Shown piece after piece: positions 1 through 64,000 of a DNA stretch of 64,000 bases. This DNA comes from Callorhinchus milii (lineage: Eukaryota). Each line of letters starts with the position of its first letter. Position 1 is the first letter of the stretch. The DNA is taken from the NCBI RefSeq assembly GCF_018977255.1, contig NW_024704743.1, positions 3,164,001 to 3,228,000 of the forward strand, given 5' to 3'. A program made the position numbers and the translations under genes. Under the pieces are notes generated by a model. It did not search any database. It saw only the letters and a list, made by a program, of their open reading frames with translations, and was not told where the DNA came from.

Positions 1-3000
1 GTGGATCAGCGGGTGGCACTGCAGCAGCAGCTAATTGACGTGATCCTGTACGTCTTGAAGGGGAACCCACAACTGCACTATTACCAGGGCTACCACGACA
101 TCGCCGTCACCTTCCTGCTGGTGATGGGGCCACGCATGGCTGCGGCTCTCCTGCAGATCCTCTCCACCCATCATCTCAGGTCAGTAAGTCATTCGCACTC
201 TTCCCTCCCCCACCCCTCTAATCTCAGGCCAGTCACCTGGCTCTTGCTGCACCCCCCTTCCCCCCATTTCAGGTCACTTGACCCCCAACAAGGATTATTA
301 TTATAATAACAGTGATGACGTCCCCTCCACTTTCTTTCCACAGGGACTTCATGGACAACACAATGGAGAACACCAAACATATCCTCAACTACCTGATGGC
401 CATCTTGGAGCAAGTGAAGCCAGAGCTTCACGAGTTTATCCAGAGGTGAATTTCCACGTCCCGTGCCCAGCGAGTGGCCAGAGCACCAGCGCAGACACAC
501 TCCTGTAACACGTGAGACAGGCTGCCAGTCTGCTCTCTGACCTTTGCCATGGCACTTTGTACAGCCGTTAGGAAATGTCTATTATAATAATAATAATCCT
601 AGCATTTGATATAGCGCCTTATCAACTCTTCGAGACATCTCAAAGCGCTTCACAGAATATACTGTAAAGTGAATTGACTGTTATTTTGTGGGTGAAACAC
701 ACACAGCAGCATCCCACAAACAGTCATGCATTGAGTAACCATTTTTTTTTTAAGAATTCTTACCCCTGGAAAGCAATCTGCCGATTGATTAACAATCCGG
801 CTCCTACTTACTGCTGGGTAACCAGAGGCGCGTGGAGTAAAGAAACTTTACGAAGGTTTCGCCCCACCCGGGAATCCAGGTCCTTTTCCGGGGGTAATAA
901 TCCTTTTTAAAAAAAATAAATAAATAAAATTTAAAAATAATAATCATTTGGTCACTCCATCCGCGACACTGCAATTGGCTGCCGCATTTCTCCCACAAAA
1001 TACACAGACAGTTCACTTTACAGTGTATTCTGTGAAGCGCTTTGAGACGTCTCGAAGACACGATAGGGCGCTATGTAAAATGCAAGGATTACTATTATTA
1101 CCTCTTTGACCGTGGTTTCGGTTAGGAGCTTTCCCCTCCCTACCTTGCTCAGTAACCTGGCCTGAAAGTGCCGAATATACGTTCAAGTTGTTGTTATCCC
1201 ACCCAGCAGTGCCTCTGGCTGTCTGCAGTGTGTACGAGTGTGTGTTTGTGTGTGTGTGTGTTGCAGGGCTGAGGTGGGCACCATCTTTGCACTGAGCTGG
1301 CTGATCACCTGGTATGGACATGTCCTCTCTGAGTTCTGCCACACAGTCCGGCTGTACGACTTCTTCCTGGCGAGTCACCCCCTCATGGCCATCTACTTCG
1401 CTGCAGTGGTAGGTGGTTGTTTCAGCCTTCCTCCTCCCACTCCACCTCTCCCCCTCCATTCCTCCCCGTGGGGAAAAGTCAGCCCCTTGTCAGCGCGGGG
1501 TCGGTGAGTAACCTGTCTAGCGCACGCATACGATTTCCATTCGAGGTCACTCACTTTGTGTAGAATCAGAGAATATTACAGCACAGAAGGAGGCCATTCG
1601 GCCCATCGTGCCTGAGCCGGCTCTTTGGAAGAGCTGCCCAATTAGTCCCACTCCCCCGCTCTTCCCCCATATCCTTGCAAATTTTTCCTTTTCAACTACC
1701 TATCTAATTCCCCTTTGAAAGTTGTTATCGAATCTGTTTTCACTGCCCTTTCAATGTAGTGCATTCCAGACCGTAACAACTCTCTCTCTCTGTTAAGAAA
1801 AATTCTCACCGTTCCCCCCTCTGGTTCTTTTGCCAATTGTCCTGAATAATAACAATAATAATAATCCTTACATTTGATACAGCGTCTTTTCACGTCATTG
1901 ACACGCATCAAAGCACTTGACTGGATATACTACAAAGTGTATATTTTGTGGGTGAAACACGGCAGCCAATTGCGCACAGCAGTGTCCCACAGGCAGTCGT
2001 GGATCGAATGTTTTTTTGGAGGGATTATTATTATCCCCGGAAAAGTGGTCCACCAGTTGACTTAACAATCGGGTTCCAACTGCTAGATAACCAGAAGAAT
2101 GTGTGAGTAAGGAAACTCACCTAAGCTTTGCCCTGCCGGGAATCAAACCCGGGAATCCTCTTGCCTTGCGAAGCGAGCGCGCTAACTACTACACTGCGGG
2201 ACTGGGGTGATGATGGTGCAGAGTTTGGTGTGGCTGAGGATACGGCTGGTGGAGGTTGAATTGGTTAGACTGTGTGATTGGTAGCGCTGGGCAGACCAGC
2301 GAGGAACACGTCGGAGAAATTGAGGTGGGAGATGGCGAAACCGTTGAATGATAGTTTGAGTAGAGTTCAGTATCCTCGTTCACACCTTCAAGGCCCTCCA
2401 CTCCATACCTCTGTCACCTGCTAACTCCATATCAACCTGTCTGCTCCCTCCTCCACTCAGCAAGCTCTGACCTGCTCCACATCTCCCGCCCTACCATCGA
2501 CGGTCGGGCCTTCGGACCCTCTACCCCCACCCTCTGGAACTCCATCCCACAGTCCCTTCACCTCATTCATTCCCTTGCCTCCTTCATGGCCCGTCTCAAG
2601 ACCCTTCTCTCCGACCCACCCTCCTACTCCTCCTGCCCTACGCCCCTCCTGATCCCAACACTCCCCACCAGTTCAGGTCCAAGTCCTTGACTGTCCAACG
2701 CCTTGGGACATCCTCCTGACTTGAAAGCCGCTGTGTAAATGTAATGTGTTGTTGTTGGGTGTGAGGTACGTGCGTGTGACCGGTGCCGTACCTGACCTGT
2801 GGCAGAGTGGGTTGCTCTGTGGGGGAGAGCTGACAGGCGGGTGTGTCTGTGTTTCAGGTTGTTCTGCACAGGGAAGAGGCTGTCCTGAGGTGTGACTGTG
2901 ACATGCCCAGTGTCCACCAGCTGCTGTCCCAGATCCCACAGGACCTGCCGTACCAAGCCCTGATACTGAGAGCAGAAGAGCTGTTTTCGCGCTATCCGCC

Positions 3001-4144
3001 CTCTCAGCTCGCCAAGCTACCCGCCCTGCAGCACCACAAGAGGCAAGCTCATACTCTAATAATATCATCATCCTCTCACTTGTTTTCAAATCCATCCCTT
3101 CGTGCCCTCGCACCTCCCTACCTCTCCGACCTGCTTACTCCCCGCTCCACCACCCGCTGCTCTGTCGGCTTTCTCCGGCCTCCTGCTTGTCCCTCGTCCC
3201 CTCCGCTCCACCATCGGTGGCCCTGCCTTCAGCCACTACGCCCCGAAGCTCTGGAACTCGCTCCCTCAATCCATCCGCCTTGCCTCCTGCCTCGCCACCT
3301 TCAAATCCCGCCTAAAGCCCTTCCTTTTTAATCGTACTTAGGGTCACCTCTCCCCCTCCTCCCTCTCCCCTGGCTTGTTGTCAGACTCCGCCGCTGTCAA
3401 GAGCTTCGGGATGCTACCCTGCGTGAAGGGCACTATATAGATAGTGGAGTCCGGTAGCTTAGCGCCTTGGGACGTCCTCCCGACGTGAAAGGCGCTCTAT
3501 AAATGAAATCTTGTTGTTGTTGTAGTGGTTAGAGCGCTCGTCTCACAAGCGAGAGTATTTGGGTTCGATTCCCGGGCGGGGTGAAACGTTGGGCAAGTTT
3601 CCTTACGCCACACGCTTTAGTCGATTGGCGGATTGCTATTCCGGGGGTAATAATCCCATGTTTTAAAAAAAAAGAGTTAAATAAGTAATAATAATTTGGT
3701 CACTCAATCCACGACTGTTTCTGGGACTCTGTTGTGTGCGATTGGCTGCCGCATTTCGCCCACAAAAGATAGTCAATTCACTTTACACTATATTCTCTGA
3801 AGCGCTTTGAGACGTCTCGAAGATGTGTGTGTGTGTGAGTGTGAGAGTGTGTAAGAGGCAGGGTGGTTCTGTGACATGTTTTTCCCTCCACCCACAGTAT
3901 CGCCGTCAGCAGTTTCCAGGGTTTCCAGCTGTCCAGGTGCCTGCAGCGGCCGGACCGGGTGCTACGTAGCGAGCAGTGGGAGAGCGCGGGTGCCCAGTGC
4001 CAGCCCACATCCTCGCCTGGCGCCAGCCAGCTGGTCCGGATGGCAGTGTGGGCACTGACTGCCACACTGGGCGCCGCTGCTATTGCCGTTGTCAATACCG
4101 CGGTGGAGTGGAGCCCGGAGTTCGTTCTGCAGCTATTTTCATGA
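1..4144 (+). CDS. TBC1D20: TBC1 domain family member 20(-like) Rab-GAP, 5'-truncated by the window; exons 1-179, 344-445, 1267-1408, 2858-3042, 3898-4144
   Basis: Spliced translation: ...[17 protein letters not shown]...[25 protein letters not shown]...[25 protein letters not shown]...[52 protein letters not shown].../SIAVSSF...QRPDRVLR...[36 protein letters not shown]. This matches TBC1D20, including the YYQG motif and the C-terminal TM anchor. Exon phases are consistent; the last intron is GC-AG. Ortholog versus paralog is unresolved. Confidence 0.93.
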
Positions 4145-5226
4145 AGCTTCTCCCCAACGTGTGCCCACCACAAACCATCACAGCTTACCATTGATATCGC
4201 TGAATGGCCAAGCTTCCCCGCTGCTCGTCCAGCTCGGACCACCCTCCCCATTAGGGCTTTGGCTGCAGGTTTAACAGGAACTGAGTGGGCGGATTCCCTG
4301 TCCCCAGCGACGACTCTGCCCTTCCAGGTCCTGCCGATGAGCCGGGCCGGGCTGTGCTGTTGTCAGCAGTGAGTGCTCTGGAATACTGCGGACCCTCCTG
4401 GCTCAGGAACCGGACTAGAGACCGTCACAGAGGGCGGGGGCCCGATTCTGATCTGTCGTGGCCATACGGGTCACTTTGGAGCGAGTTGAGGACCTGGGTC
4501 TGATTCCCGGGCAGGGCTAGTTTCTTTACTGGACACGGCTCTGTTTACCTCGCAGTAAGTAGGAACCCTATTTCCGGGGGTAACGATCCCTTCAAGAATC
4601 ATAATGATTTGATCGCTCGGTGTTTGTGGGGACGCTGCTGTGCGCAATTGGCCGCCGCATTTCACCCACAAAACACACAGTCAATTCGCTGTGTAGTATA
4701 TTCTGTGAAGCGCTTCGAGACATCTCGAAGGCGCAATAAGGCGTTGTATCAACTGCAAGGATTATTATTATTATCCACAACATGTGTACAGCTGCCTTCA
4801 CGCGAGATAGTTGTCTGCAATTGCGATACGTACTTTGACAGGATGAATGTCAGGCACCGTGTAACCATCACTGTCCAGTCTTATCAGAAATACAAGTGCC
4901 CCATGTGGGGGTGGGGGTGAGGGGTTGTTGAGGTGTGTGTATGGCGGGGGGGGCAGTGGGGGCGCTGGCTGCCGCCTGTGATAAAACTGGTCCCGTTGCA
5001 TTCCGTGGGCGATGTCAATGCTTTAATTATGTATCAGGCGTCTTGTTATCATAAAAATATTTTTCAATTTCACGTGTCCTTTATTCTTTATTATCAGCTT
5101 TCGGGCTGATCAGCGATCCCAGATATATTGCAGACTCCCCACCCCCCCCACCCCCGCATACGCACATACACACATACATTCACACAGCACTGCCCCCCTC
5201 CACACACACACAGACAGACAGACAGA

Positions 5227-5595
5227 GTGGAGTCCTGTAGCGTAGTGGTTAGAGCACTCGTCTCGCCAGCGAGATGACCCGGGTTCAATTCCTTGGCAGG
5301 GCAAACGTTGGGCAAGTTTCCTTACTCCACACGCCTCTGTTTACCGAGAGGAAGTAGGAACCCGGTTGTTAGTTGATCGGCGGATCACTTTCCGGGGGTA
5401 ATAATACCTTCAAAAAAAGATTTGGTCACTCGATCCATGACTGTCTGTGGGACACTGCTGTACCGCATTTCAGCCGCAAAATACAGAGTCGCTGCACGTT
5501 GTAGTGCATCCTGTGAAGCACTTTGCAAGGTCCCGAAGACCTGACGAGCCGCTATATCAAATGCAAGGATTATTATTATCATTATTATTATTATC
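5227..5595 (+). mobile_element. tRNA-derived SINE (family A), representative near-full copy; dozens of full or partial copies in the window
   Basis: Head GGAGTCCTGTAGC(G/T)(T/C)AGTGGTTAGAGCACTCG...GGGTTCRATTCC (A/B boxes), body GGGCAAGTTTCCTTACTCCACACGCCTCTG..., tail GAAGCGCTTTGAGACGTC...TATCAAATGCAAGGA(TTA)n. Other copies include 3523-3822, 24940-25272, 32153-32505, 38281-38575, 39630-39995, 52100-52460 and 63118-63390 (+); 1853-2195, 15415-15740, 31600-31920 and 56650-57212 (-). Confidence 0.85.
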
Positions 5596-7989
5596 AATCA
5601 GCGCTGTGAGACCAGTGTTACGATGAGAGCTGCCATCCCTCGTCTCTCTGCCAGCTAATTAGTGCCGGCGCACACGGCGCAGGTCGAACATATGTCGCAG
5701 CCTGAGGCGTGCAGCGCTGCTGGGTGTGAAGCCAACTTCAGCAGTAATGAGAGGTTTCATCTGCGGAGCGTGGGGCTGGCAGATGAGGTGCGGGGCTCTG
5801 CGGCCGGCTGGAGGCAAGAGAGCTGCCGGCCGCGCTGCAGACAGCGGCTCCCGCTCTGCTCCTAGAAGCGAAACGTAAATTCTCTCAGGCGGAATAATTG
5901 GCCGCCTCATCTGGTGCAATTAGCTTCTCCAGGTTGGTTGGTTGGTTTGCGAATTTAGTCTGAGGGAGACTGTGCGCGTCTGTGTGTGCGCGCGCGCGTG
6001 TGCGTGCGACACTGTGTGTGAGAGACTGTGCGCGGGGGGAAGGGAGGGGGCGGGGAGGGAAATGCAGGATGTTCGTGCGTGCAGACGGGGATGAGAAACG
6101 CGTCAGCAAATTTATTTTGAGAGTTTCTTTGCTGAGAGGTTGCGGAGAGGACACGGGGTGGGGGAGAGAGAGAGAGAGAGAGAGAAAGCGAGAGACACGC
6201 GCGGGTGATGGAGACGAGAAGGGGATCAGAGTGCTGCGCAGGAAACTGCCGTCGAGTGTAGTGACTGAATTTGCCTAGCCCCGCGCTCAGCTGGGAAGCG
6301 AGCGACCCAATCGTTATTTGGCGACCAAATCATTATTATTTTGGTCAATGTGCATGAGTACAATTTAATACGATTGTAAACTGTGCCGTGTTGCGTTGCA
6401 GAGGCCACATCCCCTTCAATTACAGCCCAAGGTTAGTGAAGGGGACACTCTGTGTCCTTGAGGCTTACATCACAAACTGCGTGGGCTGGGGAGGGGGGAG
6501 TGGGGGGAGGGAAGTCCCGGGGGGGGGGGGGGGGGAGGGGGAGGGGGGAGAGGAGCCCACGTGCTGTCGTGGTGAGTGTAAGGACACGGAAAGGTGAGAC
6601 GGAACAGATAACAGACCCTGAGCCGGGCAGTGAAGGCATTCGCAGCCTTCCCTCCTCTCCCTTCCTGAGAACCGACTACACGAGGGAGAGATTTGGGGGG
6701 GCAGAGCGTTCGCTTTGCCCAACCAGGTGTCCGACACACACGGAAACCCGTCACCGTTGCTGAAGAGTCTCCAAACCGAGCTGCTAATTCCATGCATCCC
6801 ACTGAGGCGTGGAAATCCCAGAGATAGATTGCTGGAATGGAATGCGCTCTCTCCCTGGAGGGACGCATCCCGCTTACCTAATTCCGCTCAGGATTAGGCG
6901 CAGGTTGGCAAGAGCCAAGGCTTGGGGAAGCCAGAGCGTGCTTTGGGGTAACTGCTAAGACCACACGGTTTGCCATTGAGAGTACGGCTTTCCTGCTGCT
7001 TGTCCATCAAAGACCACCCTACCCTTTAAGCCTTTGGCTTTCAGGGTTAACAGGAGCTGAGTGGGATGATTCCCTGACACGACTGGTAGCACCTTATCAC
7101 GTCTTCGAGACGTCCCAAAGCACTTCACGGAATAGACTGTAAAGTGAATTGACTGAATGTTTTGTGGGCGACGCGCGGCAGCCAATTGTGCACAGCGGCG
7201 TCCCCACAAACTCTCGCGGGTTGAGTGACCAATTTATTCTTATTTATTTATCTTGTCTTTTTTTTTTTCCCCACAGAGGTTATTACCCCCCGGAAAAGCG
7301 ATCGGCCACTCGACTAACGACTGGGTTCCTGCTCACTGCTCGCGAAACACGGGCGGGTGGAGTAAGGAAACTCGCCTCACGTTTCCCCCGGCCCAGGCAT
7401 CGAAGCCACAGATCCTCTCGCTTAATAAAAAAAGGAACGTTAATCAGCGTTGTACATTAATAATCCCGGTGCGCGTGTGTGTGTGTGCGTGCGTGCGCGT
7501 GTGTGCGTGTGCGTGCGTGCCGTCGTGACGTGTTCCCCTGTCTGTTTAAAAAGCAAACCTAGCCTCGCTTACCGCCCCCCCCCCCCCACCCCCCACACAC
7601 CCACCCCACCCCTCTTGGAACGTGTTGACGTGAACAGCTCTGTACTGCAGTGAAGCTGTCCTTCCGCAGGGAGGAGGGAATCGATTGTTTAGTGGGAAAA
7701 AGTGCTGAAACAGCAAAGCTTCAGGGAGCGCACGTTGTCTCTGAGTCATTCGACTCTCTCTCTCTCTCGCTCGCTTTCCTCTCTCTCCCTCTTTCTCTCT
7801 CGCACACTTGCTCTCGCGCTCTCTCTCTCGCTCCCCTCGGATCAGCAGCCTGAACCAACCCGGAGAGAGAGAGAGAGAGAGACAAGAGAGGGCAATGCAC
7901 AGGTTGATTATAAAGTTCCACCGGCATCGTTGTACAAATGAGTAGTTTCGTTTCAATTACTTTAAAACAAATCAACACACACAATGATT

Positions 7990-8385
7990 GCACGTCGTTA
8001 CACACACGTAATTACACACAAACACACATAGTTGCACACACGCGCATATAATTACACGCACATATCGGTCCACCCACAGACATAGTTACACACACATTCA
8101 CATAGGTACACACACACACACACACACACTCACATAGTTACACACACCCACAGTTACACACACAAATAGTACACATACACATAGTTACACACACATAGTT
8201 ACACACACACACATAATTACACACACTCTCGCATATTTACACACATACACAAACATAGTTACACCCACATAGTTACACACACACTCACATAGTTACACAC
8301 ACAGTTGCACACTCACAGTTACGCACACGCAGTTACACACACACACACATAGTTACGCACATACATGCCTCTGCCCTTCCAACTG
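7990..8385. repeat. ACACACATAGTT-type degenerate minisatellite
   Basis: Visible tandem units. Confidence 0.75.
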
Positions 8386-9535
8386 CTACGCCCTCCCCAC
8401 CTCCCATCACACCCCCTCCCCACCACCCCCGCACTCCGACCCCTACCCACTCTTCCCTCCACACGTTCAACCCTGTCTCCCCCCCTTCAGCACCTCCAAC
8501 ATGTCCAAAATGAAGCCCACCACCTGCTCCCTCAACCCCATCCCTACCCCTCTCCCTATCCCCTTGCCCCTCTACTCACAGATATCATCAATCTCTTCTT
8601 GAACACTGGCAGGTTACCCAACCCCTTAAAAATAGCCGTCATCATCCCCGTCCTCAAAAAACCTCCCCTGGTCCCACCCCTGCTCCCCCACTACCATCCC
8701 ATCTCCAACCTCCCTTTCCTTTCCAACGTCCCGGAATAAATTGTTGTTTCCCAGCTTTGCTTCTTCTTCTTCTTCTTCCGTCACTCCCACTACGAACTCC
8801 TCCAATCGGGTTTCCGTGCCGCCCACAGCACAGAAACAGCCCTGGTCAAATTGACAAAGGACATTCTGTCCATCTGTGTGACCAAGGCTCCTTCCATCTC
8901 CCCTTATCCTCCTTGAGCTTGGACTATGGGAACTCTCTCCTCGCCGGCCTTCCCGGCACCTCCCTCCGCAAGCTGCAGGTCATTCAGAACTCTGCAGCTC
9001 GTGTACTGTCCCGCACCAGGCTTCGGGACCACATCACTCCCACCCTCGCCCTCGCTCGCCTCCACTGGCTCCCCATCCCCCAGAGGATCGAATTCAAGAT
9101 CCTCATCCTCACCTACAAGGCCATTCACGGCCTCGCTCCCTCCTACCTCTCCGACCTACTATCCCCCTACCTACCCGCCCGTACCCTCCGTTCCTCTGGC
9201 TCCGGTCTGCCCCACATCCCCCGCCCCATCCGCCCTACTATCGGTGGTCGGGCCTTCAGCCTCTCAGCCCCGAGGCTCTGGAAGTCTATCCCCCAGTGCC
9301 TTTGCCGCCTCCTCCCTTTCCTCCTTCAAGGCCGGTCTCAAGACCTTTCTCTTTGACCGTGCCTTCAGCTCCCCTCTCGACTCTCTACCCCCTCCTCGCT
9401 CCCTCCCTTCCCTCCCCTCACCCTGACCATTTCCCCCTTGCTCGGGTCGTGACCCAACTGTACAGCGCCTTGGGACGTCCTCCCGATGTGAAAGGCGCTC
9501 AATAAATGGAATTTTGTTGTTGTTGTTGTTGTTGA
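8365..9535 (+). mobile_element. L2 LINE ORF2 remnant with 3' end
   Basis: Degenerate RT-region peptides ([87 protein letters not shown]) and a (TTG)n tail. Confidence 0.9.
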
Positions 9536-10250
9536 CCTCTCTGCTGCCATTGACGCAGTTACCACTCTATTCTCCTCCACCACCTCTCCTCTCACCTCAA
9601 CATTCATGGTTCCGTCCTTGAACCGTTCAGACCCCACCTCTCACACCATCTCCACTTTGTATCTACATGCAGCTTCTCCTCCAGCCCCCGCACCATCTCA
9701 TGCGACGTTCCTCGGGGCTCTGTCCTCGATCCTCTCCTCTTCAACATCTATATGCTCCCGCCTGGTGACGTCATCCGCAGACATGGGGTCAACTTCTACA
9801 TGTATGCAGATGACACCCAACTCTATCTTTCCGCCTCCACCCTCGACTCCAGGACCACTGATGTCCTGACAGAATGTCTGTCAGACATCAAGTCCTGGAT
9901 GAGAGCTAACATTCTACAGTTGAACATCAACAAGACCGAGGCTCTCCTGTTCGATTGACTCATGTCAGCGCCTCTACACCTCAAGCGCTGGCAGCATCAC
10001 CATCCAAGGATGCACACTCCACCTCACTGAGCCTGTCGGGAACCTTGGCATCTTGTTTGATCCCCCCAACTAGGATTGAGTCCGTTAACTCCCTGGTCGG
10101 CCTTCCCAACTCTTCCCACCACAAGCTGCAGATCCTCCAGAACTCTGCAGCTCGTGTCCTCTCCCACTCCAGGCTCGGTGACCCTATCACCCCCACCCTC
10201 GCCCGGCTCCACTGTCTCCCCTTCCCCCAGCGGATAGAGTTCATGGTTTA
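9536..10250 (+). mobile_element. L2 LINE RT fragment
   Basis: MYADDTQLYLS, CLSDIKSWMRANILQLNINKTEALL and LQILQNSAARVL peptides, with frameshifts. Confidence 0.85.
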
Positions 10251-11976
10251 CACCTGATTGAATGATGAAAATAATAATGTGGTCACTCAATCCACGACTG
10301 TTTGTGGGACACTGTTGTGCGCAATTGGCTGCCACGTTTCACCCACAAAAGATACAGTCGATTCGCTTTTCTGTGAGACGCTTTGAGACGTCTCGAATAT
10401 GTGATAAGGCGCGATATCAAATGCGAGGATTATTATTGATATGATTTCATATGCTGGCTTGTGCTGTTGACTCGTGATGCGCACACGGTCTGCACGCACG
10501 GTTTACACACGATTTGGGATAGAGTTTCACGTGGTTACACGCACGCACGTGGTTGACACTGGGGCCTGCCTCACGCCAGCACGCTCTTAAAACCTCTCGC
10601 TGCTCTGTGTTTATGCAGGGGAAGAGGAAGTGAACGTTATCGATTGTGCAAAATGGCCACGGTTCAGACATTGAGGGGCGTGGGGGAGGTTAAGCCAGTG
10701 TTCACAGGGTGGGGTTTGGGGTGGGGTGGGGTGGGGTGGGAGGGGGCATTATGACAGTACACATACCTGGTCCAAGTGAGGGGCCAATGAAGAGGCTTGA
10801 TAGAGCCCCCCTCCCCCTCACTTCCCCCTCCCCTCGCCCGAGTCACAACCGCTCGCGCATCACACCCGGATTGAGTGACAATCAATTGTCTCCTTTGGCC
10901 AATTCCAAGAATCAGCTTCAAGCCTTGAGAAGCAGCATGTCGCCTGCTCGCATGCTTCTCTCCTCTCCTCTGCTCTGCTGGACTGAGGTAACACTGCTCC
11001 CCCTCACCCCCTGCCCCTGGGCCGCCATCACTAATTGCTCACCGCAGTCTGGAGCTGTCTGAGCCCAGATTGTGGCCCAGTTGTTGGGATTCGCTTCCAG
11101 CGACAACTCCCCCTCTGGCTCGCAAACAGCTCTCTCACCGTTCGCAGAAACCCTAACTCCTTCAATCCCGGTTCTGGTGGGATAAATCGTGTGTCAGCCT
11201 GGCTCAGCGGTAGCGCTCTCGCCTCTGGGTCAGAAGGTTCAAGCCCCCACATTGGGGCTTGGAATCACGCTGTCCAGACTGACACTCCAGTGCGGTGCTG
11301 GGGGGTGTTGCATTGTCAGAGGTGCCGTCCTGCGGACGAGACGTTAAACCGAGGTCCCGTCTGCCTATTCAGCTGAACAGGGTCCAAGATGACATGTTTG
11401 CCAACGGAATATCAGAATTAAGCCCACCCCCTGTGAGGGGTCTCTAGTCCGGTTCCTGAGCCAGGAGGGTCCACAGTATTCCAGGGCACTCACTGCTGAT
11501 CACAGCGCAGCCCGGCCCTGGCTCATCGGCAGGACCTGTCACTGGGGGAAGGGAATCCTACCACTCAGCTCCTGTTATCCCTGCAAGCCAAAGCCCGAGC
11601 GGGTAGGGTGGTCCTAGCTGGACAAGCAGTGGGAAAGCTTGCTGGACAGTGCTTTCAATGGCAAGTTGGGCGGTCTTAGCTGGTTAGACTCAAGCAGTTA
11701 CCCCAACACACACTCTGAGGTCCCCCAAGCCTTGGCTCTTGCCAACCTGCGCCTAGTACTCTCTGGAATTAGTTAAGCAGGATGCGTCCAGAGAGAAAGA
11801 GCGTGCGCATTCCAGTCCCAACAACCTGTCTCTGGAATTTCCACGTGGAGGTGAGATGCATGGAAATCTCAGCTTGGTTTGGAGCATGGTGACGGGTTTC
11901 CGCGCGTGTTAGACACCCGGCTGACCAAAAAAAAAAAAATGAATGACAAAACGAATGAGTGGGAGGATTTCTTCGG

Positions 11977-11982
11977 TTTATT
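11977..11982 (-). terminator. PolyA signal (AATAAA) for the uncharacterised gene
   Basis: TTTATT on the + strand, about 530 nt downstream of the stop, followed on the minus strand by a U-rich tract. Confidence 0.5.
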
Positions 11983-12514
11983 TGGTGATTAATTACTGAA
12001 CAGGGCCCCTCCCCTCCCCTCGGTCCCACAGCCCTGCTCTCAGTCCAGCTTCAGCAATACACTCCTTCTGGGGGGGGGTGAGCGGTGGAATGGGGGGGGG
12101 TGGGGCGTGGGTGGGTGGCGGGGGTTGGAAGGGGGGCTTCTGATGGTCCTGGCCACATGTCCTCCAGATTCAATCAGTCATCGCTGCGTGAGGTACCTTG
12201 CTGTGTGTTTGCACACAGAGGAGTTTGCCTGCAAAATGCCAGTCTAGCCCCCCCCACCCCACCACCCCCACCCCACCCTCTCTATAACAGCAATTAGAAG
12301 AAACAGTTGGCAACTATGGAGCATGCACTGCTTTGAGGCCATGTTAACGCTGAGTACCTTCCTTCTTTCACCTGCGAGCTCTGGGAAGGCGGCCTTGTTC
12401 TGGGAGCGACTTCTTCAGTAAGATCTGGGAATGTTGTGGGAATGCCTTGTTGGCCGGCGGAGCTGGGATTTCCCGGGAAGCTGAGGCCCACCCATGGGGA
12501 GGAGGCGCTGGGGT

Positions 12515-14452
12515 TCACTGATTCCTGAACCCGTGCATGCGGGGGGTGATCTCTAACCTGCGGCCCTGGAGCACGAAGCCAGGATCCAGCCCCATGGGCT
12601 TGGGCTTGAAGTACATGCGAGGCCCCTGTAGATAGGGAAAGAGTTGTGTCATGGGACCCTGGAACCTGGGGACAGGCTGGCCCAAAGGTGGCATTGGAAG
12701 CTGGGGAGTTTGCCTGGCTCCAGGGGGACCATCTTGCGGCACCCTGACATAGTCGATCCCTTGCTTGAGGCCAGTGCTCACCATGTAATGCTGGACCCCG
12801 CGAGGGGACCTGCTTGGGAGATCTTGCCTCTGGCGTGTGGCATGAGGGAGGGCCAGCAAACAGCCGTGCAAGTGGTCCATCACTTGTTGTCTCTGGGAGA
12901 GCAGGTCCATCCCCGGGACGGGCCCCGCCCATGGCCCCGGCCCAGGCCCCACACCTCCAGGGACTGCCCCTGCCATGGGGGGGCTGGTCAGCCCCCGGCC
13001 CTGCACTGTCAGCACGCTGTCCATCCAGGTGCCCTGTAAACGTGGCGCCGTCTCTTTCCCTTGGGGCTGGGTGTTCTGGGTAGTCCCCAGCCAGTTGCCC
13101 TGGTATCCTGGTGAGGGCTCCATCCATTGGGCCTGTAGCCTGGGGCCCATGCTGGGGCCAGGGCCGGAGACAGGGGGCTGCTGTCCAGGGAAGGGGGGGG
13201 CATTGCCGGACACCAGCCCTGGGACCTTGGGGGCAGTGTAGACACGGCAGCCCCTGCCTTTGGGCATAAGCCCTATTGGCATGGCCAACATGTTGGCGCG
13301 GGAGTTGAGGATGATCCGTTGGCCCTGGATACCCAGCCCAGTGCGCAGGGGTGTGGGGTAGATCCTGGGCAGAGGGTAGAGTCCGCACACGTGCACAACC
13401 TGCTGGCCACCAGCTGCGGAATCTACTTGGACTTGTTGTTGGGTACTGGCTCGATCTTGTACAGCTGGAGTTGGGGTAAGGGGTCGATCTGCCCCACGGG
13501 AATCCTGGCCACTGGGCAGATCCTCTGCACCTCCATGCGGGAGCACGAGGGGATGTGGAGCCTGGGCAGAGGGGACAAGGGCTGAATCCTCGGGTAGTGT
13601 AACTCCGCCATCGGGTCGATCTTCCAGCTCTTCAGCTTGGGGTGTGGGTCGATCTTGATCTGGCTGGGGCTCCACTTGTCCTGGTTCTCCTCCTGCAGGC
13701 TGGACATCTTCTCCTCTCTCTTCTTGGCTGCCTCCCAGTTGAATCTCATCTCCATCTTGGCCTCCTCCAGACTGGGCCAAGTCCACAACATTGTCTCCTT
13801 CGAGCTGGGTGTCCCCTTTCTCCTCGGCCTCTCCAGACTGTGCGCCATCCTGTTGCTGTTCTCCTCCGTCTTCTGCAGGGTCTCGAGGTTCCCGGCTTCC
13901 GCTACTTTCTCCACCTTCCTCTCCTGTGGCCTGCTCGGGTTGCCCTTGGTCTTCCGCTCCTCCAGGCTGGTCTGTTTCTGGCTCAGCTGGTTCTGACTCA
14001 GCGGGTATGTGCAGGGACTGGGGTGGGGACTGGGGCTGGGGTTCTTCAGACTCTGCGCTGGTGTCACCTGGGATTTGGGGGGATTGGCTGTCGCCGGCCT
14101 GGGGGTCAGGGGAACGGGGAGGCTGGGCAGACGGTTGGTCTTCCTGACCCAGATTCCCTGAAGATGTGGAGGGTTCAGGATGTTCAGCATCTGGTCCGGG
14201 GGCCTGGAGCTGCTCCCCACCTGCAGGAGGCTGGGGTAGCTCGGAATCCACACCGTCCACGGCCGAGGCTGGATCTTCCATCCACGCTGGGTGGTGGGGT
14301 GACGTTGGCTGCCCAGGGTGAGGGTGAGGGTGGGGCACTTATTGGGCGTGCGGAGGTCCTAAAGTTCGGTGCTCGGCCTGGCTTCACATTGGCATGTGGA
14401 GGATTGGATGGAGGCCGACAGTCTACAGACCCTGAAGAGACTCACCTTCCAT
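12515..14452 (-). CDS. Putative uncharacterised two-exon gene, about 592 aa, low-complexity/disordered; exons 14452-14446 and 14286-12515
   Basis: Uninterrupted frame of about 1.8 kb with no SINE or LINE inside. gacATGG start, donor AAG|GTGAGT at 14445, and phase-matched acceptor ccacccag|CG at 14287, giving MEAWMEDPAS... AATAAA on the minus strand at 11982-11977. No recognised homolog. Confidence 0.65.
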
Positions 14453-14454
14453 GT

Positions 14455-14560
14455 CTAGCCCGCCCTACAATTTCCCGCTTACTGATTGGGCCCTGCTGGC
14501 CACCTGCCCCACCTTGTTTGTCAGGTCACAAATGTGCCCTTGGCCTGTGATTGGCCGGGC
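14455..14560 (-). promoter_or_regulatory. Putative promoter of the uncharacterised gene
   Basis: Minus-strand CCAAT boxes (14554-14550, 14489-14485), E2F-type GCGGGAAA (14478-14471), GC box GGGCGGG (about 14465-14459) and E-box CAGGTG (14506-14501), all directly upstream of the ATG at 14452. Confidence 0.45.
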
Positions 14561-17289
14561 TCCAGAGTAGCCGGATGGCAATAGCTTGCCCTGGCTCTCC
14601 TCCTGCAGGCTGGACATCTTCTTCTCTCTCTTCTTGGTGGCCTCCCAGTTGGAAGCCTTGCGGGTCACTGGCTCCGCCATCCAGCCGCTTGGCCTGCTCC
14701 CTGATGCCTCCACGTTGACCTGCCTGGCAACGGGCTGTTGGAATCAAGCCCTCTGCGGCGGTCCACAGGACTCCAGGGCACTGATGATGCCAGCGCAGGC
14801 AGCCCGGCCTGGCTCAGCGGCAGGACTTGGAAGGGCGGACCAGTCACTGGAGGGCAGGGAATCCTGCCGCTCGGCTCCTGTTAATCCTGCAAGCCAAAGC
14901 CCTAACAGGTAAGGTTAAGAATTACTGCTTGAAAGGGCGGTCGAAACAGATTCGGTAATAACTTTCCAAAGGGAATTCATTGGATAGGTACTTGAAAAGA
15001 AAAAAAACTCGCAAGGATACGGAGAAAGAGGGGCGGGGGGTGGGGGTGGGGGGGTGGGGGGGGGGTGGGGGAGTGGGACTGATTGGGTAGCTCTTCCAAA
15101 GAGCTGGCACGGGCACCGGGGCCGAATGGCTTCCTTTCTGTGCTGTAGTATTCTATTCTCCGATTCTGGTCCGTCATTTCGATGGTTGTGATAACCTGTG
15201 GGAATGTGTCCGTCTGTAAACCTGCTCAGCACCTCTCTCTACCTCTGTCCCCACCGCACTGAGTCCTCTACCTCTGTCCTCTCTCTACCCTTGTCTTTCT
15301 CTCCCCCCCTCCCCCCCTCTCTTTCTCCCCCAACCCCCGCATTTTCTCGCTGTTCTCTCATTATCTCCCCCTCTGTTCCCCCCTCCCCACCAGCACAGCA
15401 CTCCCCTCCACCCTAATAATAATAATAACCCTTGCACTTGACACGGCGCCCCATCTTCGAGACATCGCGAAGCTGAAATGACTGTAGATTTTTAGGGGCA
15501 GCCAATGCGACAGCCAATTGCGCGCAGCAGTGGCCCACCCGCGGTCATGGATTGCGTGACCGCATTATTTTGATTATTTTTTTTTTTTTGAAGGGATTGT
15601 CACTCCTGGAAAAGCAAACTGGCAACTGACTAACAACCGGGTTCCTACTTACCGCTGGGTAAGCGGAGACGTGTGGCGTAAGGAAACCTGCCCAACCTTT
15701 CGCCCTGCCCGGGACTCGAACCATGGTCCTCTTCGCTTGCGCTCTCTCGAATGCAAGGATGATTATTAATGTTATAACCTCGAGGTCCGCCGAAAAGGTC
15801 GGCGACCTGAAACGTTAACTCACGTTCCTCCCTCCGCAGATGCCGCCTGACCCGCCGAGCGCTCCCAGCGACGTCTGCGTCTATTTCAGATTTCCGGCGG
15901 TGTTTTGCCGTCCGATTGTTAATACGATCGCCGACGTCCCGAGAGGGAACTTTGCAAGGAGCGTTGCCTTTAAGAAAAAGGTCGCCCCCACCTTCGCCAC
16001 CTCCCCCCGCCCGCCCCCCCCCCCCGCCCCCCCCCATCTAATTGAAGACATGCCTCCTTTAGGAACCATTCATACCGTCCTCTCTGCTTCCCCGCATGCC
16101 TTATTCCCATCACCAGATCTGCCATTGGCTCTTTGTGCTGACGTGAATGGGGGAATGGCGGGGGGGGGGGGGGGTATGGGTGGGTGGGTGAGGGGGGGGG
16201 GACACACGACACACACACACACGCGTATAAATGTGGTTCAGCAACAATACAAAGGCAACAGGAATGTTGATGCTGTGTTTAGCCAGAGAGGGAGCGCCGC
16301 ACAAAGCCATGAGGGCGGGTAGGAGAGGGGAATACAGAGCATCATCTGGTCACCAGTATCCCGACACACTCACACACACACACACACACGCGCACACACT
16401 CTCTCTCTCTCTCTCTCACACGCACGCACGCACGCACACACGCACACTCGCACGCACGTATTGCCGCGCACACTCTCATCCGAACGCACACTTGCACACA
16501 GAGGCTCTCTCGCACGCGCGCTCACACGCACGTGCTCCCGCGCGCACTCTCGTTCGAACGCCCACTCACACACGCCCACTCACACACCCTCATACAAACG
16601 CACTCACACACGCAGACACGCACGCGCACACACAGTCGCACACACATTCTCACACCTACACTCTCACACACCCTCACCCACGCTCTCTCCACGACCGTTT
16701 GTGGGACGCTGCTGCGTGCAATCGGCCCCCGCGCCTCCCCACAACATAGACAGACAATTCGCTCTACGGTATACTCTGTGAAGCGCTCTGAGACGTCTCG
16801 AAGACGTGCTAACAACTTACCTTTATGTAGGCACCTCCCTACCTCTCTGAACTGCTTACCCCCCCACCCCCACCCCCCCAACCCTCAACTGGCTCCGGCC
16901 TCCTGCACGTCCTTTGTGTGCTCTGTGCCCCATTGGTGGCCGCGCTTTCAGTCACTACGTCCCGAGACACTTCCTCTGTCCCTCCGCCTGGCCCTCTCCT
17001 TCCCCCATCTTCAGGTTGCACCTGAAGACCTTCCCATCTGGTGGGTATAAATGACAGTGCATCCTTGCGAAGCCCTTTGAGGCGTCTCGGAGACACGATG
17101 AGGCGCTGTGCAAAATAACGATTAAAATAAACTGGTCACTGGTCACTTCAATCCACGACTGAGGCTGTGGGACGCCGCTGTGCGCAGTTGGCCGCCGCCT
17201 TTCGCTCACAAAATTCGCAGTCGATTCCCTTTACAGTATATTCCGCGCAGCACTTTGAGAACGTCTCAAAGACGCGATGAGGCACGATA

Positions 17290-17826
17290 TCAAGGATTAT
17301 TACTATTATATCGAACGCAAGGATTATTACTATTATTATATTGATTGCAAGGACTCTTACTAATATTATATTGATTGCAAGGACTCTTACTAAAATTATT
17401 ATTGAATTGAATGCAAGGATTATTATTAATATTATTATATTGACTGCAAGAATTATTACTAATATTATTATATTGACTGCAAGGATTATTACTAATATTA
17501 CATTGATTGCAAGGATTATTACTAATATTATTGTATCGAATGCAAAGACTCTTACTAATATTATTATTATATTGACTGCAGGGATTATTACTAATATTAT
17601 TATTGTATCGAATGCAAGGATCATCACTACTATTATTATTTTATTGATGGCAAGGATGAGTACTGATACTATTATTGTATTGATTGCAGGGATTAGTACT
17701 GATATCACTATTATATCGAAATGCAAGGATTAGTACTGCTGTTATTATTTTTTTGATGGCACGGATTTATTACTAATATTATTATTGACTCGAATGCAAG
17801 GATGATGATGATGATGATGATGATGT
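17290..17826. repeat. Minisatellite of about 30-36 bp derived from the SINE tail
   Basis: Unit ATTGA(T/C)TGCAAGGATTATTACTAATATTATT, continuing directly from a SINE 3' end. Confidence 0.85.
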
Positions 17827-17879
17827 CAGGTCTGAGGTTGGAGGAGAGGCGGTCGGGCGGCGATGGCAAACTCAGGGTT

Positions 17880-18005
17880 GAGTTGGCATCTGGTCTCCGG
17901 AGACTGTCTGATGGATTGCAATAAGCATTTTTCCCATTTCCATCTCCCACCTGATCGAGGAGGAGCGTATAAAAGCCGCAGCTGCTGGTGTGAGCGTCCT
18001 GTCAG
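17880..18005 (+). promoter_or_regulatory. SCRT1 core promoter
   Basis: TATAAAAG at 17968-17975; E-boxes CATCTG (about 17887), CACCTG (17948) and CAGCTG (17979); Inr-like TCAGCA at about 18002; lies about 540 nt upstream of the SCRT1 ATG. Confidence 0.6.
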
Positions 18006-18076
18006 CACTGACCGTCAGCAACAGTCAGCTACAGGGGGGTGGGGGGGAGGGGGGTAGGTCGCTGTCCAAGAGCTGA

Positions 18077-18125
18077 AACACACATACACGCACACACACA
18101 CGCGCGCGCGCACACACACACACAC

Positions 18126-18164
<39 letters not shown>

Positions 18165-18199
18165 TACATACATACACAGCACAGAGCAAAGCGCGCACG

Positions 18200-18230
<31 letters not shown>

Positions 18231-18520
18231 AGGCAGAGCACGCGCACACACATACTCACACACACACACACAGCACAAGGCTAAGCACAGCACACACACA
18301 CACACAGAGCGCGCACACACTTAGCACACACGCACACACGCACGCACGCACACAGCACACACATACACACTGAGCACACTCACTCACTCACTCACTCACT
18401 CACACACACACACACACACAGAGCAAAGCACACACAGACACAGACACAGCACATACATACACATACATTGCGCGCACACACACACACACACACACCAGAC
18501 ACACACACACACACACACAG
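18077..18520. repeat. CA-rich compound microsatellite in the putative SCRT1 5'UTR
   Basis: (CA)n with CACT, CATA and CG interruptions between the TATA box and the ATG. Confidence 0.85.
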
Positions 18521-18538
18521 ACAAGGCGACTACAAAAC

Positions 18539-19541
18539 ATGCCTCGATCGTTCCTGGTGAAAAAAGTCAAACTGGATGACTATCCTTCCAACGCCATCGA
18601 ATTGGAGAATTCCTACAGCAGAGCAGCGCCTGACAGAGTGGCCAGTCTGACCTCCCGCCTGCACAGCACAGGTAGGTGTTGTTATACTGTATGTTGTACT
18701 GTATATGCACACACATCCACCATAAACACACACATACACCGCATACACACACATACACCAGATACACACACATACACCATATACACACGCATACACCATA
18801 AACACACACATACACCGCATACACACATACACCATAAACACACACATACACCAGATACCCACATTATACACGAGATACGCATATATAACCAGATACACAC
18901 ACACACACACATATATACACTAGATACACACAAACACCAGATACACACACATACACCAGATACATACACATACACCAGATACACACACATACACCAGATA
19001 CACACACATACACCAAATACACACACATACACCAGATACACACACATGCACCAGATACACACATACACCAGATACACACACATACACCAAATACACACAC
19101 ATACACCAGATACACACACATACACCAGATACACACACATATACCAGATACACACATACACCCGATACACACACATACACCAGATACACACATATACACC
19201 AGATACACACATACACTAGATACGCGCATATACACCGCATACACACACATACACCAGATACATACATATACACTAGATACACACACATACACTAAATACA
19301 CATACATACACTATATACACATATGCACTGTATATACACATATACACTATATACACACATATATACTATATAGAAATGCACCATGTATACATATATACTA
19401 GATTTACTTATACACTATATATACATATACACTATATATACATATACACTATATATGTATATATACATATATACATTATACACATCCATAGCCTGGCCTC
19501 TCACCTGCACAGCACAGGTAGGCTTTATCATACTGTGTGTG

Positions 19542-19572
<31 letters not shown>

Positions 19573-19803
19573 TAATATATGTATATATTGTATATATGTC
19601 ATTATAACAACAATAATAGCCACTGTGCACCGTTTTCCTGTGATTCCACTTTATTATTCTTGTTACTGCTTGTAATTATTTATGTAAATATATCATATAT
19701 GTATAGTATATAGAGTACGTATATATATATAGAGAGAGAGAGAGAAAAATATATTTGGAGAGACCGAGAGAAAAAAATGTATAGAGTGAGAGAGAGAAAT
19801 ATC

Positions 19804-19834
<31 letters not shown>

Positions 19835-22800
19835 CTATCTATATATATAAATAAATCAATGCCACAATCCATCCTGTTTGTTTCACAATTGCAGAAAGCG
19901 TTAAAATGCATATTTTATCCCGGTAAAATAAGAGGAAATCAGTGCATAATCTGCAAATAAAGACGGAGTAGAAATAGCATCTGCTTTCGGCCCTGCAGGA
20001 GCAGGGAACCAGCTTAACAGTGTGGCCAGGGAATGCTGTGTGTGTGTGCAAGCATTTTACGCAATGCGTTCAGATATTTTAACCCATTTTTTTTGTTGCA
20101 AATTTTCCTTTTAATTCATTCACTCTATATACACGCGCACACTGTATGTGTACACGCACAGCATATAGACACACGCAGCACATACGCACGCTGCACACAT
20201 GCACACTGTATACACACACATGGTATATGCACACACTGTACGCAGTGACACACACACACACACGCGTCATGTACACTGACACGCACACACTGTATATATA
20301 CACACATACACACACACTGTATATGCACACACTGTATACAGTAGCACACATACATACGCAATGTACGCTGACATACACACTGTATATACACGCACTGTAT
20401 ACGCACACACTGTATATACATACACTGTTTGCAGTGGCACACATGTACACTGTACATAGTCACACACACACACAGTAGTGTCCTGGAACTCAGTGTGTGC
20501 CTTACACAGTAATTAAAATGTGATCCCATCACAGAGACCCCCCCCCCCACACCCAGGTATTTTGTGCCCTAAACTGGGAGGTCAGGGTGACAGCTCTCTG
20601 TGTTACTGTCACTCCCCCCAACATAGCACTGTGGCTAAATATAGCAGCAGTTTGCTGACCGCGGAGAGCGTATAAATAGCAGGGAATGGTAAACAGCCAC
20701 TTGTGTGTGAGTGTGAGAGAGAGCCGGTGTGTGAGTGTGAGAGCCGGTGTGTGAGTGTGAGAGCCGGTGTGTGAGTGTGAGAGCCAGTGTGTGAGTGAGA
20801 GAGAACCGGTGTGTGAGAGAGAGCCGGTGTGTGAGTGTGAGAGCCGGTGTGTGAGTGTGAGAGCCAGTGTGTGAGTGAGAGAGAACCGGTGTGTGAGTGA
20901 GAGAGAACCGGTGTGTGAGTGTGAGAGAGCCGGTGTGTGAGTGTGAGAGCCGGTGTGTGAGTGTGAGAGCCGGTGTGTGAGTGTGAGAGCCAGTGTGTGA
21001 GTGAGAGAGAACCGGTGTGTGAGTGAGAGAGAGCCGGTGTGTGAGTGTGAGAGAGCCGGTGTGTGAGTGTGAGAGCCGGTGTGTGAGTTTGAGAGCCAGT
21101 GTGTGAGTGTGAGAGAGCCAGTGTGTGAGTGTGAGAGAACCAGTGTGTGAGTGTGAGAGCCTGTGTGTGAGTGTGAGAGCCAGTGTGTGAGTGTGAGAGC
21201 CAGTGTGTGAGTGTGAGAGAGCCAGTGTATGAGTGAGAGAGAGCCGGTGTGTGAGTGAGAGAGCCGGTGTGTGAGAGAGCCGGTGTATGAGTGAGAGAGA
21301 GCCGGTGTGTGAGTGTGAGAGAGCCGGTGTGAGTGCCAGTGTGTGAGTGTGAGAGAGCCAGTGTGTGAGTGTGAGAGAGCCGGTGTGTGAGTGTGAGTGC
21401 CAGTGTGTGAGTGAGAGAGAGCCGGTGTGTGAGTGTGAGAGAGCCGGTGAATGAGTGTGAGAGAGCCGGTGTGTGAGTGTGAGAGAGCCGGTGTGTGAGT
21501 GAGAGAGAGCCGGTGTATGAGAGAGCCGGTGTGTGAGTGTGAGAGCCAGTGTGTCAGTGTGAGAGAGCCGGTGTGTGAGTGAGAGAGAACCAGTGTGTGA
21601 GTGTGAGAGCCAGTGTTTGAGTGTGAGAGCCAGTGTGTGAGTGTGAGAGAGCCAGTGTGTGAGTGTGAGAGAGCCAGTGTGTGAGTGAGAGAGCCGGTGT
21701 GTGAGTGTGAGAGAGCCAGTGTGTGAGTGAGAGGGCCGGTGTGTGAGTGTGAGAGCCGGTGTGTGAGTGTGAGAGAGCCGGTGTGTGAGTGTGAGAGCCA
21801 GTGTGTGAGTGTGAGAGAGTCGGTGTGTGAGTGTGAGAGCCGGTGTGTGAGTGTGAGAGAGCTGGTGTGTGAGTGTGAGAGAGCCAGTGTGTGAGTGTGA
21901 GAGAGCCAGTGTGTGAGTGTGAGAGAGTCGGTGTGTGAGTGTGAGAGCAGGTGTGTGAGTGTGAGAGAGCTGGTGTGTGAGTGTGAGAGAGCTGGTGTGT
22001 GAGTGTCAGGGAACCAGTGTGTGAGTGTGAGAGAGTCGGTGTGTCAGTGTGTGAGAGCCGGTGTGTGAGTGTGAGAGCCGGTGTGTGAGTGTGAGAGCCA
22101 GTGTGTGAGTGTGAGAGAGTCGGTGTGTGAGTGTGAGAGAGCCGGTGTGTCAGTGTGTGAGAGCCGGTGTGTGAGTGTGAGAGCCGGTGTGTGAGTGTGA
22201 GAGAGCAGGTGTGTGAGTGTGAGAGCCGGTGTGTCAGTGTGAGAGAGCCGGTGTGTGAGTGTGAGAGAGCCGGTGTGTGAGTGTGAGAGCCGGTGTGTGA
22301 GTGTGAGAGCAGGTGTGTGAGTGTGAGAGCCGGTGTGTGAGTGTGAGAGCAGGTGTGTGAGTGTGAGAGCCGGTGTGTTGTTATGTGTGTATAAGAGAGA
22401 GACAGTGTGTGTGAGAGAAAGTGTAGTGTGTGTATGTGTGTGTGTGAGAGAGAGACAATGTGCGTGAGAGGGACCGTGTGTATGTGTGTGTGTGAGAGGG
22501 ACAGTGTATGTGTGCGTGTGAGAGGGACAGTGCTTGTGTGTGTGTGAGAGGGACAGTGTGTGTGTGTGTGTGAGAGAGAGAGACAGTGTGTGCGAGAGAA
22601 AGTGTAGTGTGTGTGTGTGCGCGTGTGTGAGGGAGAGACAACGTGTGTTTGTGTGGGATACACTGAGTCTGAGAACTTGGAGCTTTCTCACAGCCTTTCC
22701 CCCCCTCTCCCCCCCCCCCCACCCCTTTCTCCCTCTCTCTGCCACTCTTATCTGTCGCTCCTTCCTCCCTCTCTCTTCCCCCTCTCCACGTCCGCCCCCC

Positions 22801-24793
22801 CACTCTCCCTACCTCTCTTTATCTTTTTCCCCCTTTCTCTCTGCGGCTCTCAATCCCCTGTCTCCCCGCATCTCTCTACGCCCGCCCGCTCGCTCGCTCC
22901 CCGTCTCACGACCTCTCTTTCTCGTTCTCAAAGAAACGTAGACACAGGAATAGGGCCAATCAGCCCCTCAAGCCTGTTTGGCCATTTGATCAGATCACGG
23001 CTGATCTGTACCTCAACTCCAATTAATTGGCCTTAACTTTACGTCATCCGCACATTTGGATGTAAGACTCTCTATTCCTTCAACCAAGTCATTTATATAC
23101 ATATACACACACACACACACACACCCGCACATATATATATATATATATAGATATAATATAAATGGTGTAAAGCTGAGGCCCCAGTACAGACCCCCGGGAA
23201 CGCCACTTGTCACGTCCCGCCAATCGGAGAAAGTTCCTTTCATCCCTACGCTCCGTTTCCTGCCTCCCAATCAACTGCCAACCCACGTCGCAAGGTCACC
23301 TCCGATTCTAAGCGCTTTTATTATTGCTAATAACCTCTTGTGCGGAACCTTATCAAATGCCTTCTGAACGTCCGGGTAGACGACATCCATAGACACCTCA
23401 CTCATCCAGAGTCATCCCGCTCAGCTCCTGTCAGCCCAGCAAGCCAAAGCTCTAACGGGTAGGATGGTCCTAGCTGGACGAGCAGCGGGTTAAAGCTTGC
23501 CGGCAGCCATATCAATGGCAGGCTGTGTGTTTTTTGCTTTGCCCGAAAGGGCGGTGGAAGCCGATTCGATAGCAACTTTCAAGAGAGAAGTAGATAGATA
23601 TTTGGGGAGGACAAATTTGCAAGGCAATGGGGAGAGCGCGGGGGGAGTGGGACTAACCTGGACGGCTCTTTCAAAGAGCCAGCGGGCACACAATGGGCCG
23701 AATGGCCTCCTTCGGTGCTGTATAATTCTCTGATTCTATGATATGTCAGGCACCCGGCTGACCAAAGCCAACAGACCCTGCCTCCCAGCCGATTCCCAAG
23801 CCACGTTACGAGGCCACCTCCGATTCCGAGTGCTTTCCTTGTCGCTAATAACCTCTCGTGTGGAACCTGATCAAATGCCTTCTGGAAGTCCAGGTAGACC
23901 CCACCCATAGAGACCCGTCTCTCTTTAATCCGCCTCCTCAAAAAACTCTCTCTCTCCCAGGTTACATCAGTGACTACATCAGGCCGAGCAGTGTTTACGA
24001 GGATGGTGACACCGGCCTCCGGCTGGCCTCCCCGGAGCCCCTCTACGCGGCGGTGCCGGGGCGGGAGTGCTGCCGGCCGGAGCAGCCGGAGCAGCCGGAC
24101 AGCCCGCAGGCGGGGGCCGGCTACATCAACGGCGACGCCGCGGTGAGCGAGGGCTACAGCGTGGCTGCCTTCTTCATCACCGACGGCCGGTCCAGACGAA
24201 GGAGGAGGGGCGGGGCCGGGGGCGGAGGCGGAGGCGGAGGCGGGGCCGGGGCGGGGGCCGGGGGCGGGTCCGACGACGACGCGGGGCGAGGCCCCACCCA
24301 CCGGCACGCCTGCGGGGAGTGCGGTAAGACCTACGCCACCTCGTCCAACCTGAGCCGCCACAAGCAGACCCACCGCAGCCTGGACAGCAAGTTGGCCCGC
24401 AAGTGCCCGACCTGCGGCAAGGTCTACGTGTCCATGCCGGCCATGGCCATGCACCTGCTGACCCACGACCTGCGGCACAAGTGCGGGGCTTGCGGCAAGG
24501 CCTTCAGCCGGCCCTGGCTGCTGCAGGGCCACATGCGCTCGCACACCGGGGAGAAGCCCTTCGGCTGCGCCCACTGCGGCAAGGCCTTCGCCGACCGCTC
24601 CAACCTGCGGGCCCACATGCAGACGCACTCGGCCTTCAAGCACTTCAGCTGCAAGCGCTGCCACAAGACCTTCGCCCTCAAGTCCTACCTGAACAAGCAC
24701 TACGAGTCGGCCTGCTTCAAGGGGGGCCCCGGGGGCTCCCCCCCCGACACCACCGGCACCGCCAGCCCTGCACTCAACGCGGTGGAGGCCTGA
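18539..24793 (+). CDS. SCRT1: Transcriptional repressor scratch 1 (Snail superfamily); exons 18539-18671, 23961-24793; 321 aa
   Basis: SNAG domain [13 protein letters not shown]; phase-1 intron ACAG|gtaggt...cccag|[18 protein letters not shown] and Scratch domain [11 protein letters not shown]; five zinc fingers. The VKLD N-terminus, [13 protein letters not shown] and the neighbours TMEM249/SLC39A4/CPSF1 favour SCRT1 over SCRT2. Confidence 0.95.
18705..19480. repeat. Minisatellite of about 20 bp (TACACCAGATACACACACA) grading into TA-rich repeat
   Basis: Visible tandem units. Confidence 0.85.
20703..22378. repeat. Minisatellite of about 1.7 kb, 20-22 bp unit GAGCC(G/A)GTGTGTGAGTGTGA(GA)
   Basis: Roughly 80 tandem units in the SCRT1 intron. 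Confidence 0.92.
23040..23915 (-). mobile_element. CR1 LINE RT fragments in the SCRT1 intron, interrupted by other repeats
   Basis: Peptides [30 protein letters not shown] and [21 protein letters not shown]. Confidence 0.8.
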
Positions 24794-24819
24794 CCTGGCC
24801 TGACCACTCTCTCCTCATC

Positions 24820-24895
24820 TTCATTCATTCATTCATTCATTCATTCATTCATTCATTCATTCATTCATTCATTCATTCATTCATTCATTCATTCT
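24820..24895. repeat. (TTCA)n microsatellite
   Basis: Perfect tetranucleotide run just after the SCRT1 stop. Confidence 0.9.
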
Positions 24896-25934
24896 TCCAT
24901 CCTCATCGACTTCCTCCTCATCATCTTCGTCTCCCTCACTGCGGAGTCCTGAGGCTCAGTGGTTAGAGCGCGAGAGGACCTGGGTTCCATTCCCGGGGTT
25001 TACTCCGCACGCCTCTGTTTACTCAGGAGTAAACCCGGAAGCCGGTTGTTAGTCGATTGGCGGATCGCTTTTTCGAGGATAATAATCCCTTCAAAAAGAG
25101 AATTAACAAATTCGTCAGTCAGTCCTCGCCTGTTTGCTGTGCGTAATTGGCTGCCGCATTTCGCCCCCAAAATTCACTTTACAGTGTATCCCGTGAAGCG
25201 CTTTGAGACGTCTCGAAGACGCGAAAAGGCGCTGTATCGTATGCAAGGATTATTATTATTATTATTATTATTATCTCCTCAGCGTCTTCATCGCCCTCGT
25301 TTTCATCTCTCTCCACCTCCTCCTCCATCACCTTCATCTTCCCCTTCAAATTGCTCCTCACCTTCGTCGTCATTGCCCCTTTCCTCTTCCTCGTCCTCTA
25401 CCTTCAAGTCATACACCGAACCAGGAGAAACAAGACACAGATGTTGATTGCCACGTGTGATAGATAGCACATCGAAACTATTTTCTACAAGAGAGAATGG
25501 AAGAAATGTTCTGCTTGTGATTTTCGCATGAACTTTATACAGGAATAGATTTTAAACAAAAACTCCTCACTTTAAGCTGTAGAGACACTAAAACCCGGCA
25601 AACTCGTTCGCTGAAATTCAGCGAAGGAACTGAAGGTGTTTGTAAACCACCGAGAGGTCGAACCTTTTCTATCGGAGGACAATAGTAGTCTTGTCTACCC
25701 AACGATTGATCTGTGGCCCCCTTCTCTCTCACCTTTAAGGTAACATTGTGTGTAACAAAGTGATTTTTTTTTTAATGGAATTATTTATTGTTTGTTTTAT
25801 TGTTTTTTTTATTTATTTATCTGTTTGTTTATTGATTTATTTATTTATTTATTTATTGGATCCTATGCACAGTGCACTCTTTCTGAAGTACTGAGTTGCA
25901 TTTTATATCTTAGTATGGTTTGTTCCTCCCCAAA

Positions 25935-26370
25935 AGCTCCCAACCCAACCCCAACTCAACCCCCCCCCAACCCCCAACTCAACTCCAACCCCACCCCCAA
26001 ACCCCACCGCCAACCCCAACCCCAACCCACCCCCAGGCCCACTCCCAATCCGACCCACAACTCAAGCCCCAACCCACAACCGCAACCCCACCCCCAGCTC
26101 AACCCCAACCCACACCCCCAGCCCCACCCTCAACCCAATTCCATTCCAACTCAATTCACCCCAACCCAACTCTACTAACCCCAATCCAATACCAATCTAA
26201 CCCATTCAATCCCACCCCAAATCCACCCACCCAACCCATCCCAACCAATCCCAACCCAGCCCAACACAATGCAACCCCAACCCACTCCACCCCCAGCCCC
26301 ATCCCAACTCAAGTCACCCCTCTCAACCCCTGAACCCTACCCCAGCCCCAACGCCAACACCCTACCCCCA
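25935..26370. repeat. C/A-rich low-complexity (CCCAA/CCCCAA-like) tract
   Basis: Degenerate pentamer/hexamer repeats in the SCRT1 3'UTR region. Confidence 0.75.
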
Positions 26371-27545
26371 TTTATTTGGTCCATCACTGAGCTCAGTATT
26401 TGATCAAGTGTTAAATGTGTTACAGAAATGCCAAAGCGCTTGTCACTTTCCGAAAGGGGGTTTACAAAAAGGAGAGAGGAGAGGGAAACAAACCGGTTGG
26501 GTTTATTTTAAGAAACTCTGCATTTTACGCATGCAACAAATATCGAATCTATGCCAATTGTAAAGTATTATATTTTAACTTTTTTGGATAAATAAGAATA
26601 AATACCGTAGCCAGTTTTTTGGGGGCAATATTTCACGTAGGCGCCTACAATAAACTATAGAAGCAATAATAATATCTGACGCATGATATTTTTAAGAAGC
26701 GGGAAAAATAGCGTTTGAAATAAAATAAAAAGCAGATGATATCAGGTACATTTTAATCCAGTATTCTGAATAGGAGGGGAATAAAGCAGTTATTTAAAGA
26801 ATAATAATACTTAATAATAACATGATAAAATATTCAGGGACTTTTCCAATATAGTCTTATAGACAAATTAATCTTCCATTTTAATGCAATGCTTGCTTTC
26901 CTTTCATGGTAGTGTCTGTCTTCAGGTGCTGCAAGGACAGCGCTTCTAACCATTCAGTTTCTGAGTGGGTTTCGTTAGCCCTGTAATCATCCTAAGTCAC
27001 CCCATCTTACTGTCTGACACTGTCTGACACCATGTCTGACACGAACTAGTAGCACTCCTAGAATCAGGTAGAAATCGCTGTATTTATTATCAATAAACAA
27101 TAAAGGACGAGGGGTTTGAATGGGGGAAAGGGCAGGTCAACGGGACCGAAAAGGTTCGCTCGCAAAGGAATAGTCACGGGCACGATGGGACGAATTAATC
27201 GGCTTCTTCTGCTCTGCTAATAGGATGATGGTTCTGTGATTCTAACCCGCTTTTAAAATAAAATAAAGAGCAGGGGATGTGTAGCGAGAGAAAGAAAGCG
27301 GGCGGGCGGGCGGACGGGCGAGAGGGAGAGAGCGAGAGAAATAAAACCCTGTAAATACTATTCGAGACTTGAAAAGAAAAACGAAAAGCACCATTTTGAG
27401 TTGTTGTTAAAAAAAAAAGTGCTATAATCTCCTGTATGTGCGGAGATTTTCATGAGATTTTTTTTTTAAAAAGCCAGTATCTGAACAGAACGGTTGTAAG
27501 CACAATGGCACCAGACACGTTTGGAGCACTTCATAATTTAAAAAT

Positions 27546-27555
27546 AATAAATAAA
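27546..27555 (+). terminator. Probable distal SCRT1 polyA signal (overlapping AATAAA x2)
   Basis: AATAAATAAA followed by a GT/T-rich tract at the end of a long AT-rich 3'UTR-like region, just before repeats resume. Other AATAAA hexamers occur earlier in the UTR. Confidence 0.55.
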
Positions 27556-29529
27556 GACAATTCGTAATATATCATGTGTGTGTTTCTTATTTCTTGCCAT
27601 AATCATTTCCTTCCCTTGTTTATTCCTCCCTCCCTCCTCTCTGGACAAGGGGACGCAAGTTTAAAACGAGGACAGTGTTTTCCCCTCTACATCACCAGTC
27701 TGAAGAAATAATAATAATAATAATCCTTGCGTTTGATATAGACATCTTACCATGTCTTCGAGTTGCCTAAAAGCGCTTCGTAGAATATACTTGTAAACTG
27801 TATAATTTGTGGCGAAAGCCAATTTGCGCCCGGGAATCGAACCCGGGTCCTCTCGCTTGCGAGGCGAGTGCTCGAACCATTGAGCTACAGGACCGCGTGT
27901 AACAGGACAGCGGGTCCCTTGTTTGTGGCAATGAACAACCTTTGATCACATCACTACAACGACGGCCAACTTGAAATTAAAACTAGCAAATGCCATGCGA
28001 TCGACGACCTGTAGCCCGGGCTATTTAGGGAGACAAGACAGGGGATTCGTGACAGACATCATGAGGAAGTCAATCGGGCATTGGGGAAGTTCAACAGTCT
28101 GAAAGCAGCAGATATTGTTCCCATATTCAAGAAAGGCTCAGACCACGATTCAACCCTGAGACCTCCTGGTCTGTAGAGCCCAACACTGCACCCATTGAGC
28201 AGCAGCGAGAGCTCTTAGATGTAAAGTTATTCGGGATCAGAATCCAATTATGTTACAGGAAAGTTCTGGGTTGGCTTCAACCGGGAGAGATCTGAGGCTT
28301 TTAGGTCCAAGTGCCCCCACTTTAAAATACGTTTAATAAAAAAATGGACGTATAACAACAACAACTTGGGTAGCGTCCCGGAGCGCTTGACAGTGGCGGA
28401 GTCTGACCCCGAGCCAGGGAGAGAGGGACGGGAGAGGTGATCGTAAGCCCGACCAACAAGGAAGGTCTTTAGGTGAGATTTGCAGGTGGGGAAGGGAGCG
28501 AGGCGGAGGGATTGAGGGAGAGGGTTCCATAGTTTCAGGGTGTAGTGACTGCAGGCATGGCCACTGATGGTGGAGCGGAGGGGACGAGGGACAAACAGGA
28601 GGCCGGAGCCAGTTGCTGAGACAGGCTAACATGATTGAGCCGTGGAGTCGTAGCCGAAGTATTTTGCCTTTTTGCACAGTAGGTTGCCCAGGTGAAAAAC
28701 GCACCAATAAATCCGCATTGTGTGACATCCTGGCGCAGTGGTAGTGCTCTCTTTCTTCGAGTCAGAAGGTTGCGGGCTCAAGCCCCTGGAATCACATCAT
28801 AATCTTTGCATTTAATCTCGCGCCTTATCGCGTCATCAAGACGTCTGAAAATGCTTTCCCAGGGTTTACTGTAAAGTGTAGTGACCGTGCATTGCGTGGG
28901 CCACACGTGGCAGCCAGTTGCGCACAGCAGTGCCCCACAAACGGTCATGGAGCGAGCGAACAATTTTATTTGGGAGATTGTTGGCCAGGACACCAGGAGC
29001 TGACACTCCAGTGTAGCGCTGGGGGGGGGGGAATTGCACTGTCGGAGGCAACGTACTTCAGATGAGCCATTGAACTGAGGTCCCATCTGTGTCTGTTCAG
29101 GTGGACGCTAAAGATCGAGTGATGCTATTGGAAAAGAGGAGGGAATTTCTTTCTCTCCCTCGGTGTCCTGACCAACAAACCCCAGATAGATTTGGTCACT
29201 CACTTGTGGGACATTGCTGCGCGCAATTGGCTGCCGCGTTCGCCCACAAATATACAGTCAATTCACTTTACAGTATATTCTGTGAAGCGCTTTGAGACGT
29301 GGAGAAGATGTGAAAAGCGCTATATCAAATGCAAGGATTATTATTATTATTATTATTATTATTATGATGTGCACATTGACTGCTCGAAAACACAGTCGAA
29401 AAAACTTTGTAAAGCACTTTGAGATACGGATTCAATGATCGTTGTGACTGGATTCAGGTGAAGATGACGCTTTAAAAAGTTTATCTCGTTAAAGCTTACC
29501 TAAACATGATTAACAGCTCATCTCTCTAG

Positions 29530-29775
29530 CGCTGTGATCAGCCTCGCTGCTCTCCTCTGTCTCTGTCTCTGTCTCGAACGCTGTGATCAGCCTCGCTGCT
29601 CTCCTCTGTCTCTGTCTCTGTCTCTATCTCGAACGCTGTGATCAGCCTCGCTGCTCTCCTCTGTCTCTGTCTCTGTCTCTATCTCGAACGCTGTGATCAG
29701 CCTCGCTGCTCTCCTCTGTCTCTGTCTCTGTCTCTGTCTCGAACGCTGTGATCAGCCTCGCTGCTCTCCTGTCTT
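29530..29775. repeat. Tandem repeat of about 50-56 bp, 4.5 copies
   Basis: Unit CGCTGTGATCAGCCTCGCTGCTCTCCT(CTGTCT)n..CGAA. Confidence 0.9.
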
Positions 29776-32152
29776 TCCCGGGAATCGAAACCAATCGCTT
29801 GCCAGGCGAGCCCACGAACCAACTGAGCTACCGAACTCCACTTTGATTGCTGCAGGATTCACTGCCCCACAGACGTGCAGATTACACCCACCAGCTAAGC
29901 GGTTAATATCATTAAAGCTGTCAACCGGTTTACAGGTATTAGACGCGCTCTGAGGGCTAAGGCATCAACGAGAATCCAGTCGGTACCTTTGTTTCGATTT
30001 GCGGTCTCTATGTTTTGTGTGTCGGCCGGGCAGCAGTGGCAGCACTGTTGCCTCTGAGTCAGAAGGTTGTGGGTTCAAGCCCCACCCGTCTTGATTCGGA
30101 ATCACATCGTCTAAGCTGACGCTCCAGTCCAGCGCTGGGGGGTGGAGAGCGTGCTGCGTTGTCAGAGGTGCCGTCCTTCGGATGAGACGTTAAACCGAGG
30201 CCCCGTCTGTGCCTGTTCAGGTGGACGTTAAAGATCCTGCTTCGCTATTGGAAAAGAGAAGGGAGTTTCTCTGCATCTCTCCCGGTGTCCTGCGCCAACA
30301 ATCCCACCTGCGCACGGAAATCCCAGAGATAGATTGTTGGAATGCAATGTGCTCTCTCTCTCCCTGGAGGGACACGTCCTGCTTACCTAATTCCGGACAG
30401 TATTGGGCGCAGGTTGGCAAGAGCCAAGGCTTGAGGACCCCAGAGTGTTCGTTGGGGTAACTGCTGGAGTCTAACCAGCTAAAATCACATAGCTTAACAT
30501 TGATATCGCTGTCCGACAAGCTTTTCTGCTACTTGTTCAGCTAGGACCACCCTACCCATTAGGGCTTTGGCTGCAGGGTTAACAGGAGCTGAGTGGGAGG
30601 ATTCCCTGCCCCCGATGACTGGTCGGCCCTTTCAGGTCCTACCAATGAGCCAGGGCCGGGCTCTGCTGCCATCAGCGGTGAGTGCCCTGGAATACTGTGG
30701 ACCCTCCTGGCTCAGGAACTGGACTAGATACCGTCACAGAGGGCGGGGGCTCAATTCCGATAGTCCATTGCCTAACGTGTCACCTTGGAGCCAGTTCAGC
30801 TCCAACGAGACCCCACTTAGCTCCCGTCCCAAGGGGGATAGGTGAGTGACGAGCCGGGGTTCAGACCTTGTGTGGCTGCTGCATTAAAACTCCCTTTGTC
30901 CCCAAACACCACAGCGCAATTCCAGGTGTGACACCTCGGGCAATGTGGTGTGTATGTGTGTGTGTGTGTGGGGGGGGGGCACTGCCCTGGGACCCCCTCA
31001 TTACTCCTTCCGCCTCATTATTCTAATCACCAGCTTGACATGGAGGCCTGCAGCCGCCTTCGGAGGTCGGGAAGGGTCGAGAATGTTTCGGAAAGCCTTC
31101 GGGCAGCTCGTGTTCATGTTTGAGTAACAGGAGATGAGGTTACTGACGTTGCCTGTGGTGACTGCCTCTCCACCCCCCCCCCCACCACCCCCTCATACCC
31201 CCACCTCCCCACCCACCCCCGAGCGCTAACATCTGGTCTGTGGACTCGTGAGTTGGGCTCTGCTGCGCTGGATGCATCGTGTTTAACATTGGGAGGACAT
31301 CTCAAAGTGCTTCACCACCAAGTGTGGTGACTGTATATCTCATGGGCGAAACGGGACTGACAGTTTGTGCGCGCAGCAGTGTCTCACAAACAGCTGTGGA
31401 TTCAGCGAGCCACCGACTTTTTTATCGGGGGGATTGTCGGCCAGGACACCGGGAGAGAGGGAGAGAAATCCCCTTCTCTTTTCAGATCTCTAACGCCCAC
31501 TCGAACAGGCACAGACGGGACGTTTGGTTTCACGTCTCACCTTAAGGGCGGCAAAAGGCGTTTCGAACAGATAAAAGCAAGGAGCTACACCTCTAGGAAT
31601 AAATAAATAATCCTCGCATTTTGACAGAGCGCCTCATCACGTCTTCCAGACGTCTTAAAGCGCTTCACAGAATATATCGTGAAGTGAATTGACTGTATGT
31701 TTTGTGGGCGAAACGCGGCCGCCAATTGAAGGGATTATTACCCTCGGAAATGCGAGGCGCCAGTCGACTAACAACCGGGTTCCTACTTACCGCTAGTAGG
31801 TAAACAGAGGCGTGCGGAGTAAGGAAACTTGCCCAACGTTTCGCCCTGCCCAGGACTCGAACCCGGGTCCTCTCGCTTGCGAGGCGAGCGCCCTAAAGCA
31901 CTGAGCTGCAGGACGCCACAGGATTATGAGCACTGAAGCGCATTGGGGAGGGGCGAGGCGGCGAGAGAATAGGAAACACTAGGACTGCTTGAACGAGGTA
32001 GAACTTGCCGAGGGGGAGGCTGAAAGAGATTTTGGGGTGTTGGTTGACTGATCGCTCACCATGTCGAAACAGTGTGAGACCGCCACAAACCAGGCAGCAG
32101 GACGCTGATATGATGCTCAGGCTGTATCGTGTCAGGGCCGCACCTTAAGCAC

Positions 32153-32505
32153 TGTCCTGTAACGTAGTGGTTAGAGCACTCACTCCCTGGCCGGGCAAAA
32201 CGTCAGGCAAGTCTCTTTACGCCACACGCCTCTGTTTACCAAGCAGTAAGTAAGTAGGAACCTGGTTGTTAGTCGATTTGCAGATCGCTTTCCGGGGATA
32301 ATAATCCCTCGAGGAAAAAAAACTATTTGGTCACTCAATCCACGGCTGTTCGCGGGACGCTGGTGTGTGCGCAAATGGCTCCCGCGTTTCGCCCACACAA
32401 TACACAGTCAATTCACTTTAGAGTACATTCCGTGAAGGAGCTTTGAGGCGTCTCGAAGATGTGACGGGGCGTGATATCAAATGCAAGGATTATTATTATT
32501 ATTAA
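32153..32505 (+). mobile_element. tRNA-derived SINE family A copy
   Basis: Same head, body and (TTA)n tail. Confidence 0.8.
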
Positions 32506-33934
32506 TATGCGTTGCTGAGTGTCAGCCGGGCCTCGTTAAGCAGATTGCTCTCAGTCACCGAGAGAAGCAGCTTCCCAGCTCAGCACAAATCAACCCAGCT
32601 GTCTGTCAGGTGTCCATCCCTCCCTGTCCGTTTCCTCCGCTCTGTCCCCCGCCCGGCCCGCCCCAGCGTTGGCGGTCGGGCCTTCAGCCTCTCTGCCCTT
32701 ACCCTTTGCAATTCCACCCCACGTTCCCTTTGCTTCGCTCCCTCCCTTGTCTCCTTCAAGGCCCTTCTGAAGACCCTCCTCTTCGACCACTCTCCCACCC
32801 TTACCCTCCACCCTTCCTGATTCCAACCCATAGCTTGAGTCCAAATCCCTGACTGTCCAGTGCCTTGGGACCTCCTCCTGACATGAAAGGCTCGGTGTAA
32901 ATGTAATTTGTTGCTGGTGTTTCACTCCTGTTCACACCCTGAGACATACACGACACATACACTAACCCTCCCTCCATTACTTACTCTGTGTGTGTGTGTG
33001 TGTGTCTGTATACGATTGCGTGTGTATTTGTGTGTATGTGTGAGAACGTCTGTAAGTGTCTTTGTATGAGTTTATACGTGTGTGTGTGTGTGTGTTTGCC
33101 TCCCCCCCCCCTTTCCTACCCTGGAGAACCCAGCCAGCTGTGTAAAGTGCTTTGAGACAACCTCCCGGTGTGAATGGTGCCATATAAATGTAAATTGTTT
33201 TGCGTGCATATCTCTGTATGCATACGTGCGTGTTTGTACGAGTGCGTGTGTCTTTGTTCTTGTCTGTCTGTGTGCGTGTGTGTGTGTGTGTATGTGCCTT
33301 AAAAATAATCCCTTAAAAAATAATAATAATAATTTGGTCGCTCAATCCATGGCTCTCTGTGGGACAGACACCGCGGTGCGCAATTAACGATCGAGTATAT
33401 TCTAGTGAAGCGCTTTGAGACGTCTCGAAGACGTGCTAAGGCGCTACATCAAATGCAAGGATTATTAATGTTCTTATTATAATCCTTATGCTCAGTGGTT
33501 AGAGCACTCGCTTTGCAAGCGAGAGACCTGAGTTCAATCCAGGCAGAGGGCGAGACCTCGGCCAAGTTTCCTTACTCCACACAGAGCCTAATAATAATCC
33601 CTCCAAAACCAAAACAATAATAAATTGGTCATTTTCAATCCACGACTGTTTGTGGGACATCGCTGTGCGCAATCGGCTGCCGCGTTCGCCCACAAACATA
33701 CAGTCAGTTCACTTTACAGTGTGTTCTGTGAAGCGCTTTGGGACGTCGAGAAGACGTGAAAAGCGCTATATCAAATGCCAGGATTATTATTGTGATTATT
33801 TATTATTATTATTACTTTGAACGTCCGGTGACTTCGATTCCGGTGAGATGATGAGCTGCCTGTCATGTCACATATCCACCAATAGGCGGTGCCATTGCCC
33901 ATTCATTTGCTGGTCTGTTTCCTTAACCGACGAC

Positions 33935-33951
33935 TAGCGCCCCCTGTTGAC
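33935..33951 (-). promoter_or_regulatory. CTCF motif
   Basis: TAGCGCCCCCTGTTGAC, close to the reverse CTCF consensus TAGCGCCCCCTGGTGGC, in unique sequence between the SCRT1 and TMEM249 3' ends. Confidence 0.55.
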
Positions 33952-34819
33952 AGTTGTCAGTATAACATCACTCCCAACTCCCTCACAAAACACCCAAAAT
34001 ACTGTACAACGAAACCTTGCATTTGGTGGGGCCCCTACACACCATCTCACAGCCTCTGTAAAGTGTAGCGACTGCGTAAAAAAGATATATAGCGACAACA
34101 ACCACAACAAGATTCCACTTATGCAGCGCCTTTCACGTCGGGAGGACGTCCCGAGCCGCTGGACAGTTGGGTCGGGACCCGAGCCTTGGGGGGGGCGAGG
34201 TGGTCAGGGTGAGGGGAGGGAAGGGAGGGAGCGAGGAGGGGGTAGAGAGTCGAGAGGGGAGCTGAAGGCACGGTCGAAGAGAAAGGTCTTGAGACCGGCC
34301 TTGAAGGGGGAAAGGGAGGAAGCGGCGAAGGCACTGGGGGATAGAGTTCCAGAGCCGATAGCCAATATACAGGCAATTGACTTCACTGTGAAGCGCTTTG
34401 AGGCTCCTCGAAGACGTGATAAGGCGCTATAGCAAATGCAAGGATTATTATTATTATTGTTATTATTATTTATTGGTGTACACAGTAGCCCATTTGCACG
34501 CAGCAGTGTCCCCATGAAACAGCCATGAAGTGAGTGACCAATTTTTCTTTGGGGGATTGTTCGCCGGGCGGGAGAAATTCCCTTCTCTTTCCTGCTGAGC
34601 CAGGCTGACCCCCCCCCCCCCCCCCTCCGCAAAGTGTGAGATAGGGAGTGTCTCCAACACAAAGCAGTGGAATTTGAGTTGACACAGTGCCCTTCACCTT
34701 GAGAGGACATCTCAAAGCACTTAAAGTTCAACCCTCCCCCCCGCGTGTGAGATAGGGAACGTCTCCAACGTGTCGGTTTAGGGGGTGTCTCCAACGTCTG
34801 AGTTAAAACAGGGCACAGA

Positions 34820-35440
34820 TGTGTTGGTTTACCGTCGCTTAAGAGGCTCCAAACCAATCTGAGAATTCCCCGCATCCCAACTGCACATGGACATCCCAGA
34901 GATAGATGGTTGGAATGGAATGCGCTCTCTCTCTCTCTCTCCCTCTCTTCCTGGAGGGACGCCCCCGCCCCCCCCCCCGCTTACCTAATTCCGGAGAGTA
35001 TTAGGCGCAGGTTGGCAAGAGCTAAGGCTTGGGGAACCCGGACTGCGTGTTGGGGTAACTGCTGGAGTCTAACCAGCTAAATCCACATAGCTTGCCATTG
35101 ATATTGCTGTCTTGCAAGCTTTCCCGCTGTTTGTCCAGCTGGGACCACCCTCTCCGTTGGGGCTTTGGCTTGCGAGGCTGACAGGGGCTGAGCGGGAAGA
35201 TTCCCTGCCCCCAGTAAAACTGGTCGGCCCTTCCAGGCCCTGCCGATGAGCCAGGGCCGGGCTGTGCTGTGATCAGCAGTGAGCGCCCTGGAATACCGCG
35301 AACCCTCCTGGCTCAGGAACCGGACCAGAGACCGTCACAGAGGTAGGGGGTGGGGGGGGGGCTCGATGCCGACGTTCCATTGCCAGGCACGTCACCTTGG
35401 AGCCAATTCAGCTACAAGGTGACCCCGCTTACCTCCCAAC
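34820..35440 (+). mobile_element. Unclassified interspersed repeat (family X, about 700 bp consensus), long copy
   Basis: Shared blocks CCCAGAGATAGATTG, TTAGGCGCAGGTTGGCAAGAGCCAAGGCTTGGGG, GGGGTAACTGCTGGAGTCTAACCAGCTAA and CCCTCCTGGCTCAGGAACCGGACTAGA recur in about 14 places on both strands. Confidence 0.75.
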
Positions 35441-35550
35441 CACCACCCCCCCCCCCCCCCACCACCAACCCCATCCACCCTACCCCCGAGGAGGTGTAAT
35501 GTGGGGTAGGTGAGAGGCAGACACCAGATGTAAACGTGGAATACAATAGT

Positions 35551-38500
35551 TTAATTACACATTGACCTGAATTCGCATTGTGATATTGCGGTGTCGTCCT
35601 GCAGCCAGATGGGAGGCTTATGTCTTATGATGTGTTTGTCAGACTTGTCGAGGTGGTCGAAATAATTTAAATTCAGCTTGCTCGCCATTCGCTTTCCCAG
35701 CCTCTCCAGCTTCTAACAGCAACAACAACAACAACAATTACATTCGTATAATGGCTTTCACGTTAGTGCTGGACAGTCAGGGACCCAAGCTGGGGGTTTC
35801 TGAACAAGAGGGATGGAGGGCTGGGAGGGTAGGGATAGGAGGGCGACCGCAGTCACGGTCGAAGAGGAAGATCTTGAGTCGCGCCTTGAAGGAGGCAAAG
35901 AGAGGGCGCGAGGCGGAGGCACTCCGAGATGGAGTTCCAAAAAGATGGGGGCAGAGAGGCTGAAGGCCCGACCGCCAATGGGGGACGTGGAGCAGGCCGG
36001 AGCCCGCTGAGTGTAAGGAGCGGACAGGTCCGTATGGAGTTAGCAGGTGACAGAGGTAGGGAGGAACAAGGGCTGGAGGGCTATGAAAGCAAGGACAAGG
36101 GTTCTGATTAGACAGAAGTGGTTTCCGATTAGATTTTTCTCCCTATTTAGTGCGTCTATAACTACAGTTGGCTGCCGCATTTCTCCCACACAAAAAAAAC
36201 AGTGACTTCACTTTACCGTATGTTCTGCAAAGCGCTTTGCGACGTGTCGAAGACGGGGATAAGGCGCTATATCAAACGCAAGGCTTATTATTATTATTAT
36301 TAGACTGTTGTCTCTGCTGTGAGTACCTCAGGTGCCTCTGAGAAGCGAATGCCAGTCAGGTCTTGGTGCTCGATATTTTCACCATTGAGGATCAGTTTGT
36401 ACAGGAGCTCCCCGTAGCCTGGAACCAGAGACCAGATAGGGTTAGCGCACACCATTCAAAGAATCATAGAATATTACAGCATAGGAGGAGGCCATTCGGC
36501 CCATGGTGCCTGTGCCAGCTCTTTGGAAGAGCTACCCAATCGGTCCCACTCCCCCGCTCTTTCCCCATATCCTTGCAAGTATTTCCCCTTCAACTTTTTC
36601 CTCTTCCTCTTTGGATAATTATTTGGGGAGGACAAGCTTGCAGGGCTAGGGGGGGGGGAGAGCGGGGGAGTGGGATTGAATTGGATAGCTCTTTTCAAAG
36701 TGCAGGCCCAGACACGATGGGCCGAATGGCCTCCTTCTGTGCTGTATAATTCTATGATTCTATGAAGTACCTATCCAATTATCTTTTGAAAGTTGTCAAT
36801 GAATCTGTTTCCATCATCCTTTCAGGCTGTGTATTCCAGACCGTAACAACTCTCCGTGTGAAAAAAAATGTCTCCTCATCTCCCCTCAACAACAACAACA
36901 ACAACAACAACAACAAGATTCCATTTATAAAGCGCCTTTCACGTCAGGAGGACGTCCCAAGGCGCTGCACAGTTGGGTCATGACCCGAGCAGGGGGGAAA
37001 TGGTCAGGGTGAGGGGAGGGAAGGGAGGGAGCGAGGAGGGGGGAAATGGTCAGGATGAGGGGAGGGAAGGGAGGGAGCGAGGAGGGGGAAGAGAGTCGAG
37101 AGGGGAGCTGAAGGCTCGGTCAAAGAGAAAGGTTTTGAGACCGGCCTTGAAGGAGGAAAGGGAGGAAGCGGCGAAGGCACTGGGGGATGGAGTTCCAGAG
37201 CCTGGGAGCTGAGAGGCTGAAGGCCCGACCACCGATGGTAGGGCGGTTGGGGCGGGGGACGTGGAGCAGACCAGAGCCAGAGGAACGGAGGGTACGGGCA
37301 GGTAGGTAGGGGATAGTAGGTTGGAGAGGTAGGAGGGAGCAAGGCCGTGAATGGCCTTGTAGGTGAGGATGAGGATCTTGAAATCAATCCTCTGGGGGAT
37401 GGGGAGCCAGTGGAGGCGAGCGAGGGTGGGAGTGATGTGGTCGCCGAAGCCTGGTGCGGGACAGTACACGAGCTGCGGAGTTCTGAATGACCTGCAGCTT
37501 GTGGAGGGAGGTGGCTCTGGTTCTTTTGCCAATTATCTTGAATCAACGTCCTCAGGTTACACCCCAGCAATTCCACCCCACCTCAACAACAACAACTTGC
37601 ATTTATATAGCGGGTGACGTCCTGGAGCGCTTGAAAGTGACGGAGCACGACCCCGAGCCAGGGGGGAGAGGGAGAGGGGAGGTGACGTTAGGCACAGTCA
37701 AAGAGAAAGGTCTTCAGGCATGATCTGATGATGGGGAAGGAAGGGGCAAGGCAAAGGGATGGAGGAAAAGTGCTCCAGAGTTTCGCGGCGTCGTGTCTTA
37801 AAGCGTGGCCACCAATGGTGGATCGGAGGACAAGAAGGACATGCAGGAGGCTGGAGCCAGGCAGATGCTGAGGTGAATATGTGACCTGGTCTCAAAGAAG
37901 GATGCGCTGGGAATACAGTTCAGGTTGCTCTGATCCCAAGTCTCCAAACCAGACCCACATGTGTAAGGAATGAAATGGCCACACACACACTCTCTCTCTC
38001 TCTCTCTCTCTCACCCTGGAGCAACACATCCCGCTCACCTAATTCCTGAGAATATTCAGCGCAAGTTAGTGAGAGCCAAGGCTTGGGGACCCCGGAGTGT
38101 GCGTTGGGGTAACTGCTGGAGTCTAACCAGCTAAAACCGCACAGCTAGCCATTGAGAGCGCTGTATGGAAGCTTTCCCACTGCTTGTCCAGCTAGGACCA
38201 CCCTACCCATTCGGGATTTGCTGGCAGGGTTAACAGGAGCTGAGTGGGATGACTCTTTGCTCCAAGTGACCAGTGCGTTAGGTCCTGTAGCTCAGTGATT
38301 AGAGCATTCGTCTTGCAAGTGAGAGGATCTGGGTTCAATTCCCAGGCAGGGCAAAAAGTTAGGCAAGTTACCTTACCCCACACGCCTCTGTTTACCTAGC
38401 AATAAGTAGGAACCCCCATTGCAATCCACGACGGTTTGTGGGGACGCTGCCGTGCGCAATTGGCTGCCGCGTTTCGCCCACAAAATGCACAGTCAATTCA

Positions 38501-40458
38501 CTTTGCGGCGTATTTTGTGAAGCGCTTTGAGACGTGAGAAGGCGCTGTATGAAATGCAAGGATTATTTATCGTTATTTTACCTACCATTCTTCTGGGCTT
38601 TGAGCCGGATGTAGATATTATACAGTGGGCCCTGGAAATGTAAGTGGCCAGAGATGTAAAACTTGTACATCCCCATGTTCATATCCAACACCAAGTATCG
38701 TTTGCCAATGGAGGAGAAGATCATCCACAAAGCCAGGATGAGCAGCAAGATGAAGAACCCAGAAAACTGTTGGTGGTCCTACAACAACGACAACAACAAC
38801 AGCAAGAAGAAGAAGAAGAACAACAACATCAATCCAAATTCACAACTAATCTGGGAAACACCATTTCGGTGAGCGAGCGAATGGTAAATGTATGGAACAG
38901 GCGGCCTAGCGAGATATTTTCGGATACAGTGTACGAGCAACAACAACTTGCATTGACGTGGCGCCCCTCACACGGTCGTAGCGTCCCCAGAGCGCTTGAC
39001 AGTGGGAGAGCGCGACGTCGAGCTGGGAGGTGACCGTAGCCACGTGCGAATGGGAAGGTCTTCAGGCGCGACCCGAAGATGGGGAAGGAAGGGGCGAGGC
39101 GGAGGGTGAGGGGGGAAAAGGTTCCAGAGATTCGGGGCTTAGCGGCTGAAAGTGCGGCCACCAATGGTGGAACAAAGGGCACAAGGGACACCCAGAAGGT
39201 CGGAGCCAGTTGAGCGGGTTGTGGGTTGAGGGGGGGTTAAGCAGGTCGGAGAGGTAGGGAAGTGTCAGGGCATGAAAGGATTTGAAAACGAGCGTGAGGA
39301 TCTTGAATTGAGATCCATTCGGCGATGGGGAGCCAGTGGAGCCTAACGAGGACTGGTGTGATGGGGGGTACAGAGTTGGGTGAGGATACAGGCGGGGGAG
39401 CGTTGTGATGGGGGTGTACCTGGGTGAGGTGCACTCGGTATAAAATGAATCCGACAATAACGATGAGGAAGAGAATCAGCCCTTTCCACAAATCCGCGTG
39501 AACATAGCTCATCACGAAGACTATCGTGTCAGAGCAGAGAAGGAGAGCGAGAGAAAGGGAGAGACAGAGAACACGACGTTAGTCACAGCGCTTACACAGT
39601 GGCTTTCACGCAAACCACGCAACCTGGGAATCCCGTAGTTCAGCGGTTTAGACCACCCGCCTCGCGAGCGAGAGGACCGGGGGTTCGATTCCTGGGCAGG
39701 GAGAAATGTTGGGCAAGTTTCCTTACTCCACACGCCTCTGGTCACTTAGCAGTCAGTAGTCACCCCGGTTGTGAGTCAATTGGAGGATCGCTTTCCAGGG
39801 GTAATAATCCCTTCCAAACAAAATGTGTCACGCAATCCACGGCTGTTTGCGGGGACGCTGCTGCGCGCAATTGGCTGCCGCGTTTCGCCCACAAAGCACA
39901 CAGTCACTGCACTTTACAGCATATCCTGCCAAGCGCTTTGAGACGTCTCGAAGACGTGATGAGGTTCTGAATCAGATGCAAGGATTATCTTTATTATAAC
40001 ATCTCATCTGAAGGAGGCGTCTCTGACAGTGCAGTGCTTTCTTCCCCCCCCCACCCTCCTCATCCCCGCGCCCCCACCACACCCACCCCCCCCTCCCACA
40101 TCCACCCATACCCCCAGCACTGTGCTGGAGCATCTGCCTCGACTGTGAGCTCAAAGCCCTTGACTTAGTGGGTCAAACCCATAACAACGACTTGCATTTA
40201 TACAGCACCCCCTCAAGCGGGAGTAACGTCCCAGTGATTAAAGAGCATTGGGCTGATACCTGCTTCTGTTCTTGTATCCCCACCATTGTTTAACCCTCTC
40301 TGTAACCCCCCGCACCCCCCCCCCCACCACCCCCCGCCCACCCGACCCACCTCACCATTAGGCTGATTGCAGGTGAAGGGATGATACGGGTTCATCTTCA
40401 GCTTCTTGTGAAGAATATCCTCGGTTTTGGGTAAAGTGATGGCCCAAGTGTTAAACAT
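35551..40458 (-). CDS. TMEM249: Transmembrane protein 249 (CatSper auxiliary subunit theta); exons 40458-40356, 39520-39420, 38778-38586, 36418-36327, 35712-35551; about 216 aa
   Basis: Spliced translation: MFNTWAITLPKTEDILHKKLKMNPYHPFTCNQPN/VFVMSYVHADLWKGLILFLIVIVGFILYRVHLTQ/DHQQFSGFFILLLILALWMIFSSIGKRYLVLDMNMGMYKFYISGHLHFQGPLYNIYIRLKAQKN/GYGELLYKLILNGENIEHQDLTGIRFSEAPE/KLERLGKRMASKLNLNYFDHLDKSDKHIIRHKPP...MCN*. All introns are GT-AG with matching phases; two TM segments. Recalled human motifs YPF, LWKG, QGPL..YVRL and KLNINYFD..RHVVRH align. The N-terminus is uncertain. Confidence 0.9.
36888..37510 (-). mobile_element. L2 LINE 3' fragment (young subfamily) in TMEM249 intron
   Basis: Near-identical to 9000-9535 and 52965-53410; (CAA)n tail on the + strand. 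Confidence 0.85.
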
Positions 40459-41096
40459 CTCAGGGAGCACAGAGTGGGGGCTGACACACAGCCCCCCCAC
40501 CACCCCACCCCACCCCACCCACCTCTCTCTCCTCACCCCGCCCTCCTCTCTCCCTCAACCCCCCCCCTCGTTCCTCTCCTCACACCTCCGCCCCCCCCCA
40601 CTCTCCTCACCCCGTCCTCCCTCTCTCCTCACCCCCCTCTCTCCTCACACCTCCCCCCCTTCCTCTCTCCTCACTTCCTCTCTCCTTACACCCCCTCTCT
40701 CCTCACACCTCCCCCCCTCCCTCTCTCCTCACCCCCTCTCTCCTCACCCCCCACTCTACTCACCCCCCCCAATCTCTTCACACCTCCCCCTCTCTCTCCT
40801 CAACCCCTCTCTCCTCACACCTCCACCCCCACCACCCTCTCCTTCCCCCTCCGCCTCCCCCTATAGTCTCCCTCCACAACACCCCTCACTCACAGCCCGC
40901 ACGCCGCTCTCTCGCACCACCTCCCCTCTGCCCTCCCTGGCTCAGTGTCGTCGTTCCCCCACCTCCCCACCCACCCCTCCCCCGAAGAAAGCGAGGAATT
41001 TTCGTACCGATGGAACCAATGCTCAGCTCAGCATCACACACAGCCTCTGTGACACTGAATCAGAAGGTTGTGGGTTCAAGACCCCACGTCGGGACT

Positions 41097-41625
41097 TATA
41101 GAACAGAATCATAGAACATTACAGCACAGAAGGAGGCCATTCGGCCCATTGTGCCTGGGCCGGCTCCTTGGAAGACCCACCCAGCTCAGTCCCACTCCCC
41201 CGCTCTTTCCCCCATATCCTATCTAATTCACTTTTGATAGTTGTTATTGAATCTGTTTCCACCGCCTTTTCAGGCAGTGCATTCCAGACCGTAACAACCC
41301 CCCGTGCGTGTGTGTAAAAAAAAAGATGTCTCCTCATCTCCCCTCTGGTTCTGGCTACCAGCTCACCTCCCAGTGGAAACAGTTTCTCCCTGTCTGCTCT
41401 ATCAAAACCCCTCATAATTTTGAATATCTCTATTAAATCTCCCCGTACCCTTCGCTGCTCCAAGGAGAACAATCCCAGCTTCTCTCGTCTCCCCACATAA
41501 CTAACGTCCCTCATCCCTGGTACCATTCTGGTACATCACCTCTGCACTCTCTCAGGGCTTTGATATTCATCCTATCGTGCAGTGCCCAGAATCGGACACA
41601 ATATTCCAGCTGAGGCCTAACCTGT
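41097..41625 (-). mobile_element. CR1 LINE 3' end inserted into a DeuSINE
   Basis: LGLFSLEQRRVRGDLIEIFKIMRGFDR..WNALPEKAVE peptide and CR1 tail GGGCCGAATGGCCTCCTTCTGTGCTGTAA..(TTCTATGA). Similar tails at about 1560-1780, 14925-15160, 36460-36880 and 51565-51770. Confidence 0.85.
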
Positions 41626-41819
41626 GACTTGGAATCACGTAGTCTAAGCTGACGCTCCAGCACAGTGCCGGGGGGGGCGGAGGGTGGAGGTGGGGGGTGG
41701 GGGGAGGAGGCTGTTGGAGGTGCCGTCTTTCATGTGAGATGTTAAACCAAGGTCCCATCTGCCTGTTCAGGTGGACGTTAAAGATCTCCCGTGACGTTAT
41801 TGGAAAAGAAATGGGAGTT

Positions 41820-41860
<41 letters not shown>

Positions 41861-43979
41861 CCTGGCCAACAATCCTGGTGCGCAAACTGGCAATCGCCTT
41901 TCGCTCACAAAATACAAAGTCAATCCTCATCCCCCGTCACCCTCTCTCTTTCCTCATGCCTTCTCTCTCCTCATACCTCCCCACCTCTCCTCAACCCCCC
42001 CTCTCTCTCTCTCCTCACCCACCCCCTCCCCCCCAACCCCCTCGTATATCCCCGTAAAATGAAACGTTTTGAGACGTCTCAACGTAGTCTAAGCTGACGC
42101 TCCAATGGGGCGCTGGAGGTCGTTACATCGTTGGAGGTGCCGTCCTTCAGGTGAGACACTAAACCAAGGTCCCTGTTCAGGTGGATGTTAAAGATCCAAT
42201 GGCGGTATCGGAAAAGAATCGATAGTTTCTCTCTCCCAATGTCCCGTGGATTGAGTGACCAATTTTATCAGGGGAATTGTTGGCCAGGACACCGAGAGAG
42301 AGAGAAACTCCCTTATCTTTTCCGAAGGTGCCATGAGATCTTGAGCACCTTTCATTTTTTTTTAAAAGGAATAATTATCCCCGGAAAAGCGATCCACCGA
42401 TCGACTAACAACTGGGTTCCTACATACTGCGAGGTAAACAGAGTTGCGTTGGAGTAAGGAAACTTTCTCTAACGTTTCAGTCTGTCTGGGAATCGAACCC
42501 ACGCTAACCACTCTGCTACAGGACTCCACTGGCAGAACAGGTTTGAGGGGCTGATTGGCCTAGACCTGTTCCTATCTACCCCACAGCACTGCTCCAGAGG
42601 CTTGGATTATATGAGTTTGAGCCTCAACGTGAGACTTAAACCCTCAACCTTTGGACTCAGAGACTGACCGCAGTCCCGTGCTGCCCGCAATCTTCTAATA
42701 TTATTGCGTATAATCCGCGTTTTTATTTTATTTTTAGGCAGGTACAGGGTGGACTAAGCCGTGGGTGCGCCTCGCTGGCTCAGCCACCGCCAGATAAAGG
42801 GAAGGTTTGATATCCAACCGAGCCTGAGAATAAAGGCTGCAGTTCACGGTTTTTATAGCTAAACTCTATCAGCACCTTTGCCACTGCATTTCTGCCAGTA
42901 CAAAATGCGGCAGCCAATTCCGCGCAGCAGTGTCCCACAAACAGCCGTGGATTGAGTGAGCGCATTTTTTCTTTTTTTGCATTGAGGGGATTATTACCGG
43001 CGGAAAGCGATCCACCTTGCCTGAGGTTTGGTGTGCACGCTCTCTTCCTGGAGGCGCTACATCAAATGCAAGGTTCATTCTTATTCTTATTCTGATGATG
43101 AAAACATGCACTCGCTCGCTTCCTGGAGGGACGCATCCTGTTTACCTAATTCCGGAAATTGTTAGGCGCAGGTTGGCAAGAGCCAAGGCTTGGGAACCCC
43201 AGGGTATGCGTCTGGGTAACTGTTGGGAGTCTAACCAGCTAAAACCACATTGAGAACGTTGTCTGGCCGGCTTTCCCACCGCTTGTCCAGCTAGGAACAC
43301 CCAATCCATTAGCGCTTTGGCTTGCAGGTTTAACAGTAGTTGAGTGGTAGGATTCCCTTTCCTCTCGTGGGGCTGTTTGCTGATCAGGGAGGTGAGATAT
43401 GGAGACATGGAAAATTCGATTGCTTTATGGTGGTGGGAGGTGAAAGGCTGATGTGCACCAGGAAATGACCTTCAAAATCAATGTGCTGTTACTAATCACA
43501 CCCAGGATTAGTGGGTGTAAAAGGCAAAGTTACACAACGGATGTGATAACACGTTGATTTATTAACCTATCCTCCTTGGGGTGAGGGGAGGTAAGAAGGG
43601 TCTCCTTGGAGCTGAACTGACTCCAAGGTGGCACGCCTGGCAAGGGGACGTCGGGATCGAGCCAACCCTCTGTGACGATTTCTAGTCTGGGTTTGCAGTA
43701 TTCCAGGGCACTCACTGCTGACGACAGCACAGCCCGGCCTGGCTCATCGGCAGGACCAGGAAGGGCAGACCAGTCACTAGGGGGGGCAGGGAATCCCCAG
43801 AGCTTGTTGGGACGCTGTTGTGCGCAATTGGCTCTCACGTTTCGCCCCCAAAATATACAGTCAATCCACTTGACAGTATATCCTGCGAAGCGTTTTGAGA
43901 CGTCTCGAAGACGTGATGAGGCATTATATCAAATGCAAGAATTATTATTATTATTGTTATTATTATGATGATGAAACAG

Positions 43980-44510
43980 GTGCTTGGAGCCAGGAGGGAA
44001 CGGCACAGATTGCGGCTTTTTGCATATGCCGAACGCTTTATCAGCAATAACCTTACAAACTGTTTGTTCAGCATAATTTATTAAAAGGAAGGCAGGTGAC
44101 CATGGGCTTGAAGGCAAGGTCGGGTGTGGGGGAGGGGAGGCCTCAGCAAGACTGTTTTCTTTAGATTTAACATTAAAAAGTCCAGAGTGAGTGAGCGAGG
44201 GAGAGAGTGCGCGGGGAGAGGAGCGAAGAGGAGAAGGGGAGGGGAAATGGGGAAACGTGATGGGAATAATAATAATTGGGTGGTGGGTGGTTGAACGGGT
44301 GGGTGGGCGGGCGGGCGACCGAGCGAGTGAGTGAGCGAGCGAGCGAGTATGTGTGTGTGTGGGTATGTATGTGTGCACCAGGGAATTCTGCCATGGTCTG
44401 TCTGTGTGTCTGTCTGTCTGTCTGTCTGTCTGCCTGGCTGGATTAGCGCGTTCCTTATCACATTGCTGAGCAACCAATCCTGATATGGCACCCGCTAACA
44501 TATAAGGTAT
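43980..44510 (+). promoter_or_regulatory. Putative SLC39A4 promoter/proximal enhancer
   Basis: GATA motifs (TTATCA about 44038 and 44455), HNF1-like TAATTTATTAA (about 44074), CCAAT (about 44474) and TATA-like CATATAAG (about 44499) in non-SINE sequence upstream of exon 1. Confidence 0.35.
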
Positions 44511-44643
44511 TCATTGCCCTGCGGGACGAACGGAACGGAGAACACTTCACTGGGGACAGACTAGACGTGATCGCAAACACTCACATATGAACAACATTGT
44601 TTGTGCCTGTGACCTGCTCTGTGGAAAGCTCAGCGGGCGGGCC

Positions 44644-47600
44644 ATGTGCGGCGTGAGCTCACTTTTGCTGCCCTTCTTCTGGCTGGCGCTGGGGGTGGGG
44701 GGCTACGGGGGGGAAGGGGAGGGGACCGCCGGCTTCCTCTCCGAGCAGGAGATCCTCACCACGATGGTCCGCGTGCTGGAGCCGGGAGGAGAGACGCTGA
44801 GCCCAGCCGCCGTGACCTCTTTAATACACCTGTTCCAGGAACGTGTGCAGTGTCGCGGAGTGTCGTGTGGAAAGGTAAAGCCTGTCTGTGCCGGGCACAG
44901 ACCCAGCCGCTGCAGCTCCCAGCGCAGGCTGAGCGAGGGAGCACAGCACTGCCCTCTCCAGGTATCTCCGTATGCACACAGCCCACAAGACGGGGAAGTC
45001 CTCTAGCGTAGTGGTCAGCACGCTCGCCTCGCCAGCGAGAGGACCCGGGTTCGATTCCCAGCCGGGGCGAAACCTTAGGGCAACGACAACTTGTATTGAT
45101 ATAAGTCGCCTTGACCCGGGGTAGCGTCCCGGAGCGCTTGGCGGTGGCGGAGTCAGACCCCGAGCCAGGGGGAAGGGGGGGGGGGGGTGGAGGTGACCGT
45201 TAGGCGGGATTTGAAAGACGGAGAGAGGGGGCCAGGCGGAAAGATTGAGGGAGAAAGTTCCAGAGTTTGGGGGCTTAGTGGCTGAAGGCACGGCCACCTT
45301 ACTCCACCCGTCTACCTAGCAGTGAGTCGGAACCCGGTTGTTACTCGATTGGCGGATCGCTTTTCCAGGGGGTAATAATTCCTTAAAAAAATAATAAGTT
45401 GGTCACTCCAATGCAGAACTGTTTGTGTGGGATGCTGCTGTGCGCAATTGGCTGCCGTGTTGCGCCCGAAAATATACGGTCAATTTCACTTCACAGTATG
45501 TTCCGTGAAGTGCTTTGAGACGTCTCGAAGAAGGGATAAGGACCTGTATCAAATGCAAAGATTATATTATCTTCAGCCTTTCTGTCCCCAATCATCTGGA
45601 ATTCCATTCTCGCCCCATCCTTTGCCTCCATCAAGGCCCATCTCAAGATCCTCCTCTTTGGCCGTGCCTTCGGCCACCATCCTACCCCGACCCTCCCTGC
45701 AATTTTGTTGTTGTTATTTTAGTCCGTAATCTCGGTTTTAGCTTCAAATGGCAATGGCGATGGATCTCACCTACCTGACACCCGCCACCCCAACACCCCC
45801 CACCCCCACTCCTCCACTCGCCATCCAGATCTAAAGTCCTGGGTCAGAAGATTGTGGGTCCAAACCCCACGTCAGGACTTTCAGCTCACACACACGAACC
45901 TCCCTACCTCCTTTACACCAGTACAGCAATGTCCCACAAACAGTCGTGGACTGAGTGACCAAACTATTAGTTTGGTACAAAAATGTATTTATTTGTTCTT
46001 ATTTTTGAAGCCATCCGCCAATCAACTAACTTGCCCGGGTAAGTTACTTACTGGTGGGTAAACAGGGGCGTGCGGAGTAAGGAAACTTACCTAATGCTTC
46101 GTCCTGCTCGGGAATCAAACTCAGGTCCTCTCGCTTGCAAGGTGAGAGCTCAAAACCACTGAGCTACAGGACTCCTCAGCTACATGCTGTTGTTGTTGTT
46201 GTTGTTTGACCTCAGTGCGTCTCAGCGAGTGACGTATTCGGCTTGGCCGGGAGGAGCAGCACTGAGGCTAACGCTGCGTTGACCTTGGAAGACCTTTCCC
46301 ATGTGTGGCCGGGGCTCCTGTACCTGCTGACGGACCCCCAGGGCGCCTGCAGGACTATCGGGGCGGGCACATGGCCGGAGGTCAGCAGGACCTTCCGAGC
46401 CAGCCTGGCCACCCAGCCCGGCAAGCAGCTCAGTCCCCGCTCGTGTCCTCTGGCAGCCGTGGTGCAGGAGGTGGAGAGGAACTACCTGGCGCAGGATAAA
46501 GACCAGGTAATATTAACAACGGCTTGTATTCAATGATAATATTAATATTATTAATAATAATCCTCGCCGAGACGTCGCAAAGCGCTTCGCTGGATGTACA
46601 TGTAAAGGGTAGTGACTGTGTTTTGTGGGGTAGGCTGACGCTTCAACGCAGTGCTGCGGATATGTTGCATTGTCAGAAGGTGACGTCCTTCGGATGAGAT
46701 GTTAGACCTAACTCCCTTCTGTGCCCAGTTGATGTTAAAAGGCAGTTTCTCTCCCAGTGTCCTGGCCAGCAATCCCCCAGGTATAATTGGCCACCGCGAG
46801 GCTGTTTGTGGGTCACATTGCTGTGCGTGCAATTTGCTGCCACAATTCACCCACAATTAACACAGTGATTGCATTTTGCAATAAATGCTGTGGGACGCCT
46901 TGAGATGCCTGGAAGAGGTGATAAGGCGCTGTATGAAACGTAAGGATCATTGTTTTATTGTGTATCATGGTTTGCAGGGTGCTGGCAGCTGGCCTTGGAT
47001 TAACACACCTCAATCGGACTGCAAACTTGCAGAGTCAGAGCAATAGCGGCGCATAGATCATAGCATCATAGACTATTACAGCACAGAAGGAGACCATTTT
47101 TCTTTCAGCGCACTGAGCAACAGCTGAAACCTGTGGAAGAATGATGATAATTGTGTTTAGAAGTACTTAATTGTATTCAGTACAAGTGTTTGACTGTATT
47201 TAGACGTCCAGAGGATCGGTGTGTGTGAGCGCCATCATTTTCATAGCAGATAATGATCCGTCTCCATGTTCCCTGCCACATCTTCAGTGACACGGATGGA
47301 GTCGGTGAGGAGGAAGTTACTGGTTACGCATTGTTACACTCGCCTCATCTGCAGCAGAAAATAAATTCATTGCGTGACAAACGAACGGGGGCGGGGGGGG
47401 GGGGGTGGTGGTGGAGAACAGGTCATAAGAACATGACAATTTGCTGGCGAAAGAGGACCACGGTCCATCTCGTTCGCCTCCCACCATCCTGGCAGTCGCT
47501 TGACGTGTCGTGTCCCAAACTATATACTGTAACCCAGAGATATTATTTTCTAGCGGAAATCGATCTCATTTGTTCTGGAAACAAACAACACTTTCTGCTT

Positions 47601-50600
47601 CCACCGCCTGTCTCCCTCGGGAGCCCCTTCCATAAGTTTACAACTCGCTCGCTGGGGTAGTGTTTCCGCAGATTTGTTCTGAATTTACCCCCCCCCCACC
47701 CCCGCCTCAATCGCAGGCCGTGCCCTCTGGTTCTACTGTTCAGCACAAGATAAAACAGCTTCTCGTGGGTCTAAGTTATAAAGGCCCTTCAGAATCTTAA
47801 AGAGCGTAATCATATCGCCCCTCAACCTTCTCTTCCTCCAGCGTGAACGTGCCACGCATCTTCGGATGAGACATTAACAGGACTTTGTGAATGCCCTGTG
47901 TCGTGTAGATGTTGCGGTTAATGCACTCTCTTTCTCTCTCTCCCCCCCACCCCCTCTCTCTCTCGCTCTCTGTCCTGTAGGACTGTGTGGACGTGAAGCA
48001 GATTTTGGTGGAGAGCGGCCTGGGTTCGGGAGCTGTGACTGAACGTGACGTGGCTCACTTTTCCGCCGTCCTCCTGTACCACGTGCTGCAGGGCCACTGT
48101 CTGCTCCCTCAGTTGGCACCTGAGTACTTCCTGGATTACATCTTCCACGCTTTCCAGAACGAGTCAGAGAATATCACGGCAGCGGGTACATTTACATCCA
48201 CACTGTTCGCTGTGCAGGCCTCGCTGTGCAGGGAGGCCATATCAGGGCCTGAAAATTATTGTGGCGTCCTGTCGCATAGTGGTTAGAGCACTCGTCTCCC
48301 GAGCGAGAGCAATTGGGTTTGATCCCACAGGAAGTGGTATCTCTGGCAACCTGACCCCCTGCATGGCTATATTTTGTTGTCAGAGCAGGTCTGGTGGAGG
48401 GAACTTTACTGTCTCTCTAACCCAGGGAGTGTGGACGGACAGTGTAGAGACAGCTTTTCTGTGTCTCTAACCCTGATTTGGGAGCGTGGACGGACAGTGT
48501 AGAGGGAGGGAGCTTTGGGTTGAGGTCATGGCAGGGATCTATTGATGTGTGGAACAAGAAAGTGGTTACAAACTGTTACCGTAATCTCAGTGACCTTCTG
48601 TCCCATCCCTGAAAGAATCAACGTGTCCACCTTACAGATCTGGACGAGCTGATGAGTCGCATTGGCCTGGGCACGGGTGGGGCCCACGAGCAGCTCCTGT
48701 CAGTGAGAAGCCTGGAGCAGAGGAACCAAGTCCAAGACAACAGCAGCATATGGGACACAGTACGTCCCGTCCTTTGTAATCATCATGATAATAATCCTTG
48801 CATTTGAAATAGCACCTTATCGTGTCGTTGAGATTTCTCGACTGATAAGCTTGACTGATAAAGGGCTGTCTCAAATGCTATTATAATATTATTATTAATA
48901 TTCTGGAACGTATTGGGGTGAAACTTATTGGGGTGGGATGTGGAGTGAGTGAGAACTGACCTGACCTTGGTCCTTCTCGTTGCAGACGTGCTTCACCTCC
49001 AGTGATCTGCTGGAGATCTACCAGATCCCCATCAATGGCACAATCTCTCGCAGTCAATTTGTTCAGCTGAGCCCTGCCTTGATCCAGCAACTGCTGAGCG
49101 GGGCCTGCTCTCTGCGTCCAAGCCCAGAGCACCCAAAGGATCAGCTGACCACAGCAGAAAGTACGAAGGTCTTGCGTGTAATATCTTCTCCCGCACCAGG
49201 CTCCGTGACCCTATCATCCCCATCCTCGCCCGATTCCACTGCTTTAGGGTTTGAATTAAAATTTCGTGAAGAAACTTTTTGGTCTTATGTTTGCTCTTTC
49301 TCTCTCTGTGGGGGGTGTGGGTGGGGGTGGGGGAGCAGGGAGTCATCCCCCTCATCTCCTGTTAACCCTGCAAGCCAAAGCCCTAACGGATAGGGCGGTC
49401 CGAGCTGGACAAGTAGCGTGAGAGACTGGCCGGACAGCAATATCAATGGCAAGCTGGGCGGCTTTAGCTGGTTAAGACTCCAGCAGTTACCCCAACGCAC
49501 AATCTAGGGTCCCCCCGAGCCTTGGCTCTTGCCAACCTGCGTCTAACACTTTCCGGGATTAGGTAAACAGGATGCGTCCCTCCAAGGAGAGAGGGAGAGA
49601 GCGCATCCCATTCCAACAATCTATCTCTGGGATTTCCATACGTAAGTGGGATACATGGAATTCTCAGCTTGGTTTGGAGACTCTTAAGCGACGGTGATGG
49701 GTTTCCGCATGTGTCAGACACCCGGCTGAGCGCCCATAAAAAAAAACTCTCTCTTGCTCTCTCTCTCTCTCTCCACAGAATATATTTACGGCACTGTTGC
49801 GACACTGCTGGTGAGCCTGGCTGCCGTGTTCGGCATTGTGATCGTTGCCTTCACTACCTGCGGCAACGCGTATCAATACGTTATCCAGCTCTTCATCAGC
49901 CTGGCTGTAGGCTCACTGAGTGGTGACGCTGTGCTGCATCTCATCCCATCGGTGAGCAACCGCGACATCAGAGGTCGGGCCTTCAACCTCTCTGCCCCCA
50001 CTCTTTGGAACTCCATCCCACAGTCACTTCATCCCGCTGCCCTCCTCACCCCAACCCCCTGCTTGGGTCCAAACTCTGACCGTCCAGCGCCTTGGGGCGT
50101 CCTCCCGACGTGAAATACGCGGTGTAAATGCAACTTGTTGTGGTTATAACAATGATGGCTTGTGTCCTTGTGCCAGTTCCTGAATCTCCACAGTGACGCG
50201 CCAGACATGGATCACAGCCACTCCGAGGACTCTATCCACGTCTGGAAACTGCTCGCTGTTCTCGGAGGCATCTACATGTTCTTCGTGATGGAGCGCGTGT
50301 TCGGCATCCTGATGGGAGACGGCGAGGTAAGATTTGGGCTTCCTCAGCTCCAACACAAAATTTCTTACACCAAACAACTTCCTGTAGACAGCAATATCAA
50401 TGGCAAGTTATGTGCGGTTTTAGCTGCTTAGGCTCCAGCAGTTACCCCCAACGCACACTCTGGGTCCCACCAAGGCTCTTGCCAACCTGCGCCTAATACT
50501 TTAGGAATTAGGTAAGCAGGATGCTTCCCTCCAGAGAGAGAGAGAGAGAGAGAGCTCATTGCATTCCAACAAACTATCTCTGGGATTTCCATGTGTAGGC

Positions 50601-53600
50601 GGGATGCATAGAAATCTCAACTTGGTTTGGAGACTCTTAAACGTGGTGATGGGTTTCCATGTGTGTCAGACACCCGGCTGACCCCTCCAAAAATGTTCCC
50701 CAGATCCTCCATGTTTTGTTTGATTTAACGTTTAATAACACCCCCACTAAAAAATGTGGTCACTCAATCCACCTCTGTTTGGGGGACACCACTGTCCGCC
50801 ATCGGCTGCTGCATTTTGCCCACAAAATACACAGTAAATCCACTATACAGTATATCCTGTGAAGCGCTTTGAGGCGTCTCAATGACGTGGTAAGGCGCAA
50901 CATCGAATGCATGGATTTTTGTTATTTCTCATTGGCTTCAGGTCTCTGGGAGGGATGCACTGCCACTTAGTGGTCAATAGTTAATGTCAGCGCTAACTCT
51001 GAAACAGACGAAGCTTACCTTGTACTGGGGTACAATACAACAACAATAACTTGCATTTATTTAGCGCCCTTCACGCCGGACGGCCTCTTGGACCACTTAA
51101 CAGTGGTGGAAACAGAAGGAGGGGGAAGATGACCGTAAACACAGTCAATGAGGAAGGTCCTAAAGCATGACCTGAAGATGGTGGAAGGGGGTGGGCAAGG
51201 CAAAGGAAACGAGGGAGAGAGTGCCACAACTTTGGGAGTTGTGGCTGAAAGCACAGTCGCCAATGGTGGGCCGGAGAGTCCAGGGGATAAGGAGGAGGCC
51301 GGAGCCAGTTGAGCGGAGGCAGCGGGTAGTGGTGTGGGAGGACGTCCCAAGGCGCTGGACTGTCAAGGATTTACATCCAAGGAGGTGGTTGAGATCAAGT
51401 GGGGTGGAGGGCAGGGAATTTAGGGGTAGGAGGGTGACCGAAGGCTTGGTCGAAGAGGAGGATCTTGAGATGGGCCTTGAAGGAGGTAAAGGACAGGGCG
51501 AATCGGAGGAGCTCCGGGATGGAGTTCCAGAAAGTTCCAGGAGCTAAGTTTAAGATCTAAATCTTAGAATCATGGAATCTTACAGAAGAGAAGGAGGCCA
51601 TTCAGCCCATTGTGCCTGTGCCGGCTCTTTGGAAGAGCTACGCAATCGGTCCCACTCCCCCGCTCTTCTGTCCACATCCTTTAAAATGTTTGCTTTTCAA
51701 GTACCTATCCCTTTTGAAAGTTGTTATTGACTCTGTTTCCACCAGCCTTTCAGGCAGCGCATTCCAGACGTGAAGTGGTCAAAATCGATCTTGCGGCCAG
51801 AGGGCTGTGAGGTGCGTTGTGACAAGCTTGTCCTTGTTGTTTTGCTGGCAGGAGGAAGATGACGGGCATCACTGTGACCACGTGCTGGCAATCCAGTCAT
51901 TCAAGGACGAGCAGAACAAGCATCAAACAATGTCCCAGGTGGACCTGGTGAGGACACCAACCCCTTTTATTTCCCGTTCATTCCCCACGTCTTCTTTTTC
52001 TCTTATGCCTTTCTTGCCTCATGCCTCTCTTGTTCTTTCTTCTTCTCCCTCTCTCTTGATTTCCTTTCTGTTTTCCAAACAAAGTAAGTCAACACAGTTG
52101 TAGACTCCCGTAACCCTGTGGTTAGCAAGCGAGAGGACCCGGGTTTGGTTCCCAGGCAGGGTGTAACCTTAGACAAGTTTCCTTACTCCACACGCCTCTG
52201 TTTACCTAGCAGTAAGTAGGAATATGGTTGCAGTCAACAGTCGATTGGTTGATTGCTATCCAGGGGTAATAATCCCTCTAAAAAAAACATATGGTCATTC
52301 AATCCATGACTGTTTGTGCGGACACTGCTGTGCGCAATTGGCTGCAATGTTCTGCCCACAACATACACGGTCAATCCACTTTACAGGAAATCCTGTGAAG
52401 CGCTTTCAGGTGTCTCAACGACGTGCTACAACAAATCAAAATCGAAAGAATTATTATTATCTTCTTCTGTATGAAAGGCGCTGCATAGTTACAAATTGTT
52501 GTTGTTGAGACCAGATCTAACACGTGTTCAAACATCTTCATGTCTAGGTGACCTCAGAGATGCCCCTGGATTCTGAGATTAAGCAACGCACGAGTAAAGG
52601 TTAGTTAAAGATCTTGCTTCAATCCTCAGCAATAATGGGTTGAGCTTCAGAATGCTTCAAAAACATTAGCTTAGTGGTTAGAGCACTCGCCTCGCAAGAG
52701 AGAGGACCAAGTTTCCTTACTCCACAGGCCTCTGCTTGCTTAGCAGTGAGTAGGAACCCGGTTGTTAGTCAATTGGCGAATCGCTTTTCCAGGGACAATA
52801 ATCCATTCAAAAAAAAAAGTTTGTGAGATGCTACTGTGATCAATTGGCTTCTCCCACAAAAATATACAGTCACATTGTATCCTGGTATCCTGTGAAGCGC
52901 TTTGAGATGTTTTGAAGACCTGATAAGGCGCTGTATCAAATGCAAGGATTATTATTAATATTGAGTGAATTTCGAATTCAAGATCCTCACCCTCACCTAC
53001 AAGGCCATTCACGGCCTCGCTCCCTCCTACCTCTCCGACCTACTATCCCCCTACCTACCTGCCCGTACCCTCCGTTCCTCTGGCTCCGGTCTGCTCCACA
53101 TCCCCCGTCCCACCATCGGTGGTCGGGCCTTCAGCCTCTCAGCCCCGAAGCTCTGGAACTCCATCCCCCAGTGCCTTCGCCACCTCCTCCTTTCCTCCTT
53201 TAAGGCCGGTCTCAAGACCTTTCTCTTTGACCTTCAGCCTTCAGCTCCCCTCTCGACTCTCTACCCCCTCCTCGCTCCCTCCCTTCCCTCCCCTCACCCT
53301 GACCATTTCCCCCCTGCTCGGGTCCTGACCCAACTGTCCAGCGCCTTGGGAAGTCCTCCCGACGTGAAAGGCGCTCTATAAATGGAATCTTGTTGTTGTT
53401 GTTGTTGTTGTTAAGGGACCAAAGGGCTTTGAGATGTCCTCACGGCATGAAAGGCGCTGTATAAATGTGAATCGTATTGAACTGTCCATGTTATTTGATA
53501 TTTTTGTCTCCTCTGTTTTTTCCTTTGCTCCACAGAGCTGCGATTGCTACCGTACATGATTGTTATAGGTGACGGGATCCACAATTTTGCGGATGGGTTG

Positions 53601-55820
53601 GCTATAGGAGCCGCCTTCTCTATGTCCTGGAAGGCTGGACTTGGTACAGCGACTGCAGTTTTCTGCCATGAACTGCCTCACGAAATGGGTAAGGATTTTC
53701 CTCTGCATCTCAGCTTCGCCCCCCCCCCCCACCCCACCCCACCACACCCCCCCCCCCATACACCCTTACACCTGGTCCCTGATATTTCCAAAGACATTAT
53801 TATGAAGTCTAGTGACTGTTGTGACCACCACAGTCACTAATAATACTAATAACAAACGCTCAATCCACAATGGTTTGTGGGACACTGTTTTGCTGCATTT
53901 CACCCACTCGATGACCTGCTAACCCCATAACAACCTGTACGCTCCCTCTGGTCAGCAGGCTCCGCCTGATCCCCGATCCCCGCCCGGCTCACCCCAGTAT
54001 CGGTGGTCAGGCCTTCAGCCTCCCTGCCCCCACCCTTTGGAACTCCAACCTACAGTCCCTTCAACTCGCCCCCTCCTTTGCCTCCTTCAAGGCACATCTC
54101 AAGACCCTCCTTTTCGTCCGCGCCTTCGGTCACCCTCCTACCCTTACCCTCTCTGCCCTCCACGCTCCCTGATCCCAACCACTAGCTCGGGTTCAAATTC
54201 CTGACTGTCCAGCGCCTTGGAACCTCCTCCCGATGTGAGAGGCACTGTGCAAATGTAATTTTATATTGTACCTAATCTTAACCACCCCTTAACCATCTTA
54301 AACATCGCTTACCTAATCTTAACCCATAGTCTTAACAATGTTGTCGCCATCCGCACTGTAGGTGACTTTGCAGTCCTGCTGCACGCAGGTGTGTCTATAA
54401 AGAGGGCCATGCTGATGAACCTTGGGAGTGCCATGACCGCCTTCATTGGCCTATACATCGCACTGGGAGTTGCCACGGATCCTATGGTTCAGCAATGGAT
54501 ATTCACGGTCACTACAGGGCTCTTCCTGTACGTGGCCCTGGTAGATATGGTAAGATCCATCGTCCTGGCTTAGCTGGTCGCACTTAGACCTCCGGCTCCG
54601 AAGCTTGTTGTAGAGGTTACAGCACTTGCAAGCGAGAGGACCCTGGTTCGCAAGTCTCCTTACTCCACACGCCTCTGTTTACCTAGCATTAAGTAGGAAC
54701 CCGGTTGATAATCGATTGATGGATCACTTTTCCAGGGATAATAGTTACTTCTAAATAAATACAAATGATAATAGTTTGTTTCACTCAATCCCCGAATGTT
54801 TGTGGGACACTGCCGTGCGCAATTGGCTGCTGTGTTTCGCCCGCAAAATATACAGTCAATTCACTTTACAGTCTATTCTCTGAAGCGCATTGAGACATCT
54901 CGGACATATGATAAGGCGCTATATCAAATGCAAGGATTATTATTATTATTACTGCAAAAGAGAAAGGATTTTCTCTCTCCCAGTATCCTGCTGGATGAAC
55001 TTCTAGGATCATTCACGTCGTGGCTGATTGTTAAACACCAGGAGAAACTTGCTTTTCTCTTTCAATAGAAACTTTATCGTCGACCCAAGCAGACAGGAAC
55101 CTGCTTTAATTTCGTGGTGCCTCTGACTATGGAGCACTTTCCCCCTCCCATCACTAGCACTGTGGAGGAGCAACAGCCTGGACCGGGCACTCGATTCAGC
55201 CTACGTCAGCCTGGCTCAGTGGTAGCACCCTCGATTCTTAGTCAGAAAGTTGTGAGTTGAGGTCCCCACATTGGGACTTGGAATCACATAGTCTAAGCTG
55301 ACACTTCAATGCAGTGTTGGGGGTTCAATGCATTGTCGTAGGTGCCGTCCTTTGGATGAGACGTTAAACCAAGGTTCCTGCTACGTTTTCAGGTGGATGT
55401 TAAAAATCCCATTGTACCGTTCACAAAGAGAAGACAGTTTTTCTCTTCCAATGTCCCGGCTGACAATCCCCGAAATAAAATTAGTCACTTGCTCAATGGC
55501 TGTTGGTGGGACATTGCTGTGTGCAAATTGTTCGCTCACAAAATACACCGTCACTGCAATTTATGGTAAATCCTGGAGCGCTTTGAGACGTCTCAGTGAC
55601 TTGATATCGAATCTGAGGATTATTACTGTATTCTAATTCTCCATTCAGGGTCCTCTCTGGAATTTGACAGTGCCTCATTTTTTCCCTGCAGCTGCCTGAG
55701 ATGATGCGAGCGAAAGACAGCAATCCCTGGCTGTTGTTTTTTCTACAGAATGTGGGCCTGGTGCTGGGCTGGGTCTTACTCCTGCTTCTCTCACTCTTTG
55801 AGGACCAGATCCACATCTGA
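44644..55820 (+). CDS. SLC39A4: Zinc transporter ZIP4 (LIV-1 subfamily); 12 exons 44644-44874, 46216-46506, 47981-48185, 48638-48759, 48986-49160, 49779-49951, 50177-50326, 51852-51947, 52548-52599, 53536-53688, 54362-54549, 55692-55820; 654 aa
   Basis: Signal peptide; RVQC..CGK/C; PAL motif [51 protein letters not shown]-terminal NVGLVLGW...LFEDQIHI*. All introns are GT-AG and in phase. An in-frame upstream ATG exists at 44587. Confidence 0.95.
50961..50976 (-). promoter_or_regulatory. CTCF-like motif in SLC39A4 intron 7
   Basis: TGCCACTTAGTGGTCA resembles the CTCF core TGCCMYCTAGTGG. Confidence 0.35.
52965..53412 (+). mobile_element. L2 LINE 3' fragment (young subfamily) in SLC39A4 intron 9
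   Basis: [24 protein letters not shown]...[17 protein letters not shown] and a (TTG)n tail. Confidence 0.85.
55208..55635 (+). mobile_element. Deu-domain SINE (SacSINE/AmnSINE-like DeuSINE), family B
   Basis: tRNA-like head AGCCTGGCTCAGTGGTAGCAC...AGTCAGAA.GTTGTG.GTT and Deu-like core GGTGCCGTCCTT.GGATGAGACGTTAAACC...TTCAGGTGGA.GTTAAA.ATCC, followed by an L2-type tail. Other copies at about 11195-11380, 28728-29200, 30030-30300, 41020-41910 (split by CR1), 42080-42330 and 55870-56200. Confidence 0.7.
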
Positions 55821-57551
55821 AAGAACAAGGACCTCATCCGATCCTGGCAGCTCTGTCGCAATTGTGTGTCAGCCGGGCTCAGCGGTAGCGCTCTCGCCTC
55901 TCAGTCAGAAGGTTGTGGATTCAAGCCCCTTGTCTGGACTTGGAATCACATAGTCTAAGCTGGTGCAATTGGAAAAGAGAAGGGAGTTTTTCTCTCTCAG
56001 TGTCCTGGCCAACAATCCCCCAAATGAAATTGGTCACTCGCTCCTTGGTTGTTTGTGGGACGCTGCTGTGTGCAAACTGGCTGCTGGGTTTTGTTCACAA
56101 AATACAATTAATCTACTTTGCAGTATATGCTGTGTCTGTGTAGCACTTTGAGACGTCTCGATGATGTGCTAGAACAAATGCAAGGATTATTATTATTAAT
56201 TTCCCCATCTCGCTCTCTCTCCTCTCTTGGCCCTGCTGTACAGTGGTGCCCAACAGCACCTCTCGCACTACGATGTATCTTACAGAGACCCTCCACACTC
56301 TTCCCCAACAGACACTGATTTAAGGTATGTGGAGTCCTGTAGCTTTGTGGTTAGAGCAGTCATCTCACAAGTGAGAGAACCTGGGTTTCATTCCCGGGCA
56401 GGGCGAAACTTTGGGCATGTTTCCTTTTACAAGGATTATTATTATTATTATTATTATTAAGTTACAGATAATCCGGATACACTGGCATCAGTGGAGCTGT
56501 TTGAAAGGGAGATGGAGAGATGTTTTGGGAAGTACCTTGAGAGACTTGAGTGTTAAAGAGGTGTGGAGAGAGAGACAGAGAAATAGGGATTAAATTAAAC
56601 TGATAAGAAACATTCATGAACCTATGAGTTTGATTGGAAAATCAATAGGCTGAATAATAGTAATAATAATAATCTTTGCATTTGATATAGCACCTTATCA
56701 CGTCTTTGAGACGAAGCACTTCACAGAATATACTGTAAAGTGAATTGACTCTGTATTTTGTGGACGAAACGCAGCAGTCAATGGCGCGGAGCAGTGTCCC
56801 ACACACAGTCGTGGATTGAGTGACCAAATGATTATTTTTCATTTTTTTAAGAAAATTTAAATTTAGAGGGATTATTATCCCCAGAAAAGCCATCCAGCAA
56901 TCGACTAACAACCAGGATGCTACTTACTGCTAGCTAAACATAGGAACATAGGAACAGGAGTAGGCCATTCAGCCCTTTGAGCCTGTTCTGCCATTTAATT
57001 AGATCATGGTTGATCTGTACCTCAACTAATCTTTTCAATTCAAATTTCCTGCTTTCTCCCCATATCCCTTTATATCCTGACCTACCAAAAATCTATCAAC
57101 AGAGGTGTGTGGAGTAAGGAAATTTGCCCAACGTTTTGCCCTTCCCGGGAATTGAACCCAGGTCCTCTCGCTTATGAGGGGAGTCCTTTAACCACTAAGC
57201 TACAGGACCACAATTGGTCCCCAAGCTATTGTCCCCAGCGTCAGGTCTAGGCACTGATTTGTGCAGCAATGGGCAATAAGGTCAAGTTGTGAATATTGGT
57301 CTGTTTGCAATTTGTTTTTGTTGTTATTTTGTAAGACATTGGATTATTGGTTCTAATATTGGCTTCAGCGACTCCCTCCCACTGATGGATCAGAAAGAGG
57401 AGAGCAGAGAAGCGGGATACTGCCACAAGCTCATCCAAAATCCAGTGTCTTCCCACCCCACGCCAACATACACCCCGGGAAAAGATCATGTAACCCAGAG
57501 ACCACAGTGTAAATACTGTACATACGTAAAGCTTCCTTCAGGCTTCTCTTA

Positions 57552-57880
57552 TGTGGAGTCCTGTAGCTCAGCGGTTAGAGCACTCGCTTTGCAAGCGAGA
57601 GACCTGAGTTCAATCCCAGGCAGAGGGCGAAACCTTGGGCAAGTTTCCTTACTCCACACAGAGCCTAATAATATTCCCTCCAAAACCAAAAACAATAATA
57701 AATTGGTCACTTTCAATCCACGACTGTTTGTGGGACATTGCTGTGCGCAATTGGCTGCCGGGTTCGCCCACAAATATACAGTCAATTCACTTTGCAGTTT
57801 ATTCTGTGAAGCGCTTTGTGACGTCCTCCCGACGTGAAAAGCGCTATATCAAATGCAAGGATTATTATTATTATTATTAT
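57552..57880 (+). mobile_element. SINE family A, internally deleted subfamily
   Basis: Full tRNA-like head with TTGCAAG loop and diagnostic ACACAGAGCCTAATAATATTCCCTCCAAAACC; near-identical to 58940-59265 (-) and 33488-33815 (+). Confidence 0.85.
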
Positions 57881-58219
57881 CTGAGTTGAAGTGGCTTGGG
57901 ACGTCCTCCTGAATGGAAAGGGGCTATATAAACGCAATTTGTTGTTGTTTTCGTTGTTGCCACCCCACAGTCCCTTCGTCCTGTTCCCTTGTTTGTCTCC
58001 CTCAAGACCCTCCTCTTTGACCACGCGTTCGGCCGCCCTCCACCCCTCCTAATTGCAACCCCCAGCTCTGGTGCAAATCCCTGACTGTCCAGCGCCTTGG
58101 GACTTCCTCCCGACGTGAAAGGGGCTTTACAAATGTAATATATTGTTTGTTGTTGTTGTTTTGTAAGACATTGGACAGTAAAGAGGGAATTTTATTATCG
58201 TTATAATAAAACCAAGGAG

Positions 58220-58665
58220 TCTTTGCCATTATTGAACAGCATGGTAAGATACACTTGTCCTGTATCAGGTCTCCAGAAAGTCCTGTTACCCCCATTTCTC
58301 TCTCTCTACAGTGCGTTGACTAACAACGGAGATATGTGGAAGAATGATGATAACTGTGTTTAGAAGTACTTAATTGCATTCAATACAAGTGTTTAACTGT
58401 ATTTAGACATCCAGAGGATGGGATTGAGTGAGTGAGTGAGTGAGTGAGTGCCATCATTTTCATGGCAGATAATGATCCGGCGCCGTGTTCAGTGCCACAA
58501 CTTCTGTAATATGGATGGAGTGTGGAAGCGAAATGCACCTCTGACAGATAGCTTCAGCTCCTCCGTAGTCTCATATCCCTTTGTTTCGTAACAGGATGGG
58601 GTAACAGGATTTTGTAGACATCCTATACATGCCTGTACTTATTGCAAGCTCAATTACCGGCACAT
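58220..58665. mobile_element. Probable MITE / non-autonomous DNA transposon
   Basis: Imperfect inverted repeats (TCCTGTTACCCC at about 58281 versus GGGGTAACAGGA at about 58598, extending outward); the internal segment has a second copy at 47131-47302. Confidence 0.5.
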
Positions 58666-58939
58666 ATGTAATTGTACCTGCAAAATACAGGTTCCTTTTT
58701 TTTAAAGATTCACTCAATTTGGAATCTAATTTTCTACAAGATTTTCCAGTTCTTTATAAGCTGACGTAGCTTATGAACCAATTTTGTGGGTGCGTTTCAC
58801 CCACAAGATACAGTCAATTCACTTTACAGTATAACCTGTAAAGCGCTTTGAGACGGCTCGAAGACGTGATAAGTTGCTTTATCAAATGCAAGGACTTTTA
58901 TTATTATTATCATTATTATTATTATTAATTGTTCTTTAA

Positions 58940-59265
58940 CAATAATAATAATAATCCTTGCATTTGATATAGCGCTTTTCACGTCGGGAGGACGTCCCAA
59001 AGCGCTTCACAGAACACACTGTAAAGTGAATTGACTGTATATTTGTGGGTGAACGCGGCAGCCAATTGCGCACAGCAATGTCCCACAAACAATCGTAGAT
59101 TGAAAATGACCAATTTTATTATTGTTTTGGGTTTTGGAGGGAATATTATTAGGCTCTGTGTGGAGTAAGGAAACTTGCCCAAGGTTTCGCCCTCTGCCGG
59201 GAATTGAACTCGGGTCTCTCGCTTGCAAAGCGAGCGCTCTAACCACCGAGCTGCAGGACTCCACG
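58940..59265 (-). mobile_element. SINE family A, internally deleted subfamily (inverted partner of 57552-57880)
   Basis: Reverse-complement match across head, body and tail. Confidence 0.85.
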
Positions 59266-59839
59266 AGCCTTTGTAGACAGGCAGCATCGGAAATCCCTGC
59301 CGTGAACACAGCGACCAATAACAACAATAATAATAATCCTCGCATTTGATACAGCGCTTTTCACGTCTTCTCGACCTGCCGAAGCGCTTCACAGAATACA
59401 CCGTAAAGTGAAGTGACTGTATATCTGTGGGCGAAACGCGGCGGCTTGCAGTACCACTGTGTCCACTCCGTGGTGTGAGAGCTGGTTAGACTCCCGGCAG
59501 GTAGACCCCCAGCAAAGCACACGCTGGGCGTCCCCACGTCTTTGACAACCTGCGCTCACGCCGTCCGGAATGAGGTGAACAGGATGCCTCCCCCACCCCC
59601 CACCCCACCCCACCCAGGGAGGGAGAGAGCGCGAGAGCATCGCATTCCGACAGTCTGTCTCTGGGGGGTTTCCACGCGTAGGTGGGATGGGTGTGGAATT
59701 CTCAGATTGGTTTGGGTACTCTCAAGCAATGGTGAACCAAGAAAATCTGCGCCCTGATTGAACTCACACGTTGGAGACACTCCCTAAACCTGATACATTG
59801 GAGACGTTCCCTAACTCACTCACTCACACACACACACAC

Positions 59840-60206
59840 ACACACGTGGGCTGCACTGCGCCTGCGCGACGCTTCACTTCTACACGGACAGGGGTGGGGC
59901 TGCACTGCGCCTGCGCGACGCTTCAACACATCATATCGCGAGATGTTGGTGAGTGAGTGAGTGAGTGAAGCGCCGGGTCCCCGCGCCGCGCGAGCAGCTA
60001 CACCGACCCCCTCCCCCCCCACACCGACCCCCTCCCCCCCCACACCGAGCCCCTCCCCCCCACACCGACCCCCTCCCCCCCCCACACCGACCCCCTCCCC
60101 CCCACACCAACACCCCGAGACGCCCCCCCACCCCAACACCGCCCCGAGTTCCGCAACCGCACGTCAGCCTCGGCACGATTGTCGGTCTCTTGTTTTTGAG
60201 GTGAGT
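59840..60206 (+). promoter_or_regulatory. Probable CPSF1 CpG-rich promoter and non-coding first exon
   Basis: Duplicated 29-bp block containing NRF1-like TGCGCCTGCGC (59848-59876, 59897-59925); CACGTG (59843); BANP/ZBTB33-type TATCGCGAGA (59934-59943); donor candidates GTGAGT at 59949 and GAG|GTGAGT at 60201. Confidence 0.55.
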
Positions 60207-60218
60207 GAAAAGGCCCCG

Positions 60219-60840
60219 AGTACCATAGCAACCCCCCCCCCCCCCCCCCCAGCCTGGGTACCATAGCAACCCCCCCTCCCAGCCTGGGTACCATAGCAAC
60301 CCCCCCCCCCCCCAGCCTGAGTACCATAGCAACCCCCCCCCCCAGCCTGGGTACCATAGCAACCCCCCCCCCCAGCCTGGTACCATAGCAACCCCCCCCC
60401 CCCAGCCTGGTACCATAGCAACCCACACCCCCCCAGCCTGGGTACCATAGCAACCCACACCCCCCCCAGCCTGGGTACCATAGCAACCCCCCCCCGCCTG
60501 GGTACCATAGCAACCCACACCCCCTCCAGCCTGGGTACCATAGCAACCCCCCCCCCAGCCTGGTACCACAGCAACCCACCCCCCCCCCCAGCCTGGGTAC
60601 CATAGCAACCCCCCCCCCCCCCAGCCTGGGTACCACAGCAACCCCCCCCCCCAGCCTGGGTACCACAGCAACCGGCCCTCCCCCCCCCCCAGCCTGGGTG
60701 CCATAGCAACCCACACCTCCTCCCAGCCTGGGTACCATAGCAACCCACACACCCCCCCCCCCAGCCTGGGTACCACAGCAACCCCCTTCCCCCCAGCCTG
60801 GGTACCATAGCATCCCCCACCCATCCCAGGTACTATGGCA
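60219..60840. repeat. Minisatellite of about 31 bp, about 20 copies: CAGCCTGGGTACCATAGCAAC + variable poly-C
   Basis: Counted 19-20 GTACCA(T/C)AGCAAC cores. Confidence 0.92.
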
Positions 60841-62250
60841 GATGACAGACCAGTCCAGCTTGGTAAGGCAGACCAGTCACTCGGAGCAGGGAGTCTGCAA
60901 CCCGAAGCCCTAGTGGGTAGGGTAGGGTGGTCCTAGCTGGACAAGCAGTGGGAAAGCTCGCCGGACAGTGATATCAATGACAAGCTACGTGTGGTTTTAG
61001 CGGGTTAGACTCCAGCAGTTACCCCACTGCACACTCTGGGGGCAGCAAACCTTGGCTCTTGTTAGCCTGTGCCTAATACTGTCCGGAATTGAACAGTCGC
61101 CTGGGTACGGTTGGTCATTCACTTCATGGCTGTTTGTGGGACCTCGCTGAGTGCAGTTTGGCACCCTGTACATGATCGTCACGACACTTTACAGTCACTT
61201 CACTTTACAAAATATTCTGTAAAGCGCTTTGGGACGTCCAGAAGACGTGAAAAGCGCTATATCAAATGCAAGGATTATTATTATTATAATTATTATAAAT
61301 CCTGAATCATTTTAAGACGCGCTCCTGACATGAAAGTTGCCATATCAGATACAAGGATCTGTCCATTTAACGTGCCGGGTGACCTGCTAATGCTTACATT
61401 TGACATAGCACCTTTCACGTCCGGAGGACGTCACAAAGCATTTCACAGGCAATACTGTGCCTGACTGTGTTTGTGGGTAAAACGAGGCAACCGGTATACA
61501 TTCAGCAATGTTCCACAAACAGCCATGGAGTTAGAGACCAGTTTTATTTGGGGGATTGTTGGTCAGGACATCAGGAGAGAGAAACTCCCTTCTCTTTTTG
61601 GATAATGCCATGGGACTTTTTAGGTCCAACCCGGTTGTTAGTTGATTGGCGGATCACTTTACCGGGGATGATAATCCCTTCAAAAATGAAAGACGTTAAT
61701 AATAATTTGGTCACCCAATCTACTAATATTTGTGGGACACTGCTGTGCGCAATTGGCTGCCGCACTTCACCCCCAAAGAATACAGTAAATTCACTTTACA
61801 GGATATTCTATGAAGCGCTTTGAGGTGTATTGAAGACACGATAAGGCGGTATATCAAATGCAAGCATTATTATTATCCTCCCTAAAGACCTTTTTGATCG
61901 TGCTTACGGGCACCTCCCCCTTCCCTTTCCCCCTGTGTTAGTGGGGGCTCGGGGTCAGACTCCACCACTGTCAAGTGCTCCGGGACGTTACCCCACATGA
62001 AGGGCACTATATAAATGCAAGTTGTTGTTATTATTTTGGCTGTGCTTCCAGTTTCCTTATTAAGGAATAGAAATAGCTGTACATTAGACCTTCTCTCCCA
62101 CTGCCCTCCTGTTTTGTCCTGTTAACGCCGTTCAACTCTTAACACTGGGACAAATGGTTGAGAACTTCAAGATGGCATGCGTCTTTTTAACTTGCAACAT
62201 GTTATTTTGCTTTTTGTTTCAGAGTTTGACGGTGGGCAGGAGCTGACAAC

Positions 62251-63813
62251 ATGTATGCAGTACATCGCCAGGCCCACCCGCCCACGGGCTTGGAGTTCGC
62301 CATCTACTGCAGTTTCTTCAACAACGCTGAGCGCAACCTGGTGGTAGCCGGCATCTCTCAGCTGCACGTCTACAGGCTGATCCACGATGCAGAGGTCAGC
62401 ACCGCGATTTGAATTGCCAAATGCATGAGTCTTGAGTCAGATTATTTGCTTGCCTTTGAACGGATTCTGTTGTTCATTTTGCTCCAAAATTCTGGAACTC
62501 TCTCCCTCAATCCCTACACCTTGCACCCTCCTTCCCCACTTTCAAATCCTCCCTAAAGACCTTCCTTTGTGATGGTGCTTACAAGCACCTCCCCCTTCCC
62601 TCTCCCCCTGTGTCAGTGGGGGCTCGGGGTCAGACTCCACCACTGTCAAGCGCTCCGGGACGCTACCCCACGTGAAGAGCGCTATATAAATGCAAGTTGT
62701 TGGTGTATGTCCATTTTTTATTAAGCGTATTTTAAAGTGAGTGCACCTCAAGCTTGGACCTAAAAGCCTTATGTCTCTCACAGTTGAAGCCAACCCAGAA
62801 TTTTTCTGTAACATGATCCTGATTAAATTTACATTTAAGAGCTCTCGCTGCTGCTCAATGGGTGCAGTATTAGGTTCTACAGACCAGGAGGTCTCAGGGT
62901 TGATTCATAATCTGTGCTTTTCTTCAAAATGGGAACAATATCTGCTGCTTTCAGTCTGTTGGAACCGCTCCCATTCCTGATTGACTTCCTCATGATGTCT
63001 GTCACGAATCCCTGTCTTGTCTCCCTAAATACCCTGGGCTACAGGTCATCAATCCCATGGCGTTTGATTGTTTTAATTTCCTTGAATCTATCCAGAATCT
63101 CAACCTCACTCATATCGTGGAGTGCTGTAGTGTAGTGGTTAGAGCACTCGCCTTGCAAGCGAGAGGACCTGGGTTCGATTCCCAGACAGGGCGAAACATT
63201 AGGCATAATAATAGTTTGGTCACTTAATCTACGACTGATTGTGGGACACTGCTGTGTGCAATTGGCTGCCGAGTTTCACCCACACAACGTACAGTCAATT
63301 CACTTCACAGAGTATTCTGTGAAGCGCTTTGAGACGTCTCTAAGACGTGGTACGGCGCTATATCAAATGCAAGGATAATTATATTAATAATATAAATGCA
63401 AGTTGTTATTGTTGTATTATAGGGTGGTTGGAATATGGAATTCTTTATCACAAACTGGAGTTGAGGCAGAGTCTGGCAATTTTAAATGAGAATTAGAAGG
63501 TTGGACAGGAGGAATATTAAAGGTTACTTGGAACATTGAGGAGAGTGTAGTTAAACTGGGCATTGGGACATGAAAGGCAGGCATTATACAAATGTAATTT
63601 GTTGTTGTTCACAAGAAAAACAGATGGGACAAATGGCTGTGAGACGTGAGGTAGCCATCATTACACACTGACAGAAGTTATCATGTGCGTCACCCTACAC
63701 CCCAGAACATTGATCTCACCACTGAGGTCTTTCTCAAAGAATCACACCGCACTGATACTAACTGTTCCCCTTTTTTGTATTACAGAGTACAGTGAAAGGA
63801 GACAAGACCTCAG
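62251..63813 (+). CDS. CPSF1: Cleavage and polyadenylation specificity factor 1 (CPSF160), first coding exons 62251-62394 and 63786-63813; continues beyond the window
   Basis: [48 protein letters not shown] (acceptor tttcag| at 62222, donor GAG|gtcagc), then a 28-nt exon STVKGDKTS(G). Closely resembles the human CPSF1 N-terminus. Confidence 0.93.
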
Positions 63814-64000
63814 GTAACTTTCAGCGGTACAATAACGGGGAATGTGGAGGCAACAGCAACGTTAATACCTGATTATATTTATATGATGTCTTTCAAGTCG
63901 GGACGTCCCAAGGCACTGGCCAGTCAAGGATTTGCATCCGAGCTAGGAGTTAGAATCAGGAGTGGTGGAGGGCAGGGAGGGTGGGAGGTAGTAGTGTGAC

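Follow-up and report, generated by a model that had tools for sequence, protein, structure and literature searches.

What does a long open exon of the elephant shark (Callorhinchus milii) encode, and in which reading frame? The exon is antisense to its two neighbors, a TBC-domain gene on one side and a Scratch-type zinc-finger gene on the other. We assessed this locus within a 64-kb window, i.e., the whole stretch of DNA analyzed, in which RabGAP-TBC exons lie upstream, 23852-24793 encodes C2H2 zinc fingers, and an exon of a ZIP transporter is located at approximately 49800; we take these genes to be TBC1D20, SCRT1 and SLC39A4. The locus looks like an unannotated gene of this species, and it is probably a real, coding-like orphan locus. 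The exon covers 1772 nt of the minus strand (12515-14286), to which all gene features described below belong, and frame A is open in it from end to end (589 codons followed by TGA). No publication on the locus was found in the literature covered, most subscription journals lying outside it.

The initial annotation had proposed a complete gene with its own promoter, mini-exon and polyadenylation signal, and all of these sequences were found in place. CCAAT occurs at 14554 and 14489, GCGGGAAA at 14478-14471 and GGGCGGG at 14465-14459 (cluster 14459-14556), with further CCAAT motifs at 14407, 14392 and 14345. The ATG at 14452 stands in a good context (ctagacATGG) and opens a candidate first coding exon of 7 nt (14446-14452; ATG GAA G), followed by the consensus donor GAAG/GTGAGT and a candidate intron of 159 nt (14287-14445, GT..AG; first base 14445, last base 14287) in phase with the 1772-nt exon. 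The spliced model of these two exons yields 592 aa with a single terminal stop. The minus strand of the 64-kb window contains two perfect MAG/GTRAGT donors and likewise two copies of GCGGGAAA. An AATAAA at 11982-11977, the sole one on the minus strand between 11900 and 15000, was measured at 533 nt 3' of the stop, matching the predicted distance of about 530 nt. The accompanying U-rich tract exists as a T-run at 11939-11927; however, it borders a dispersed repeat (approximately 11693-11937) and may be the A-tail of a retroposon on the other strand. With a CpG observed/expected ratio (o/e) of 0.39, the motif cluster is not a CpG island, and a CpG-rich patch at 15770-15985, considered as an upstream promoter, turned out to be a dispersed repeat. 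Rfam gave 0 matches across 10400-16300.

The length of frame A was compared with that in randomized sequences. A frame of at least 589 codons arose in 0/2000 order-0 and 0/2000 order-1 shuffles, and in 22/2000 order-2 and 10/2000 order-3 Markov copies. The chi-square of three-base periodicity was 135 in the 5' half and 40 in the 3' half (window median 5.6), the value of the 5' half being the highest of the whole window and exceeding that of the zinc-finger exon. As the initial annotation had claimed, the coding sequence is free of SINE and LINE insertions: 12279-14704 is the longest stretch without dispersed repeats in the 64-kb window (runner-up 1332 nt), interrupted by a 67-nt self-copy alone, in a window of which at least 55% was masked using a partial repeat library.

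The product was also said to resemble no known gene, and this was borne out for frame A in all libraries searched, where neither a family nor a transposon match appeared. A search of 1.84 billion representatives with frame A returned 0 matches at E 0.001, and Pfam, NCBIfam, PDB and IMG/VR contained no match to it either; residues 285-589 had no relatives in near, shorter and longer length classes (2074, 395 and 1227 candidates). Frame B, the +1 frame described below, had no match at useful scores in Pfam, NCBIfam, PDB or IMG/VR. Exact look-ups (4 and 7 queries, one of which was the zinc-finger exon alone) found none in the protein collection. As a positive control, 5/6 G protein-coupled receptor (GPCR) frames of the same genome matched Callorhinchus milii RefSeq/UniRef proteins in the collection exactly, indicating that the collection includes the annotation of this species. 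By its sequence, then, the frame-A protein appears to be an orphan with no detectable homolog in the libraries searched. With respect to a transposon or viral frame, one locus and its duplicate contig were found, and no element domains. With respect to the RHIM consensus, a lone IQLG tetrad occurs and the full motif with its flanking pattern is absent, with no Pfam match at E 1.

Inspection of the exon with a cyclic 11-codon profile resolved it into approximately 54 degenerate units of 33 nt (11 codons), about 27 per half, with few indels and an inter-unit similarity of about 40%. This profile beat 100/100 codon shuffles in each half; among unit lengths 7-16, 11 alone beat the shuffles in the 5' half, and length 9 also scored in the 3' half (8 shuffles). 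Amino-acid autocorrelation of the 3' half peaked at lags 11 and 22 (lag 11 z 5.0; 95% limit for the best lag, 3.17). The Scratch zinc-finger exon showed no signal at unit length 11, and the 33-nt period was not found in the flanks of the exon. The 3' half contains seven hydrophobic-Gln-Gly motifs, spaced mostly by 11 or 22 residues; this pattern was not significant once all tried patterns were corrected for (74/300 shuffles were equally extreme). A likeness of the Gln-Gly motifs to viral 3C-type protease sites, noticed post hoc, was set aside (6 sites where 1.5 would be expected; P 0.0045 before correction). Amphipathic 11-mer helical repeats are known from synuclein, LEA3 and perilipin. The units here contain 15% Pro, are modeled mostly as coil (pLDDT 41 and 53) and have no Pfam match to such repeats.

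The 5' half of the exon (14286-13423, 864 nt) is open in both frames A and B. Frame B extends over 13423-14358 (311 codons) and ends at TAG 13425-13423. Trained on 652 neighbor codons, the synonymous-codon score of the 5' half was +80 bits for frame B and -118 bits for frame A; trained on 17 GC3-rich GPCR genes of the same genome, the per-codon score was 0.26 for B and -0.25 for A. The GPCR-trained classifier was correct in 17/17 leave-one-out trials and in 27/29 with all genes, one of the 30 GPCR loci (L084) having been removed by a frame filter before the control counts. Frame B thus has the higher synonymous score in the 5' half and frame A in the 3' half, and the change-over from B to A falls at 13390-13411 (13402, range 13411-13393, with neighbor training; 13396, range 13405-13390, with GPCR training), approximately 25 nt past the frame-B stop. 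The complete-looking, single-frame gene of the initial annotation is therefore sustained only in part: frame A is coding-like; however, the 5' half bears a coding signature in the +1 frame. No slippery heptamer for programmed -1 frameshifting was found in 13560-13340. The switch region is identical in both assembly copies and is spanned gaplessly by contigs of sequencing runs X1 and X3, indicating that the switch is not an assembly slip.

Other signatures were examined in the two halves. GC3 of frame B in the 5' half is 0.76-0.92, and its NAA:NAG ratio is 5:60. GC by codon position in frame A is 0.84/0.52/0.46 in the 5' half and 0.67/0.53/0.74 in the 3' half, that of the neighbors being 0.62/0.47/0.82. 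Gly is encoded by GGA in 20/37 cases in the 5' half vs 5/41 in the 3' half (P 9e-5). The repeats resemble one another most at the second codon position, counted in frame B for the 5' half (z 5.9) and in frame A for the 3' half (z 4.8). Between 5' units, synonymous/replacement identity is 0.151/0.092 in frame A and, in reverse, 0.073/0.116 in frame B; the same test is ambiguous in the 3' half (frame A 0.088/0.090). Frame B encodes eight successive units of the form K/R/H/Q-I-D/Q/P/C/E-P/S that vary silently, whereas in the ninth unit the Lys codon is replaced by TAG. In simulations with selection on frame A only, 0/1500 reached the B-A gap under each of two codon models, and neutral third positions yielded 0.32 of the 0.53 gap. 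The frame-B score is partly confounded because an acidic, Pro/Gln-rich protein gives high G/C at frame-A position 1.

We also assessed whether each frame is open beyond what the other dictates. Frame B would be expected to contain 2.0-4.3 stops in 286 codons and contains 0; the probability of B being open given A was 0.004-0.047 across five nulls, and that of A being open given B was 0.0004-0.0006; the control genes carry approximately 0.7-0.8 of the expected -1 stops. In addition, the 286 frame-A codons of the 5' half include 0 F, Y, C, W or stop, where 8.3 were expected with the B protein fixed and the minimum in 5000 simulated runs was 1. Frame-B codons ending in T nearly always precede C (the next base is C in 17 of 18 and T in 1), which accounts for frame A lacking these residues. 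The observed/expected ratio of the same class in 30 control genes was 0.76-1.11. The -1 frame of the 3' half is also open (P 0.004) and shows no sign of amino-acid selection (ratio 1.12). Selection on the product, which the initial annotation had inferred, is supported by protein-level signs in the purged 5' half of frame A. From these codon patterns, frame B is probably the older coding frame, and frame A appears to be under selection as well; the best reading of the sequence is that the acidic half of the 592-aa product would have been overprinted on frame B.

Whether the 5' frame-B units and the 3' frame-A units derive from one ancestor was less clear. One DNA self-match spans the switch at an offset of 197 (6 x 33 - 1), and a post hoc motif had 6 and 5 matches vs 0.3 expected, with 0-1 in the other four frames. 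The formal tests were not significant: protein alignment gave P 0.20, profile column order gave P 0.13-0.66, cross-scoring of the two sets of units was not frame-specific, and DNA diagonal offsets were 28/60 for B-A vs 24/60 for A-A. Descent from one ancestor would rest on the 197-nt offset and the post hoc motif, and separate origins of two adjoining repeat regions would fit as well. An origin from a 33-bp minisatellite on contig C246 was set aside as unproven; both unit strands scored alike (P 0.007-0.14), and the unit had been chosen by match.

Next, we considered how each frame might be entered. All six ATGs within 14920-14270 lie at frame-A coordinates. Unspliced, ATG 14452 opens a 9-codon upstream frame only, and the GC box ends 7 nt ahead of it, leaving little space for a 5' UTR. 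The in-frame ATG within exon 2 (14279-14281) gives 588 aa of frame A and needs no splicing, and ATG 14190 gives 255 aa of frame B. The acceptor at 14287 has 1 T in the preceding 21 bases; it is embedded in a frame-B-like codon bias (GC3 0.88 over 14359-14287) that extends into the proposed intron, which explains its T-poor character. A second possible acceptor lies at 14309. Further upstream, a frame of 71 codons from ATG 14680 (14465-14680) has a possible donor at 14482, which joins acceptor 14287 to give 353 aa in frame B or acceptor 14309 to give 663 aa in frame A. The splice combinations computed thus yield two products in frame A (592 and 663 aa), one in frame B (353 aa) and one of 43 aa. 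This upstream frame includes a 67-nt copy (14585-14651, 93%) of 13741-13675, and reads the copy as frame B reads the original.

Twelve sequencing runs were screened; 6 contain part of the stretch, and 0 are on record as RNA. The remaining six hold next to nothing of it, which is no proof of absence. The contig of run X1 (2513 nt, 12306-14818) is gapless and unspliced across the proposed donor and acceptor as well as the promoter-motif cluster, and extends 260 nt beyond the first CCAAT; the kind of this run is guessed as RNA and is not on record, and contigs give neither strand, start nor level. Run X2, also guessed to be RNA, covers 13620-13898. Among the 15 of 242 contig joints listed, all came from flanking repeats. 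Hence the splice sites proposed at 14446 and 14286 are present as sequences; however, the sole contig bridging both is unspliced, and we regard this exact splice model as somewhat doubtful as the main form. A minor spliced form may be present. According to the available text of PMC12424806, assembly simplification can lose minor paths, and such loss could, by extension, affect splice junctions. Run X1 has no cover at the unique flanks 10822-11218 and 15680-15952, both of which are covered by runs X3 and X5. The coverage gaps and smaller size of X1 were set aside as evidence of expression.

In the same genome, the sole full match to the frame lies on contig C70 of the assembly (G000:C70). In the parts compared, C70 is a collinear duplicate of window positions 1-45965 with mostly homopolymer differences, ruling it out as a paralog. 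Weaker matches (E 0.08 and worse) contain stops and were discarded. C70 carries an extra G at approximately 13900 that causes a frameshift and would make B continue into A as one open frame of 614 codons. The bridging contigs of X1, X3 and X5 are without this base, indicating that it is most likely an assembly error. Polymorphism was rejected as evidence of selection (0 variant letters in the frame vs 5 in approximately 1610 nt of unique non-coding sequence; P 0.02) because contigs drop variants and silent changes were likewise not seen.

The two-frame reading was weighed against other explanations. If frame B were merely an echo of an ordinary one-frame orphan gene, its signature would come from amino-acid composition, CpG decay and repeat history. 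Frame A alone is indeed open end to end and purged, a perfect donor faces an in-phase acceptor, and neutral third positions supply, as noted, over half of the codon-score gap. However, third-position use contrasts sharply between two halves of the same exon, the bias flips within approximately 20 nt beside the frame-B stop and extends upstream into the proposed intron, and no simulation under either model attained the gap; we consider this explanation improbable. Slightly less probable still is that the locus is a relic, decaying or never translated, i.e., a repeat gene inactivated by a frameshift or the remnant of a GC-rich minisatellite kept open by its composition. The minus strand has just 19 stop triplets in 1824 nt, 0.5-1% of order-2 and order-3 Markov copies attain the frame length, the locus is absent from RefSeq/UniRef-derived collections, several phases of a young 33-bp minisatellite at another place in the genome are open over long distances, and the second assembly copy is frameshifted. 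Nevertheless, the units are only about 40% alike, and the unselected frames have acquired 8-10 stops; the purge of frame A goes beyond all 30 controls; 2.4 kb have stayed without a retroposon; and at the frameshift site of the second copy the contigs of X1, X3 and X5 lack the extra base. It is highly unlikely that the locus belongs to a known family and has diverged rapidly, or that it was domesticated from a transposon or virus. Low-complexity proteins generally lose detectable similarity fast, and the search scope for frame B was Pfam, NCBIfam, PDB, IMG/VR, the own genome and exact look-ups; however, neither the 1.84 billion representatives nor the family, structure and viral libraries returned a frame-A match, the latter libraries returned no useful frame-B match, and the locus is single and CpG-depleted (o/e 0.35), as in long-resident DNA.

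A further explanation accepts both frames and holds that both are translated today, an acidic product A (588-663 aa) and a basic product B (353 or 255 aa) arising from one exon and perhaps binding each other via charge. According to the available text of PMC1868773, overlaps above the 500-bp level are rare by chance, and this one spans 864 nt. None of the 2.0-4.3 stops expected in 286 codons of frame B is present, an upstream ATG and donor stand in the correct phase with an upstream frame that contains a frame-B copy, and AlphaFold predicts a confident helix (residues 172-201) for frame B. On the other hand, donor 14482 is the weaker one (TCA/GTAAGC), the non-copied part of the upstream frame has a marginal codon score (P 0.056), the upstream copy differs in frame B by 4 replacement and 1 silent changes, and the frame-B stop falls where the repeat register has Lys, a pattern that a later nonsense change would produce. 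The same text warns that low complexity creates long alternative frames (PMC1868773). We consider present-day dual coding unlikely. The explanation that we prefer, a two-frame repeat gene in which frame A was overprinted on frame B, is about evenly balanced against all else when taken as a whole from one genome.

Under this two-frame explanation, the gene would have grown via tandem duplication of 33-nt units, and its 5' half, judging by the codon signatures, would long have been read in frame B. A net loss of 1 nt near 13400 may then have placed the 3' repeats in register with the frame that lies at -1 in the 5' half. Frame A would subsequently have lost its stops along with its aromatic and Cys codons, and would have acquired its own start, either ATG 14452 via the mini-exon or ATG 14281, to become the currently selected frame. 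It is possible, but rather unlikely, that the gene is midway through a swap over approximately 290 codons, the acidic half having replaced the basic one while the old product is still made as a partner via the alternative first-exon donor.

The predicted product of approximately 590 aa would be disordered and intracellular, its acidic half being followed by a basic, aromatic, repeat-bearing one. Frame A encodes no signal peptide and no membrane segment (maximal hydropathy 0.76). Its 5' half (13415-14284; 286 codons) is acidic and disordered with a net charge of -55 and 0 aromatic residues, and its Pro/Gly/Gln-rich 3' half (12515-13414) has a net charge of +18 and 18 aromatic residues. Charge decoration is -4.7 vs 13.9 +/- 1.1 in shuffled sequences, 63% of FoldIndex windows fall under the line, and AlphaFold models the 3' half, without an alignment, as coil (mean pLDDT 41). 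The frame-B product is basic (net +17 over 286 aa), with the helix at residues 172-201 as the single confident one in its model; if made, it would be a natural charge partner of A. By analogy, we tentatively suggest, as the most likely mechanism although itself less likely than not, that the frame-A product is a multivalent scaffold; it would self-associate via its charge blocks and hydrophobic-Gln-Gly stickers and would buffer basic proteins, for example histones or RNA-binding proteins, plausibly in germ cells. The acidic block would bind these partners or its own C-terminal block, with the spaced hydrophobic-Gln-Gly units as stickers, and we infer a role as a chaperone-type scaffold or multivalent condensate. 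The suggestion of germ cells is guesswork based on the CCAAT/E2F motifs and on the typical expression of orphan genes. Known orphans with charge-blocked repeats and scaffolds of condensates (VCX-type, Ddx4-type N-termini) are likewise disordered with split charges, short degenerate repeats and aromatic and Arg stickers; the likeness is one of composition alone, with no sequence similarity.

Same-strand long overlaps are known in few vertebrate genes. In the available text of Chung et al. 2007 (PMC1868773), dual-coding candidates have a same-strand alternative frame of at least 500 bp that is unlikely (at most 5%) under codon replacement. Here, the overlap measures 864 nt (14286-13423), and single-sequence analogues of codon replacement gave P 0.004-0.047 and 0.0004-0.0006; we do not file the locus as a dual-coding gene, as it is known here from the sequence of one genome. 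GNAS XLalphas/ALEX, as described in the same text, is similar in having a long exon with two same-strand frames, the second at +1, unrelated products and rapid sequence turnover (PMC1868773). It differs in that there is no sequence similarity, the 3' half of the locus is without a known domain, the longer frame appears to be the younger at the elephant-shark locus, and both products here are predicted from sequence. As in CDKN2A INK4a/ARF, alternative first exons could enter a shared exon in different frames, ATG 14452 leading to A and ATG 14680 to B at acceptor 14287; unlike that gene, the donors are 37 nt apart and no spliced form was seen in the contigs. Compensatory frameshifts also re-read a segment in a shifted frame and leave the gene intact, and 5/6 high-confidence cases in the available text of Biba et al. 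2022 (PMC8935012) span 7-99 nt. The segment here is approximately 860 nt, about 9 times the longest of those five cases (PMC8935012); in place of a second indel, a new start or splice site would provide the compensation upstream.

What is new here is the repeat-array nature of the exon and the opening of its 5' half in two frames. The locus adds a gene absent from the current annotation, and orphan searches based on the longest frame may overlook an older frame beneath it. The elephant-shark lineage evolves slowly. If orthologs confirm the reading, the locus would offer a directly testable region of 290 residues born through overprinting, in which the signature of the old frame is still readable; an entire new protein region may thus arise through the re-reading of old coding DNA.

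Within the coding exon of the orphan gene, a 67-nt segment (window 13675-13741) has a second copy at 14585-14651 with 93% identity; the copy lies 910 nt upstream of the original, immediately before the CCAAT boxes, the candidate promoter motifs of the gene. The duplicated piece coincides with the sole helix predicted for frame B, i.e., the +1 frame that is open over the 5' half of the exon. On either side of the gene, we also found same-orientation copies of one dispersed repeat family (11546-11609 and 14852-14915). The third frame, frame C, was open for 445 codons on the minus strand (12294-13631), covering the 3' half of the exon and 220 nt past the stop of frame A, the originally proposed 592-aa frame; this stretch showed no sign of amino-acid selection in frame C.

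Elsewhere in the genome assembly of the species (G000), locus L102 (C246:55258-58473) is a young minisatellite with a 33-bp unit, 97 copies in the locus and 89% match. Its open frames reach lengths of 865 codons, and its weak relatives were located on contigs C761, C251 and C215.

In the neighbouring TBC-domain gene, an intron at about 3042-3897 (+) seems to begin with GC (AG|GCAAGC), which would make it a GC-AG intron. In the exon of the neighbouring zinc-finger gene, 212 codons were open in the -1 frame (24328-24966, +), in line with expectation for a GC3-rich exon. About 700 nt upstream of the first coding exon of this gene, an AT-rich tandem array of 30-36-bp units (17291-17803) is built from the tail motif of the common dispersed repeat. 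Micro- and minisatellites of the CA type extend over several kb (18078-22619) within and around the first intron of the zinc-finger gene.

Finally, contig C70 of the same assembly (loci L002 and L050-L054) repeated at least window 1-45965 in reverse orientation with 95-99.9% identity. The differences between the two were mostly homopolymer differences, and C70 is likely a haplotype duplicate within the assembly.
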